A DNA stretch of 63,914 bases, filler included, from Reticulomyxa filosa (taxonomy: Eukaryota > Protista > Foraminifera), in NCBI GenBank assembly GCA_000512085.1. It is 14 parts of 14 records of this genome, joined end to end, with 100 filler letters (N's around TTAATTAATTAA, not from the genome) between each part and the next. Parts side by side here need not be neighbours in the genome. Positions count along the whole stretch, not along the records: positions 58,596 to 60,183 come from ASPP01026414.1; 13 more parts are not named here. One strand, written 5' to 3'. Shown here piece after piece: positions 1 to 63,914 of the stretch. How positions within the stretch are numbered: the stretch's first letter is position 1; every line of letters begins with the position of its first letter. Below the pieces are notes generated by a model that worked only from the letters and a program-made list of their open reading frames with translations, was not told the origin of the DNA and searched no databases. The position numbers and the translations under genes were made by a program.

Positions 1-736
1 TTTTTTTTTTTTCTTTTTTTTTTTTGGGATTAGGTCTTTTTTTTTGTCGTGGGTGCTATGTCATCTTACGTTTTTTTGGACCTGTTTGGATTACTTTTTT
101 TTTTAAAAAAAAAAAGAATAGTTGTTGGATTTACAACTTTTCGTACCTTTCTTTTTTTTTTCGGTTTAGGGTTTTCTTCCCCTTTTTAAGGATGACGTCC
201 TTTGTGGTCTGGTTTAAAATATCTTTCTTTTGATAGTATGGGTTTGGTTTGTGTGATTTTGTGGTGTTTAAGCGATGTTTTGGAACTATTGCACAATATA
301 TTTTTTTTCTTGCTGTCCTCTCGGAATCATTACACAATCGTATTGAAAGGGCAAAAATGTACTATTTTGAAGGACAGAAGAAGAAAACGGGATGATTGAC
401 TTTCGTCAATTTAAAAAATAAAGTTTGTATTTCATGGAAAAGATCGATAAGTTCATAATATTCAGCTTGTTTGTTCATTGTCAGACCAATTTTAAAACTG
501 CAAATGCATTTTATAAAATTAAACGTATGTTACATCCAATCCATAGTTTTTTCAAAGTGCTGACTGTGAAAACATTTGCCTTTTGACAATTACTGGCAAT
601 ATAATGCACTGTCGACAAACGTGTTTAAATCGTACAACATGTAGTATCTTAATCTTTTAGAAAGGCTTTAACTGACAAAAAGAATCTAAGCCCCGAATTT
701 TTTACTCTACTAATTGGAGGGACAAATATCAATCCA

Positions 737-3700
737 ATGAATCCAGCATTTTTGGAACTTTTGAAGCGGCGAAAAGAAGCGGCGGTATTATTTTGCGCAC
801 TAATGTTGACGAAGCACAGCAAAAAAACAAAAAAATAAAAGGACCAATATTCGACAGTAGGAATTGGACAAGGTGGAGAATATAACAATGATGTCCCTTC
901 AATATCAAATCCAAATGTTCCCTTGCCCTCTCGAATCACTCGTGTTCCTTTGCCTCCCCTGCGACAACTAAATTTCTTCACGGGACACATTTGCGACAAA
1001 TCAGAGACAGGATTGACGGGACTACAAAATCAAGGTGCGACATGCTACTTAAACTCGCTGTTGCAAGCGTTGTTTATGACACCCGAATTGAGACAGGCAG
1101 TGTACGAGTTTACATACGACCCCGAGTTGCACCCTCAAGAAAAGTCGTGCATTCCCTTGCAGCTGCAGCGGTTGTTTTCAAGACTGCAGATATCGATCAA
1201 AGGAGCAGTTGAGCTCTCTCTCTTTTCTCTTTTCTCCAAAGAACACTCTCTTTAAATGAGTCTACTGCGAAAATGCGAGAGTCGTTTTAAGAGAGTATAG
1301 AATGTTGTGCATGTACGCTATTGCACATGCACAGCAACAACAAATAATGACAAATAACAAAAAAGGTATCCACAAGCGATTTGACGACCTCGTTTGGGTG
1401 GACAGACGGACAAGTATACACGCAACACGATGTGTTGGAATTGGCGGATGTGTTGTTCGACTTTATCGAAAATCAGGCATTTGGGTTTCGATTGGCGGAC
1501 GTGGTGAGCACGTATCATCGAATGAACGTATTGAGTTATGCGCAGTGCCTGCAGTGCGAACATCTGCGTCCGCGACAAGACTCGTCGCATGGCATCGGCT
1601 TGGACATTGAAAAAGCAACGTCCTTTGATGACGCCATGAAGCGCTATATCACGCCCGAAATTCTGACCGACGGCAACAAAGTCAATTGCGACGTGTGCAA
1701 CGAAAAGACAAGCACCAAAAAAGGCTATCGCTTCGACTCCTTTCCTTACATTTTGAAAGTCTATTTTCGAAGATGGACGTTCAACATGGCCACACTGTCC
1801 AGAGTCAAAATTGATAAAGAAATACCATTTCCTTTGGAATTTGACGCCAATCAATATATCGGCTGTGATGGATATTGGCAACAGTCTGATTATGACTCAT
1901 CTTCGATTCCCAAAGAGACTTTGTCAAGGTCTTTCCTTTGTTTCTTTTTCAAGTGTTGTGCTTTTGTTAAGCCAATCATTTTTCTTCTTTTTTTTTTTAA
2001 AAAAAGTGAGTCGAACAACAAAGAGCCGCAAATCTACGAATTGTATGCAATGCTCATCCACACTGGTGGAGCCATGGGAGGACATTACTTTGCTTATATC
2101 AAAGACTTTGACACTGGCAAATGGTTTCAATTCAACGATAGTCGTGTCGTCGAAATCCCTTTGGATGTGTTGAACGACTTTTTCAAGCAAACTCCGGAAG
2201 ACAAGCAGGAACAAGAGCAAAAGGACAAAGATACATCCGAACAAAATACAACGGATAGCAATGAGACTAATGATAAGGACACCGCAAATAACTCTCCTGT
2301 CAATGGTTTGCATTTTAGAGCTTGTTCATGCATGTGTGAATCGAAAAACACGAGAAAGAAAGGGAGTAAAAAAAACAAAACAATACACAATATATAATAA
2401 ATAATAAATAAAATGATCCAGAAAAAGGTGATTTTGCATTGGAAGAAGACATTAAAAAAAAATTGGTTGGAAAGATGGGTGGAATCGATGTAAGCGGAGC
2501 ATTGGCCGACGCATTGAAAAAGAAAGAGGAAACTCGCAAGCGATTTGAAAACGCCAAACCATGCACCGTGCAAGCCACCGAGCCTTGCGTCCGTGAAAAC
2601 GAGACAAAGACGGAGTCAACGTCGAACAGACCTTCTTTCATAAATCCAATGAAAGCTGCATATATGTTGATCTATCGATTGAAAGACGCGTCGAAAAATA
2701 TGAATCACGTGTCCCGAGATATCATTCCGGAAGCACTTGTTGAAGAAATCCAAAGAGAAGACATAGTGTATCTCCGACAAAAAGAAGAATACGAGCGCGT
2801 AAAAGATTTGTTGAATTTGGCCATATATTACAAAGACGAGATCCACGAAGTGTTCGTGGACAAGCGCGTGACCTTGGGAGAGGCATACCAACAGGTGTTG
2901 GACAAGTTGCGCGACAAAGTACCCGAACTCAGCTCGCTGAAGTGTATGCGTCTGCGAAAGATGAAAGTGATGCCCAGACCAGTGCCCATGGAGCCATTGG
3001 ACAATGACTTGTTCGACCGAACGTTGGAGCATTTGCAATTCGCCGACGTGGAACATCTGTGGCTGGAGACGAGGACATCCGAGGAAGAGCCATTTCCCGT
3101 CTACGAACCCGCGAGGATGGAGTTACGTATGGTGGAGTTGGACGTGGAGAAAATGGAGCTTAAGCCCGAATTGATTGTGTTTGTCCCCGAGGACGGAACC
3201 GTACGAGACTTACGTCAGGCTTGTGCCGATATGATGGGTCTCATCGATCCCACCCACTTGCGATTGGTCTTTCAATCACAAGATACGGCCGCGCTGTGGA
3301 TCAATGACAACTTGAAACTCAAGGTCGATCAAAGATTGCGTCCAGGAGACACCATTCATGTCGAACGCTGCGACAATTACTTAACGGGCGACTCTGTCCT
3401 ACTCAAGCGCTTCAACGATATGCTGAACGTTGTCACTATTCGTTACAATAAACTTCTAAAAGAACACGAAGAAGTCGTATTCGATCAATTTCTTTCTTTT
3501 GATATCCGCCAGTCCTTGGGAGAGCTCAAAACCAAATTGAGCGAAGCTCTAAGTTATGTATCTGCTTGTGTCTTGGTTCACTCACTCATCTATTCACTCG
3601 ACACAAAGGTGTACCCATGGACGAACTCGTATTGAGACGTAACTTCAATGATCACGAATTCAAGGATCTGACCAAATCGTTGTTGTATTATGAAATGCGC

Positions 3701-4984
3701 TCCAATAGTCACATCTTTGTGGAAAAGGGAAAGCCTTTGAAATCCACCGAGTTTTTATTTCAAATATTTATTGAAGATGAAATCTATAAAACCAGAAAAC
3801 GAGAATATGATCAAAAAAAAGTGTTGGAAGAAGCCAAAAGAGAGGTGGAAAGGGTCAAGAAAGAAAAACAATCCAAAGGAGATAAAGACAACGCAAACGA
3901 AACAGTTGAAAATAACTTGCAACAACAAAATAACGAACAAAAAACACAAGATGTCGAATTACCGGGTGCAGAACCAGATTTGGGAGATGCGTTTTTATTT
4001 GTTGGCAATGTTATATTGGACGAAAATTGGAAAATGGGTCATGTCAAGCAAGTCATCTTTGATGCCATTCCAAATGTATTAAGACGAGAGAGAAAAAGAA
4101 AAAAAAAAAAAAAAAAAAGAAGAACGATATTCTGTATATATTTTGTATGTACGTATACACGTATACGTGTGTGGATTGGTTTGGGTGAAATAAGATGCCT
4201 CATCCAGATTACATGCGTATTCGAGATTTTACTAGTTCACGTTTGACTAAAGTGTATCTTGACACAAAGACGTTAAGGGGCAATTGCGGCCGAGGCAAAA
4301 ACAATGTTCATGATTTCCAACAAATCTGCGTACAAAAGGTAGCAACCAAAGAACATTTGACAAAAGATCACTTGCTACTGTTAGTAGGAAGATGGTATCC
4401 TCGAGAAATGGATTTTGCAGTATTCGAAGAGCTATCGTTTTTAAACTCGACACCAATTAAAACCGACTTGCGTCGCATGCTGAGTGAATACAGTGGCATT
4501 TCTTTTGAAGATTTGCAAGTTATTCGTCCATTTCCATATCAAATTACCAAAGTTAAAGAACGCGCCAAATTATGTGTCGCTGATTGGGAAATGCTCGATA
4601 TTCGTAATGACTCCACTTTGGCGTCCAAACGTCCATGGAAGTGCAAAAGTGGTGACTACATTGTTTTCAAAGATAGAAATGAAAAAGAACTTTACACACG
4701 TGAAGATTTTGATATGGGATTAGTTTCTTTGGCTCCATTTATCCGGGAAGAGGTTCCATTGATCTTTTATACGCCTGAACAACAGATTGAAAGAGAAGTT
4801 GATCTTTTTTGACTCAAAATTATCCAATCAACGTTTGTTAAAAGAGATTTGTTATGTTTATTAAAAAAATCAATAGCGAGAAAAGGAAGAACAAAAGAAA
4901 AAAGAACAGAAAGAGACCATTACTGTTCGAACAAGCAACGAAAAAGCTGAATCTGTAACAGCTACCACGCAAACTGCAGTCTAG
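737..4984 (+). CDS. Ubiquitin-specific protease (peptidase C19, USP47/USP40/USP7-like) with long C-terminal extension; about 8 exons
   Basis: Cys box GLQNQGATCYLNSLLQ, QHD motif, His box HTGGAMGGHY, and FNDS. Hand-spliced GT-AG introns 785-841, 1208-1365, 1929-2006, 2306-2427, 3553-3608, ~4076-4194 and ~4798-4876 keep frame from ATG 737 to TAG 4982-4984. Confidence 0.93.
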
Positions 4985-7232
4985 TTCTCCAGGAGAAAAC
5001 GATTTTATCCTTGCATTTTTTTGGCAAAAGGCGGGCTCAGAAATGCTTAATGACGTTGTGGTCCTAATAAGCAATCATCAACGCTGGTTTTTGTGAAAGA
5101 TTCAATATGTTGTTATCTTTGATACAAACTTGTTTTTTGTAGAAAACTAAACAAAAATTGATATTCTTTGAGCCAATCGTGTTTCAAAAACTTTTTTAAG
5201 TGAATCCAGAGCTGAGTATAGTGTCACATAAGCATAATGATTTAATTTTAACTAAGTATTATACCTGATTTTGTATACTACATATATTCATAATTATTTC
5301 CTGTATACTGACTTACTGTTAAAACTTGCTACCTTTTTAGAACATCTCAATTTACCCAAACACAAACAACTTTAATCATGTGGCGGACATGTACATAATA
5401 ATACTTATTTTTGTGTACTTTTTAAGGTTATTCTTTAAATAAATATCTTTAAAAATACAAATAATTTGTTATATTTTATTCCATTTTTATCAATTATTTT
5501 TTTTGGAATATTTTATGAAGTTTATCGACATTTTCTTGTTTTGGCGTTTTGCTGTTTTTTTTGGCCTATTTTTTGGTTTTTGCTGCTTTAATTGCTTTGT
5601 GACACTGTTTTTTGGTTTTATATCTTAACTATTTGTTTTTGTTGTGAATTTTTTTGCTTTTGCCAGCAAAAAAAATATACAAACTAAAAATTAAAAAAAA
5701 CAAATGACAACTTAAATTTGCAAAAAGGGACAGGAAAAAATTTCAAAGATAAAATAAAAAACCAAAATAATATTTAAAAACTAAACTATTTGTAGATATT
5801 TTTCAAAAAAAATTTGATAAATGTTGTTTTTCATAGAGAAAATCGATCATCTTCATAATGTCAACTTTCTTTTTTATTCTACTGTATTTTAATGTATTTT
5901 TACAACTCCATAATGTATTTAATTATTTTTTAAATTTTTTAACTATTGTTTGGCTTTATTTAACTTAATCAGCTGTTCAATAAGTACGATTGATAATATA
6001 AAAGAACATTATAAAATATATTATAAATCTTGAAAACGATATTGCGTCAATTAAATAATGTTTCTATAGTACAATTACTATTATTACCAAAATTGTAATT
6101 GCAATAATTAAATATTACGACTATTTCAATGTAAATTTTAGTCTAATATTAATAATTTGAATACAGTCAGTTAAATTATCATATATCCCTTCAATGTCAA
6201 TGTAATAACCATTGATTAAATACTTAAATGTTTTAAATTTCGGTTTTTATCAACTAGTATTAATGATTATAATAGTTATTGCGTTTACTGAAGTAATGAT
6301 TTTATTTAAATTAGTTCAAATTCAACGTTATACAGTAGTTTAAAAAAAAATTGTACATCTAAAAAAAAGGGGGCTTTTTAGTATTTGACTTGAAAAGAGC
6401 TAAAGTAAAAATAATTTTGTAGATACATAGAACAAATCACATAATATCTTTCCTCAATGTTGTATTATCTTGTCTCTTGCATTTATTTGAAAAGTTACAT
6501 TCAATTTTTTTAGCTGGCTTTTACAGTATGACTTTTTTTTATAACAAAAATTTTTGTATTAAATCTATATCAAACTGTAAAGAAAAAATAATCAATTTAA
6601 CAAACGTTTACACTTGTTTAAAAGAAGCTTTTGTGTATAATTTACTACTTAGTGTAATCGAACTTGACCTTTATCACATCATTAATGCACTTAGGCATTG
6701 ACTTTCATCGACATGTGTTCGCCCGCTGTTCTTTAGTCTTTGGCACAATTTTATTTTTGATATTTGATAAGCAAATCAGAAATTGATACACTTTGCGTTC
6801 CCTTGAATAGTCAATATAATATGACTTAATTTATGGTATTTTTTTACATTGTTTGAAATGCAATTTTTATTTTTACAGTTTACTGTTTAACTTTATCATG
6901 ATATCTGTTTTTTTAATAAGCAAGGCATTGTAAAGTTTGTATAATTCTGATAATAAATATTCACTTTAAATGGATAAATAAAGTTTTGTAATTTTCAAAA
7001 AAGTGTTTGTCATAATTTTTTAGAAAGTAAATGTTTATGTTTAATTGAATACTCACTTACACGTTGAAGTGAACTTGTGTTGTCTCTTGGCACTATTTTA
7101 AGCTTTTTAATAATTTTTCTCCAATTCATTTCTGCCGATTCAATTTGCTTTAGAGATTCTTATCTACATCAATTTTACTTTGGCACGTCGCATACTTTGA
7201 CCTGAAGAGAACGTCCACAAAAAAAAAAGAAA

Positions 7233-7999
7233 ATGGCAGAAGAGAAACATGAAGAAGTTGGAGGTTTGGATGATGAAGAAGAACAAATTCTAACACTAGT
7301 GTCTATGGAAGAAACCGACCCACAGAAATTTACCATTAACAAAAACGCAGCACAGATGTGTAAATTGGTGAGGAGTATTTTGGAAGGAGGTTTGTATTTT
7401 TGTCTATTTATTTCTTACAGGGAAAATAATGTTCTCGTGTTCCCTGAAAATTCTCCTAAATAAAAAAACGTCTTTTCGCACTTGTGTTTCTTCTTCTGCT
7501 TTAATTTTGAAATAAAATATCAGATAAACATTTATGAGTGTCTTATTTACTTCCAAAAAAGCGGTTTTATTTGTATACGTAGCCTCTGAAAAACAAAACT
7601 ATTTAATGTGTTGTTACAATTGCTTTGGTGGTGGAATGCTTAATAGACGCATCAACAACAGAAATTCCAATAAAAAAAGTAAAAGGAGAAATATTGGCAC
7701 TGATAGTTGAATACTTGAAACATCACAACGGAAAAATACCTGCGGAAATTGCCAAACCAATCAGAAGTGTTAAAATGGAGAAAATTGTTGAAGATAAGTG
7801 GGATGCTGATTTCATCAATAATATGTCCAAAAAAGTTATTTTTCAAGTCATTTTAGGTGCCAATTATATGGATGTCCCATCTTTGTTGCATTTGGGATGT
7901 GCCAAAATTGCGACCTTGATCAAAGGCAAGTCACCTGACGAAATTAAACAAATTTTGTCGGATGACTCAGACAAGGTCGAAACCAAGACAGATGCTTGA
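7233..7999 (+). CDS. SKP1: SKP1 (SCF ubiquitin ligase adaptor), 2 exons
   Basis: Motifs LIVEYLKHH, WDADFI and ILGANYMDVPSLLHLGCAKIATLIKGKSPDEI. Intron 7390-7646 (GT..AG) joins the two ORFs in frame. Confidence 0.93.
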
Positions 8000-8843
8000 G
8001 GTTTTAGCATAACATTTTTCCGCAATCACTTTCGTCATTGTTAGCGCTCGTTTTTATTTGTTTTCCTTTATGTCACAATGTTTAATTTGCGCTAATCATT
8101 TTGTTCTGTTTTCGTTTTTTTTTTGCAAAAACTTGTGAGGTTGTGCAGTTAACAAATCTTCGTTTTGTTTGAAAATCTTCACTAAGCAACGTGGAAATAA
8201 CTTTAAATGGCTGTACTTAACAAGGCAGTTAAAATTACTCTCACACCTTACAAAGGAAGCATGAAAACTTTAAGCAAAAGAACGTTTGCAAACCTGATTG
8301 ATTTTATTTTAATAATAATGTATTGCATTTTTAACAAGGAAATTTAAACGTTGCTGTTAGTATCCAACTATCAAAAAAGATGTTATCGCTCTACTTTTGA
8401 TGTTCAATAAAATTGAATTTTTTGAGAAATATCTTTTTCCAGGACAACTCCAAAACAATGGAGTGCCTGTGGCTTTGCGGCCGACAATCAGTTTGGTATC
8501 ATTGTAAATACAATAAGTTTTGCCTTTGCAAATAAAATACTTTTTCAGCTAAAAATGGTGTATGCAACAATTTAAATTTTCAAAAAGATACAAAACACAA
8601 CTTCACAAGTGAAATACAATAAACAGAAAACTTATTGAAAACTTTACAATAATGACATGTTAGTACGAAATGATCATTTTCATGGATGTCATAGTTTTAG
8701 GTATATTTATTTATAGTTGCAAATAAAATGTGTTTGCACATTTTTCTTGTTGAAATACTTTTGCTGCGAAACAAAGAGCAAACTAAAAAGCAAAAGCACG
8801 AAGGAAAGCGTGTGACTTTTTCTTTTGGAAATAATCAAATAGG

Positions 8844-10713
8844 ATGTTGAATTCTGCAGAACCAAAAACGAATAGTGACGAAATAGATTATACAAAGAAT
8901 ATCTATGATGGTATGGGCCCAGAAAGCTCGGATAAACATGAACTGGCCAAGACGCGTTCTACACCTTACTCCGTACGCGTGAACGAAGTACCACCACGAT
9001 TTGAGTACAACGACCCAAAGGCTTACGAATATCTAAGAGCAAACGGATATGTGGTGATCCGCAATGTGCTAACGAAAGAAGAGTGTGTTAAGTTGGAAGA
9101 AGAAACATGGAACTGGTTAGAGCAACTGACTTTTCCGAACGAAGTGAAAATTAAACGAACAAGCCCAGAGACGTGGCACGACGGCAATTGGCCAGCAGAC
9201 CCTCGCACAGGAATTTTGTATAGTTATGGAATAGGACAGACTTATATGAGTTGGTACATTCGAAGTTTTGTTTCGATTGTTGTGTTCAATTCCACGAATA
9301 TTTTCATATTCTTTTGAATAGGAAAAACACACGTGATGTCCACACAGGTGTAACGTCAGTGAAGCAAGTATTTGCCAATATTTGGGGAACCCAAGACTTA
9401 ATTACTAGCTTCGACGGATGCAATTTGTTTCGCCCATGGCAGTACTACCATCGATGGCGTACCATTTCGGATTGGTGGCATACTGTTACTTACAAGCCAA
9501 ACACAACACGATATAACCGACGCCCGAATTGACTTTGTGTTTCGTTTGTTTGAACACTTTTCAAATGAATAGGACCAAAATGCCATTCGCAAACCCCTGG
9601 AAGGACTTCAAGTTCCACATCACTCCTTTGTTCTTGTTTCACGTTCACACACACACACACACACGTCAATTCATCTTGTCCACGACAACTCCATGCTTTG
9701 TGTCTTTCAATATGTGCCAAATAAACTAACCCAAATTGTCGTAGTGCGTGCAAGGACTAGTTTCGCTTATGGACTGCACTGCTGAAACGGGAGGGCTGGT
9801 CATCATTCCCAAGTCGCATTTCCATCATACCGAGGTTTGTCAACGCATCAACTATCATGGAGGGGACTTTGTGCCATTGCCGAGTTTAGCACAAAAGCAT
9901 TTGCCATTGTTGTCTGTGAGATATGGAAAAAAAAACAACAACACATACAGCAATTATTCATAGTCCGAGATAAACACAATTGTAAATTGATCAATAGAAG
10001 GCGAACCATTATTTGATATCATTCCTGAAGGTGGAATATTAGTGCAGTGCAAAGCTGGAGATTTGTGTTTGTGGGATGCAAGAACTATTCATGCAAATCA
10101 GCCGTCCATTCTGCCTGATACAGATCCTCTTACAAAGAAAGACTGGTAAATCAATAACTTGACAAAAAAATGACAACAGATTGATCAATTGTTTGTTTGT
10201 TGCTTACAATTGTTACAAAGGAAAAAACCTAAAGAAGGATGGAAATTAATTCGAATGGTGTATTATGTTTGCATGACACCAAGATATAAAGCAACGAATG
10301 AAACACTGAAGAAACGTTCCAAAGCATTCAGTCTTCATCATACTAGTACACACTGGCCTCATTGCTATGCGTATCGCATTGGCTCAAATTACGTTTCACA
10401 TACTTTTGAATTGAATGATTATCAAAAACAGCTTGTCGGGTATCCACGCAATTGGCTTGAAGAGTTGTACTGGCAACTAAAGTATCATCATCAAGTCAAT
10501 ATCTCCTCTCTTATACTCAAGCTTTCCTTTTCTTGTTTATGCGTTATTCTCTCTGCCAAATTCTTTAAACACAGACTTACTAATCGGCAATCCTCTACAA
10601 CAAATTCACTTACTTTTACTGGTTTATATTCTTTTGTTGCCAAACTCCCTTATATCGTTTTTCGTAGTGCTGTTGAGCTTTTGTTCATACAAGATGCTAA
10701 CTTTTATGCATAA
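8844..10713 (+). CDS. Phytanoyl-CoA dioxygenase (PhyH)-like Fe(II)/2OG oxygenase with C-terminal hydrophobic segment; multi-exon
   Basis: NGYVVIRNVL, spliced WWHT|DQNA (HxD motif), VQGLVSL..TGGLVIIPKSH, AGDLCLWDARTIH, YVCMTPR and TSTHWPH. Confidence 0.85.
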
Positions 10714-11457
10714 AATATTTTCAAAAGTTAATAATTTGCATTGCAAATAGAATCTTGTGAAACTTAACACTTGTTATGTGCAATTTTCACTTTTGAAAGC
10801 TGTTCAAAAACTTGTAGGGCAAGTCCATACTATAGATGGCCGAACTCTGGAAGAGTTGAGGAGCCTCCAGTGGGTTAAACTTATCAACCAACTTTCTTCA
10901 CTATTTGTTTGTTTGTTTCTTTCTTTTATCGAGTCGTTCATCTTTTATTTGTGTAATTTACTTTTGTTTTGCCGAAAACCGATCTCTTTTGAGTACCCCT
11001 TCTATTTCTCGAAAGGCGATTTGCTGGAATATGAAAGCCTTGCAATCTGTATTGGCAATTTGCCTTGATGTGGATATTGATCAGGCTGTATCTCGGAAAA
11101 CCAACTTCAAAGCATAAATGTATACTCTTGATAGTGTTTCCCTTTACAACTTTAATCCCTTCTTGTGTAAATAGATGTCCGCAATGCAACATCATCTGCA
11201 AACATCCAACATTGAATTGAATCTTGAACTGAATACACAATGTCATTAATGTATAACAGGAATAATCCTGTGAGACAAAGGCAATCAACCGAGTGATGAT
11301 AACAAAAGTTTGAAGAATAAATTGAAACCTTTTTACAATGAGATAGATGATTTTCATTCAAACAATTTTTAAATTAAAGCTATAGCTGCAAAGTTGAAGC
11401 TAGAATGCTGTTTGTTGGTTACTTTTGTAACATATTGTAATACTTAGTACTGTATTC

Positions 11458-11557
11458 NNNNNNNNNNNNNNNNNNNNNNNNNNNNNNNNNNNNNNNNNNN
11501 NTTAATTAATTAANNNNNNNNNNNNNNNNNNNNNNNNNNNNNNNNNNNNNNNNNNNN
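11458..11557. other. Artificial contig spacer N44-TTAATTAATTAA-N44, the first of 13. Others: 14576-14675, 19311-19410, 20465-20564, 24287-24386, 31920-32019, 53764-53863, 54864-54963, 56177-56276, 57376-57475, 58496-58595, 60184-60283, 62195-62294
   Basis: Identical 100-nt blocks containing a six-frame stop linker; composition changes across them. Confidence 0.99.
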
Positions 11558-11596
11558 AAAATAATAATAATAAAAAAATAGAATGTTTGTTGATAG

Positions 11597-14532
11597 GAGA
11601 CAAATAAAGCGCCACAATATCAAGAGTATACGGAGTTTGACTCGCATCGACCATCTCCGGAACTATCACCGAGAGAAAGGGACGTGCAGCCAGGAATGGG
11701 AATAGGAACGGGGATGAGGATCACCATAGGGTTTGAGAAAGAGGAGATTCTGAACGGCGAAGGGGGCGTGGAAGAGGTGGTAATCGAAGACAATCATTTC
11801 GGTGCCGCGCAGTCAGCAATCGATCCGGACCAACAACGGAGCATAGATCCGAACAATGACCGATTCTTCAACGACTCGGCGCCAACGGATCAAAAGCATA
11901 CTCAAGACGATGGCCCTGTCAAAGTAGGCGAACTCTCTGGCGAGGACGAAGACCACAATGACAATAACAATAACAATAACAGATATGATAACGACAATAA
12001 CAATGGCAATAGCAATGATAATAACAATGGCAATGGCATTGATAATGCAGATAACACTAACAACGAAAGCAAAGACCAATCGAAATGGAGTGGAAAAGAG
12101 TCTGAGTATTTTGAAAACGACAACGAGTTGGAACGCGACAAGATCTCCGGTCTCGCTTATCGCTACAGTCATGGGAATCCAATCGTGCACTCCTTGGAGA
12201 GACTGTTGGATTTGCAATTGCGTTTCAGCGACGAGCCAAAGAGCGAGTTATTAGGCGGCGACGAATGGACATCGGCGTACGTATCTGTTCACCGACCCAG
12301 TCACAGCTACATCAAGAACTTGGACTGGGTCTCCTTTAGCGCAAGAGAAAAAGGAGACGACGTCGACGAACATGAGGACGAAAAGAAACGTGGAGACACC
12401 CGCATGACATTGAGACCGGCCGGGAATCTGAAGAGAAATATACGTCCCCCACAAACGCATGCCTTGCAAGAGGACAAAGACTCCCATCGCTACCAAGTGA
12501 AAATGGAGCATCAACTACTACCCGACGAACGACTCATTAAAAAAGTGCGAGGCATTTTAAACAAAATCACGCCCGAGAAATTTGATGTGTTGGCAAAACG
12601 CATGATCAGTCTGGTGCAAGACGACGTGACGAACCAAGACCAATATGCTTTGGTGTTGTCGAGCATTTTGGATAAAGCCGCGACCGAAAATAAGTTTGTG
12701 GAGCAATACGTGGAATTGTGTGTGGAATTGTATCAATCACGATTGAAGCCATTGCTGAAATTGATGAAGATGACCAATGATATGAATGCAACGCGAGGAA
12801 CAGCAAGTGGGAACGATGGAACGGATGAGAAGAAACAAAACAGGTCGGCACAAAAAGAGTTTCGTCGAATGTGCATTGAGTTTCTGCAGACGAAGCTTGC
12901 ATCGCAAAGGATACAAGTATTAGAGAACATTGACGAAATGGAAGAATTCCAATCAATGGACAAAGAGGACGTCGACAATATAAAGATTGCTCGCAAAAAG
13001 AAATTGCTTGGATTTATGTCTGTGCTGGGCGAATTGTACAATCGCGACTTGATTAGCGAAAATATCATCTTTGATGGCGTCATCCCCAATTATCTCGGCA
13101 AAAAAGACTCGCCGCCTCTTCCGTTGGACATTGAATCGCTGTGTGCGTTGCTTGAACAGTGCTGTGTGACTTTGGAAGACAATCCCAGCGCCAAAAGAAA
13201 AGCCGAAGAGTGTCTAAACAAAATGCATTTGTGGGCCAGAGACATGGAGCCAAGGATTCGTTTTCGCGTTGACGCCATTTGCGAAATTAAAAACAACCAA
13301 TGGGTCAACCCCCACAAAACCGATAAGGCCAAAACACTCCGCGAAATTCGTCAAGAATTTTTCAAACAACAGCAAAAGCAATCCTCGCGAACGCTCTCCT
13401 CTAACAAGTCCTCGCTTTTGCATAGCTCGATTCCTGCTGATATCAAACGCGGTCGCAGTGATGGATCGCACTCGTCGCGAGGTTCGTTTTATTATTTATT
13501 CATTTCTTTGTCTATTTATTTCTTTGTTTGTTTATTTGTGGTTATAAGGTGGCAAAGCTCGTAGTAATAGTGACAGCAGATATGGAGCCTCTCAAGGACA
13601 GCTCTCTCGCTCTACGTCCGCGGCGACCTCCACAAAATCGTCGCGATTCGACGACCAGGATGATGAAAAGATTCGCTCTTTTCGATCTTACAATGATGAC
13701 AAAGAAGAAGAAGAAGAAGCAGAAGCAGAAGAACAAGAACAAGAAGAAAATAATGACTATATCGATCGGGAAGAAGATAACACAGTGGCGGTAGACGGAC
13801 GAGAAGATGAAGGGAAAGACTCGAGAAACAACAGCGACTGTGTCGTCATAGCGGAGCCGAGAGATGATCTTAGCAATGAGGAGCTCGTCAAAACTGTGCA
13901 AAAATACTTGCGCGCGCAAGCATTGGAAACAGCAGAGGGCTTTGTGATGCAATATTCGGACCGATGGACGGGCCATATGTGGACGAGATTAATTAACCAA
14001 GTGTGTCAAGAGTGGAGTCCGGATGAAGTCAAAACATACTTTGTGTCTTGGATGGAGACCCCGGTGACAAAAGGCTGGCTCTCCTATTCCATCGTTGTCG
14101 ACATTGGCAAAGAACTTGGCAAAAACTTTGAGTTTGAGTGTGTAGATATACCAATGCTGCCTGAATTTTATGGAGCCACATTCGCCACAATGGCTATGCA
14201 CGGAGCCAAAGACAATTTCGTTGTCATTTTCAAAGATTTTGTCATCACTGTGCGAGACACAGAAGCCAAACCCAAAACTTGGATGGCCGTCCTTCGACAC
14301 GGACTTAAGTACATCACAACTGCAAACCATCAGAACAAAGACTCCGTTTTGACATCTTTTCGATCTTTGAAATTAGCTTCTCTGCTTAACTCCAACTTTC
14401 TTCAGGTTAACTCTTTTTTTTTTTTTTTTTTCTTGCTTCCCCTCTCTGTTATTGTTGTTGGCAATTATTAAAATATCATTTATTGTTTTTAAACTATAGG
14501 ACTGGGATAAAGAACTGACAACTTATTTGTGA
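11597..14532 (+). CDS. eIF4G-like translation initiation factor (MIF4G domain plus C-terminal helical/MA3-like region); 5'-partial
   Basis: KKVRGILNKITPEKFDVL, ILDKAATENKFVEQY, LGFMSVLGELY, PRIRFRVDAICEIKNNQW and KAKTLREIR are typical of MIF4G. The last exon DWDKELTTYL* ends at 14532. Confidence 0.88.
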
Positions 14533-14675
14533 GGAATGAAAAGAAAAGAAGAGAAAAGAATTTGTTTTTGCTATTNNNNNNNNNNNNNNNNNNNNNNNNN
14601 NNNNNNNNNNNNNNNNNNNTTAATTAATTAANNNNNNNNNNNNNNNNNNNNNNNNNNNNNNNNNNNNNNNNNNNN

Positions 14676-15526
14676 ATATACATATATGCATATATGTATA
14701 TAATAAATGCATCAACTTGTAAAGCTTTATCCCTTGCGTCCACAGAATCTCCAACGATATTGCCCAAACCAGCAATGACCTGGTCGAGTGTGTCTAAATC
14801 ACGACTATTTCTCAATATGGCCGCAAAAGCCTCCACACATCCCATCTCAGCCAATTGGCGAGTGTATTCTTTTTCTCCACTTGCAACATTTGTTAGAGCC
14901 CTTTGCACACATTATTCAAACACAAACAAACAAACAAACAAATAAATAAAAAATGAAACCAACTTTTATTGCTTTGTTTTGTTTTTACACAACGCCTATT
15001 ACCACGCGGTTTCAAATTGCAAGTTACATTTGGCTTGCTCTTCCAAGCTTCTATGTTCCCAGTCTTTCACTTCAATCTTTGTTTGCAATATCTTCAACAA
15101 ATCGGATATAACATCACTCTCGAATATTTTCCCAATTGGGATATTTCCTTCTCTACACACCAATTGGCGTATTCCTTTCACACCTTCAGTCATTGGCTCA
15201 AGTTTACCTGACTTCACTTGTTCCACGAAGCTGCTCAGATTTTCTACGCCATCTCCTGATTCAACATTCTCATCTTTTTCATCTTTGCTCTCTCCATTTG
15301 TCGAACCAGTCTTGCTTTTGTTACTGCCTGTAGCATCCATTGCGCTTTTGCTGTTTTCTGAACTCTTCAAGTTTTCATATTCTCCTGTTAGTGCCTTTCT
15401 TCGCTTCGTTAAAAGCTCTTCACGAATTTGACGACGCAAAAGCAATCGATCCTCTTGTCGTTTCGTTTTTCCTGCTTCTGGATCAAGACCACGTTGAAAT
15501 TCACGTTTTTGCTCATTCTTGTACAT
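14676..15526 (-). CDS. Importin subunit alpha (IBB domain + ARM repeats), 3'-truncated by contig end
   Basis: IBB-like MYKN..KRQEDRLLLRRQIREELLTKRRK; ARM motifs LQFETAW|ALTNVASG and QVIAGLGNIVGDS. Confidence 0.9.
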
Positions 15527-15945
15527 GGATTGATGCTTTATTCAAATTATCTATGCAAGTAATCTAGTCTTTCTTGCCCCCCTCCAGTTTTTTTTGAAAA
15601 TTCAAAAATAACTTTTTTTTTTGGAAAATGTTTTCCATTTGAAATGAAATGAGTTTTCTCAATTTTTTGAACAGTAGAGAATAGTTGCGATCATTTATTA
15701 TAGCACTTTCCAGTGTTTAGAGTTTTATGTTTGCAAAAAAAAAAAACGACGAGACGGACACAACCAATATGTTAATTTGCGTGCAGTGGATACTTTAGAT
15801 CAATCATCAAAATGTAGAAAATACACACAAAACAAAAGTGACATTTTCAGTAAAGTGATGACTGGTAATTTAGTTATTTTGTTGCGTATCTTAATGTATT
15901 GTAATATAAGTTTATATATGTATGTGCATACACATATACTCATAA

Positions 15946-18900
15946 TCACTTTGTATCTCGTATGAATGAGGTTAACAAGAAGTGTAATATTTGCAGTGGC
16001 ATTTGTTGATGCAAGTAACGATCAGATATCATTGCAATATCTCGCTTTAATTCATTGATAAACTCGAGTCCATGTTGTCTGCACATGTCCAATAGTCCAA
16101 ACAAATAAGCAAAAAATCCAGAAACCCAATTATTGGCTCCCATATTCAATTTGCGATAGGTTATGCTGTTCTTGCTAACTCCTCGTCTGCTGCTGCTCGG
16201 TTCACTTGGCAAGGGAATAACATATTCACCACAGTTCCGCCACACAGACAATATATCCAAGAATTGTTCACGGTATTTGTTCAACAACAAGCCGTTGGGA
16301 CCGTCTTTGTCGAAACCTTTTGTCTGTTTGCTTCTGCGGCCTATACTTAGTTTGTGTATGGATATGGATGCATACGAACGTCCATCTTTTTTCCCTTTCT
16401 CTCAAAAAAAAAAAAAAGTTGACGTAACATCTTGTTTGATATCGTCAAATAGCATTTGCAATCCAACTAACCATTCGCCATTGATCCCCTTTCGATTGTC
16501 ACATTTAAAGTCCCCAACATAATAAATACCAAATCTCGACGAACAAACAGCAAAAGAGTGATATGTCTGACACTCTTCGTTTTGAAAACGGCCTTTCGAT
16601 GATGCATTTGTATCATTGTGTGCGCACGAATTTGTACTAGCTTGTTCCGAAGCAGAAGCCGGAGAATAGTTGAAAAATTCGGAGAAGCTTTGCGACTGCA
16701 ACTGACTACTTGTAGCACCAGTAGTGGCAGTGGAACTGTTCTCAATTCGGTTTGAAATGATATTGTTGTTACTACCATTCGTATTGCTATTGCTATCGTT
16801 TATATCAATGTCATTGTTATTGTTATTGTTACTGTTATTGTTATTGTTATTCTTATTGCTATTGTTATTGTTATTGTTATTGTTTGTGTTATCACTCGAC
16901 ACGGGGCCATTTAGATTTGGCGACTGCAACGTTCCCAAAACCAAAGGAGGCGAAGAAAATTCATGTCGCTTGGTTTTGCCGTTGCTATTTTTATTGATGA
17001 CGGTATTGTGACAGGGGCCTCCAGCAAAGGACACTTCTCCGTCGCTGGTATTCGTTGACATAAATATCACTGTCTCTTCTTCACATAGCATTCGCAAATA
17101 TTCCAATATCAAATCGTCTCGTGTTTTCTTAGTGGTCTGGAAACAAGTGGGATGCAAATAGCCCCGATGATTGCGACTTCGTCGAGGACTCCCATCCACG
17201 CGAACAATTTTGATCACTGATTTGGGAATTTCAAAGTACTGTTGCAATGTTCCGAAAAACGTATCAAAAAACAATGTCTTCAGCCACCTTTCCAAACAAG
17301 CCAAAATGTAGTTGCCTCATTTGTATATATCACGTATATATGTACATATATATATATATATATGTATATACTGTATTGTTGAAACAAAGGTGACATATAA
17401 GCAAGTTAACTCATGACGATAAATGTAAGGATTGATCATTTCCGAAAAGGTTGCTCGCTCTCTTTCTGGCAAAAGGCTCAGATCATGTTCAATGTCGTCT
17501 GTTGTCAACTCATCGTACTTTTTTTTATCACAATTCTTGACTAATCTGTAACACACGTTCTTCAGACGTGTCATTATGAATCGATAGTCAATTTCGAATA
17601 CGTTCATTGTGTACGGCTGGTTTTCAAACTTTTCGTTGATGTTTGCTGGGTTCAATCCAGTCGGTTCTATGTTTTGATCCCGTCGTTTATAGATTATACG
17701 CAATTTACCATTCTACTTCCAAAAGCATAGATTTTTATTGACAAAGCATTTTAAAAAAATCCAACTGTTTGTTTTCTTTCTCTTTTTATTAAGAACTGAA
17801 CTTCTTCAACTACTTCATTATGCAACTTGTGCTTTTTTCTGCTTTTTTCTTTGCCTTCTGTTCGAGATAACTTCTTAACAAGAATGATCACAAGCACTTA
17901 TGTGTTTATACTATCCATTAGGAGGAAAAAAATTATATATGTGCATATATGTATGTACCGTATATGTATTAATAGCCAAAAGAGAAAAAATAATGACCAA
18001 ACTTTTGCTTTTTTTTTTTTGTTTTCTTTCCTTTGGGTTTATTTGGTGACGCCTTTGGCACTTTTATCAATGTTTCATGATCTTGTTGACCTTCTTGAAG
18101 ACTCTCGTTTCTCTTGTTCACGGCTTGCAGAATTGTTTCAGAAAAGTTTGACTGCAAAACAAACGGCAACCGCAAACAAGTTTCTCTTGAAAGTGGCTTT
18201 AATTGCAAACCAAAAACATAGACACAATAAAAAGAAGGCATTTTAACGGGCTCGGTCATTGAAAAAAAAGAAATTTTGGAAGCCGTTCTAGCGCTCATTT
18301 CACTGGCTCCATTGATCATCTACTTTCAACAACAACCAAAATTATTGATTGATTGATTGATCAATTAATTGAATTAAATTGAAGTTAGAAAATAAATCAT
18401 TCGAAAGAAACGAACATAGATTTATATACTTGTTGCACGCCATAGTTAAGGACTTCGTCCACGACCTTGGACGGTGGAACTAACTCTGTTTTTTCTTTGG
18501 AAGAAACAAATGGAATGGGAAGTGACGGCGTCAAAGGCAACAAACTGGGGTTGATCGTCATCCCATTGCTTGGCACTGTTGAGCGGGATGGGAAAGATAC
18601 ATTGGAAGGATTTTGAAATATGTTCATTTCAGTAGAAGAAAGAAACGAAGCTGGAATGCTGCCCATTGATAGTAGATTTTCACTGTTGACTGTGTCTTTA
18701 CGGGGTTGCTGTATCTGCATTCAAACAACAATAAGACAGTGAATTATCGTTTATTTATTCCTATTTTTTTTTTTTTTTTTTTTTGAATGGAGAAAAAAAA
18801 AAGAAAGGATAATACAAAACATCATACCAAAAAAGGTGGCACAGAATTCGAGGATATTTGTTGTTTTTGTTGCTGGTGCTGCTGTTGCAACATTGCTTGT

Positions 18901-19160
18901 TTGGCCATACTTCTTTCTTGAACGATTGACATTAAAGCGTTTGTCCAATGTTTATTGTTTTTGTGGTCAATGATTTTCGCCAAAGGGTTTAATGCATTGA
19001 TATCCAAACATCGAAACGCACACTTCATGAGATCCAAGCCATGTGAATGTGCAAAAATTATATCCACTTTCGGAATCAATATTTCATGCAAAAAACGAGA
19101 TTGAAAATGTACGTATTTGAGATTCAAAAACGATTCCAATGCTGCGACGCCTGAACAATG
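15946..19160 (-). CDS. Hypothetical multi-exon protein with poly-Asn/Gln tracts; 5'-partial
   Basis: Chain of minus-strand ORFs (18822-19253, 18397-18720, 17317-17703, 16402-17304, 15946-16290) separated by intron-like AT/TA-repeat segments. No family recognised. Confidence 0.6.
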
Positions 19161-19273
19161 AATTGTGTATATGAAAAAAAAAAAGGGGAGGGAGGGGGGG
19201 GAGAGGAAAAGATAGTGATTGGTGCATTTGTACGTATGTATGTATACGTGCATATACGTTTCACTGACAACAA

Positions 19274-19310
<37 letters not shown>

Positions 19311-19410
19311 NNNNNNNNNNNNNNNNNNNNNNNNNNNNNNNNNNNNNNNNNNNNTTAATTAATTAANNNNNNNNNNNNNNNNNNNNNNNNNNNNNNNNNN
19401 NNNNNNNNNN

Positions 19411-19943
19411 CACTCCGTATTTTTCAATAGTGATGATGGTAATGACGACGGCGAAATCAACAATGGAGTCGATATTGACATTAATATTGATGAGGAAGGA
19501 ACTGCTAATCCATTGAATAAAAAAAAGGAGACAATGTATGTAAGTGATGACTTTGAACAAATTTCGAGTTGGGAAAGAAGTGGATAACTCGTCGATTTGA
19601 TCCATGCTTCATTCATGGCAAAAAATGTCGATATGCTCACGGTGATGAACGTATTTATCAGTTTCTTCGTTGGCTGTTTCATGATCCCATTTGTGTGAAC
19701 GAACGCATTGTGGTTATTTGTGGACACTCGATTTGGTTTCGACGCTTTTTCAAATCTTATTTGCCCAGGGACTTCAAACATCCTATCACAACTCTTAAAA
19801 TGCAAAATTCCTCTGTCTTTCAGTGTCAACTCATACACTTTGTTGATAACAACGATCCTTTGCAAAAGGATCGATATTGCATTGATCCGGATTCCATATT
19901 GACTATACGAGGAGGATTTCGTAGTCCTTCTAAAATTTTATAA
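19411..19943 (+). CDS. Histidine phosphatase / phosphoglycerate-mutase-like protein, C-terminal fragment
   Basis: RIYQFLRWLF...IVVICGHSIWFRRFF...KMQNSSVF fits the second His motif region. The N-terminal RHG motif lies beyond the contig edge. Confidence 0.65.
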
Positions 19944-20564
19944 AAATGTTTTTTATTATTAAAATTAATATTTTTAGTATTAGCTATTATTTTATATTTT
20001 TTTTACTCTTTGCATCTGCTTTCTATTACAGCGTATTTTATTGCACACAATTTTCTTTAGTCTGGTTGTTTGTTAGGTCATTGTAGTTTTTGAATCTTCA
20101 GTATAATTTGGAATTATCTTTCTATTTTATTAAAATTGATTGGGTTTTGTCTTTGTCGTCATTGCAGTCTGACTGTGCAAGTGCTAATAGTAAAGTACTA
20201 TTATTGAAAAGAAAGTGTTTTTATAGTAACATCATTTATCAAAATTGAGATTTTTGTTTTTGCAACTAGAAAATTTAATTTACAAATGTAGACTAACGTT
20301 CTTTATTTAAAAAAAATGTTAAATGATGATATTTATAAGTGTTATCAAATTACAACACACATTTTAAATAGAGAACATTCAAAATAACAAATTAGCATGC
20401 ACAACAAATAATGTGCTTTTATATCTATCCTTTTTTAATTTCAACTCAAACAAAAATTATTTTGNNNNNNNNNNNNNNNNNNNNNNNNNNNNNNNNNNNN
20501 NNNNNNNNTTAATTAATTAANNNNNNNNNNNNNNNNNNNNNNNNNNNNNNNNNNNNNNNNNNNN

Positions 20565-22056
20565 ACGCGCGCGCGCGTGTGTTATGTATCACTTTTTTTA
20601 TTTATTATTTTTTTTGCAATGTGCACTAGTGTGATAGGCCACGTATACACTTTGTGAACGTGTAAAACAATGTAAAGCAAGTTATTCCAAAGACACATAA
20701 AATAGGCTTTTTTTTTTTTTTTGCAAAAGGGACAGCCTGATCGTTCAAACAAACAAACAAAAAACATACGAGGTAATGTTGTGAAACAATTGAACGACCA
20801 GTCCTGAGAAGCGAATCCGCTTTTTCCAAATTTTAACCGATGGCACGGCTTTGGTGGATTTATTGCTATGGTTGTTACTGTTATTGTTGCTGCGCTTGCT
20901 TTTGTCGTTGGCATTGTTGGAATAAAAGTCCACATCCGCCACGGTGAGCTCTTTCAATTGCAGTCGCAACCTCGTTTTCCTAGCGTCGTCAAAGGGGGAA
21001 GAATGGATAATTAAAAAGTTGGTGTTGGTGATGTGGATTCGCAAATTGAGCAACACTCTTTCCACTAATTCACTGATGTATTGCATGGCTATATTGCGAT
21101 ACTTCATATTGCCACTCGTTGTCTTTTTCTCCTGCGTTTTGTCTTTTTTACCCTTTGATTGTTTTTTCTTGCCTTGCTCTTCATCCTCGTCATTGTCATC
21201 TTCTGACGCTTCGTCTTCTTCTACCGGCAACTCCTCTGGCTACCAAACAAACAAAACAAAACAAAAACAAATTGGATTTATTATATTATATATATATACA
21301 TATATATAATATAATAAATCCAATTTGCTTTGACGTTGCATTTATTTGTTTGCGGGAAACAAATGAAAGGTTACGTGCGTTTTCGTTTTTGGTTTTTTTT
21401 TTTTTTTTTTGTTTGTTTGATGGACGGCTCAAACTTGTGATTGAAACTTTTCTGCCAATCCTTGGTGTAATGCAACTAATTTTTTTATCTGTTTTTCGTT
21501 CATGTTGTCAATGGATAACACTTTTGATAGTCCCGTTACCAATGGCGTATAATTATACTTTGACAGCTCCTCGATTATGTTTTCTTTATCAATCAATGGC
21601 ACTACGTTCATGCTCAGTCCATCAATATGCAGTACGCACGCTCCATTCCACAGTTCCAAAAATGGACACTCGATCTCTATTCGATTGATTTTTGCCGAGA
21701 CTACATAAAATGACCTTCCTTCCAGGAGTTTGTTCAATAACTAGTTGTTGGTTTTTGTTTTTTTTTTATACATATAACTCTCTTCTCTTGGGGCTTTTTT
21801 TTTTTCAAAAAAAAAAACGGTCGGACAAAAAAGTTCAAAATTGAGTGTGTTTTTTTTTCTTGTTTGTTCTAACCTGACAGTTCAGGATCAGATTGGATAA
21901 TTCAATTTTACCTTGTGCCAGCTGGATGTTCAACGACTTTGGGTCAAGTTCGTTACAGAAAAATTTGCCTATGAGTTTCGTCAAGAAAAATTTGTAAAAT
22001 GTCCTTAAAGGCGCTTTAAATACAGACTGCAAAGCTCCAGAAAGCATTTTCCCCAA
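20565..22056 (-). CDS. ATG2/VPS13-type chorein-N lipid-transfer protein, N-terminal fragment
   Basis: YKFFLTKLIGKFF..LDPKSLNIQLAQGKIELSNLILN, then SAKINRIEIECPF..L..CVLHIDGL and ISELVERVLLNLRIHITN. Confidence 0.75.
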
Positions 22057-22678
22057 GATTTTCGTTTATCAGGGGAGCAAAATCCAAATAATTTTTTTTT
22101 GTGTTCTCCCCTGTTTTCCCCTTCAACAAAAAAAAAAAGAACCCAAACTTTAACGTTTGCAGCGTATCTGCAATAGTGGGGAATTCCTCCAGCAAATAAG
22201 ACAAATTTTATTAAAATAGACATGGTTTCTTTTCTTGTATATTAGAATTTTTTTTTGTTGGCTCCAAAAGTCTTATCCAAGAAAAAAAAAAGGTAGATTG
22301 TGAGCCAATGTAATACACAAACATAAGTGGTTGTATTAGAAATAATGAGTACCCGAGTAAAAAAAAGTAACAACTTCAGGATTGCATTTATGTACTTATT
22401 TTTTGAAATCCATCTTCTTTTTCTATGAAAAGAGAAGCCAGCGATAAATTAGTAGACACTGTCAAGAAACAGTTGACACCATGCAAAAAATGTAAGGAGA
22501 TAAAAAAACCAAGATAAACAAGAAGACCAATCCAACATCAAAAATCTGCACACAAAGAAAAGCATCATCCATATCGCACCGTTTGTACAACTCTTCGATG
22601 TCTTCTTCGTTGCAAAAAAAAAAAAAAAAAAAAAAGAAAAAAAAGAATTGATTGAAAACATTAGTTGTTGTTGTTGTT

Positions 22679-24286
22679 TTAATTCCAATCCACTTTTGTA
22701 ACAGTCGATGTAGTACTTCCGACATTGGTAGTGTCATAATGTTTCGCCTGTTGATATTGCTGACGTTCCACTCGAGTGGCCAAGTAGACGGACAGCGAGT
22801 GATGAATGCAATGGCAACAGCGCAAGTAGTGCGAGTTATATTGCTTGTACGTAAGCAACAGACACGTAGCATTTAACAAGACGCTGATACGCAGCATAAA
22901 GGCATACTGCAAGAACACAAAGATGGACATGCCGGCGATGGTAAGCAAGACCATGAACACCGTCAAGATGGTATTCTTCAAAATGACCCCCTCGAATTGG
23001 GACGCATGTTCGCCATGTGACGTAGTGCGACGCTTTTTTTGAGCGATTTGTGTAAAGGACATGGCTGGCTTGATGTCGACAGGGTGATTGATGCTATGGG
23101 AAAGCTGTTCACTGGGACTGGAAGGACGTTGAGCTGGCACGTTCGCACTTGCAATAGGGTTGGCGTTGTTGGAAATGTGCAACTCGAGATCGGAAGGCAC
23201 AGGCTCCAAAGTGGCCGGAACGGACTCGGCGGTCCATGTCAGCGCAATGTCGACAGCGTTCCCCTGCTCCTCTTTCTTTGCATTTTCCACAAACGTAGGA
23301 TACATAAAATCGGCCTGAGCTGGGTCGATCTTGAAGTCGGTCAGTCTGAACGCCCTACCGTCTCTGCTCTCTCGAGGAGTTTCGAACGAAAACTGCGACA
23401 GCTGCGCATGGCCCGGCGTGTACGTACTGCCGGTGCGTGTGCTCGTGTTACTGCGACTGCGAGCATGAGGAGTATCTGTGTTTGCAGCTGTTTCCGTTTT
23501 GTTTGCACTGATATTTGAATGGGTCTGAAGTGTTGCATTTGTATTTGTATTTGTATTTGTATTTGTATCTGTATTTATTATGTTGACATTAGTATTGGCA
23601 TTGGTATCGGTATTGGTATTGACATTGGCATCATTGTTAATGTTCGCATTGGTATTAGTGTTAGTGTTAGTGTTAGTGTTAGTGTTAGTGTTGGAGTTTG
23701 TATTGGCATTGAAATGGACATGGGCGTTCAAATTCACTGCACTTTTGCTGGACGAGTATGTGGTTCGATTGGAAGTGTCATGGCCACTCATTTCGGGATG
23801 GGCCTGGATTGTGCTAAGGGTTATGGTGTCCGTCTTTGTGTTTGTGCCAGTGTTGGTTTCCGTCTCGTGAATCGATTCGTCGTCCTCTTCGATTATTTCA
23901 GCTGTACATTTTTTTTTTCAATCCAATTCAATGGACAAAAAAAAAATGTCCAAAAAAATTATAAAAACAATAATTCAACAACATATACATATATATGTAT
24001 ATATATATATATATGTATATATGCTTTTACCTTCTTGACTGTCCTTTAACTCAATACTGTTCTCGCGATCATCTCCATGCTTTGCTCGTATGCGACTCGG
24101 CAGTTTGCCATCAACAACGCTGTGAATGGTTTGCAGCGGTGGGGCCTCGTAGAGAATGCTAACGGCCGGCGTGATGCTGGCGCTTCCGGCCACGACCACA
24201 CTGCTGCGATTGCTATAAGTGATGGGTCCGTTGGTTATATTATTGTTGCCATTGTTATTGTTATTGTTATTGTTATTGTTATTGTT
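22679..24286 (-). CDS. Membrane protein fragment: long low-complexity (NT-repeat) loop followed by two C-terminal TM helices; possibly 7TM-like
   Basis: ORF 22679-23791 with (NT)n repeats, then hydrophobic helices ILTVFMVLLTIAGMSIFVF and ISVLLNATCLLLTY, ending in YLRCCHCIH. An upstream exon lies near 24040-24286. Confidence 0.55.
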
Positions 24287-24386
24287 NNNNNNNNNNNNNN
24301 NNNNNNNNNNNNNNNNNNNNNNNNNNNNNNTTAATTAATTAANNNNNNNNNNNNNNNNNNNNNNNNNNNNNNNNNNNNNNNNNNNN

Positions 24387-24423
<37 letters not shown>

Positions 24424-25036
24424 TTATACTAAATATATATAAATGTATACATACATATAATGTACACATATGTTTATATAAAGTACCAGTGTCCTGTTGT
24501 TTGAGCATTTTTTCTTTTATGAAACACTCGGCGTACTCGCTTCGCCTTTGTTCATTGACGAGCACATAGTATGCCTCTTGCGCATCCATGAGCCTCTTCT
24601 TTGCATGTTCTCGGTGAATATGGTCTTGTGGTCGCTTGAGCTTCTGCTCGCTTTGGTATACGATACTGTCAGGGTGGCATTGTCGGTTGATTTCGTAATA
24701 TGCACTGCGGATCTCTTTTGTGTCTGCATGCTTACTAACACCCAAGGTTTTGTAGTAGTCTTTCAACACACCGTCTATTGTTCGCATACGCTGTCGCCAT
24801 TTTTGCTTGTCTCTTCTTTCATTAAATTCCTTGTGGAATTCCTCCTGCCAGTTTTTTTTATGCGTTTTGGCTGAGCTGGTCTGGCTTCGACTAATCACCT
24901 AGCTTTACCAATTCAGTAGTATATGTTCAGAGTTGCATCTTTATTTTGTGTTTCCCAAGAGGAAAAAAAAGCTGACTTTTGAGGATTTTAAGCAATAGTG
25001 TGTTTGGCATATCAGACGGGCAAGGAAGGTCGTCAT
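24387..25036 (-). CDS. DnaJ (J-domain) protein, possibly mitochondrial; 3'-partial
   Basis: DYYKTLGVSKHADTKEIRSAY...CHPD...AQEAYYVL...RRSEY. Basic N-terminal exon MTTFLARLICQ from ATG 25036. Confidence 0.85.
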
Positions 25037-26050
25037 TTATATGTATATATATACTTTTTTTTTTTTGCAACTGCCCTGCATTTGCAAAACACAAAACTGC
25101 TATTACAAGTATTGTAAATTAATTTTGATTTATTAAAATTGATCGATAAAATCATTTCAACACACTTTATCAATTGCATTTGAATTTATTACGGTGGACT
25201 ACAAGGCAATTTCTTCAAAGGCTAGAAATGCCCGGAAACTTCTCAATACGGTGTGGTTTTGAAAAAGCTTTTTTGTAGATTGCTGATATCCAGCAAAAGG
25301 GTTTTAATGCTAAAGAAGTCATCCAAAAGAAAGGCAAAATAAAACACGTTTAGATATCATAAAAAATCGAAAGTCAAATTGAAACTGACAAATTAGACAA
25401 AATAAAAACAGTTTAAACAATGCTAATTTTAAAAAAATGTAATGAAATTTTGTGTTTAACGTGTCGCTTAATCTTAAAAAAAAGAATAGCAACTTTAATA
25501 CACCTTTTAGCATAATAATTTGCAATAGCTGCTAAAGGGTTGATTTCTTCAAAGAAAGGAATCAGCACATATTAAAACGAGACAGTAGTCAATTATACAA
25601 CTGTTAATTGCACACCAGAACAACAAGAAACAAGGTACCTTTCTGCTGTTTCCTCTCCCCAAAAAGAGATGCATTGTCGTGGTCTATTTCAATGTAATTT
25701 TTGTATGGTCTTTGGCAGTGTTTTTACAAACTAACAGCAATGTACAATAATTAAAAAATTGAGAGTTTTTTTTTTCTCTCTGCCAAAGCGATTATATGTT
25801 AAAAACGAGCAATTAATCAAAAGAACAAAAAATTGTAAAGAAAAAAAAAAACCTCAAATGTAAAACAATCCAAAGCAAAGTTGTGCAACGCACTCCTTAG
25901 TTTGTCAAATGGACAAACTTTTATTAGTTCCCTTGGGACTTTTATCTGCTTCTTTTCCTTTGGCTTGTTATTTAATTTTCACTGTCAGCAAAAAAAAAAA
26001 AGGGGTTAAATCGATGAAAAACGATATTATGAGAGCACACGTGCGTGCGA

Positions 26051-28069
26051 TCACAAAAACGGGACTTTGGCAAACTTTTCAACTGGTTCTCGACAGTTGG
26101 GGCAAATAGGATTTTTCAAAAGCCATTGGACTAAGCAGGGCTTATGAAAAAAGTGATTACACAACAATCGAGCTAAAGTATGACCTTTGACGAGTTCTTC
26201 CATGCAAATGCTCACGTTTTGTTTTCTCCATATTCGTGTTCGAACTTCAAAAAGAATTGACTGTTGAGGAACTGCGTGGACCCCAAAAACAAGCTCGAAA
26301 ACGATTGTTCCACGCCGGAGCTGCTGGTGTGTGTCGGCTTTCGTTGCACCGCACTAATGTCGGACTCTGGCGGGACAATGCCAACACCCACACCCAATCG
26401 AGCACCATTTTCGTCTGGACTGTGTGAATTCTCTGGTTTTTTTTTGCCACTGGAAGGAAGGCTGTTGGTTCTGCTTTTTATGGCGTTCGAATTACCATGT
26501 TCGCCATTGGCATTTATGTTCATTGTATTATTATTGTTATTGTTATTATTATTATTGTTATTATTGTTATTATTATTAATATTGTTATTAACAATAATAT
26601 TGTTATTACTATTATTTGCGGTATTGTCATAAAAAGTAGAACCAAGACTATCCATGGAAAGAATGGTTTTGTTGTCTTTGGCTTGATAGTGATGACCGTC
26701 TACACGCATCTCGTTTAGATCGAAAGTGTTGGAAAGCTCGTTGATTGAAAAGGTGTTGGCATGATCCACCACCTGACTATTTTGGTTGTTGCCTTTGGCG
26801 TCGCACTCGTCCAGTTGCACCTGGGTTTGCTCTGGCGAAGGGGATATCTTTGTGGTATTATGTCGAATGAGACATTCATGGAATATTCGAAAGACTTGTG
26901 TGCTCCACAAATAAAAGAAACAAAAAAAAAAAAAAAAAAGAACAAAACAAAACATCGGTTGGATCGAGTTGGACCAACTGAGTTACCAATTCAATCTGAC
27001 TGACAGGATCGAGCACCTGGTCTTCAATGATAGGCACACTGGTGTCCAGATTGGCGGATACGTGTAGATTGCCATTGTTATGAAGAGCAGGAGAGAGCTT
27101 AGCGGTAGGATTGAGCCCTTTGCCACCAAGAGTATTGCCGTATTTGGCGTGCGTTACTCCTCCAGTCGAGTAGTACTCATTGGAAGAAGTGTCCTGTCCC
27201 ATTCTTTCGTTATTATTATTGTTATTATTATTATTGTTATTGTTATTATTATTATTATTATTATTACTATTATTATTACAATTATTATTGCTATTATATT
27301 GGTAATGATGATAACGATGAATGTTGCCAGTATTGCTGTCGTAGACAAACTCCTGAATATACTCGTTCACATTGTCACTGGTGATGGTGAGCACTGTCGA
27401 CGAGGTCTCCGGATTGCAATGGACAGTATTGACTTTCACAACGCCGTTGCTTCTGAACGGAAGGCTAAGTTTGGAACCAGTCTTGGTGCCGGGTCCAGGG
27501 CTGGCGGAGGGACCCGCCGTTTTCGAGGTGGTCACCACCTGAAGTTGGGTCAACTTTGGTTTGGCCTTTGATCTCCACTTGGATCTGGATTGAAATCCTA
27601 GCAATGCGGATTGCTTGTGTTGCAGAGTAGTACCAATAGTGTTGTGTTTGTTATCCTTTGTGATCCCCTCTTGTTGTTGTTGTTGCTGTTGCTGTTGTTT
27701 GCGGAACGATTGAATGATACGCATCCCTTGTTTTGTGGTCGTAGTCGTAGCCGTGGTTGTGGTTGTAGCGGCAGCGGTAGTCGGACCACGAGAATGGAGA
27801 AGGACATTGCGTACAGGAGCGTACGAGCTCGCAATGGCTTGGTGGGCATACCAAGACTCACGATAGTCTCGATAAGCAAAAGCGCACTGTAGGATGCCAA
27901 AGGAGAGGAAGAGGAGAGAATAAAAAAGAACAGCGAGCACGTATGCGTAGATGACAGCACTTGTGGCATGATCCGCGTGATCATTACGATTGAGAGTAGG
28001 ATCATTGTAGCCATTATAATTAGAATAAGAATTAGAATTATAATTATTATAGTTATAGTTATAGTTATA

Positions 28070-28110
<41 letters not shown>

Positions 28111-29119
28111 TATTATCATTGTTATTGTTATTATTATTGTTATTATAAAAGCCATTATTGTAACAAGACGTTAGTTCGACAAAGTAACAGTACCAAGCAT
28201 AAAAGGTGGAGGACAAAGGGATAAAGGACCAATTAGTGCAACTGCTTTGGACGCAGCACGCGTATGTCGGATTTGTGGAAATGCGATTGCGACAGCATTT
28301 GCGCACAAGCATAAACGAAAATACAAAAAAAAAAAGAATAGTGCCGACAATGACGAATAACGCGTATCGCCATTGCTGCGTTCGACATTGCATTTTGGAC
28401 CACCCCACCGACAGCACCAATATACTGTATCCTACGCATACCAACAGCAGCACGCCGTACACGCGCAACAACGTCTTACGCTTGTCCTTTTTGTAATTCT
28501 TGATTGTCGCCGTCCCCACTTCGTAGTTACTGTTCGTCGTCGTCGTCGTCGTCGTCGTCGACACACGCAACAGCATCACTTGCGAGTTCGCTGCTGTCGC
28601 TGTCATTGTTGCCGTTGCTGTTGCCGTCGGTGTAGAGGTGGGAAACACACTTCCTAACGATGGCAGGGACACTAAAGAAGGAGGAGGAGGAAGAGGAGGA
28701 GGAGGAGGAAGAACCCCAACTAAGGCTGGGGTTGAACCTATGCTTGCTATCGGAACTGAAAGTACCGCTGGCATTGATATTGCCATTGGAGGGGGTCGAG
28801 GAGATGGGTTTAACACTGGCACGTATTGAAGGTCTGCTGTCACTGCCGAAGAGATTGTTTGCAGGTTTTCACTTCGTACTCTTCTATGCTCTTGCGATAT
28901 TCCCTCGCTTGCATTATTGCTGCAAGCTTTTATTTCTTCTTCTTTTTCTTCCCTACCGTCGCTCATTAATCTTGGCATCTCATCCGCGTTGCCCTCTTCT
29001 TCCATTACATCAATCCCTTTTTTTGCTTTCGCAATACGTGCTCTTTCTGCGTCAACACTGCTCTTGTCATTCAAACTGACATCTTGCAGTGTCTCCAGAA
29101 CTGCGCAATCCTCAAACAT
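26051..29119 (-). CDS. Large low-complexity multi-TM protein ending in a RING-H2 finger (putative membrane E3 ligase); RING exon frame-broken as assembled
   Basis: ORF 26876-29119 has about 4 hydrophobic helices and Pro/Thr/Asn/Gln tracts. After ORF 26212-26955 the shifted frame reads SICMEELVKGHTLARLLCNHFFHKPCLVQWLLKNPICPNCR, with a stop at 26051-26053. Confidence 0.75.
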
Positions 29120-29473
29120 TTTATTGACTCTATTTTTTCACAAGTGGCCTTTGCAGTTGCCAAGATCATAACGTAGAAGCTTGAACGTCATCAGTCTTTT
29201 CTTTCTTTTCTCGTGCTCTCCCCCCCTCCTCCCTTCCTCTTCTCCTTCCTCCTGCAGTCACACACTCTTTAAACTGTTTCAGTTGTACTCTTTTTCTTTT
29301 GTTCATCTTTTTTCTATCATGCTGCTATGTATGTCTTTTTATTCAACAAGCTTGTTTGAACGAAACTAACTCTACAAAAAAAAACTCATTTCAGCAATCC
29401 CCCATTAAAAAAAAAAAAACGATATAAAAAGATGAATAATTTTGTACAAAAGATTCCAAAGTTGAAACCTTGG

Positions 29474-30544
29474 ATGACTATCTATCGAAATGGCATAAAA
29501 GTGTGTCTTTTTTGAAAAAAAACAGTTAGAAAAACAAGAGAGTGACCGTTGACGTGGACAACAAAACAGCCCCAAAGTCCATTCGAATATTTGAAATCGT
29601 ATACTCAACATCTGCAATCGAACACAGCCAATGCAAAGTCATTTTCAGCACAACCACAGGTTTGTATACCCATGAAAAAGGATAGGAAAAAGAGAAAAGG
29701 GGTGGGAAGGTGAAGAATACGTGTTTACGCACAATATGCATATTGCCTTATACAAACATTTACGCTTGGGGTTGGGGGGGAACAAAAAAAAAAAGGATGC
29801 AGGAAAGGCACAAGCACCAGCAAAAGAACCCGAATTAGGTGTGGATGTGTTATTTCCTTGTGATGTATTGCAAGCGCATTGGTGTGCAGAAATAATATCA
29901 TGTTGTCCGCGATGGATCAGTGGATGTGAAATATGGGGCCAAGAAATCCGATTCGACTGTCCGCTGGAATACGTCAAACCATTTTTAAACTTCCTAAGAA
30001 ACCACCAACATGCCAACTTTGCTCAAATGGACATCTTGAGTGTTGTCGATCATTTGGGTGAGCCGGAGAGATTTGAATTGTCCTATGGTGTTCGAAGTAT
30101 TGAATTTTGGAATTGCGTCAGGTTTTTTTTTGAATAAAAAAAAAAGGGGGAAGATGAACTTTTTTAGAGATTAAATAGTTTCAATAGATTCAATTAATTT
30201 TTTTTTTAAAAAAAAAAAGGGTACATACGCGTGTGGACGAGTTGACACATGTCCCCTCTGTCACATCCCTCTATGGCAGCGCAGAACCATTGGAAAATAA
30301 AATGTTTGATATGTATGGAGTTTTCTTCAGCGGACATCCCGATCTGAGACGAATTTACACTGATTATGGGTTTCAAGGCCATCCCATGAGAAAAGACTTC
30401 CCTGTCACTGGTTATACTGAAATGAGATATGATGACTCTTTGCGAAGAATCGTCTATGAACCCGTTGAAATGGCACAAGAGTTGAGAAAATTTGATTATT
30501 TGAATCCATGGTTTAAAGATGATCCCAGAAGATCTAGAATTTGA
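29474..30544 (+). CDS. NDUFS3: NADH:ubiquinone oxidoreductase 30 kDa subunit (NDUFS3/Nad9), nuclear and intron-containing; start exon tentative
   Basis: [19 protein letters not shown] and [48 protein letters not shown]. Introns 29660-29795 and 30122-30219. Confidence 0.93.
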
Positions 30545-32019
30545 ATCATTATTACTTGTCTTTCTTTTAAAAAGAAAATTTTTTTTGGCGATGTTTGCAA
30601 CAAAAAAAGCAATCTTCATCTAAATAAAATGTTTTAACATCACCAAAATTGTGTCAAATTTTCAATTGCATTTATGGGTTTCAATTTTTGCAGCGAAAAT
30701 TAATTTTCTTCTTTTCATTGGCCTTGAAACAATCAAATTATCTCAAACAATATACTTTTTTCAAAGATTAGCAAATCCTCAAAAAATATACCACAACGCA
30801 GTGAAAGCTTTTCCCCTTTTCACGTCAACTTTTTCTACCTCATCTATTAGTTTTCAACTCTTTCATTGCCGGATTTCAAAAGTATACCATACTTTTACAC
30901 CACTGTTCTCGTTAATACAAAAAAGAAAAACTAATTTTTCTTGGGGAAAAAACAAAAGTGATTCAATTTGCATTGATGTCAAGCGCTAGACCAAATCGCA
31001 AATTCTCATATTTCTGTTCTGTGAAGAAGCAATTTCAAAAAGATCTTCTGTTAATTACAAATTTACCTAACCGAAAGACTTTTTCTAGTCGCAAAACATG
31101 GCAAAAATATTTACATTAATTTTATTTGTTGACTATGTCAATTTTTTTGTTCCTCCATCTATATTCCCCACAAGAGAAATTTAAATTTAAATATCTGGCA
31201 TGAACAAAGAAAATTGTTTTGTCGAAAGTTGGCTAAATCAGATTTTTGAAGATGCGCAACAAAATTGTTTTTTGCAGTTTTTTCTCCCGAAATTTTCTTG
31301 GTACCTTTTTGGTCCAAAATGAAAAAACTTTCTGAGAGCAATCTTCTCTCTTTTCTAATTCCAAAAGAAAATTACTTACCTTTAACTTCACCGACAAACA
31401 ATGACCCTTTCACTAATATTTACTTTTGTCATTTTTTATATTTATATTTTATCTTTTGTCACCTTTTTTTTTTTTGTAAGGCAAACAAAATAAAAATCTC
31501 TAAAAAAAGTAGTGACCACAATGAGAGTGAACCGAAGACCAAACCAATGTATGAGTTATGAGGAATCCTGTTCCGAATTAGGAATGGCCACCCTTGTTGA
31601 ACTTTTTGTTGGTTGTCGATATTTTGTTTCGCTTGATCTATTGTTTTTGTTTTATTTTGTTTTGTTTTTTTCGAAAGGGTCCCCCCCTTAAAAAAAAATC
31701 AAACTATTACATGGTAGAAGCGTGTTCTCCAAGTTTGCGATTATACATCTCATACTATATTAAAAAAACAATCAGACCAAGCTTATGTACTCGCCATGTA
31801 TAAAGGTGTATATAATTTTTTTTAAAGTGTTAACTTCTTTCTCGCTCACATACAAATTGAAATTGATCATGAATAAAAATTCAATTTCCAAAGAATTGAT
31901 CTCTTTTTTTTTTTTTTTTNNNNNNNNNNNNNNNNNNNNNNNNNNNNNNNNNNNNNNNNNNNNTTAATTAATTAANNNNNNNNNNNNNNNNNNNNNNNNN
32001 NNNNNNNNNNNNNNNNNNN

Positions 32020-33440
32020 GGATGAGGAAAGGGCTAAAAACAGTGATGAGTGGAGGATGAAGCGATGAGTAGTCTGACACCTTCACGCTCTCCCAGTGCA
32101 AAAGCTTAAAAAAAAAAATAATCTTGGATAGGACTTGAGCTGTGTAATACAACTTGAAACGTCGATTATTGATGCTTTGCTTTCTTTGCAATTTCATCCT
32201 TTAATCCATCATCTGGTGTCTTTCGTTTTATGGCCATTCGCCTTGTGCCACTTATGTCGACGTCCATATCATTATTCGACGTCATTTTGGATTGTAGTTG
32301 TTTGTTTCTGGTATCAGGCATATCAATACCATATCCAATTCCATTTCCAAGAATGAACCTCAGAAACTGAAGAAAAGGACCAATAGAAAGAAGAATAAAA
32401 GAAAGAATAACAAAAATCAAAGGCTGCAGAACAAGAAATCTGATGCTGATGAAATCTCATTGATAAGAAGTGAATTAGCATAGGTTAAATCAGCATTCCA
32501 GTAATTACAATCCTTATTGCAATCAATTACTTCTTCTTTGATCTAAATCCTTCTTACAATAAACAGATATTTGTTAGATTTACACTCAATACCACGATCA
32601 TTCAATAACATGACTGATACATTTAATGTATTTCGTTATGAATCGTGTTTGGTGGAAATTTCATGTCCTGATCAAAAGAAACCATTATTATTCTGCAGTA
32701 CCAACTACTGGAGCAGAATCTCCACGCAGTTCAACCACATATTTGTCTCCTTCAGTAATGTTTCAGGTAAGAGACAATAAGAAGAACACTTCTAGAACTT
32801 GTATAACAAATTTTGGAGTGAAACACGCAGAAGGATGTCTAGATCTCCATTCAACAAAAAAGATATTTTGAACGGATAAAGACAAATTCAAAAATCAAGT
32901 CACTAGTCATGTTGATGCTGCAGTTTTTACAAAAACATTCAAAAAATGTCAACAAGATACAACCAATGCGAAAACTATCAACGAATGCCATAAATGGAAT
33001 TTGTATATTTAACATTACTGTGTTCATACAATGAATTCATCTAACAATTGCAAATCAATTTTTGAGAAGAAATCACGATATTGAACTTAATGCAAATATA
33101 AGCTTTAGAAGAAATTTCAACTTTATCCAGAGCATATATTCACGATTCTGAAGTTTGTATTCTATATTTACGTCATGATCAAAATAAGTTTTTAACGCAA
33201 ATTGCACAATTATCACATCAAATTAATGTCTCTATTTGAGAAATTGAACCGACTCACAATGAGATCCTGAATACGAACGACTGTGATATTTGTGGATGGA
33301 AGCTGCAAACCAGATCCAGGACTTGGAGGAGCAGTATTGATCATCCAAGGCCAGCTGTTATCAGACTGAATTGCAGTTTCTTATACAAGGAATCATCACG
33401 ATGATTGGATGTGAAATTGAGGCAATCCGTTTGAAATACA
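32020..33440 (+). pseudogene. Decayed non-LTR retroelement relic with RNase H N-terminal motif
   Basis: 33283-33340 translates VIFVDGSCKPDPGLGGAVL (RNase H DGSC..PG..G motif), followed by IGCEIEAI. The region has many stops and frameshifts; boundaries are approximate. Confidence 0.6.
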
Positions 33441-33916
33441 TTTAATAAGACGTTTTCCATTTCACATTTAATCTATAAGCACTTTTGAAAAATTTTGTTC
33501 ATCATAATTAGAGTAATTTTCCTCTTGAAAGTCTCATGTTAAAACAAATTAATTCTTTATACGAATTATTCGACATCAAATTAGAACATTCATTTATTAT
33601 GCAACTATTGTAGCAATATATTTTGCATTCATAGCGTGTAAATAGCGTGACAAAAAAGGTTGTAAGTCCACCCGCTTGTGAAAACATTTGTACACTACAG
33701 AAGAACAATAAAAAATTCAACACTTCGAACATATTAGTACCTCAGCCCAAAAAAAAGCAAGTTTATGTTTCGTAAAATCTCTAAAAAACAAACGGAAAAG
33801 AACACAGTAAGAATGTAACTCAAAAACAACAGAATCTTAAACTCTGTCATCCACAAACAGAAAAATTACATTGCCAGTGAAAAGGAATTAGAATAAAAAA
33901 AACGCGCATATTTCAA

Positions 33917-35596
33917 TCAAAACAATGATTGTTGTGTGTGGTTGAGGATGGTGTAAGGATTTGACACAGTACCAGTGTTAGGAGTACCCACAAAGCCGAC
34001 ATTCACGTGATAAGGTGTAGTACCATATCTTCCAGTCTGTTCTATAGTCGAATTGACTCCCAAAGTGGTATTATTTGATTGGTAAGGCGAAAAGCCGACC
34101 ATATTTGGAGGCAATTGTGTCATAAAAGCATTCGATGCTTTTCTCGTGATTCATCAAAAAATAAAGAGAGGAACACAATATACGTCCACACACAGACAAA
34201 GCAAATTATCGAAAGGGAATCATGATCACAAAAAAAATTAAAAAAAATAAAATAAAATAATGAAAAAAACTTTACTTTTGGGGTCTATTTTTTGGAACAG
34301 CGGCAATTGTTCTTGTTTCTTATACATAGACAAAATAGTTTCTTTTGAGTTAGTTGGCGCCGGTTCGGTCAAGATATCAATTCCCCCAGTCGCGTTTGTA
34401 GTGGTGGGTGCACTGGAAAGATTGTTGTTATGGAATGAAAAGGCACTGCTCACGTGATTATTCAAAGGTCTTATTTCCTGCGTTGAGCTACTGTTGTTGA
34501 TAAATGCAAATCCACTCGTACCATCGCTTTGGTTACTGCTCGACACATCGCCGTTCGCCCACAAGGCACTAAAGTCCGCACCAACTTCGCTGGGACCGTT
34601 TTTATTTGTATTCGATAAAGTCTCAAATGTTAGCAAAGCTTCTGGTTCATTCGTGCGTTTCAGTATCTCTGGCGAGAGTAAATCGGGAACCTCCTTTGTT
34701 ATGTAGATAAATATAAATAAATGTATATAATTGTTTGTCCCTTCTTTTGTCAAAAGACAGGATATGTACGACAGGCCAAGAAAAACACAATGCGACCAAA
34801 AACTTTAGTGTGCGACTTAAGAGTTTGACACATACTTTTTTGATCATCTTTTGTGGACCAGTTTTAGAAGCCATTTTTGAATTAGCATTGGATTGAGTTG
34901 TTGGTTGATTGTTTTGACTTTTGTCTTTGCCTTTAGACAGGTTGCTTGCATTCTGTTATTTTATAAGTTTTGTTTATTTGTTTCGTTATCGACTTTAATG
35001 TAATGCATGAATCGAAAACTATGCCTTTTGCAAGCTGTCATCCGTAAATGTACATACACACACTTATACAGCAAAACAGGTTCAAAGTGCTATTGACGCA
35101 ACTTCGGAACGTGGCAATGCATACCATTTTTTGGCCTCATACTTGGCCCGAATAAATTGCTCGAGTCGGGGAACGTCGACTTCTTCTGTGGGCTTGTCAC
35201 GCTTCGGTAATGTTGCCTCGTACAAATGATTCACTACTATATTACCACCTTGTCGTTTGAAGTGCTGTATCAATTCAGGGGTCCACAAATCTAATGTCGC
35301 TGATTTCACCTTTTTTTTTTTTTGAGATCCATGAAACAAAAAAAAAAAATTGCACACATATCCAATAATATGCATGCCAATGGAAACAAATAGACAACTT
35401 TGGATATGTGGGTGCCCAAACAGCGATGAACGCCACAACAACGGATACACAAGAATACGCCAATGTTTGATGACGCCCAAGTCGGCTGCTTCGCGCCGCA
35501 ATCCGCACAGTGACGGTTCTCGGGTAGTTTTAACAACTCGCTCAGCTCAAGACGGCATCTTTCAAGTTGCTTTGCATTTGAGCGCATTATTGTCAC
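33917..35596 (-). CDS. ArfGAP (SMAP/AGD5-like) with low-complexity C-terminus; multi-exon
   Basis: [37 protein letters not shown]|VKSATLDLW...[11 protein letters not shown]. Intron 35310-35398. Confidence 0.92.
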
Positions 35597-35881
35597 TTTT
35601 TTTTTATTTGCTATGTGCTTTATTGATCTAAATTATCTTGATTATTTCGAGCACAAAGATTTTTTTTGTTTTTTCGTTCTTAAAAAAATCTTTTTATTTT
35701 CTTGTGGCTTTTAGTTTTGACACAGAAGTTTTAATTTTTATCGTCAATTTTAAAAATTGGTTAAAATAAACAACTAGAAGAAAAAATTTCGCAACCCAAT
35801 TGTGAGCCCTAGGACAGAATATGAAACATATTTTCGTTGTTCCCTTGGCAAGGTACAGGCCCTTTGTGAATCAAAAGAAAA

Positions 35882-37003
35882 ATGGAAAATGGTAGTACCA
35901 AGACAGGTAGCTCTAGCAACAATAATCAATCTGATCCAGATTCGAATCATTCAGGTTCTGTCCTGAATGCTCTTTCAGCGTCAACAAAATCGAGCGTACC
36001 TTCACAAAAGCTGGAGAAGAAGAACGAAGAAAAAGAAGAAGGATATGCAAAGAGCGACAAACCAGCGAATGAGACAGCAATAGACAAGCAAGGGACAATA
36101 GGAAACGAAGGAACGAAAAGTAATAGGACACTAGAAAAAGAGCGAAGTGATCAAGAAGGGGCCACATGGACCGTACAAGTACGAAAAGCAATAGCAACAG
36201 AAGACAAAAAATTTGATTACGAAGCATTTCGGCAGGAACTTGAAAAAAATGTGAAAGCGAAAATGTTCAAAGAGTGCGAGCGGCAATGTTTGGCAAAGGT
36301 AAAGAGCGGTCTCTCCCGACCTATAGTATCGAAGCTGCACAATCATTTAGGAGAATTATATGAACACCATCTCGAAGACAAATTATTTGACGACATATTG
36401 GAGCGTTACATCTTGGCATTGCAATATGACGAGTCGAACGCAAAAGCGCACGTGAATTTGGGACGTTTTCTGATCGAGCAAGGAAAGCAGCACCTGCATC
36501 GAGCATTGGAATTGGGAATGAATTTGGGAAATTTGATGGACTTGGACATGGACATGGACATAAGCAGTGATGACGATAGCAATGGCGCGAACGAAGACAA
36601 AGGGCATCCCTCTTTGGCAGGACCCAACATGCCGACCGCCACCGTCCATCGCTCTGTGTTGGCTCCCAGTTCGCATGTCCATCCCGTGTCGAATGTCGAG
36701 CTTGCATTCCACGAAAACCACTTTGGAAAGGTGCTGTTGTCCATTTCCGAGGCACAGCATCATCGCTTTCATCCCATCCTTGTCACCACCAATGCCTGGT
36801 CGCTACACACATCGTCCATGCTTCACTCTTCCTACCACCATGCTGTTCCAAAGCGCTGGTACTTGTGGCCTTCGATGCTTCTCTGTGCTAATTTGCTTGC
36901 TTTGGGCGGTGTTGCTGCACTCCTTGGTTATTTTGTGTACTTTTTAAAAAAAAATTCTTTGGAATGTTCGAATTTCTATCTTTTAAAAAAAAAATATGAA
37001 TAG
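35882..37003 (+). CDS. Hypothetical protein with TPR-like repeat and C-terminal TM helix
   Basis: LHNHLGELY...ALQYDESNAKAHVNLGRFL resembles a TPR; hydrophobic tail MLLCANLLALGGVAALLGY. The 3' end may be spliced. Confidence 0.65.
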   Translation: MENGSTKTGSSSNNNQSDPDSNHSGSVLNALSASTKSSVPSQKLEKKNEEKEEGYAKSDKPANETAIDKQGTIGNEGTKSNRTLEKERSDQEGATWTVQVRKAIATEDKKFDYEAFRQELEKNVKAKMFKECERQCLAKVKSGLSRPIVSKLHNHLGELYEHHLEDKLFDDILERYILALQYDESNAKAHVNLGRFLIEQGKQHLHRALELGMNLGNLMDLDMDMDISSDDDSNGANEDKGHPSLAGPNMPTATVHRSVLAPSSHVHPVSNVELAFHENHFGKVLLSISEAQHHRFHPILVTTNAWSLHTSSMLHSSYHHAVPKRWYLWPSMLLCANLLALGGVAALLGYFVYFLKKNSLECSNFYLLKKKYE

Positions 37004-38101
37004 AAATGAAGTGAACACATAATGTAATAACAAATAATGATGCAATAGGGGAGTACATAATATCTGGAAAAACTTGTGTTAATCATATCAATGTGTTTGG
37101 ATTGGTCTCTGTCATCCCACTGACGACTATGACGCTTGGCTGGATTGCTCATATTTGCTTCTACAGCACGCACCAAAATTTGCAGACACAAATTACCACG
37201 AGCTGGAAATAACATGTTTTCCATTTTTTTTTTTTTTTTTAGAAACCAATCTTACCTTTCGTCGCGTCGTTCGTTCATTCACTGTCTATCCGTTTATTCA
37301 TTCAATTCAACAAACAAACAGAAACAAAAAAAAACAGGAAAAAAAGAATTGACCAGAAAACAAGAATAAGACATGCAAAATTGCCTTTCGTTTCTTTTGC
37401 TTTTGTTACCTTTTTTTTGTTTGTTTGATCTGGTTTTATTTTCTTTTGTGTTTTGTGGTTTTGCCTTGTTTCGTCTTTATTTTAATTGTTTTTATGCCTA
37501 ATTAACTCCACTTTTTCTTTTTTTTTTTCTTAATCATTGAGACTCTACTTGTGATTTTTGCTTTTGTTTTTTTAGTAATTGATTTTGATTGTTCCTGTTT
37601 TTTTATCAGTTTCAATGACAAGATTGTGAAGCTGTTTAACCTCTTTTTTTTTGTTTTGTGTTTCATTTTCAGTCCAATTGTGTGTTATTTTCTTGCTTGT
37701 AAATATTAAGCGGTCCGTTATTGAATCGCATATGATCATGTTCATTTTGATTTTTTGCTGGAGGAGAGGAAAGATTGCAGGGAAAATATTGTGGGTGTTT
37801 TTTTGTTTCATGATTTTTGTTTTCTTTTTTTTTTGTTGTTTGCTTTTATCAGTGATTGTTTCATTGGAAATTAAATTTTATCACAAAAGTCAAACTGGAA
37901 ATTTTTTTTTTCTTTAACTCTGGCACAAATCTCTCATGTATAATTTCCATTTTTCACTTTGAATCCACTCTCAGATGCACATTTGAAAAATTTTGTACGA
38001 AAAGCATGCATATTGTCAATGCCTACGCTTGTTATAATACTTGAAAAAAGTTAGTTTTAAAAGGCAGCATATAATTCCCCGATTCTTACTTCTCACGATT
38101 G

Positions 38102-39746
38102 ATGATGTCAGAAGCAAGCCCCGCACCTTCAAATGTTGCTCCCGATCAAATAGTAAGTTGATATAAATTGCTTTTTTTAGGATGTTACTATTATTTTCAA
38201 AGATCCATTTTTGTTATTTAAAAAAAAGAAAACGGAAGAAGAAAAGAGAGAAGAGCAGATAAATGAAGAATTGGCAAAAAAATTGAAAAAAAAAGAAGAG
38301 GCATACGAGAAGCTAGTGGAAGAGAACAAAAGAGTGCAGGAACAATACATGGCGATGAAAAGCACAGCACAAAGTCGTAGCGAGCAAATCCAAAAGCTTG
38401 AAAGCGAGAAGAAAAGATTGGAAATAGAAAATTTATCGCTTAGAGATGAAAACGACAAGTTGATATCGACAAATCAAAAATTGAAAGTTCAATTGCAAGA
38501 TATGCTGCTGGACTTGGGTGTGCTTTTTTTTTTTATTTATTTTTTGCCAAAAAACAAAAAATAAAAAAAATAAAAAAAAGAAAATGAAAGGAACGAAGTG
38601 GAAAAAAAAGAAAAAGAATTACAAGAGCTAAAGGAAGCATTAAAAGCCAAAGAAATCAACGATAAGCTGCAAACACCTTTGAATGACAATGTCAAAGTGG
38701 AACTACAAAAACAGACTGATACAACACAGCCGCCAAAAAGAGCAAAAAGAGCAAAAAGAACAGCCGATAGATGACAACCCTAATGATGACGATGATAATA
38801 GTGATAGTACCGATCATCATGAAGAAGATGAGCATATCACTATTTCATTACAAGTTTTTCATTTGTCCAAAAAAAAAAACAAACGAAAGAACATTACATT
38901 ATGTGTCGATGAAATAAAAAAGTATATTTCGATATGTATGTAAAATACATAAACATAGGAGTTGGAGGAAAAAAAGAAAAGAAAAAAAATGAGGAAGATA
39001 ACGAAAAGGAGGTGATATTCAGTCTGTCAGAGAGATTAATGATGGCAAAGGAAGAAAACATGGCATTGAAGATTCGTTTGGAAGACAATGTCCGATCGAT
39101 TCAGGAGTTACAAAAAACGCTGGAAAAAAAGCAGGAATGGATAATGGATTTGATGGAGAAGCTCAATGAAAAAGCACCCAACGACACACCAACCATTATC
39201 AAACCTCCTCCGCCAAAATATAAACCCCTTACCAAAAGCTCTTCCTTGCCCAATCCCGATTCGCCCATCCATTACAATGGTAACATGTTTCGAATAAAAA
39301 AGAGAACGAAATATATATAAATATGTATATATAAACATATATATATTTATTGATGTATATATCTTCTCATGTTATCTTTGCTTCACTCAAAGCTGCAATC
39401 ACGGCTTGCGACAATATGAAATAATGTAATGTATGAAATACAACATCGAATAAAAAACAAAGGAGATGAAGCGAACTTGGAAGAAATTGATCCTTCCATG
39501 GATCCTCATAATCCAAGTATCAGTGTGATGCGTCGATCGCGTGTGCGACCAACGAACCCGCCTCCTCTTGTCAAGCACTCTGCAGAAAGTGTTCAACAAA
39601 TCCAACAATTTGTCACGTCGCAACATCAGATCAACACTGGCAGCGCCAGTGGTGTGGCCATTTCCATGGCTAGTCCTCGTGGCGGCACGATCGACGCAAG
39701 TGGTGGCTTGACGCCAAATGCCTATCTAATTCACAATAATAATAAC

Positions 39747-39778
<32 letters not shown>

Positions 39779-40437
39779 TAATCCTAATCATAGCCCTTTG
39801 AGCTATTATCACTATGACGAAGGAAGTGTCAGCCACAAAAATAAGAGCCGAAGCAAATTCAAACACAAGACGGTCGAGGAGTCACTATCAAGCGAGCTGA
39901 TTCAACAGCAAAGAAACCAAATCGAACATATGCAAATGGTTTATGCCAAAGAACTGTCACATATGTCTATGAAAGTCCAACAATTAAGTGACGAAAACGA
40001 AATCCTGAATGTCAAATTGAACCAACTCAACGAAGAATTGCATGTATAGTCTCTCTTGTCTTGTCTGTGCACAATTTCCGTTACACGTTTTATTTGTATT
40101 GATATACGTATAGAGATTGATCTCCTTGACAAAATTACAAGCTACTCAAATTGAATTTCTTCAGCAAAAGGCAATCAAACAAGAAGGGAGTGCAATGGCC
40201 TCCACATCTTTGGCGGTGACAGACAATACTGCCAATACTGTACAGCCATCCATCGATGTTCGTGCTGGTGACAATAATGAATTCGATCAAGTACAACAAC
40301 GAATTCAGCATATTGTCGAACAAACTAAACAAAAACAAATCAAACAAAAACAAACTATTAAAAGTCAAATCAACGAAGATATCAATTCTGCAAATACAAA
40401 TGAAGCTGAGCACGATATTGAAAATGGTGGAATTTGA
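38102..40437 (+). CDS. Coiled-coil protein, multi-exon
   Basis: Successive heptad-rich ORFs (38211-38564, 38934-39320, 39429-40049, 40117-40437) separated by GT..AG introns. Confidence 0.65.
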
Positions 40438-40828
40438 CAGAAGCTGCTGTTTATTATTATTTTCTTTTTTTTTTTAAATATAATGTACGCTTTTTGTTTC
40501 GTTTTTTCCCTTGGCCATTCATTATTGCTGCTTTTAAAAAATGTTGGTTCTTTTTCACTTATGCACAAATGCACCCGAATTGTTTAGCATGTATTTTTTT
40601 TTCAACTGCAAAAAAATAATATACTGTAGTGATATAATTCATCGTTGCAGATAATAGAAAAATATCTTGCAATACTTTGTTATTGTATAATTGAATACGG
40701 GCACTTGTTCAGAGGGGCTGAAAACACAAAGTTTGAAGAAAAGATTATAATCGACAAATTGATTGAGTTTTAGATCTCACAAAATATTATTACATTTTAT
40801 TTACTTGTGCAGATTTCTCTTTGTCCAA

Positions 40829-41257
40829 ATGGAAAAAGCCAACAAGGACCTACAAAAAAAATCGGTGAATATAGAGGAGGAAATCAAAGCAAATAATCGC
40901 GAGAATCGTATTTTTGCTTTTCTTTTTGTTTTGTGTACGTTTATTTGGTGCTACCGCGATCTAATTCAAGTAAGCAAGCCTATCTGGCCGCCGTGGCTAT
41001 ATCCATCACCTACAAATTCCTCGATATCTGAAGACAACAAGGCCCCAACGACGCACGTGGATGAATGTTATACCTATATTCGAAATATTACTCTGCTCGC
41101 TTTTGATTGGACCAAGATGGGCCAAATTGAAGTAGATCTGGACATACACATTTTTGAAGCAAATACAAACCGAATACTTACTTGCGATAAGCATAACATA
41201 ACATGTGCGCATCATCAGCTCAGGATGACGTTACAGGAGACAATGATATTGCCTTAA
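40829..41257 (+). CDS. Small hypothetical single-TM protein
   Basis: ORF from ATG 40829 with hydrophobic segment IFAFLFVLCTFIWC. No family recognised. Confidence 0.4.
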   Translation: MEKANKDLQKKSVNIEEEIKANNRENRIFAFLFVLCTFIWCYRDLIQVSKPIWPPWLYPSPTNSSISEDNKAPTTHVDECYTYIRNITLLAFDWTKMGQIEVDLDIHIFEANTNRILTCDKHNITCAHHQLRMTLQETMILP

Positions 41258-41758
41258 CAAAGGAAATGAATACAATTGTGTCATAATTTTGACGGCTGTG
41301 AAACTTATTTAATATTTTATGAGAAGAGTTTTATTCATTAAGCACTCTTTTTGGATTTTTTTCAAATTTTGAAACATTTGTCTGTTTCTTTCTTTAATGA
41401 GTAGATATGAAGAAATTCGTTAGTTTTTTCGATTATCAAAGTACAACAATGTAAAAACAAGAATGACCAATATCGGAATGTCTCAAAACACACTTTTTGA
41501 TAAATTAGACCACATCACTAAAAAAAAAACATGACCGTTATGTCAGTATCCGCAATTACACTGCTCTTTACAATTGAGGTCATTTCAAAGAAAAAGTAAA
41601 CAACACTCGCTATTTTGAACTGACATAACTAACTTTCGACCTAAAAATACTGAAAAGTTGTGAAAACGAATGTAGAAATGGATAGTCAAGTCCATGAGCT
41701 TTTTTTAAAGTAGATACAATAGGTCAGCACAAATAACAAATCTGGGAAAAATGATAGG

Positions 41759-44700
41759 TTACGTATGGCATGAAAGTGCGCTTTTAAGCAGGTGATTAAA
41801 AATGACGACTGAAAGTGAAATTACAGCGACAGCTTGCCATTCATCGACATTTAAAGGGGACGTAGAAAAGATGTGATTGAAAAATGGGACATGAAAAATA
41901 ATGAACTGCAATAACAAATGATAACTCAATGGGAATATCATCCATAAGCAGCTGGAAAGACTAACTTTCGAGACTAGCTGATCACCTAGCCACAGCATGA
42001 AAAATATTAACGCTTTGATCCATAACACAACCGATAAAGACATAGAGTATGGCCTTAAATCACTGAAAATGGAACAGTCTCCTTTCCACTCGGCAAAACT
42101 ACACAATTGTTTTCACACACAGAAACAAAGGATAACAGATTTGGAAACATGCATATCTTTGTTTGTTTTTTTTTTTGTCGACTTTAAACTAGAATCTCGC
42201 AGTATCATCTGACTGACCACACAAATGAAAGTGAGTGAGTTGTTGAAAGGCGACGTGCGGTCCATTGGAATACCAACAAAACCACCAGCAAAAGGCAAAG
42301 ACAGCAGCAAGTGCAGTGTGAGCAGCAAAAAGGGCACATCTCAGGAACGTCCATCGATCAATCAAATTATGTTGAGAAGTAGAGCTAACAGCGATGTTTT
42401 GCAATGTCATTGTTTTCTCTTGTTTTCGTTTGAAAGCATACGCTGTGGTAAAAAGTCCCTCAATAACTAAGGTGAGCATAAGCAATTGATTGGAAGTGAA
42501 AAGCAGAGGGAATCCAAGAATTGCACAAAAGCACACGTATAATACTTTGGCAATGTTGGAATAAAATACAAAGAAAATCAATTTCTGAATGTGTCGAAAC
42601 GCCATTTTGGCTTCCATGATCACGTCCACCAGATGGTCAAAGGCATTGCTGGTTAATACCACGTTGGAATGATGTCGTACAGCTTGTGCACCACAGCCAA
42701 TTCCATTGTTGTTTGTGTATCGCAACCAGTGAATATCTTGCATTTCCGTCGCGGTCATGACAGCCACACGGCCATGTCTGTGCGCTGACAAAAGTAAGTA
42801 TCGCTTGTGATAAGATGCAAGTTGTGAAAATAACAACAGTGGACTATATTGTATAACGTCGTCTTGCTGGGCTTGATACCACTCCATCAAATGTTTTCCA
42901 ACAAACGATGCGCCGCTCAAATCTTGGTCGCAATTGAATAAACCAATTCGACGCGCCATGTCTTCGGCGACTCGTTTGTTTTCGTTGGTTGTTACAATGA
43001 CATGGATATTCGATTGTTTACAAATTTGCAGGGCCTTTTCCAAGCGTTGTCTCGGAGGGGTGTACATACCAATCATCCCAATAAACGTCAAATTGTTTTT
43101 CGTATTTAACACGCCTTTTGTTGTTTGTCCCAGCGATCGAAAGGCAATTCCCAAAGTATGGAGTCCCTCGCAATTCAATTCGTGGTAAGCCTGAAGGATT
43201 TCACGCTTGCAAATGTCAGTCAGTGTCGTCACTTGATTGTCTGCAAACACGTGCGCACATTGCTGTAGTAAGTCTTGCAGAGGCGCTTTGACGAGCAACC
43301 AACCGTCATTTGTTTCCACGTCCCGAACATACACACTCACACTATTTCTGACTCCACTTAGCCTTGTCACTTTTTCCCGTTTCGTGTGTTTATGCCAATA
43401 CTCATTTACACTACCATACACATTACTTTGTTCGTTCAACTCACATCCTGCGTCAGCGTCTGCGTCTGTGCGTGGCAAACCCAATTTTTGCACTAACACT
43501 TGGAGTGCCCGTTCGATTGCTCGGGCTTTCCAATCCCAATCGCTATTTTCATCCTTTTTTTCATTTTTTATTTTTATATGATTGAGAGTCTACTCCAAAT
43601 TTTGCAATGAGTGGCTCTGCATGTACATGTGTGTGTGTGTGTATGACATATCTGCGTACATACGCAAAACACATACAAAACAATCGTTTGTGGGAGAGAG
43701 AGGGGACGGTTCGGAATGGCATAAGCACGCTACTTTCGAAATCCATTGCAGCGACGGTTTTTTGCAGGGAAACGAGAGGCACTCATTTACTTGGAGGTCA
43801 ATTACGCCCCCATTTGCATCTGACGTATCACTTGTAACTTTGTACCAATGTAATTGAACGCCGTTTGAATCAACGCTTCCTACTGTCATCACCTGAGTTC
43901 ATATTGCCATTTCGAAGCGATTTGTATCATAAGGAGGAAGGAGGAAGGGGGAAAGGAGAGAAGGAAACAAGCTTATACATACATCTCACACACATATACG
44001 TACACGCATATACACACAGAACTTTGGACGGAGTCGTTTCATCGACAGCCAATAATGCAGTGAGATCCGAGCAAATGACGTCGGCGAACACAAGTTGACA
44101 CATGGAATACAGATTTTTAATAAACACCTTATGTTTCGACATTGCAAAAGCATGCAGCATGAGGCAAATGTGAAGAATGGCTTCCAACCTTTCTGGAGTG
44201 GCTGCGAATACCAACGCAAGAACAAAATGACAACAATCAAACATGTCATACGCACGATCTTGATTTAAAAGACAGGCCAGTACGCCAGCGACAAATGCTC
44301 CGTCCCATAGCCACTTCATCTGCTTCTCCAAGATCGCTTCGAAGCCAATCTCGTCAGGTCGCAGAAAACCACTTTGAAGTCGATGTGCGTACGTATTCTC
44401 TCCGGTCGCTATCACGATCCCACGGCATTTTCCACGGGTTATTATACTTTCCTTTTTTTTTTTTTTTCTAGATCAACATAATGAACAAACAAAAAAAAGT
44501 CCACATAAATGCATAAACAAACAAAAAGTTTAAACTCGAAACTGCAAAAAGGGTAAAATACCTGCGCTCATGATCATGACCAAAATTTCTTTCGGATTCG
44601 AAGGTGTCCTCTGACCATTTGCGTATTGGCTGCACATCTCCGGTGATAACCGATTCATCACATTCGAGAACTCCTGACTCCAAACTTGAAATCCAGCAAT

Positions 44701-45376
44701 CTGCGGGCACAACATCACCTGCGCTGATAAGTAGCAAATCACCCGGAACTAACAAGTTGTACTTCACTTCTTGGACTTTATTGTCACGAATCGTAGTTGC
44801 CGTTGTTTCATTTACTCCTCGTACATTCTATTTGTTATTTCATTTTGTTGTTGTTGTTGTTGTTGCTGTTGTTTTCTCCTCCCTCTTTCCTCTTTCCCCT
44901 CTTCCTACCTTCCTTCTTCACAAATGTGCAAGGATGTATTGTTGAGCCTAACTTCCACTATTTGATCAAGCCATACGTCGTACCACACTCCGACCAAACT
45001 ATCACCGATCAAAAGTAATAATGTCACCACTGAATTGCTGACTACCTCGGCAAATGGTCTGTCTCTAGCTAGTGCTACTAGCACTAACAGCACAGTCGCT
45101 GCAAACATGAATTTCCATAAATCTCCAAATTGCATGAAAAAACGAGATGTGAATGATGGTTCCCATCGGCAAGTACATTCTTTTTTTTGTTTGTTTGCAT
45201 TCTTTGTAAATTGAAAAAAATTAGACGACCATACATTCTAAACTCTTTGCACCGTATACGAACAAGTTCTTTTGTACTTGCTGCCAAGTAAATCCGGTCA
45301 CTGGATCAGTCCCAAAAAATTCCAATACATCTTTTATCGTTTGAAATTGGTCAATTTTTATTTTATCTGCGTTCAT
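41759..45376 (-). CDS. SERCA-like (P2A) P-type ATPase homolog with degenerate catalytic motifs; multi-exon
   Basis: Colinear SERCA landmarks: VLEFFGTDPVTGFT, QFGDL, LVPGD..GDVVPAD, DESVITGD, AATPERL, VICSD, LTFIGMIGMYTPPR, ARRIG, SNIAKV, QLLMLTLVIEG, YSNGPHV..QLTHF, DCSIF and VPFFNHIFSTSPL. Confidence 0.88.
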
Positions 45377-45645
45377 TTCGAACTAGCCTTCTTCACAAGT
45401 ACGGTGAATTTTCAACTTTTTTAAAAGTTGTTCAGAAAGGATCAGATCAAATATCGAAGAGAAGGAAAAAAGAAGATGATATAACCCAGAATTAAGTTGT
45501 ATCGTTTCCCCTAAATGGAAAAATATGTTAATTTAGCAGAATGCAGATGTAAATGAAATCTCAACAGGAGGTACCCGGACTTGTTCCTCTGTCCCTCTCG
45601 TTTTGTGGTTGAAATAAAGTGTGAACCCTCAAACATTGTGTCGAC

Positions 45646-48469
45646 ATGGGTTGTTGCACGAGTAACTCCAATGCAATGGATTTAGCTAATTCATCCCTTC
45701 GTCCAGAAAAAATGCCAAAAACGAAGGAAAATGACCAGGTCAAAAGTGACCTTTCGACAAAGGTGAACAAAAAACCCGAAGGGGTACCAGCAACGGATTC
45801 ACAAGCAACACAGCCGAATAAAGAGTTGGCAAAGGAGAATGCAGCAGCAACACAAACAACGTCCAACGACACCTTGAACGGGGAAAAAAGACCACGAACT
45901 CGAACAGAATGGGAGATAATTCACCAAGTTCAACAGCAAAGTGCGGAAAAGGACAAGACACAAAACCAAAATGTAAAAATTATATTTTTTATTAAAAAAA
46001 AAGTGGAGGGTGAAGAAGAGAAGAGGTAGGGGTATAGGTATATGTATATGTATATAAAAAAAATATATAAAGTACAATACGTACCAAAAAAAGGGTCAAA
46101 GATTGAAGCGCATTTTTTTTGTAGTTTTGTGATCATCTCTGTCACTATGAAATAAACAACCAAACAACAATAGAATATGATGGTGGGTGACTTATTAGAA
46201 CTTCGATCCCAAACAAGTCTAGCATATGGAGAAAAAGAGATGGGTGACGAAGATGAAGTTAATACAGTTGTATCTATTCTAACTTTTTTTGGATAGTGAT
46301 TGCCAAGATCTCTTTTATTTATTTTTTTTTAAAAAAAAAGGGGTCACCATTTGCAAAGGACGAAGACACAGGTTTGACGAATGATCGTTTGTTGGAATTG
46401 TTCAATCGATATGGGACCAATATAAACCTGGCGCACCATTGGAGTGTGAATGGAGGAAACAAAGCAGACACATTAGAAAAGCCAAGCAAAGACCGTTCCA
46501 GCAGACAACAAAGCTCGTTGATCTATCACGCCGCTTTGGAACCATTGTTGAGAAGTTTCGATTTCGAAAGAAACAAAACATGGTTGTTTTTTTTCGTTTT
46601 GACTTTTGCAATCCGTACTGCATATATGTATATATGTACATATATGTATATGTGTGTGTGATGCACAATGGAAGGCGATAGTGGGGACCTAGCCTCGGGT
46701 CAGTCTATGTCCAATCTGACTGCGACGAAAGACAAAGATATTCGCATCAGCGTAAGTGAAGACCGCGTGATTGGACTGAACACGTTGGAAGACACTCACA
46801 CTTTGAACGTGTCCGAGATTTGGGAAAAGCGCATTTCATTTGAGTCATTGTGTTATTGTTTGGAGGACCTGAAAATCAAATGGAGTGCCAACGGCCTGCA
46901 AAAACTATTCCGACACAATGACTTGGACAGACAGCAACATCTCACCTACTATCAATTTCTATTCACTTTGCATTGCTTGTCACCACAAATGAAAGCTATT
47001 TGGCAGCCCTTGCTGGTTTGTTTTTATTTCATCATATGCAAACCAATCCAATACCAAATACATTATCATATATATATATGTACATAATTGTTTGAAATAC
47101 TTTCGAATGAAGAATTCATTTAAAAAAAAAAGGGAGGTGAAAGTAATGAATGGTACAAACACCTGCCTTTGAATGAGTACAATGTTCGAGGAGAGTATCA
47201 ACTGCGAGAGTGTGTCGACTTACTCCAGTTGGCATTGAAACGCGAGCAAAGTAAAACTCGATCGTATGCAGACGGAGCAGTCTTTACTATGGATGATTAC
47301 GTTTTTCTTTCTCATCAAATTGTCAAACATGTCTTGCAAATGCGTGACAGCTTTCAACATTTTCCTCCTTTTTTTCAAAATGAATTGTGGTCTATTTATC
47401 AAAAATTAGTTTAGTTTATATATGTATATATGTATATTATATTAATGATGCCCAACGTGGACCCCTTAAAAAAAAAAAAAACAATTTGGAGAGGGATCGA
47501 TGTCAAATTGTTTGTTTTTTTTTTTGTTGACAGTTGGATCACAGTACTCCAATGGTCCGGTTTTATGCTTGCATTCATTTGGCGACAATGTTTTTTAGAC
47601 ATGCAGGTCGAGGATGAGACAAAGCAATGCAATATTTGTTGACTTTGTATTGCCTTCTCTTCTTCGTTTACAACAAAGCATACGAAATATAAACACAAAG
47701 ATGGAACCGAAGGATTTGGAGAGTTGGTGTTGAATGAACTTTGGAAGCAATATGAAAAACCATCAGTCGCGGTAAAGTACTCCACGATGTATTGCATGAT
47801 AGTCGTGATGAAGTCTTTGCCTCGGGTCACTGCGACTTCGGTGGAACAGACCTTACAGGCTTGTCGACAAGACAAAAGCCTTCTCCATAGCACAGCTGGC
47901 GTACATGTCCTTCTGACATTTCTGTCGCGAATGGATTTACAAAGTTTGTTTATTTGTTTGTTTGGTATGAACAAACCAAAACCACTTATAAACTGAGCGT
48001 GCAATCTTTGTACGATCAAAGGAATGGAAAATCACGAGGAATTGTCGAAGCATATCACCGAAGCAGTGACGTTGGTGTTAAGTCGGAACGACGCTAATCA
48101 TAAAGAGGCCGCGCAAGCGCTGATGGAATTGCAAAACATTCATTCCGGACTCGCCAACAAGTTTGACATGTGTTTTTATTAAAAAACGGGGGAAGGCAAG
48201 AGTTGTTGCGGCGTGGTCGAAGCCTCACTCTAACATACGCATACACACACACATAACATTGCGTTTGACAATAGTGTGACTCAACGTATGTCTACTAAGG
48301 TGCAAAACGAAGTCCAACGCATCAAAGGCAGACAGACGGCCAATGAACGTTATATTGCATTTACTCAAAATGTCCAACTTGATTCCAATATCAAAATCCA
48401 GAGTGCGACTGCTCATGATGTAGATGACAGTGACCTTGATAGTGAGATCGATGGCGATACTACTAATGC

Positions 48470-48502
<33 letters not shown>

Positions 48503-51106
48503 TGAAAGCAATAATGATAAACCCTCAAAAAAAAAAGCAAAGCTAGTACGAAAAGCAACGCTGCAAGACACAATGTCGATGAAAAAAGCATACTTTGAAT
48601 ACGAAAAGCAAAAAAAGAGCTGGGCACAAATGAAAGAACTGGTGAAACAATACGACGACACAAACAGCGGTTTCTTGGAATCGGAAGAAATATATGGGAT
48701 TTTGGCGGATATGAACTTTACTTACTCTGATATCCAGCAATGTATGCACTGCACATAACACCATATATTACACCATATATTACACCATATATTACACCAT
48801 ATATTACACCATATATTACACCATATATTACACCATATATTGCACCATATATTGCAAGTAAATAAATAATGAAAAACATGATAACAATAGGCATGGAGGA
48901 GCTATATAGCAAGCAATTAATAAACGCGGAAAAGTTAATAGGCAGCGAAGCCTTTCTGGGCTGGTACAAAGAAAACTTTATAACACTGCCAATCGAATCG
49001 CATTTGGATAAAAGCGCAGCGGACAATTGGACGGGTGGCAAAGTGACAATTTTGATGTCAAGTCCTCGAGAAAAGGAGCTTCCAGGACTGTCGAAGCAGC
49101 CATCGCGAATACGCGTGTTGGTGGACAGTGATGTGAAAGATCCAACCAAAGAAGCCGAAAAAGATAAATCGAATCAAACTGAAAAGCCATCGACGGGCAC
49201 ACCATTGCCGTTACAATCGAATACGGTCAAGGACTATCGACCTGTTAGCGCTCCATCCTCGCCGCTTCCTGGAAATGACAATGCTGTTTGTTTGTTTGTG
49301 TGTTCTTGAATGAAATATATATCAATAATAATAATAATAATAATAAGAAACGACTTTCAAATCGTGTGAAACGCAAATCAATGATGATGGAACGCAAACA
49401 AATCGACATAATATTGGACTCATTCGCCAATGGCCATGGATATATCGACAACAAGGACCTGGACAAGATATGGGAACAACTAAAGGATTCCATCGGCAAT
49501 CGAACAATTGCCGAGTGTATCCAGGAATTGGACAAAGCCAACACGGCAAAATCAAAAAGCAACAACTATCGAAATGGTGGTTTGACAATAAAAAACGCAA
49601 GTCAAAGTGGAATCCCGATTAAAGCAAATTCTGCAAACCATCACTGACGAAGATATTCGAGTGGCTTTCAACAAGGTCGATATCGAAAACTCTGGCAAAA
49701 TTCATTTCACCGCTTTTTGTTACGCCTTGGAAGATCTCAATATTCGTTGGGGAATCGATGAAGCCAAGGCCATCTTCACCAAACTCGACGAGCACAAGAC
49801 CAAATACATCGACTTCCAAGAGTTCAAACAGGGGCTTTTTGAAGTCAATGGCGACCAAATGGAATCCTTTTGGTTGAGACTCTTAGTTATGTCAACAACA
49901 CACTTTTTGGATTCATTCAAAAAAAGGGCACTTTGATTCATTTAAAAAAAAAAAAAAATTGAAAAGGGCAAGGAAAACACTCAAGAAGCAATTCATGGAA
50001 AAGAAGACCTTCGAACAGACGCATTTGAAAACGAAGACGAAAACAAGGAGCCGATGACATTGGAGGAAATACTGCCAATTATCGATAACAAAAAGTCGGA
50101 TTGGAAAGAGCGACTACGCGCATTGCGCGACTTGGCATTGCATTTTACCAAAGATGCAGGCTCTCATTTGCACAAAACGCCTTCAGAGTTCCAGCAAGAA
50201 ATGGAACGCTTCAAGGAGCCATTGGCATTGCAAATATTGGAAATGCGATCTGCGGTTTGCCGTGCGGCATGTCAATATACTGCAGAAATTATCATTTTCC
50301 GCAAACAGCAAATGCTGCCTTTCGTCCCATTCTTGTTGCACAAGCTGTTTGAAGCTCGTCGCAACTCCATCAAGGTCATTGCTGAGAGTGCCTACAACTG
50401 CGGCCAAGTCATGATCCAAAATGTCTCCGACAACGATCAACACATCCTTTTGGACACACTCATTGCCGAGTTCGACACCAAGTTCGCTGTCGTGCGCGAA
50501 ACTATCTTGGAGTACGTCGAAATTATTGTCCAACAGACTACTGATAGTTTTGTCCTTTGCTTTGATATTTGAGCAATCAATCAACAAACAACAAACAATA
50601 AATCATAAATCATAAATCATAAATTATAAATCATAAATCATAAATGCAATTCGTTATATCCAAAAAGACAAAAAGGATGATCCCTATTTCGATAAAATCG
50701 AGTCTTTGCTGACCAAAGCCATTGCAGATGCTGATGGTAAAGTTAGGACTCAGGCATTCCAAACGTTGGCGTCGCTATCGTTTGTGGATGAACCCAGAAG
50801 TCGCAAGTGAGAACTCTGTCATGACCACATTAATAATATAACATATACTTCTACTCACGTACTCGATGTTTTCTGTTTGGATTGATTTGTTCTTTTTCAA
50901 ACAGAATAATGGATGAAATGTCGAATGCAGCAAAAAAGAGATACGCTGCAGTTACTGGACATTCGGCGGACAACAAAAAAAAAACGGCAAAGAAAACAAG
51001 ACAGCCCGTTACAACTAAAAACAATGATCAGCGAGAACAAGAAGCTGTTGAAAAAAATGACGAAAAACAGATTAGTGATGAAAATAGTCCTAAGGAAAAA
51101 ATTTAA
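45646..51106 (+). CDS. Large N-acylated protein with several EF-hand pairs and HEAT/TOG (CLASP_N-like) domain(s); multi-exon
   Basis: N-terminus MGCCTS. EF-hand-like loops DDTNSGFLESEE, DIENSGKIHFTAF and DEHKTKYIDFQEF. TOG-like SDWKERLRAL..ILEMRSAVCRAAC..IKVIAESA..AVVRETILEY..AIADADGKVR. It could be more than one gene. Confidence 0.7.
48758..48853. repeat. Intronic minisatellite, about 8 copies of the 12-mer ACACCATATATT
   Basis: Directly visible tandem repeat inside a GT..AG intron of the EF-hand/TOG gene. Confidence 0.9.
50598..50645. repeat. Intronic 7-mer tandem repeat (TAAATCA)n
   Basis: About 6-7 near-perfect copies are visible. Confidence 0.8.
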
Positions 51107-51478
51107 CTATTTTTTTTTCTTTTTCTGTTATTTTTGTTGTGTGGAAATATATGGAGAAGTTCATTAATATGCTTCATTTGTTCCAAATGCGTGAGATCAC
51201 CTTTTTTTTTTTGGTGATTTTTTTTTTTTTTTACGAGAATATGTTGTTTGTTTCTTATGCTTTTTTTGGTGTGGTACAGTTATGTCTGATTGCAGGGAAA
51301 GTTAGTCTTTTATAAACTTAAACCAAGTCTGTTTTAAGTGGCATAACTTTAGTTGTTAAAATTTTTTGTCTTGTGGGTTACAAAAGCACCATTTTATCAA
51401 AACAAATACCTTTCAGTAACACAGACGGAAAAAAAACTAGTTAAAAAAGGGATCGCTAATAATATTGTGCCGAGAGGA

Positions 51479-52711
51479 ATGGGTAGTTGTACTTGTATAG
51501 GTGATCCTCAGGATGAAATGGTGGGAGAAGAGCTAGCGGAAGCAAAGCGAAAAGACAACATGATCTTGAAAGTACTGTTATTAGGAGCCGGAGGAAGTGG
51601 AAAATCAACCTTTTTCAAACAGCTCAACAATACCTATGGTGAAGGATACTCTGAGTTACAACGAAGTGTGTATAAGATACAAATCTATCGACAAATAGTG
51701 GAAAATATGCAACAACTGATTATCCAGAGTGAACAAATCGAAAAGGGATACCTGGTATCAGGTAGTGACGAGGAAGACGTGAAAACAATAGGCATCGACT
51801 CAAAGGAGAAGCATTTATATGCAATGGACAAATCCTTTGCAACAGCAGCGAACTATGTCTTAAAATTTCCTGAATTTGGGATCCTGGATGAGACAATAGT
51901 GAAACATATTAACAATTTGTGGAACAATTGTTACGTACATTTTAATTCTTCCAAAAAAAAAAAAAAAAGGGGCGTATGAACTCTGAAGTATTGCCAATAT
52001 TTGGGTGTTGGATTAGGTGAAGCTATTCATAGAATCTTTGAACATCGCAACAAACTTGCCGTGGCAGACTCGACAGAATACTTTTTTAAAAATATAACCC
52101 GAATTGGAGCGAAGGACTATGTGCCAACAACCGAAGATGTGCTGTTGGTGCGATATCGCACGACGGGGATGACGGAAAAGACGTTCGAAATCAATGCAGG
52201 ACGCATGAAGGTTGTGGACGTTGGTGGACAACGAAATGAGAGAAAAAAGTGGATTCACTGCTTTGAACACGTAAATGCGGTTATCTTTGTGGTTTCGTTG
52301 ACTTGCTATGACGAAGTTCCTTTTGAAGATGTCACCGATCTAAATGTCAGCATCTATGAAAAGAATAATATGATCGAAAGCCTCGATGTGTTTGAGCATA
52401 CATTACGTTATCCCTGTTTCGAGGCTACCCCGTTCATTCTATTTTTTAATAAGTTTGACTTGTTTCAAGAAAAAATTAAACACACACCTATCACTCGAGC
52501 TTTTCCGGATTTTCAATCAGACACGGATGATGTCCAACTTTCCATTGATTACATACGCCAAAAGTTTTTAGACAAAGCATCGCCCACTAGCACTCGTCCT
52601 TTTTTTACCCATGTCACTTGTGCAACAGATCAAGAAAATGTTAAACGAGTTTTTAATGATGTGCAAGTCTGTCTCGTTAGTTCCAATTTGGGCGGTGCTG
52701 ATCTAGTTTAA
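51479..52711 (+). CDS. Heterotrimeric G-protein alpha subunit, 2 exons
   Basis: Acylation N-terminus MGSCTC, GAGGSGKST, RYRTTG, DVGGQRNERKKW, NKFD and TCATD. Intron about 51930-52016. Confidence 0.96.
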
Positions 52712-54622
52712 CATCTACAAATGATAGAATCTGTGCAGACATACTTTTCCAAGCGGAAAAGCATATTTCAAAGTTTTTTCCATATTTTACTATCATTGAA
52801 TCCTATTACGTCTTCTTTACCCTTTTTTAGTGTAATTTTTGCCTATTTGTAGTCATTTTTTTTTGTCATTATTGATGCATTGAACTTTTTTCTCTAATCA
52901 ACAAAAAGGCATTTTCATAAAAACCTCTGTCCATAAACTTTCCTTTACACAATCTTCAAGAATTGAAATAGGTTTGTTGCATGGCAACATTAAAAAATTT
53001 AGTATACAAAAACTTTCGGTCTTATCTAGCATACGTATCTTATTAAAAAAGTGTTTAAAAAAAAAAGGACGCCAAAACGGAGGCATTCGACAATAAGTTT
53101 TAAAAGCTTTGAATGATTTCATATACTTTTTTGACCACTCAAAACGCTGTAATATGGATTATACACGTTGTCTTGCGTTTGTTGGCCGATAAAAAATGCT
53201 TTATGGCTGAAAGCCTGACGAGTCAAGGACGGTTTACTTTCAAAACCCAGTTCAATTCTGCGCGATATAAATACTCATCCCGTAAGAACAAGAGCGCAAT
53301 AACATTCATTGTTGGAGAAGCATTGTTTATCATTTTCATCAGCCTATTTTCTCGTTCTTGCCATCCATAATCTTGCTACGAACAAAGGGATGAATTAAAA
53401 TTTGACATTTATGAAATACCCAATAGAGTTCCACTTTCACTCATTTGGAACATTCTCTAACAAAAGAGGAAAATCTTCGAACAATTTATGGGGACAAACT
53501 ATTACCACTAACACTGTCAGCGATCCCAAAATCTCGGACACACTGTTCCTATGGATTATATTTATCACTGGAAAAATTGTAGTGGCTCCTTGAACAAATC
53601 ATGTATTTCCATTCCTATTGACTCCAACACGTCCAAGAAATGTTTCAAATTTGGAGTTCATCCTTTTTATCCATGTCCACCACTATTGCTGGATAAATTT
53701 CAAAGAAATAATTTTCATATGTGCATCCACTTCGTGTTCTTTTTACTATTTTGTTTTTGCTTTNNNNNNNNNNNNNNNNNNNNNNNNNNNNNNNNNNNNN
53801 NNNNNNNTTAATTAATTAANNNNNNNNNNNNNNNNNNNNNNNNNNNNNNNNNNNNNNNNNNNNGGGGGACTCTTCAGACCCTTCAGAGTTTCTCCCTCTG
53901 TAGTAGAGTCTTGCCCTACAAGTTTTTAAGAGTTGTTTTTTGTAATTTGTTTTGTTTATTTGGAATGTTTCATTATGAGGTATTTTTTAGTGTTCGGTTT
54001 TTTCTCCTTCAAAATTTTTGTTTTAAAAATAAAACGTTTTCAAACTCTGTCAAATACAGATCCATTGATAACCTTTGAAATGGAGAAAATTGTTGCATAA
54101 TTTCAATATACAAGCGAAATCAGCAAAAAAGTGTACGAATTGACGGGAGTTTCTTGTTTGTACGTACACTTTAGTGCACTTGACTTCACACACGCTTTTT
54201 TAGTTGTTCGTGGTCATAAAAAGCTTTCACAAATCGAACTATTAACACGGATTACACAAAGTAAGTTTTGTTGAAGAGTAATTCATTTTGCAATCGTTTC
54301 TGGAGAAAAATAAACCAATACCAACAATTAGAGCTGTTATTTGGAGGATGAATAAACGAAAGTACATATAATTGCAAACCATTTATGAAAAGTTGAAATT
54401 TATTCACTATTAACGTTTGAAAGGGTAAACATTGATAAACATTTTGAATAGCAAAAAATTCAAAAAAAAAAAAATAATCGTATTGAGAAATAAAAGTAAT
54501 TAATGTTCTTTTTAAAAAATGCATTGTGTATCAATCTGTTTTTGCTATGCTTGATTTTTGATTTGTTGAGTTTGAAGATTGACCAGGTCACTGATACCAT
54601 TACTTATACTAATCAAAGTGTC

Positions 54623-54862
54623 CTATATTTTTTTAAAATTTTCTAATGGATCCAATTTTTTGGACATATCTTTCATGTTATTAGCCATATCTTTCATGTC
54701 AGTAGCCATTTTTTTGGTATCGGAAGAAAGTTTATCCATACTATCTCTGATGCCTGAAAGCGATCCAATTAATCCATACTGTTGATCAAATGTAAAATAT
54801 ATAGCACGTGCTCCATAAGTATTTAATGTCTTTTTAAGAAACTCGAGTTCTAAAGCTAAATC
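54623..54862 (-). CDS. Partial ORF with heptad repeats (MATDMKDMANNMKDMSKK)
   Basis: Open frame from the contig edge to TAG at 54623-54625. No family recognised. Confidence 0.3.
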   Translation of the reverse strand, partial: DLALELEFLKKTLNTYGARAIYFTFDQQYGLIGSLSGIRDSMDKLSSDTKKMATDMKDMANNMKDMSKKLDPLENFKKI

Positions 54863-55139
54863 ANNNNNNNNNNNNNNNNNNNNNNNNNNNNNNNNNNNNN
54901 NNNNNNNTTAATTAATTAANNNNNNNNNNNNNNNNNNNNNNNNNNNNNNNNNNNNNNNNNNNNAAGAATGTTGATTTCATCCAACAAAAAAAAAAGTTAT
55001 TAAAAAATCAATATTATATTTAAAAACTACAAGACTTGTAGATATTTTTTTAAAAAAAATTAGGTCTAAATGTTGATTTTTCATTGAGAAAATCAATTAT
55101 CATCATAGGATATCGTTTTAGGCGTTCAGTTTTCTTTGC

Positions 55140-55920
55140 AACCTACTGTATATGTATATATTTTAGCATTATTTGCAACGAGATCCATTTTATCATTTCC
55201 AGGTATACAGAATGCAACACAAGATTATAACAATTGAATCGACCTGACAATCTGATAAACTTGTGATGCAACTTCATTACACGAAGAATTTGACACATTG
55301 CAATCGTTTGTATCCTTTACAATAGTCTCTTATAAATGTCCGCTGCGCCATTCTAAAATGCAGATGCATACTCGAGCGGTCTTTTGTAATATATTATATG
55401 TGGATAATCTTGTTTTGATACCTTTATATGAACATAAATATGTCCAAGTTTCCTTGAAGCTTTTCCATGCACGTAATTAATATGCTTGGAATATATTATG
55501 TGTGTTTATTCGCCCAAATGGATAATTCAGGGATTGGGGAAAGTATTGAATTCCATCCAATATCAATATTCCAAGTCGATCTGATAAGAAGCTATCAATC
55601 CACCAATATAATCTTCTATCTAATTTAAATATACATTTCTACAAACACTATCACGATCTAGACCTTTGGATGTTAAACAAATAATCATCCAATATGTCTT
55701 GGATTATTCACTCCTTCAAATATACAATGTCTGTTGCCAGCATTATTTGCAACAAAATCCACTTTATCAATCCCAGAATGACCTTTAATCCAATAGATCT
55801 CTGGTACGTTATCCTCATTAAATGATTTTAATATCTTCTGGTTCAATGAAGATTACAAAAGATGATTTTTTGTTCGAGTATGTGGATCAGGTTCAACTCC
55901 AGCCTCAATCAACAGTGAAA
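55140..55920 (-). pseudogene. Decayed LINE-type RT/RNase H fragments
   Basis: The minus strand reads YWIKGHSGIDKVDFVANNA (~55738-55796, RNase H C-terminal motif), RPLEYASAF* (~55350-55382, RT thumb motif RPxLEYAS) and a second IPGNDKMDLVANNA (~55165-55208). Stops occur throughout. Confidence 0.7.
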
Positions 55921-56276
55921 ATAAATTTGGCTCTTCACTGTGGAATTACAGGAGCAATGCCAATGCTCAACTGAATCATCTGAGCCTTGTTTTCGAAGTG
56001 AAATATTGAGATTAACACCTTTTAACAAATTAAAGCAAACTAAAACAAAAAATAAAATTTAAACACTTATTATTAAAGAAAAGCATGTGAATGTTGTTGC
56101 TATTGCCATTTCGACTGGAAATTTCCGGACATTATTTGTTCATTTTGCAGTTGATGTCAATGAGCAGCAACTAACTNNNNNNNNNNNNNNNNNNNNNNNN
56201 NNNNNNNNNNNNNNNNNNNNTTAATTAATTAANNNNNNNNNNNNNNNNNNNNNNNNNNNNNNNNNNNNNNNNNNNN

Positions 56277-57375
56277 AGTAATTTCTTGTTCTTCCTTTTT
56301 TTGCTCATCATCATTTTTTTCTTCTTCTTGTTGTCGTTGTTGATCTTTCACAATCAAATCTTTGGCATACACACAAAGGATTTCAATACTAATGTCTTCT
56401 ATAAAACTTTTGATCATTTTTCGACGAAGCAAATAGTATTTCCACGCTTTTAATACCAAGATGGCAAGTCGAGTTTCAGTTCCAATGTGATCCTCTCTGA
56501 TGTAATAGGTTCTCAAAATTGTAAATACAGTACTCATGTTTTGATTTAAAAAATCAATATCTTGTATTTGGGCATCTTGGATTGCATGTTTGTATTGATT
56601 ATAATTTGACATCAAATTATGTGCTATCTTTTCAACTTCCCCAGAATTAAATAAACGTAAATATTGTTTGTTTTCTTTGAAATTAAATTGACAATACTTT
56701 TGTTTTTCATAAGTAAATGCAACCAAAATATTAAATTCACATTTGCCATATATAATCCACAGGCTTCTTTCAGAATACCGTCGTTTTTTGAAATATTTGC
56801 ATATCCAATCTAATATCCGCTCTTGCATTTTTTGGGCATAATAAAGGTCATGTTCATTGTTTTTGTCCAATTGAAATAAAAATATAATGATGGAATTATG
56901 TTTATGACAAATAGCCAATCTATTTTGTAGACATCCACCTAATATTGCTCCATATACTTGTGAAAATGGACAATTTTCCTCATATCGACAGGCTTCCATT
57001 AATTCTATTGTAAATTCGTTTGCAACTTTACACACTCTGTTTTTCTTTTCATCCAATAAAATATTTTTCTTGATTATTCGTTCGTAATATTTATTTATTT
57101 TCTTATTTTTTTTTGTCCTTATTCTGTATTCCATTGGTACAGTCCACGCACAAATATCTTCTTCTAGTTTACGCCTTGTTTCCATATCTCTTAAGACTTG
57201 CATTTGTTCCATTTCTTTTCTTCAAAGACAAAAATTTATTATGTTACAACTCAAATAAAGATTTTTTTACAAACTTACATAGTTCTTCTCCAATCCTTAT
57301 CTTTCTTAACAAATGGTAATCCATTGTTTACTGTAGTTATCACTGCATCTTCAATATCACCACGAACTGTAATAT
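56277..57375 (-). CDS. 2'-5'-oligoadenylate synthetase (OAS)-fold nucleotidyltransferase-like protein, catalytic Asp residues absent; partial at both ends
   Basis: GGCLQNRLAICHKHNSIIIFL, CEFNILVAF, RLAILVLKAW and ISIEILCVYA align by eye with OAS motifs [33 protein letters not shown] and [10 protein letters not shown]. Confidence 0.7.
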
Positions 57376-57536
57376 NNNNNNNNNNNNNNNNNNNNNNNNN
57401 NNNNNNNNNNNNNNNNNNNTTAATTAATTAANNNNNNNNNNNNNNNNNNNNNNNNNNNNNNNNNNNNNNNNNNNNAAGTTCACGCAGATGAAGACGACCT
57501 GGATCCAGCTCGGCTGATCCTGCTGACGAAGGGCAA

Positions 57537-57570
57537 GCCGCGCCGGCCGCCACGCCGGCGCGGCTTTTTT
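57537..57570 (+). terminator. Bacterial rho-independent terminator
   Basis: GCCGCGCCGGC-cgccac-GCCGGCGCGGC stem followed by TTTTTT, just downstream of a stop codon. Confidence 0.85.
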
Positions 57571-57622
57571 ACGTCTCGAATCTCATGCCAATGTCGAAAA
57601 CACGGCTCTCCAGAGGTGGCCC

Positions 57623-58267
57623 ATGAACAGTGAAGGCTTGCACCGGCTCAAGGAGCGCGGCGTCGACGAGATTCGCCGCTTCCTCCTCATGTTCGTCTAT
57701 CTCTACATGGTCTTCGGCCTGTTCGTGCTGAACGAAAGCCTGGTCCTTTTGGAGCGGAACCTATCCTTCGCCCCGCAAGGGTTCGCTCTGATCAACGCCG
57801 CCGTCATGGCCAAGGTCATGCTGATCGCCGAGCATTTCCGGATCGGCCGCCGATTCGACCATATGCCTTTGATCTGGCCCGTAGCCTACAAGGCGGGGCT
57901 GTTCGCCCTCGTCTTCATGCTTTTCCACGCCCTCGAGCGAATTGGCCTCGGCATGGTGACCGGAAATTCCTTCGCCGCCAGCATGCCTCATATCGGCGGC
58001 GTCACCTGGGAAGGCAAGCTGACGGTGTGGGCAATCATGACCATCTCGCTGCTGCCGTTCTTCGCCCTGCGAGAGATCGGGCAGATCCTCGGCGAAGGCA
58101 AGCTCTGGCGAATCATGTTCCACGCGCGCCGGCCTCGTCACCGGCCCGGACGGCCGCAGAGAACTCGTAGTTCAGCGACGCAGTATCGCGTCGACGGTCG
58201 TGACCTCGGCATACTCGCCATCGAGAAGCGCCAGCGTGAGCTGATGCACATCTTCCGCCGGCCATAG
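57623..58267 (+). CDS. Bacterial hypothetical membrane protein (4 TM); the C-terminal tail overlapping the opposite gene is doubtful
   Basis: GC-rich codon usage, GAGG-type RBS upstream of ATG, four hydrophobic helices. Confidence 0.75.
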   Translation: MNSEGLHRLKERGVDEIRRFLLMFVYLYMVFGLFVLNESLVLLERNLSFAPQGFALINAAVMAKVMLIAEHFRIGRRFDHMPLIWPVAYKAGLFALVFMLFHALERIGLGMVTGNSFAASMPHIGGVTWEGKLTVWAIMTISLLPFFALREIGQILGEGKLWRIMFHARRPRHRPGRPQRTRSSATQYRVDGRDLGILAIEKRQRELMHIFRRP

Positions 58268-58495
58268 CCGGCCCGTCAGGTCGCGCTTGTCGCACGACCA
58301 GCAGGCGTCTCCCGGCAGCCGGACCTCGAAGCCGAGATTGGCCGCCACCCGCACCGTGGCTTCGACCGAGTTGGCGAGCAGCACGCCACAGATCACCAGC
58401 GACGGCTTCTCCCCACCGCTGCCGGCCATCGCCTGAAGGCCGGCCGCGAGGTCGGTGCCGATGAAGGCACTGTGGACCTTCTTGGCCACCACCAG
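58172..58495 (-). CDS. Bacterial isochorismatase/cysteine-hydrolase family protein, C-terminal fragment
   Basis: KKVHSAFIGTDL...VICGVLLANSVEATVRVAANLGF...DAC. Confidence 0.85.
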   Translation of the reverse strand: MVVAKKVHSAFIGTDLAAGLQAMAGSGGEKPSLVICGVLLANSVEATVRVAANLGFEVRLPGDACWSCDKRDLTGRLWPAEDVHQLTLALLDGEYAEVTTVDAILRR

Positions 58496-58595
58496 NNNNN
58501 NNNNNNNNNNNNNNNNNNNNNNNNNNNNNNNNNNNNNNNTTAATTAATTAANNNNNNNNNNNNNNNNNNNNNNNNNNNNNNNNNNNNNNNNNNNN

Positions 58596-59294
58596 CGAGG
58601 ACTATGGTAGGTAGTGGTGGTATCGTGTATACTTGTGAGTAGGAGCCACATATTGCAGCTTAGCAACACTATGTCGAAGGAGGAGGTTTAGTACGAGGTA
58701 CCGTGCGGCTTCCTTGGCCTTCCCTATAGTGCCTAGTAAGTGTTGGCGTGTGGAACAACTCCTACGGCCTGAGAGCACTGATGAGCCCAATGGCAGGGCG
58801 AAACCGTGTATAGCCTTCTAGGCCCAGTCGGTCCGAAACCTACCTATGTTGCACCCTTTGGGGAAACCAATAGGACAGGAAGATTTGAGCAACCTAGAAA
58901 CTAATATATATACACCCTTACACGGTAGTAATGGCCAACATAAAAGGATCGATCGGCTCCCAACACCAAAGTGCGTATTAATACCTATAAATGGTATAAT
59001 ACGCAGGATGGAGGAGGGTATTGCAGTTCATATATGGTGGTGGCAATCTGTTGTGAATTAACATACAGGGGCCAGAGGCTACGTTGTACCATAAAGGGTG
59101 AAAGGAGGGATGGAAACTGCGACTAAATGCATAGCACTTCTAGAAGGCATGTATTTATGTCTGTGTAGATGTTTCACTTGCGTGAGGGTCTTCGGGTGGT
59201 GGAGGGTATGTAATGGTGAGGTACGGGACGATCACCTTTTGTTGGCTAAAAATTCACTTGATCCGGTATTGATATTATGGCGGAATGCAGTTTT
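58596..59294 (+). ncRNA. Putative large structured non-coding RNA (5'-truncated by contig edge) containing a hammerhead-like motif
   Basis: GC-richer island with no credible ORF, many nested complementary segments and a TTTT at its 3' boundary. Identity unknown. Confidence 0.55.
58766..58824 (+). ncRNA. Hammerhead ribozyme-like motif
   Basis: CTGATGA (58778-84), stem II GCCC/GGGC with a 7-nt loop, then GAAAC (58800-04). Flanking GGCCT/AGGCC could close stem I. Stems I and III are imperfect. Confidence 0.55.
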
Positions 59295-59419
59295 ATAATA
59301 TATTTATATTTTTATATTTATATTCAAAAAAAACGAAGTTCAACAAAAAAGAGAAAGAAGAGAAGCTATTTTTTCCCAAAATAAGTAACCCTGGAAGAAT
59401 AAGCAATTCTATTTCTCTG

Positions 59420-59499
59420 GCAGTCTATGCATATTGGTTTGCAATGCGATAATCTCGCAACTTCTTTTAGAAGTCTGGGTTCGAGTCCCAGAGATTGCA
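59420..59499 (+). tRNA. Atypical tRNA-like cloverleaf (long variable arm, abnormal anticodon loop); tRNA pseudogene or tRNA-derived element
   Basis: Acceptor GCAGTCT/AGATTGC+A; D arm TGCA-TATTGGTT-TGCA; TGCGA-TAATC-TCGCA arm; variable arm ACTTCT-TTT-AGAAGT; T arm CTGGG-TTCGAGT-CCCAG; T-run downstream. Confidence 0.7.
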
Positions 59500-60283
59500 T
59501 AAATTTCTTCTTTCTTTTTTGAAGCTTTTATATTTATCTTTTTACCATTTAAATCTTTGTTATGTTTGATAATATATTTTATATCTTTTATTGAAAAATT
59601 ATATACCTAAAATAGATCATAATTATTTTAATTATATTACTTTTTTTACTATAAACTAATTTAAGAAAAAAAAAATGTAATACAAAAAACGTTTAAAGTA
59701 ATTTTAATAAAAAAGTAAAAATTTTTAAATTTATCGTTTAAAAGTATATAAAAAGTATTTTTTTAAAAAATCAAGTAATAAATTGAATTTATTTATATAT
59801 TTCATGTTATCTTTTTCTTTTTGTTCATCTTCAATTTGCGTATCAATTTGATGTCGAATATTTGTAGTTTGATTTTTTACTTAGTTTCAATTTTTTTAAT
59901 TCATCGGATTTGATTTGATAGTGTTCCAATAAATAATTAAATTGTATTAAGTTGTTCATATTATTTTGAATAAGTCTATGTTGTGCAACATCTTCAATTT
60001 GCACTTTTTTTTGCACTCTTTATATGTAAAAACAATTGACATTTGAGTTGAAAATGAAACTTAAATGTGATCCACACATTCTATCAAATATCAATGAATA
60101 TATATATTATACTATTTGTTCAAATATTCATACTAAATTATTTATTAAAAATAATATGCAAATTTGATATCTATTTCAGAAAANNNNNNNNNNNNNNNNN
60201 NNNNNNNNNNNNNNNNNNNNNNNNNNNTTAATTAATTAANNNNNNNNNNNNNNNNNNNNNNNNNNNNNNNNNNNNNNNNNNNN

Positions 60284-61308
60284 ATTTGATTTATGTTATT
60301 TGTTTATTTCTGGCATAGCAGGAGGGGGTGGGGGAAAAAAAAGAGACAAAGCTTTGAAAAGTCAAATCAGATGCTTTTGTTTCCAGTTCTTGTTTGTGTT
60401 TTTTCAATACATCAATTTCATTCTCTAATTCTTTGTTCGCTTGAACGAGTGACGCATTTTCTGTTGTCAGAGTATCAATTTGGGTTTGTTGTTTACTCAA
60501 AGTTGTATGTTGATTGTGTTCCAACTCTTGCAATTTTGCTGCTTGGGTCTCCAATTCGATTGGTAGCAATTTACGGCATTTTATTGTGACGTGTAGCTCC
60601 CCTTTTTTTACATTCTGAAGCGTCAAAGCTCCCGAGAAACCTTTTTTTTTTTTTTTGAAAAATTTTTTATTTTTTTTTTTATGTTTTTTAAAAAGCAAGA
60701 AAACATTTTTTTGTACCGTTGTGGTCTTGCTGAAAAAAATTAGCCAATGAAAACTTGTACTCGCCAATGCTGTCATGCTTTGTATTTTTGTCCCAGTCCC
60801 AAACATGAAATAACAGCTCTTTGGGCTCTTTGAAAAATATGAACTGTGTTTGCTCATTCCACACAGGATCCAGCGTTTTCAATAAAGTTTTAGTGGTATA
60901 CGTTTGACGAAAGGCGCTCACCTTGCAGTTGTTCAAAAAGGAGGATAAAAGGGTTGGTATATCTTTCATTTAAAAAAAATTAAAAAAGTGAAGGAAAATG
61001 TTCGTTATCAAATAATAAATATAACATTACACAGTGTTTGAGATAAACTTTTTAAACTCGGCAATAAGGATCAGACAATCCAAATGTATCTGCCTTCTCC
61101 AAGCTGGTCGCTTTAATGACCTCCACTTGAACCAAAAAAATTTGAACGTATGTGTCAGCAGTTGACATGTCATCTTCTTCGGTCTCTGTGGGCGTGTTTG
61201 GTGTGTTGTTGTAAAACAGAATTGTGATAGCGTGTTGACAAGTTTTACACTATGAATTGGCATACCATCCTCCTTGTGCTTTTCATCCACCGATTTATCC
61301 GCGGACAT
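60284..61308 (-). CDS. C2-domain protein with coiled-coil; 3'-partial
   Basis: Spliced VQVEVIKATSLEKADTFGLSDPYCR|VSAFRQTYTTKTLLKTLDPVWNE..FHVWDWDKNTKHDSIG. Confidence 0.88.
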
Positions 61309-62294
61309 GTCTAACAATGTCGGTTGTACGCAAAAAGAATATTAATATCACGATTTCAAGACCCTTCTTTTTTGTAACATGCTCTTGTTTAAAGGCTGAC
61401 ATTAGGAATATGTAATAATGTAAATGATATGAAATCCCTTGGAAGATTAAATTTAATTCGCTATGCTTATAAAAGTACAGAAATTTAATCTGAAAGTCCT
61501 GCAATGTTTAATGACGAAAAGTAACGTTCCATTCGATTGAGACTGATTGCTAAAAACACTATGACGAACAGGATTTGTTTTTAAAACTAGTAAAAAAATC
61601 TTAACGTTGAGACACTTTGTTAGGAGCATTCGTTTTTTATCAGTAGAGCCAAACATAAAATTCAAACAAATTAAAAAAAAAATGATAACATTTGGTATTT
61701 TTCCTTTTATTGGAATAGGGATTACTGTGTGTGCTTTCCTTTTCCAGCAGTATGATCTCTGTGATGCAAGGGACCACTCCATCCTTCTTTATTATCTCTA
61801 CTCCTGTTGTGGCCAGAGATAGAGGCATGATCGTCATCGCTATCATCGGTTTCATTTGTGTCAGTATCAGGTTGATCGTCCTTGTCATGATTGGAGGAGC
61901 CAACCCAAAAAAACAAGATTGCGAACATTTCAATGAAGGGGATTTGGATGAGTTCCCATAAGTCATAACAACACAAAAAAAACTCCTCATAGCACCACAA
62001 AACAAAATATCGAATAGCAATCACACCCTTGATAAAATAAGTTGGAATATTTAACATCAACTTTTCCATCTGGCTGTGTTCGAAAGGGTTCATCTCTTTT
62101 CTCTACATTTTTTTTTTTTTTTTTTTTTTTAAGTTCAGCCAATTTTTTTTTTTAAATTGAAAAAAAAAAAAAAAAGAGTGAAAATACCCGACTCNNNNNN
62201 NNNNNNNNNNNNNNNNNNNNNNNNNNNNNNNNNNNNNNTTAATTAATTAANNNNNNNNNNNNNNNNNNNNNNNNNNNNNNNNNNNNNNNNNNNN

Positions 62295-62491
62295 TCACAA
62301 TGTAATTCCATTGCATTGTTTGCAATTTGATTGCAAATACAACAAATTAACGTGTCCAGTTTTTGTGATTCATTTGTCGACGAAACCCAAGCTTTATTGT
62401 GACAATCAGAAAAGAGAGAGCTTGGTTTTTTGTTTTCTTTGCTTTCTTCTTCTTCTTCTTGTTCTCTTGTTTCTGCTTCAATTAACAACAT
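62295..62491 (-). CDS. N-terminal fragment of a RING/TRAF-type zinc-finger family protein
   Basis: FSDCHNKAWV..LICCICNQIANNAMELHC, truncated by the contig edge. Confidence 0.55.
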
Positions 62492-63716
62492 TAGTCTTAT
62501 TTTTTTTTTTCACTCTAAAAACTTTAATTTGAAAAGGGTTTTGATGAATGAACTTCAAATGAAAACTCTGTAATTTTTTTATAAAAGAAAACTTTAAATG
62601 AACTTATTTTATTTTTCTTTCAATTATTTTAAAGCTAAGAGTGGTATTAATTATTCAACAAATTCATTTGTTCTGGAAAATAGTTTGTGTATGGATAATA
62701 TTAGTATATTTGGTGGATATAAAATTTGTTTTGGACTGTAGAATCAGATCATTTGCATATGATGATATTTCTATGGACATACAGATACTAAGTATTCATC
62801 ACTTGTCATAAATAATATTGAAATTGATAAATTAATGTTATTTTCGTTAACATTCTAGCAACGTTTCAATTTTTTATTTTAAATAGCAATTCATTACTTT
62901 TGATTATAAAGATAGAGTGTATTTTTATATTAAACACATACAATAAATGTAACAACCATTTACAAGACAATTAATTTCGATTACACAATGAGTCTACATC
63001 ATTTCCACAGCAGAGAAAAAGCAGTGAATGTTATGTTATGGATAAAGAAAGTAAAAAACTTTTAGAACACCGAGATTATGTGAAGAAAACAATCTCTTGT
63101 CATTTTAAAAAAATGATATCCAAATTGATGAATCGAATCAAGATTGTATATTATATTCATTAGAAAAAGAAGAAAGTAGATTTAATGTATTCTTCAAAAA
63201 AAGATTCAACAAAGAGTGGATAAGTTGAAGAAATGAAATCAGGAATCAATTTACAAGATTATTGCAAAAAAAAGTGTCAGTATAGATAAAGATGTAGTAT
63301 TTACTTCTGATCAAATGTCCTATCATTGATAATTACATTGATTATAAAAGTAACGTTTTTTAATTTGGATTGACAAGCATTTATCAAAACTGGGATAAGG
63401 AGGTTAAACAAATTTAATGTTTAAAAGATTATTCCAATAACAATTCAAAAAAGACATAAATAAAAATAAAAACTTATCAATATTTCGAATAACATTTTAA
63501 GAAAAAATCTGTTTATCTTATTCAATTACATCTTTATCATTCTGTTTAAATCATTGATTAATATTGGAATTGATGATTTAGGTAATTCCTCAACTTTTCT
63601 ATTTGAAAAATAATAACACCCAACATCACGTTTCTAAACTCTGTTTTTAGCCCCTTTTATTGAATCGGAGTCTTTTCAAAAATAAAAAAAAAATTACAAC
63701 TTCATCAAGAAAAGAA

Positions 63717-63914
63717 ATGTTGCATTTGAATGTTGAAAGTGAGGAGAAAAAGTTGGAAAATCAAACAGAAACATTTCCCGTTTCTGGATGCTTCAAAAAA
63801 GAATGGATTTCGTTAACCAACAAACCACAGAAATTAAATACACTAATTTGTTGCATTTGTAATCAAATTACAAACAATGCAATGGAATTACATTGTGATG
63901 AACATGAAAATGCA
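63717..63914 (+). CDS. Paralogous N-terminal fragment of the same zinc-finger family
   Basis: SGCFKKEWISLTNKPQKLNTLICCICNQITNNAMELHCDEHENA runs off the window end. It is near-identical to 62296-62350 in inverted orientation. Confidence 0.55.
   Translation, partial: MLHLNVESEEKKLENQTETFPVSGCFKKEWISLTNKPQKLNTLICCICNQITNNAMELHCDEHENA

Follow-up and report, generated by a model that had tools for sequence, protein, structure and literature searches.

Hammerhead ribozymes cut themselves into unit-length RNA by internal 2'-OH attack, and the cutting of multimeric or read-through transcripts into such units is established for retrozymes and has been proposed for Penelope-like elements (PLEs). In animal retrozymes and PLEs, the minimal type I hammerheads work after dimerization, for which their stem III arm is palindromic (PMC4209133, PMC7229834), and hammerheads that are single, variable, or truncated occur widely across eukaryote genomes (PMC4209133). 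A weak stem III is frequently seen, the minimal hammerheads of PLEs show poor cleavage in vitro (PMC3088659, PMC4209133), and insertions beside C3 and stem I impair cleavage in a natural variant that was tested (PMC3088659). In the Clec2 hammerheads, 150 to 1500 nt lie within helix I (PMC6155905). Arrays of hammerheads have been described for prophages (PMC3088659), and we observed arrays of two to four in the viral contigs L120, L127, L119, L134, L061, and L016. We found no report of a hammerhead from Foraminifera in the literature.

We analyzed positions 58596-60183 of the window, that is, of the whole 63,914-nt stretch of DNA (filler included). This piece consists of a G+C-rich island, A+T-rich DNA with a tRNA-like cloverleaf, and the probable end of a minus-strand gene (Table 1). 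As the original prediction had claimed, it harbors an exact hammerhead core with the G10.1-C11.1 pair at 58778-58804: C3-U4-G5-A6-N7-G8-A9 and G12-A13-A14 are all present, and stem II is formed by GCCC (58785-88) and GGGC (58796-99) around the loop AATGGCA (58789-95). That prediction also had the core, stem II, GGCCT/AGGCC, GTA 58808-10, and TACGG/CCGTG at their correct coordinates. CUGANGA occurs only once when both strands of 58596-60183 are scanned, and no minus-strand hammerhead, as in viroid-like circles, was found in the same interval.

Table 1. Features of the analyzed piece (positions along the window)
Feature	Position	Strand	Remarks
G+C-rich (43-56% in most bins), G-skewed non-coding island	58596..59290	+	left contig edge cuts the island
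127-nt hairpin domain directly 5' of the motif	58639..58765	+	z -3.0, segment chosen after the fold had been seen
Alternative type III cleavage strand	58763..58771	+	5-bp stem III, C at 16.1, 2-bp stem I
5' arm of stem I, type I reading	58766..58777	+	58766-70 (GGCCT) is the distal 5-bp helix strand
Hammerhead core strand C3-A9, CUGAUGA	58778..58784	+	exact consensus match
Stem II with 7-nt loop AAUGGCA	58785..58799	+	4 Watson-Crick pairs, G10.1-C11.1, pair probability 0.95
Core strand G12-A13-A14-A15.1-C15.2, GAAAC	58800..58804	+	consensus match
Loop III (3 nt, CGU, non-palindromic) and GUA triplet	58805..58810	+	predicted cut after 58810
3' arm of stem I, type I reading	58811..58824	+	one pair, bulged A58812, imperfect helix, distal AGGCC
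Second half-core GGUCC-GAAAC-CUACC	58829..58844	+	no CUGANGA of its own in the piece
8-nt perfect complement of 58803-58810, then A	58919..58927	+	long-range stem III; p 0.008, single test
Strongest local hairpin of the island	58955-59025		z -4.2 to -4.5 on +, -3.3 on -
tRNA-like cloverleaf	59420-59499	+	Rfam tRNA 34.8 bits (above cut-off), folding z -3.4
Last exon of protein gene, probable	59735-60020	-	two frames meeting at an A6 run near 59870

The core and stem II are intact, and stem I and stem III are defective in each of the four registers that we drew. We infer that the motif is a true hammerhead by descent, of which the present copy has decayed within a repeat- or retroelement-type host and would show little or no cleavage, a reading to which we assign a probability of about 0.55. 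The host element is probably the island itself, which is followed by a (TATATT)4 run (59299-59324, about 100 nt before the tRNA-like gene) and then by A+T-rich DNA; island and run look like the right end of an inserted element. This non-coding G+C island with its short-repeat tail supports decay. Against decay stands the fact that damage has struck the arms but spared 13 of 13 core bases and 4 of 4 stem II pairs, because random decay need not give such a pattern. Nor did the collections yield a sister copy by which a family could be proven or the decay dated. According to the mechanism that we propose, the hammerhead would reside in a G+C-rich non-coding element, either a retrozyme-like repeat or a PLE terminal repeat, inserted in an A+T-rich eukaryote genome. 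Folded into the three-way junction, the transcript of an intact copy would cleave itself through attack of an internal 2'-OH, and the resulting unit-length RNA would go on to circularization or reverse transcription; the present copy would be a decayed one.

The island has stops in all six frames and no Pfam family, and the piece, which is open at its left edge, contains no reverse transcriptase or GIY-YIG frame. Self-alignment of the island for internal repeats stayed at chance level. No homologue was found in any of the collections: an exact 30-mer of the locus had 0 matches in metagenomes, BLAST against phages and plasmids returned A+T-rich noise only, and the same stem III start in viral contigs belonged to one unrelated family with a long stem III. 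The original prediction had spoken of an active or decayed self-cleaving module of a repeat. Decay in a repeat is indeed the most likely reading, but no second core, internal repeat, homologue, or PLE frame was found, and an active module appears weakly supported. Taken over its full length, the island shows no more folding stability than its shuffles. Resemblances to rRNA, RNase P/MRP, U3, SRP, and group I/II introns noticed by eye were discarded, as Rfam gave nothing at E values up to 10, and so was the C/D snoRNA sR19 (12.7 bits), in which a box C look-alike was present and the downstream box D absent.

The core at 58778-58804 is real and far above local chance: when the G+C-rich 700 nt were dinucleotide-shuffled 100,000 times, the strict core never appeared, and a loose core came up in 10 of 20,000 shuffles. 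For calibration, the same core pattern was collected from viral and prokaryotic collections, giving 60 distinct cores. Of these, 54 sit in complete hammerheads of type I or III whose stem I has at least 4 contiguous pairs; such a core thus usually marks a real hammerhead. Together with the Hammerhead_3 match, the best Rfam match in the piece apart from the tRNA-like one, these figures support the hammerhead ancestry that had been predicted. They also argue against coincidence, in which G+C-rich non-coding or repeat DNA with another role would resemble the hammerhead consensus by chance, as do the fit of the flanks (p 0.03-0.05) and loop II AAUGGCA, which resembles type III loops of phage and bacterial contigs (AUGGCA, ACGGCA, GUGGCA) and, like the CA preceding it, agrees with known type III members. 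Such a chance resemblance is rather unlikely in our judgment, even if strict cores, expected by chance at 0.001-0.004 per Mb, would still be met in a very large scan. Also in favor of coincidence, a few of the 15 exact-pattern matches in prokaryotic genomes are without a sound fold, the motif gives no folding signal (z 0.33 and -0.54), and its Rfam score lies under the cut-off.

In the type I register, the A15.1-U16.1 pair and an H17 are present, and GUA (58808-10) is correctly placed with U1.1-A2.1. Stem III has 2 bp, and stem I is closed by a distal 5-bp helix in which GGCCT (58766-70) pairs perfectly with AGGCC (58820-24). The duplex of the stem I arms reaches -14.1 kcal/mol (p 0.03-0.04), and the whole type I fold scores above 95-97% of random flanks given the core, a fit that lends the type I fold modest support. 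Proximal to the core, stem I is discontinuous, with 1 pair in the type I and 2 pairs in the type III register, so that the flanks fit a hammerhead worse than most real examples do. The claim that the type I fold nests cleanly in the surrounding structure holds for the distal helix (pair probability 0.40) and for stem II (0.95), but not for the pairs building the active site (0.0005-0.003), and in the lowest-energy fold, which retains the distal helix, C3 and the cleavage triplet are tied up in pairs of a shifted register. Adopting the active type I or type III fold requires 9.0-9.5 kcal/mol, which ranks the motif behind 23 of 28 controls. This penalty is not decisive, given that L142, the canonical minimal control, is poor as a monomer, too (10.9 kcal/mol). 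Loop II belongs to a known type and may make a tertiary contact with the bulged stem I arm; the loop I partner seen in L126 and L133 is absent here.

Compared to a canonical minimal type I hammerhead, the locus has one extra U in the stem III palindrome (58807) and one extra A in proximal stem I (58812), which may be mutations or assembly errors. Since the neighboring gene carries a probable homopolymer frameshift, single-base assembly errors are plausible. The motif could therefore be a canonical genomic copy whose odd bases are sequencing errors, or else a type I hammerhead that has a minimal stem III and still works, if slowly, being cut after the GUA at 58810 with the help of a second copy, of proteins, or of a contact of loop II with the bulged stem I. 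The placement of the GUA and of U1.1-A2.1, the stability of the stem I arms, and the presence of the distal helix in the lowest-energy fold would all agree with such a ribozyme, as would the common occurrence of weak stems III and the poor cleavage of minimal PLE forms in vitro (PMC3088659, PMC4209133). We nevertheless consider it unlikely that the motif is functional or canonical in either way, given the very low probabilities of the active-site pairs and the impaired cleavage of the tested natural variant with insertions beside C3 and stem I (PMC3088659). The visible 180 nt upstream and 490 nt downstream of the motif contain no second full core or direct repeat that could act as the second copy, and the dimer route is weak: the self-duplex of the stem III arm amounts to -0.7 kcal/mol, versus -8.3 kcal/mol for L142. 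With 2 bp present and the palindrome of the helix III loop broken by one U, the arm is not palindromic, and the usual dimer rescue thus looks unavailable. L142 itself is a 523-nt contig filed under the bacterium Demequina iriomotensis with two canonical minimal type I hammerheads 394 nt apart, both with a palindromic stem III arm; it looks like an animal-type retrozyme and is possibly a contamination of that assembly.

The type III alternative with C at 16.1 and a 2-bp stem I, also part of the original prediction, was confirmed. TACGG (58763-67) pairs with CCGTG (58804-08) as stem III and C58768 occupies position 16.1, whereas a canonical type III hammerhead has U16.1 and a closed stem I of about 6 bp with a loop I; if the ancestor was of type III, U16.1 would here have been replaced by C, and most of stem I and loop I would have been lost. 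Two further cleavage strands were rejected, namely, GUC 58831-33 (58830-33, 4-bp stem III) and GUA 58925-27 (58919-26, 8-bp stem III), each leaving zero proximal stem I pairs. Without a stem I, the strand at 58919-27 would be at most an inhibitory pairing, or chance. In an exhaustive scan of 58596-60183, every strand fell short of 4 stem I pairs, of 3 stem III pairs, or of both.

A perfect core and a type III-like loop II with no local partner are what one would expect of a split (discontinuous) type III hammerhead, in which the motif would be the intact enzyme strand and the cleaved strand, pairing with 58771-77 and 58803-08, would lie more than 180 nt upstream, off the contig, or on another RNA. 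The piece is open leftward, the intervening 127-nt hairpin would bring upstream sequence near, and mammalian Clec2 provides a precedent (PMC6155905). Such ribozymes are rare, however, the cleaved strand would face competition for the stem I arm from the local distal helix, and the local type I flank fit (p 0.03-0.05) would be left to chance. A split hammerhead is an improbable explanation for this locus.

The significant covariance-model match that had been proposed as a check did not materialize: Rfam RF00008 (type III) gave 20.9 bits, below its gathering cut-off of 48.5, with an E value of 0.21 on the whole piece and of 0.049 on 365 nt. We also built our own type I and type III models from hammerheads gathered in public collections. 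With the type III model, the motif scored 33.9 bits, compared to 46-70 for members and 21-28 for core-only controls, a score that is inflated because the training matches were partly selected with the motif's own pattern. With the type I model, trained on prokaryotic examples with a long stem III, it scored 21.6 bits, which is the level of the core-only controls (16-25), held-out type I hammerheads reaching 27-40. Judged by these scores, the motif is more than a bare core but falls short of a complete ribozyme. The predicted preference for type I is thus not clear-cut, as Rfam and our own models favor type III.

A second half-core lies just downstream of the motif (Table 1), and GAAAC occurs five times on the plus strand in 700 nt (58800, 58835, 58863, 58897, and 59113, four of them 28-35 nt apart), a count reached in 5 of 20,000 shuffles. 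The over-representation of GAAAC on this strand would fit a nested double hammerhead, that is, a second type I hammerhead with its CUGA cut off by the contig edge and with the motif inside its 228-nt loop II. Its stem II would be 58599-602/58831-34, its GAAAC 58835-39, and its cut after 58927 (or 58613), and pairing of 58803-10 with 58919-26 would let the two hammerheads switch one another. At its left end, the piece reads C-GA-GGAC, i.e., N7-G8-A9 plus an exact complement of GUCC, the composite null is 0.0002, and what follows the two distal GUA sites is the same but for two A/G changes, so that one arm could pair with both. We nonetheless regard this arrangement as very improbable. The test was defined after the sequence had been seen, the fold costs 14.5 kcal/mol with a stem II probability of 0.0001, and both a contig edge inside the core and a 228-nt loop II are required. 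In addition, the core look-alike at the contig start (12 of 19 matches) is reached by 70% of shuffles, and the two-GAAAC layouts in viral contigs and metagenomes are ordinary phage hammerheads or chance matches, none of them homologous. That the island is a structured RNA with either two interlocked hammerheads or a split hammerhead with a far-upstream cleaved strand is, taken as one proposal, a long shot as well.

Outside the island, the tRNA-like cloverleaf at 59420-59499 has good A and B boxes and is followed by a T-run, with no CCA. Its anticodon arm has a 5-nt loop, and its variable arm is long and perfectly paired, which makes it a tRNA of the class II-like kind whose anticodon loop is non-canonical. 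ARAGORN made no tRNA call at this position, and the T arm had no match in viral contigs; the element is a pseudogene or a tRNA-derived small RNA. The very low G+C content of the spacer (9-12% at 59596-59795), the lack of CCA in the tRNA-like gene, and a probable intron would agree with a eukaryotic origin. The gene at 59735-60020 is oriented toward the tRNA-like gene and contains a 14-nt repeat encoding QIED twice, and the A6 run near 59870 is likely a homopolymer error. When the two gene pieces were searched separately, no homologue of the protein was found, only spurious repeat-protein matches.

Hammerheads occur in thousands of eukaryotic repeats, protists included, and one more damaged copy changes little. 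The decayed hammerhead would gain modest importance in a lineage without reported hammerheads, for instance, if it is foraminiferan, where it would mark an undescribed ribozyme-bearing repeat family. A nested or split hammerhead, if real, would represent an architecture new to the hammerheads of microbial eukaryotes and would add a new way to regulate self-cleavage.

We refuse the locus functional membership of any hammerhead subtype, because a defining arm fails in each. Among phage and bacterial type III hammerheads, L133 is identical in 31 of 32 nt over the core, an identity partly forced by the search pattern, and shows no similarity to this locus outside the core. The type III hammerheads L126, L133, L141, and L143 and RF00008 share with it the loop II class ending in GGCA, the UG...CA at the base of stem I, and a 4-5 bp stem III. 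They differ in having U16.1, a 6-bp stem I, and a loop I complementary to loop II, whereas here position 16.1 is C and the 2-bp stem I carries a 4-nt loop. In L126, L133, L141, and L143, loops I and II kiss, and most of these hammerheads are followed by a ribosome-binding site and a start codon. The discontinuous type III hammerhead in the mammalian Clec2 3' UTR (PMC6155905) likewise has an enzyme strand with no adjacent cleavage strand, but here the piece contains no partner strand and no visible mRNA context. For the telomere-associated type I hammerheads of fungal and protist PLEs, which have a long helix III (PMC4209133), the eukaryotic-microbe context is plausible, and a long helix can be drawn here as well, of 8 bp with 58919-26 or of 4 bp with 58829-32, although both registers leave 0 proximal stem I pairs. 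The type I hammerheads of animal non-LTR retrozymes and PLEs have a palindromic, dimer-forming loop III, 4-6 pairs in proximal helix I, and tandem copies 170-400 nt apart, the flanking repeats of a PLE, or a reverse transcriptase frame, whereas loop III is not palindromic here, proximal helix I has 1 pair, and neither a tandem copy nor such a frame is visible in this piece. With these hammerheads, the locus nevertheless shares the core, the 4-bp stem II, the type I order, the 2-bp stem III, and an open, bulge-interrupted stem I closed by a distal helix.
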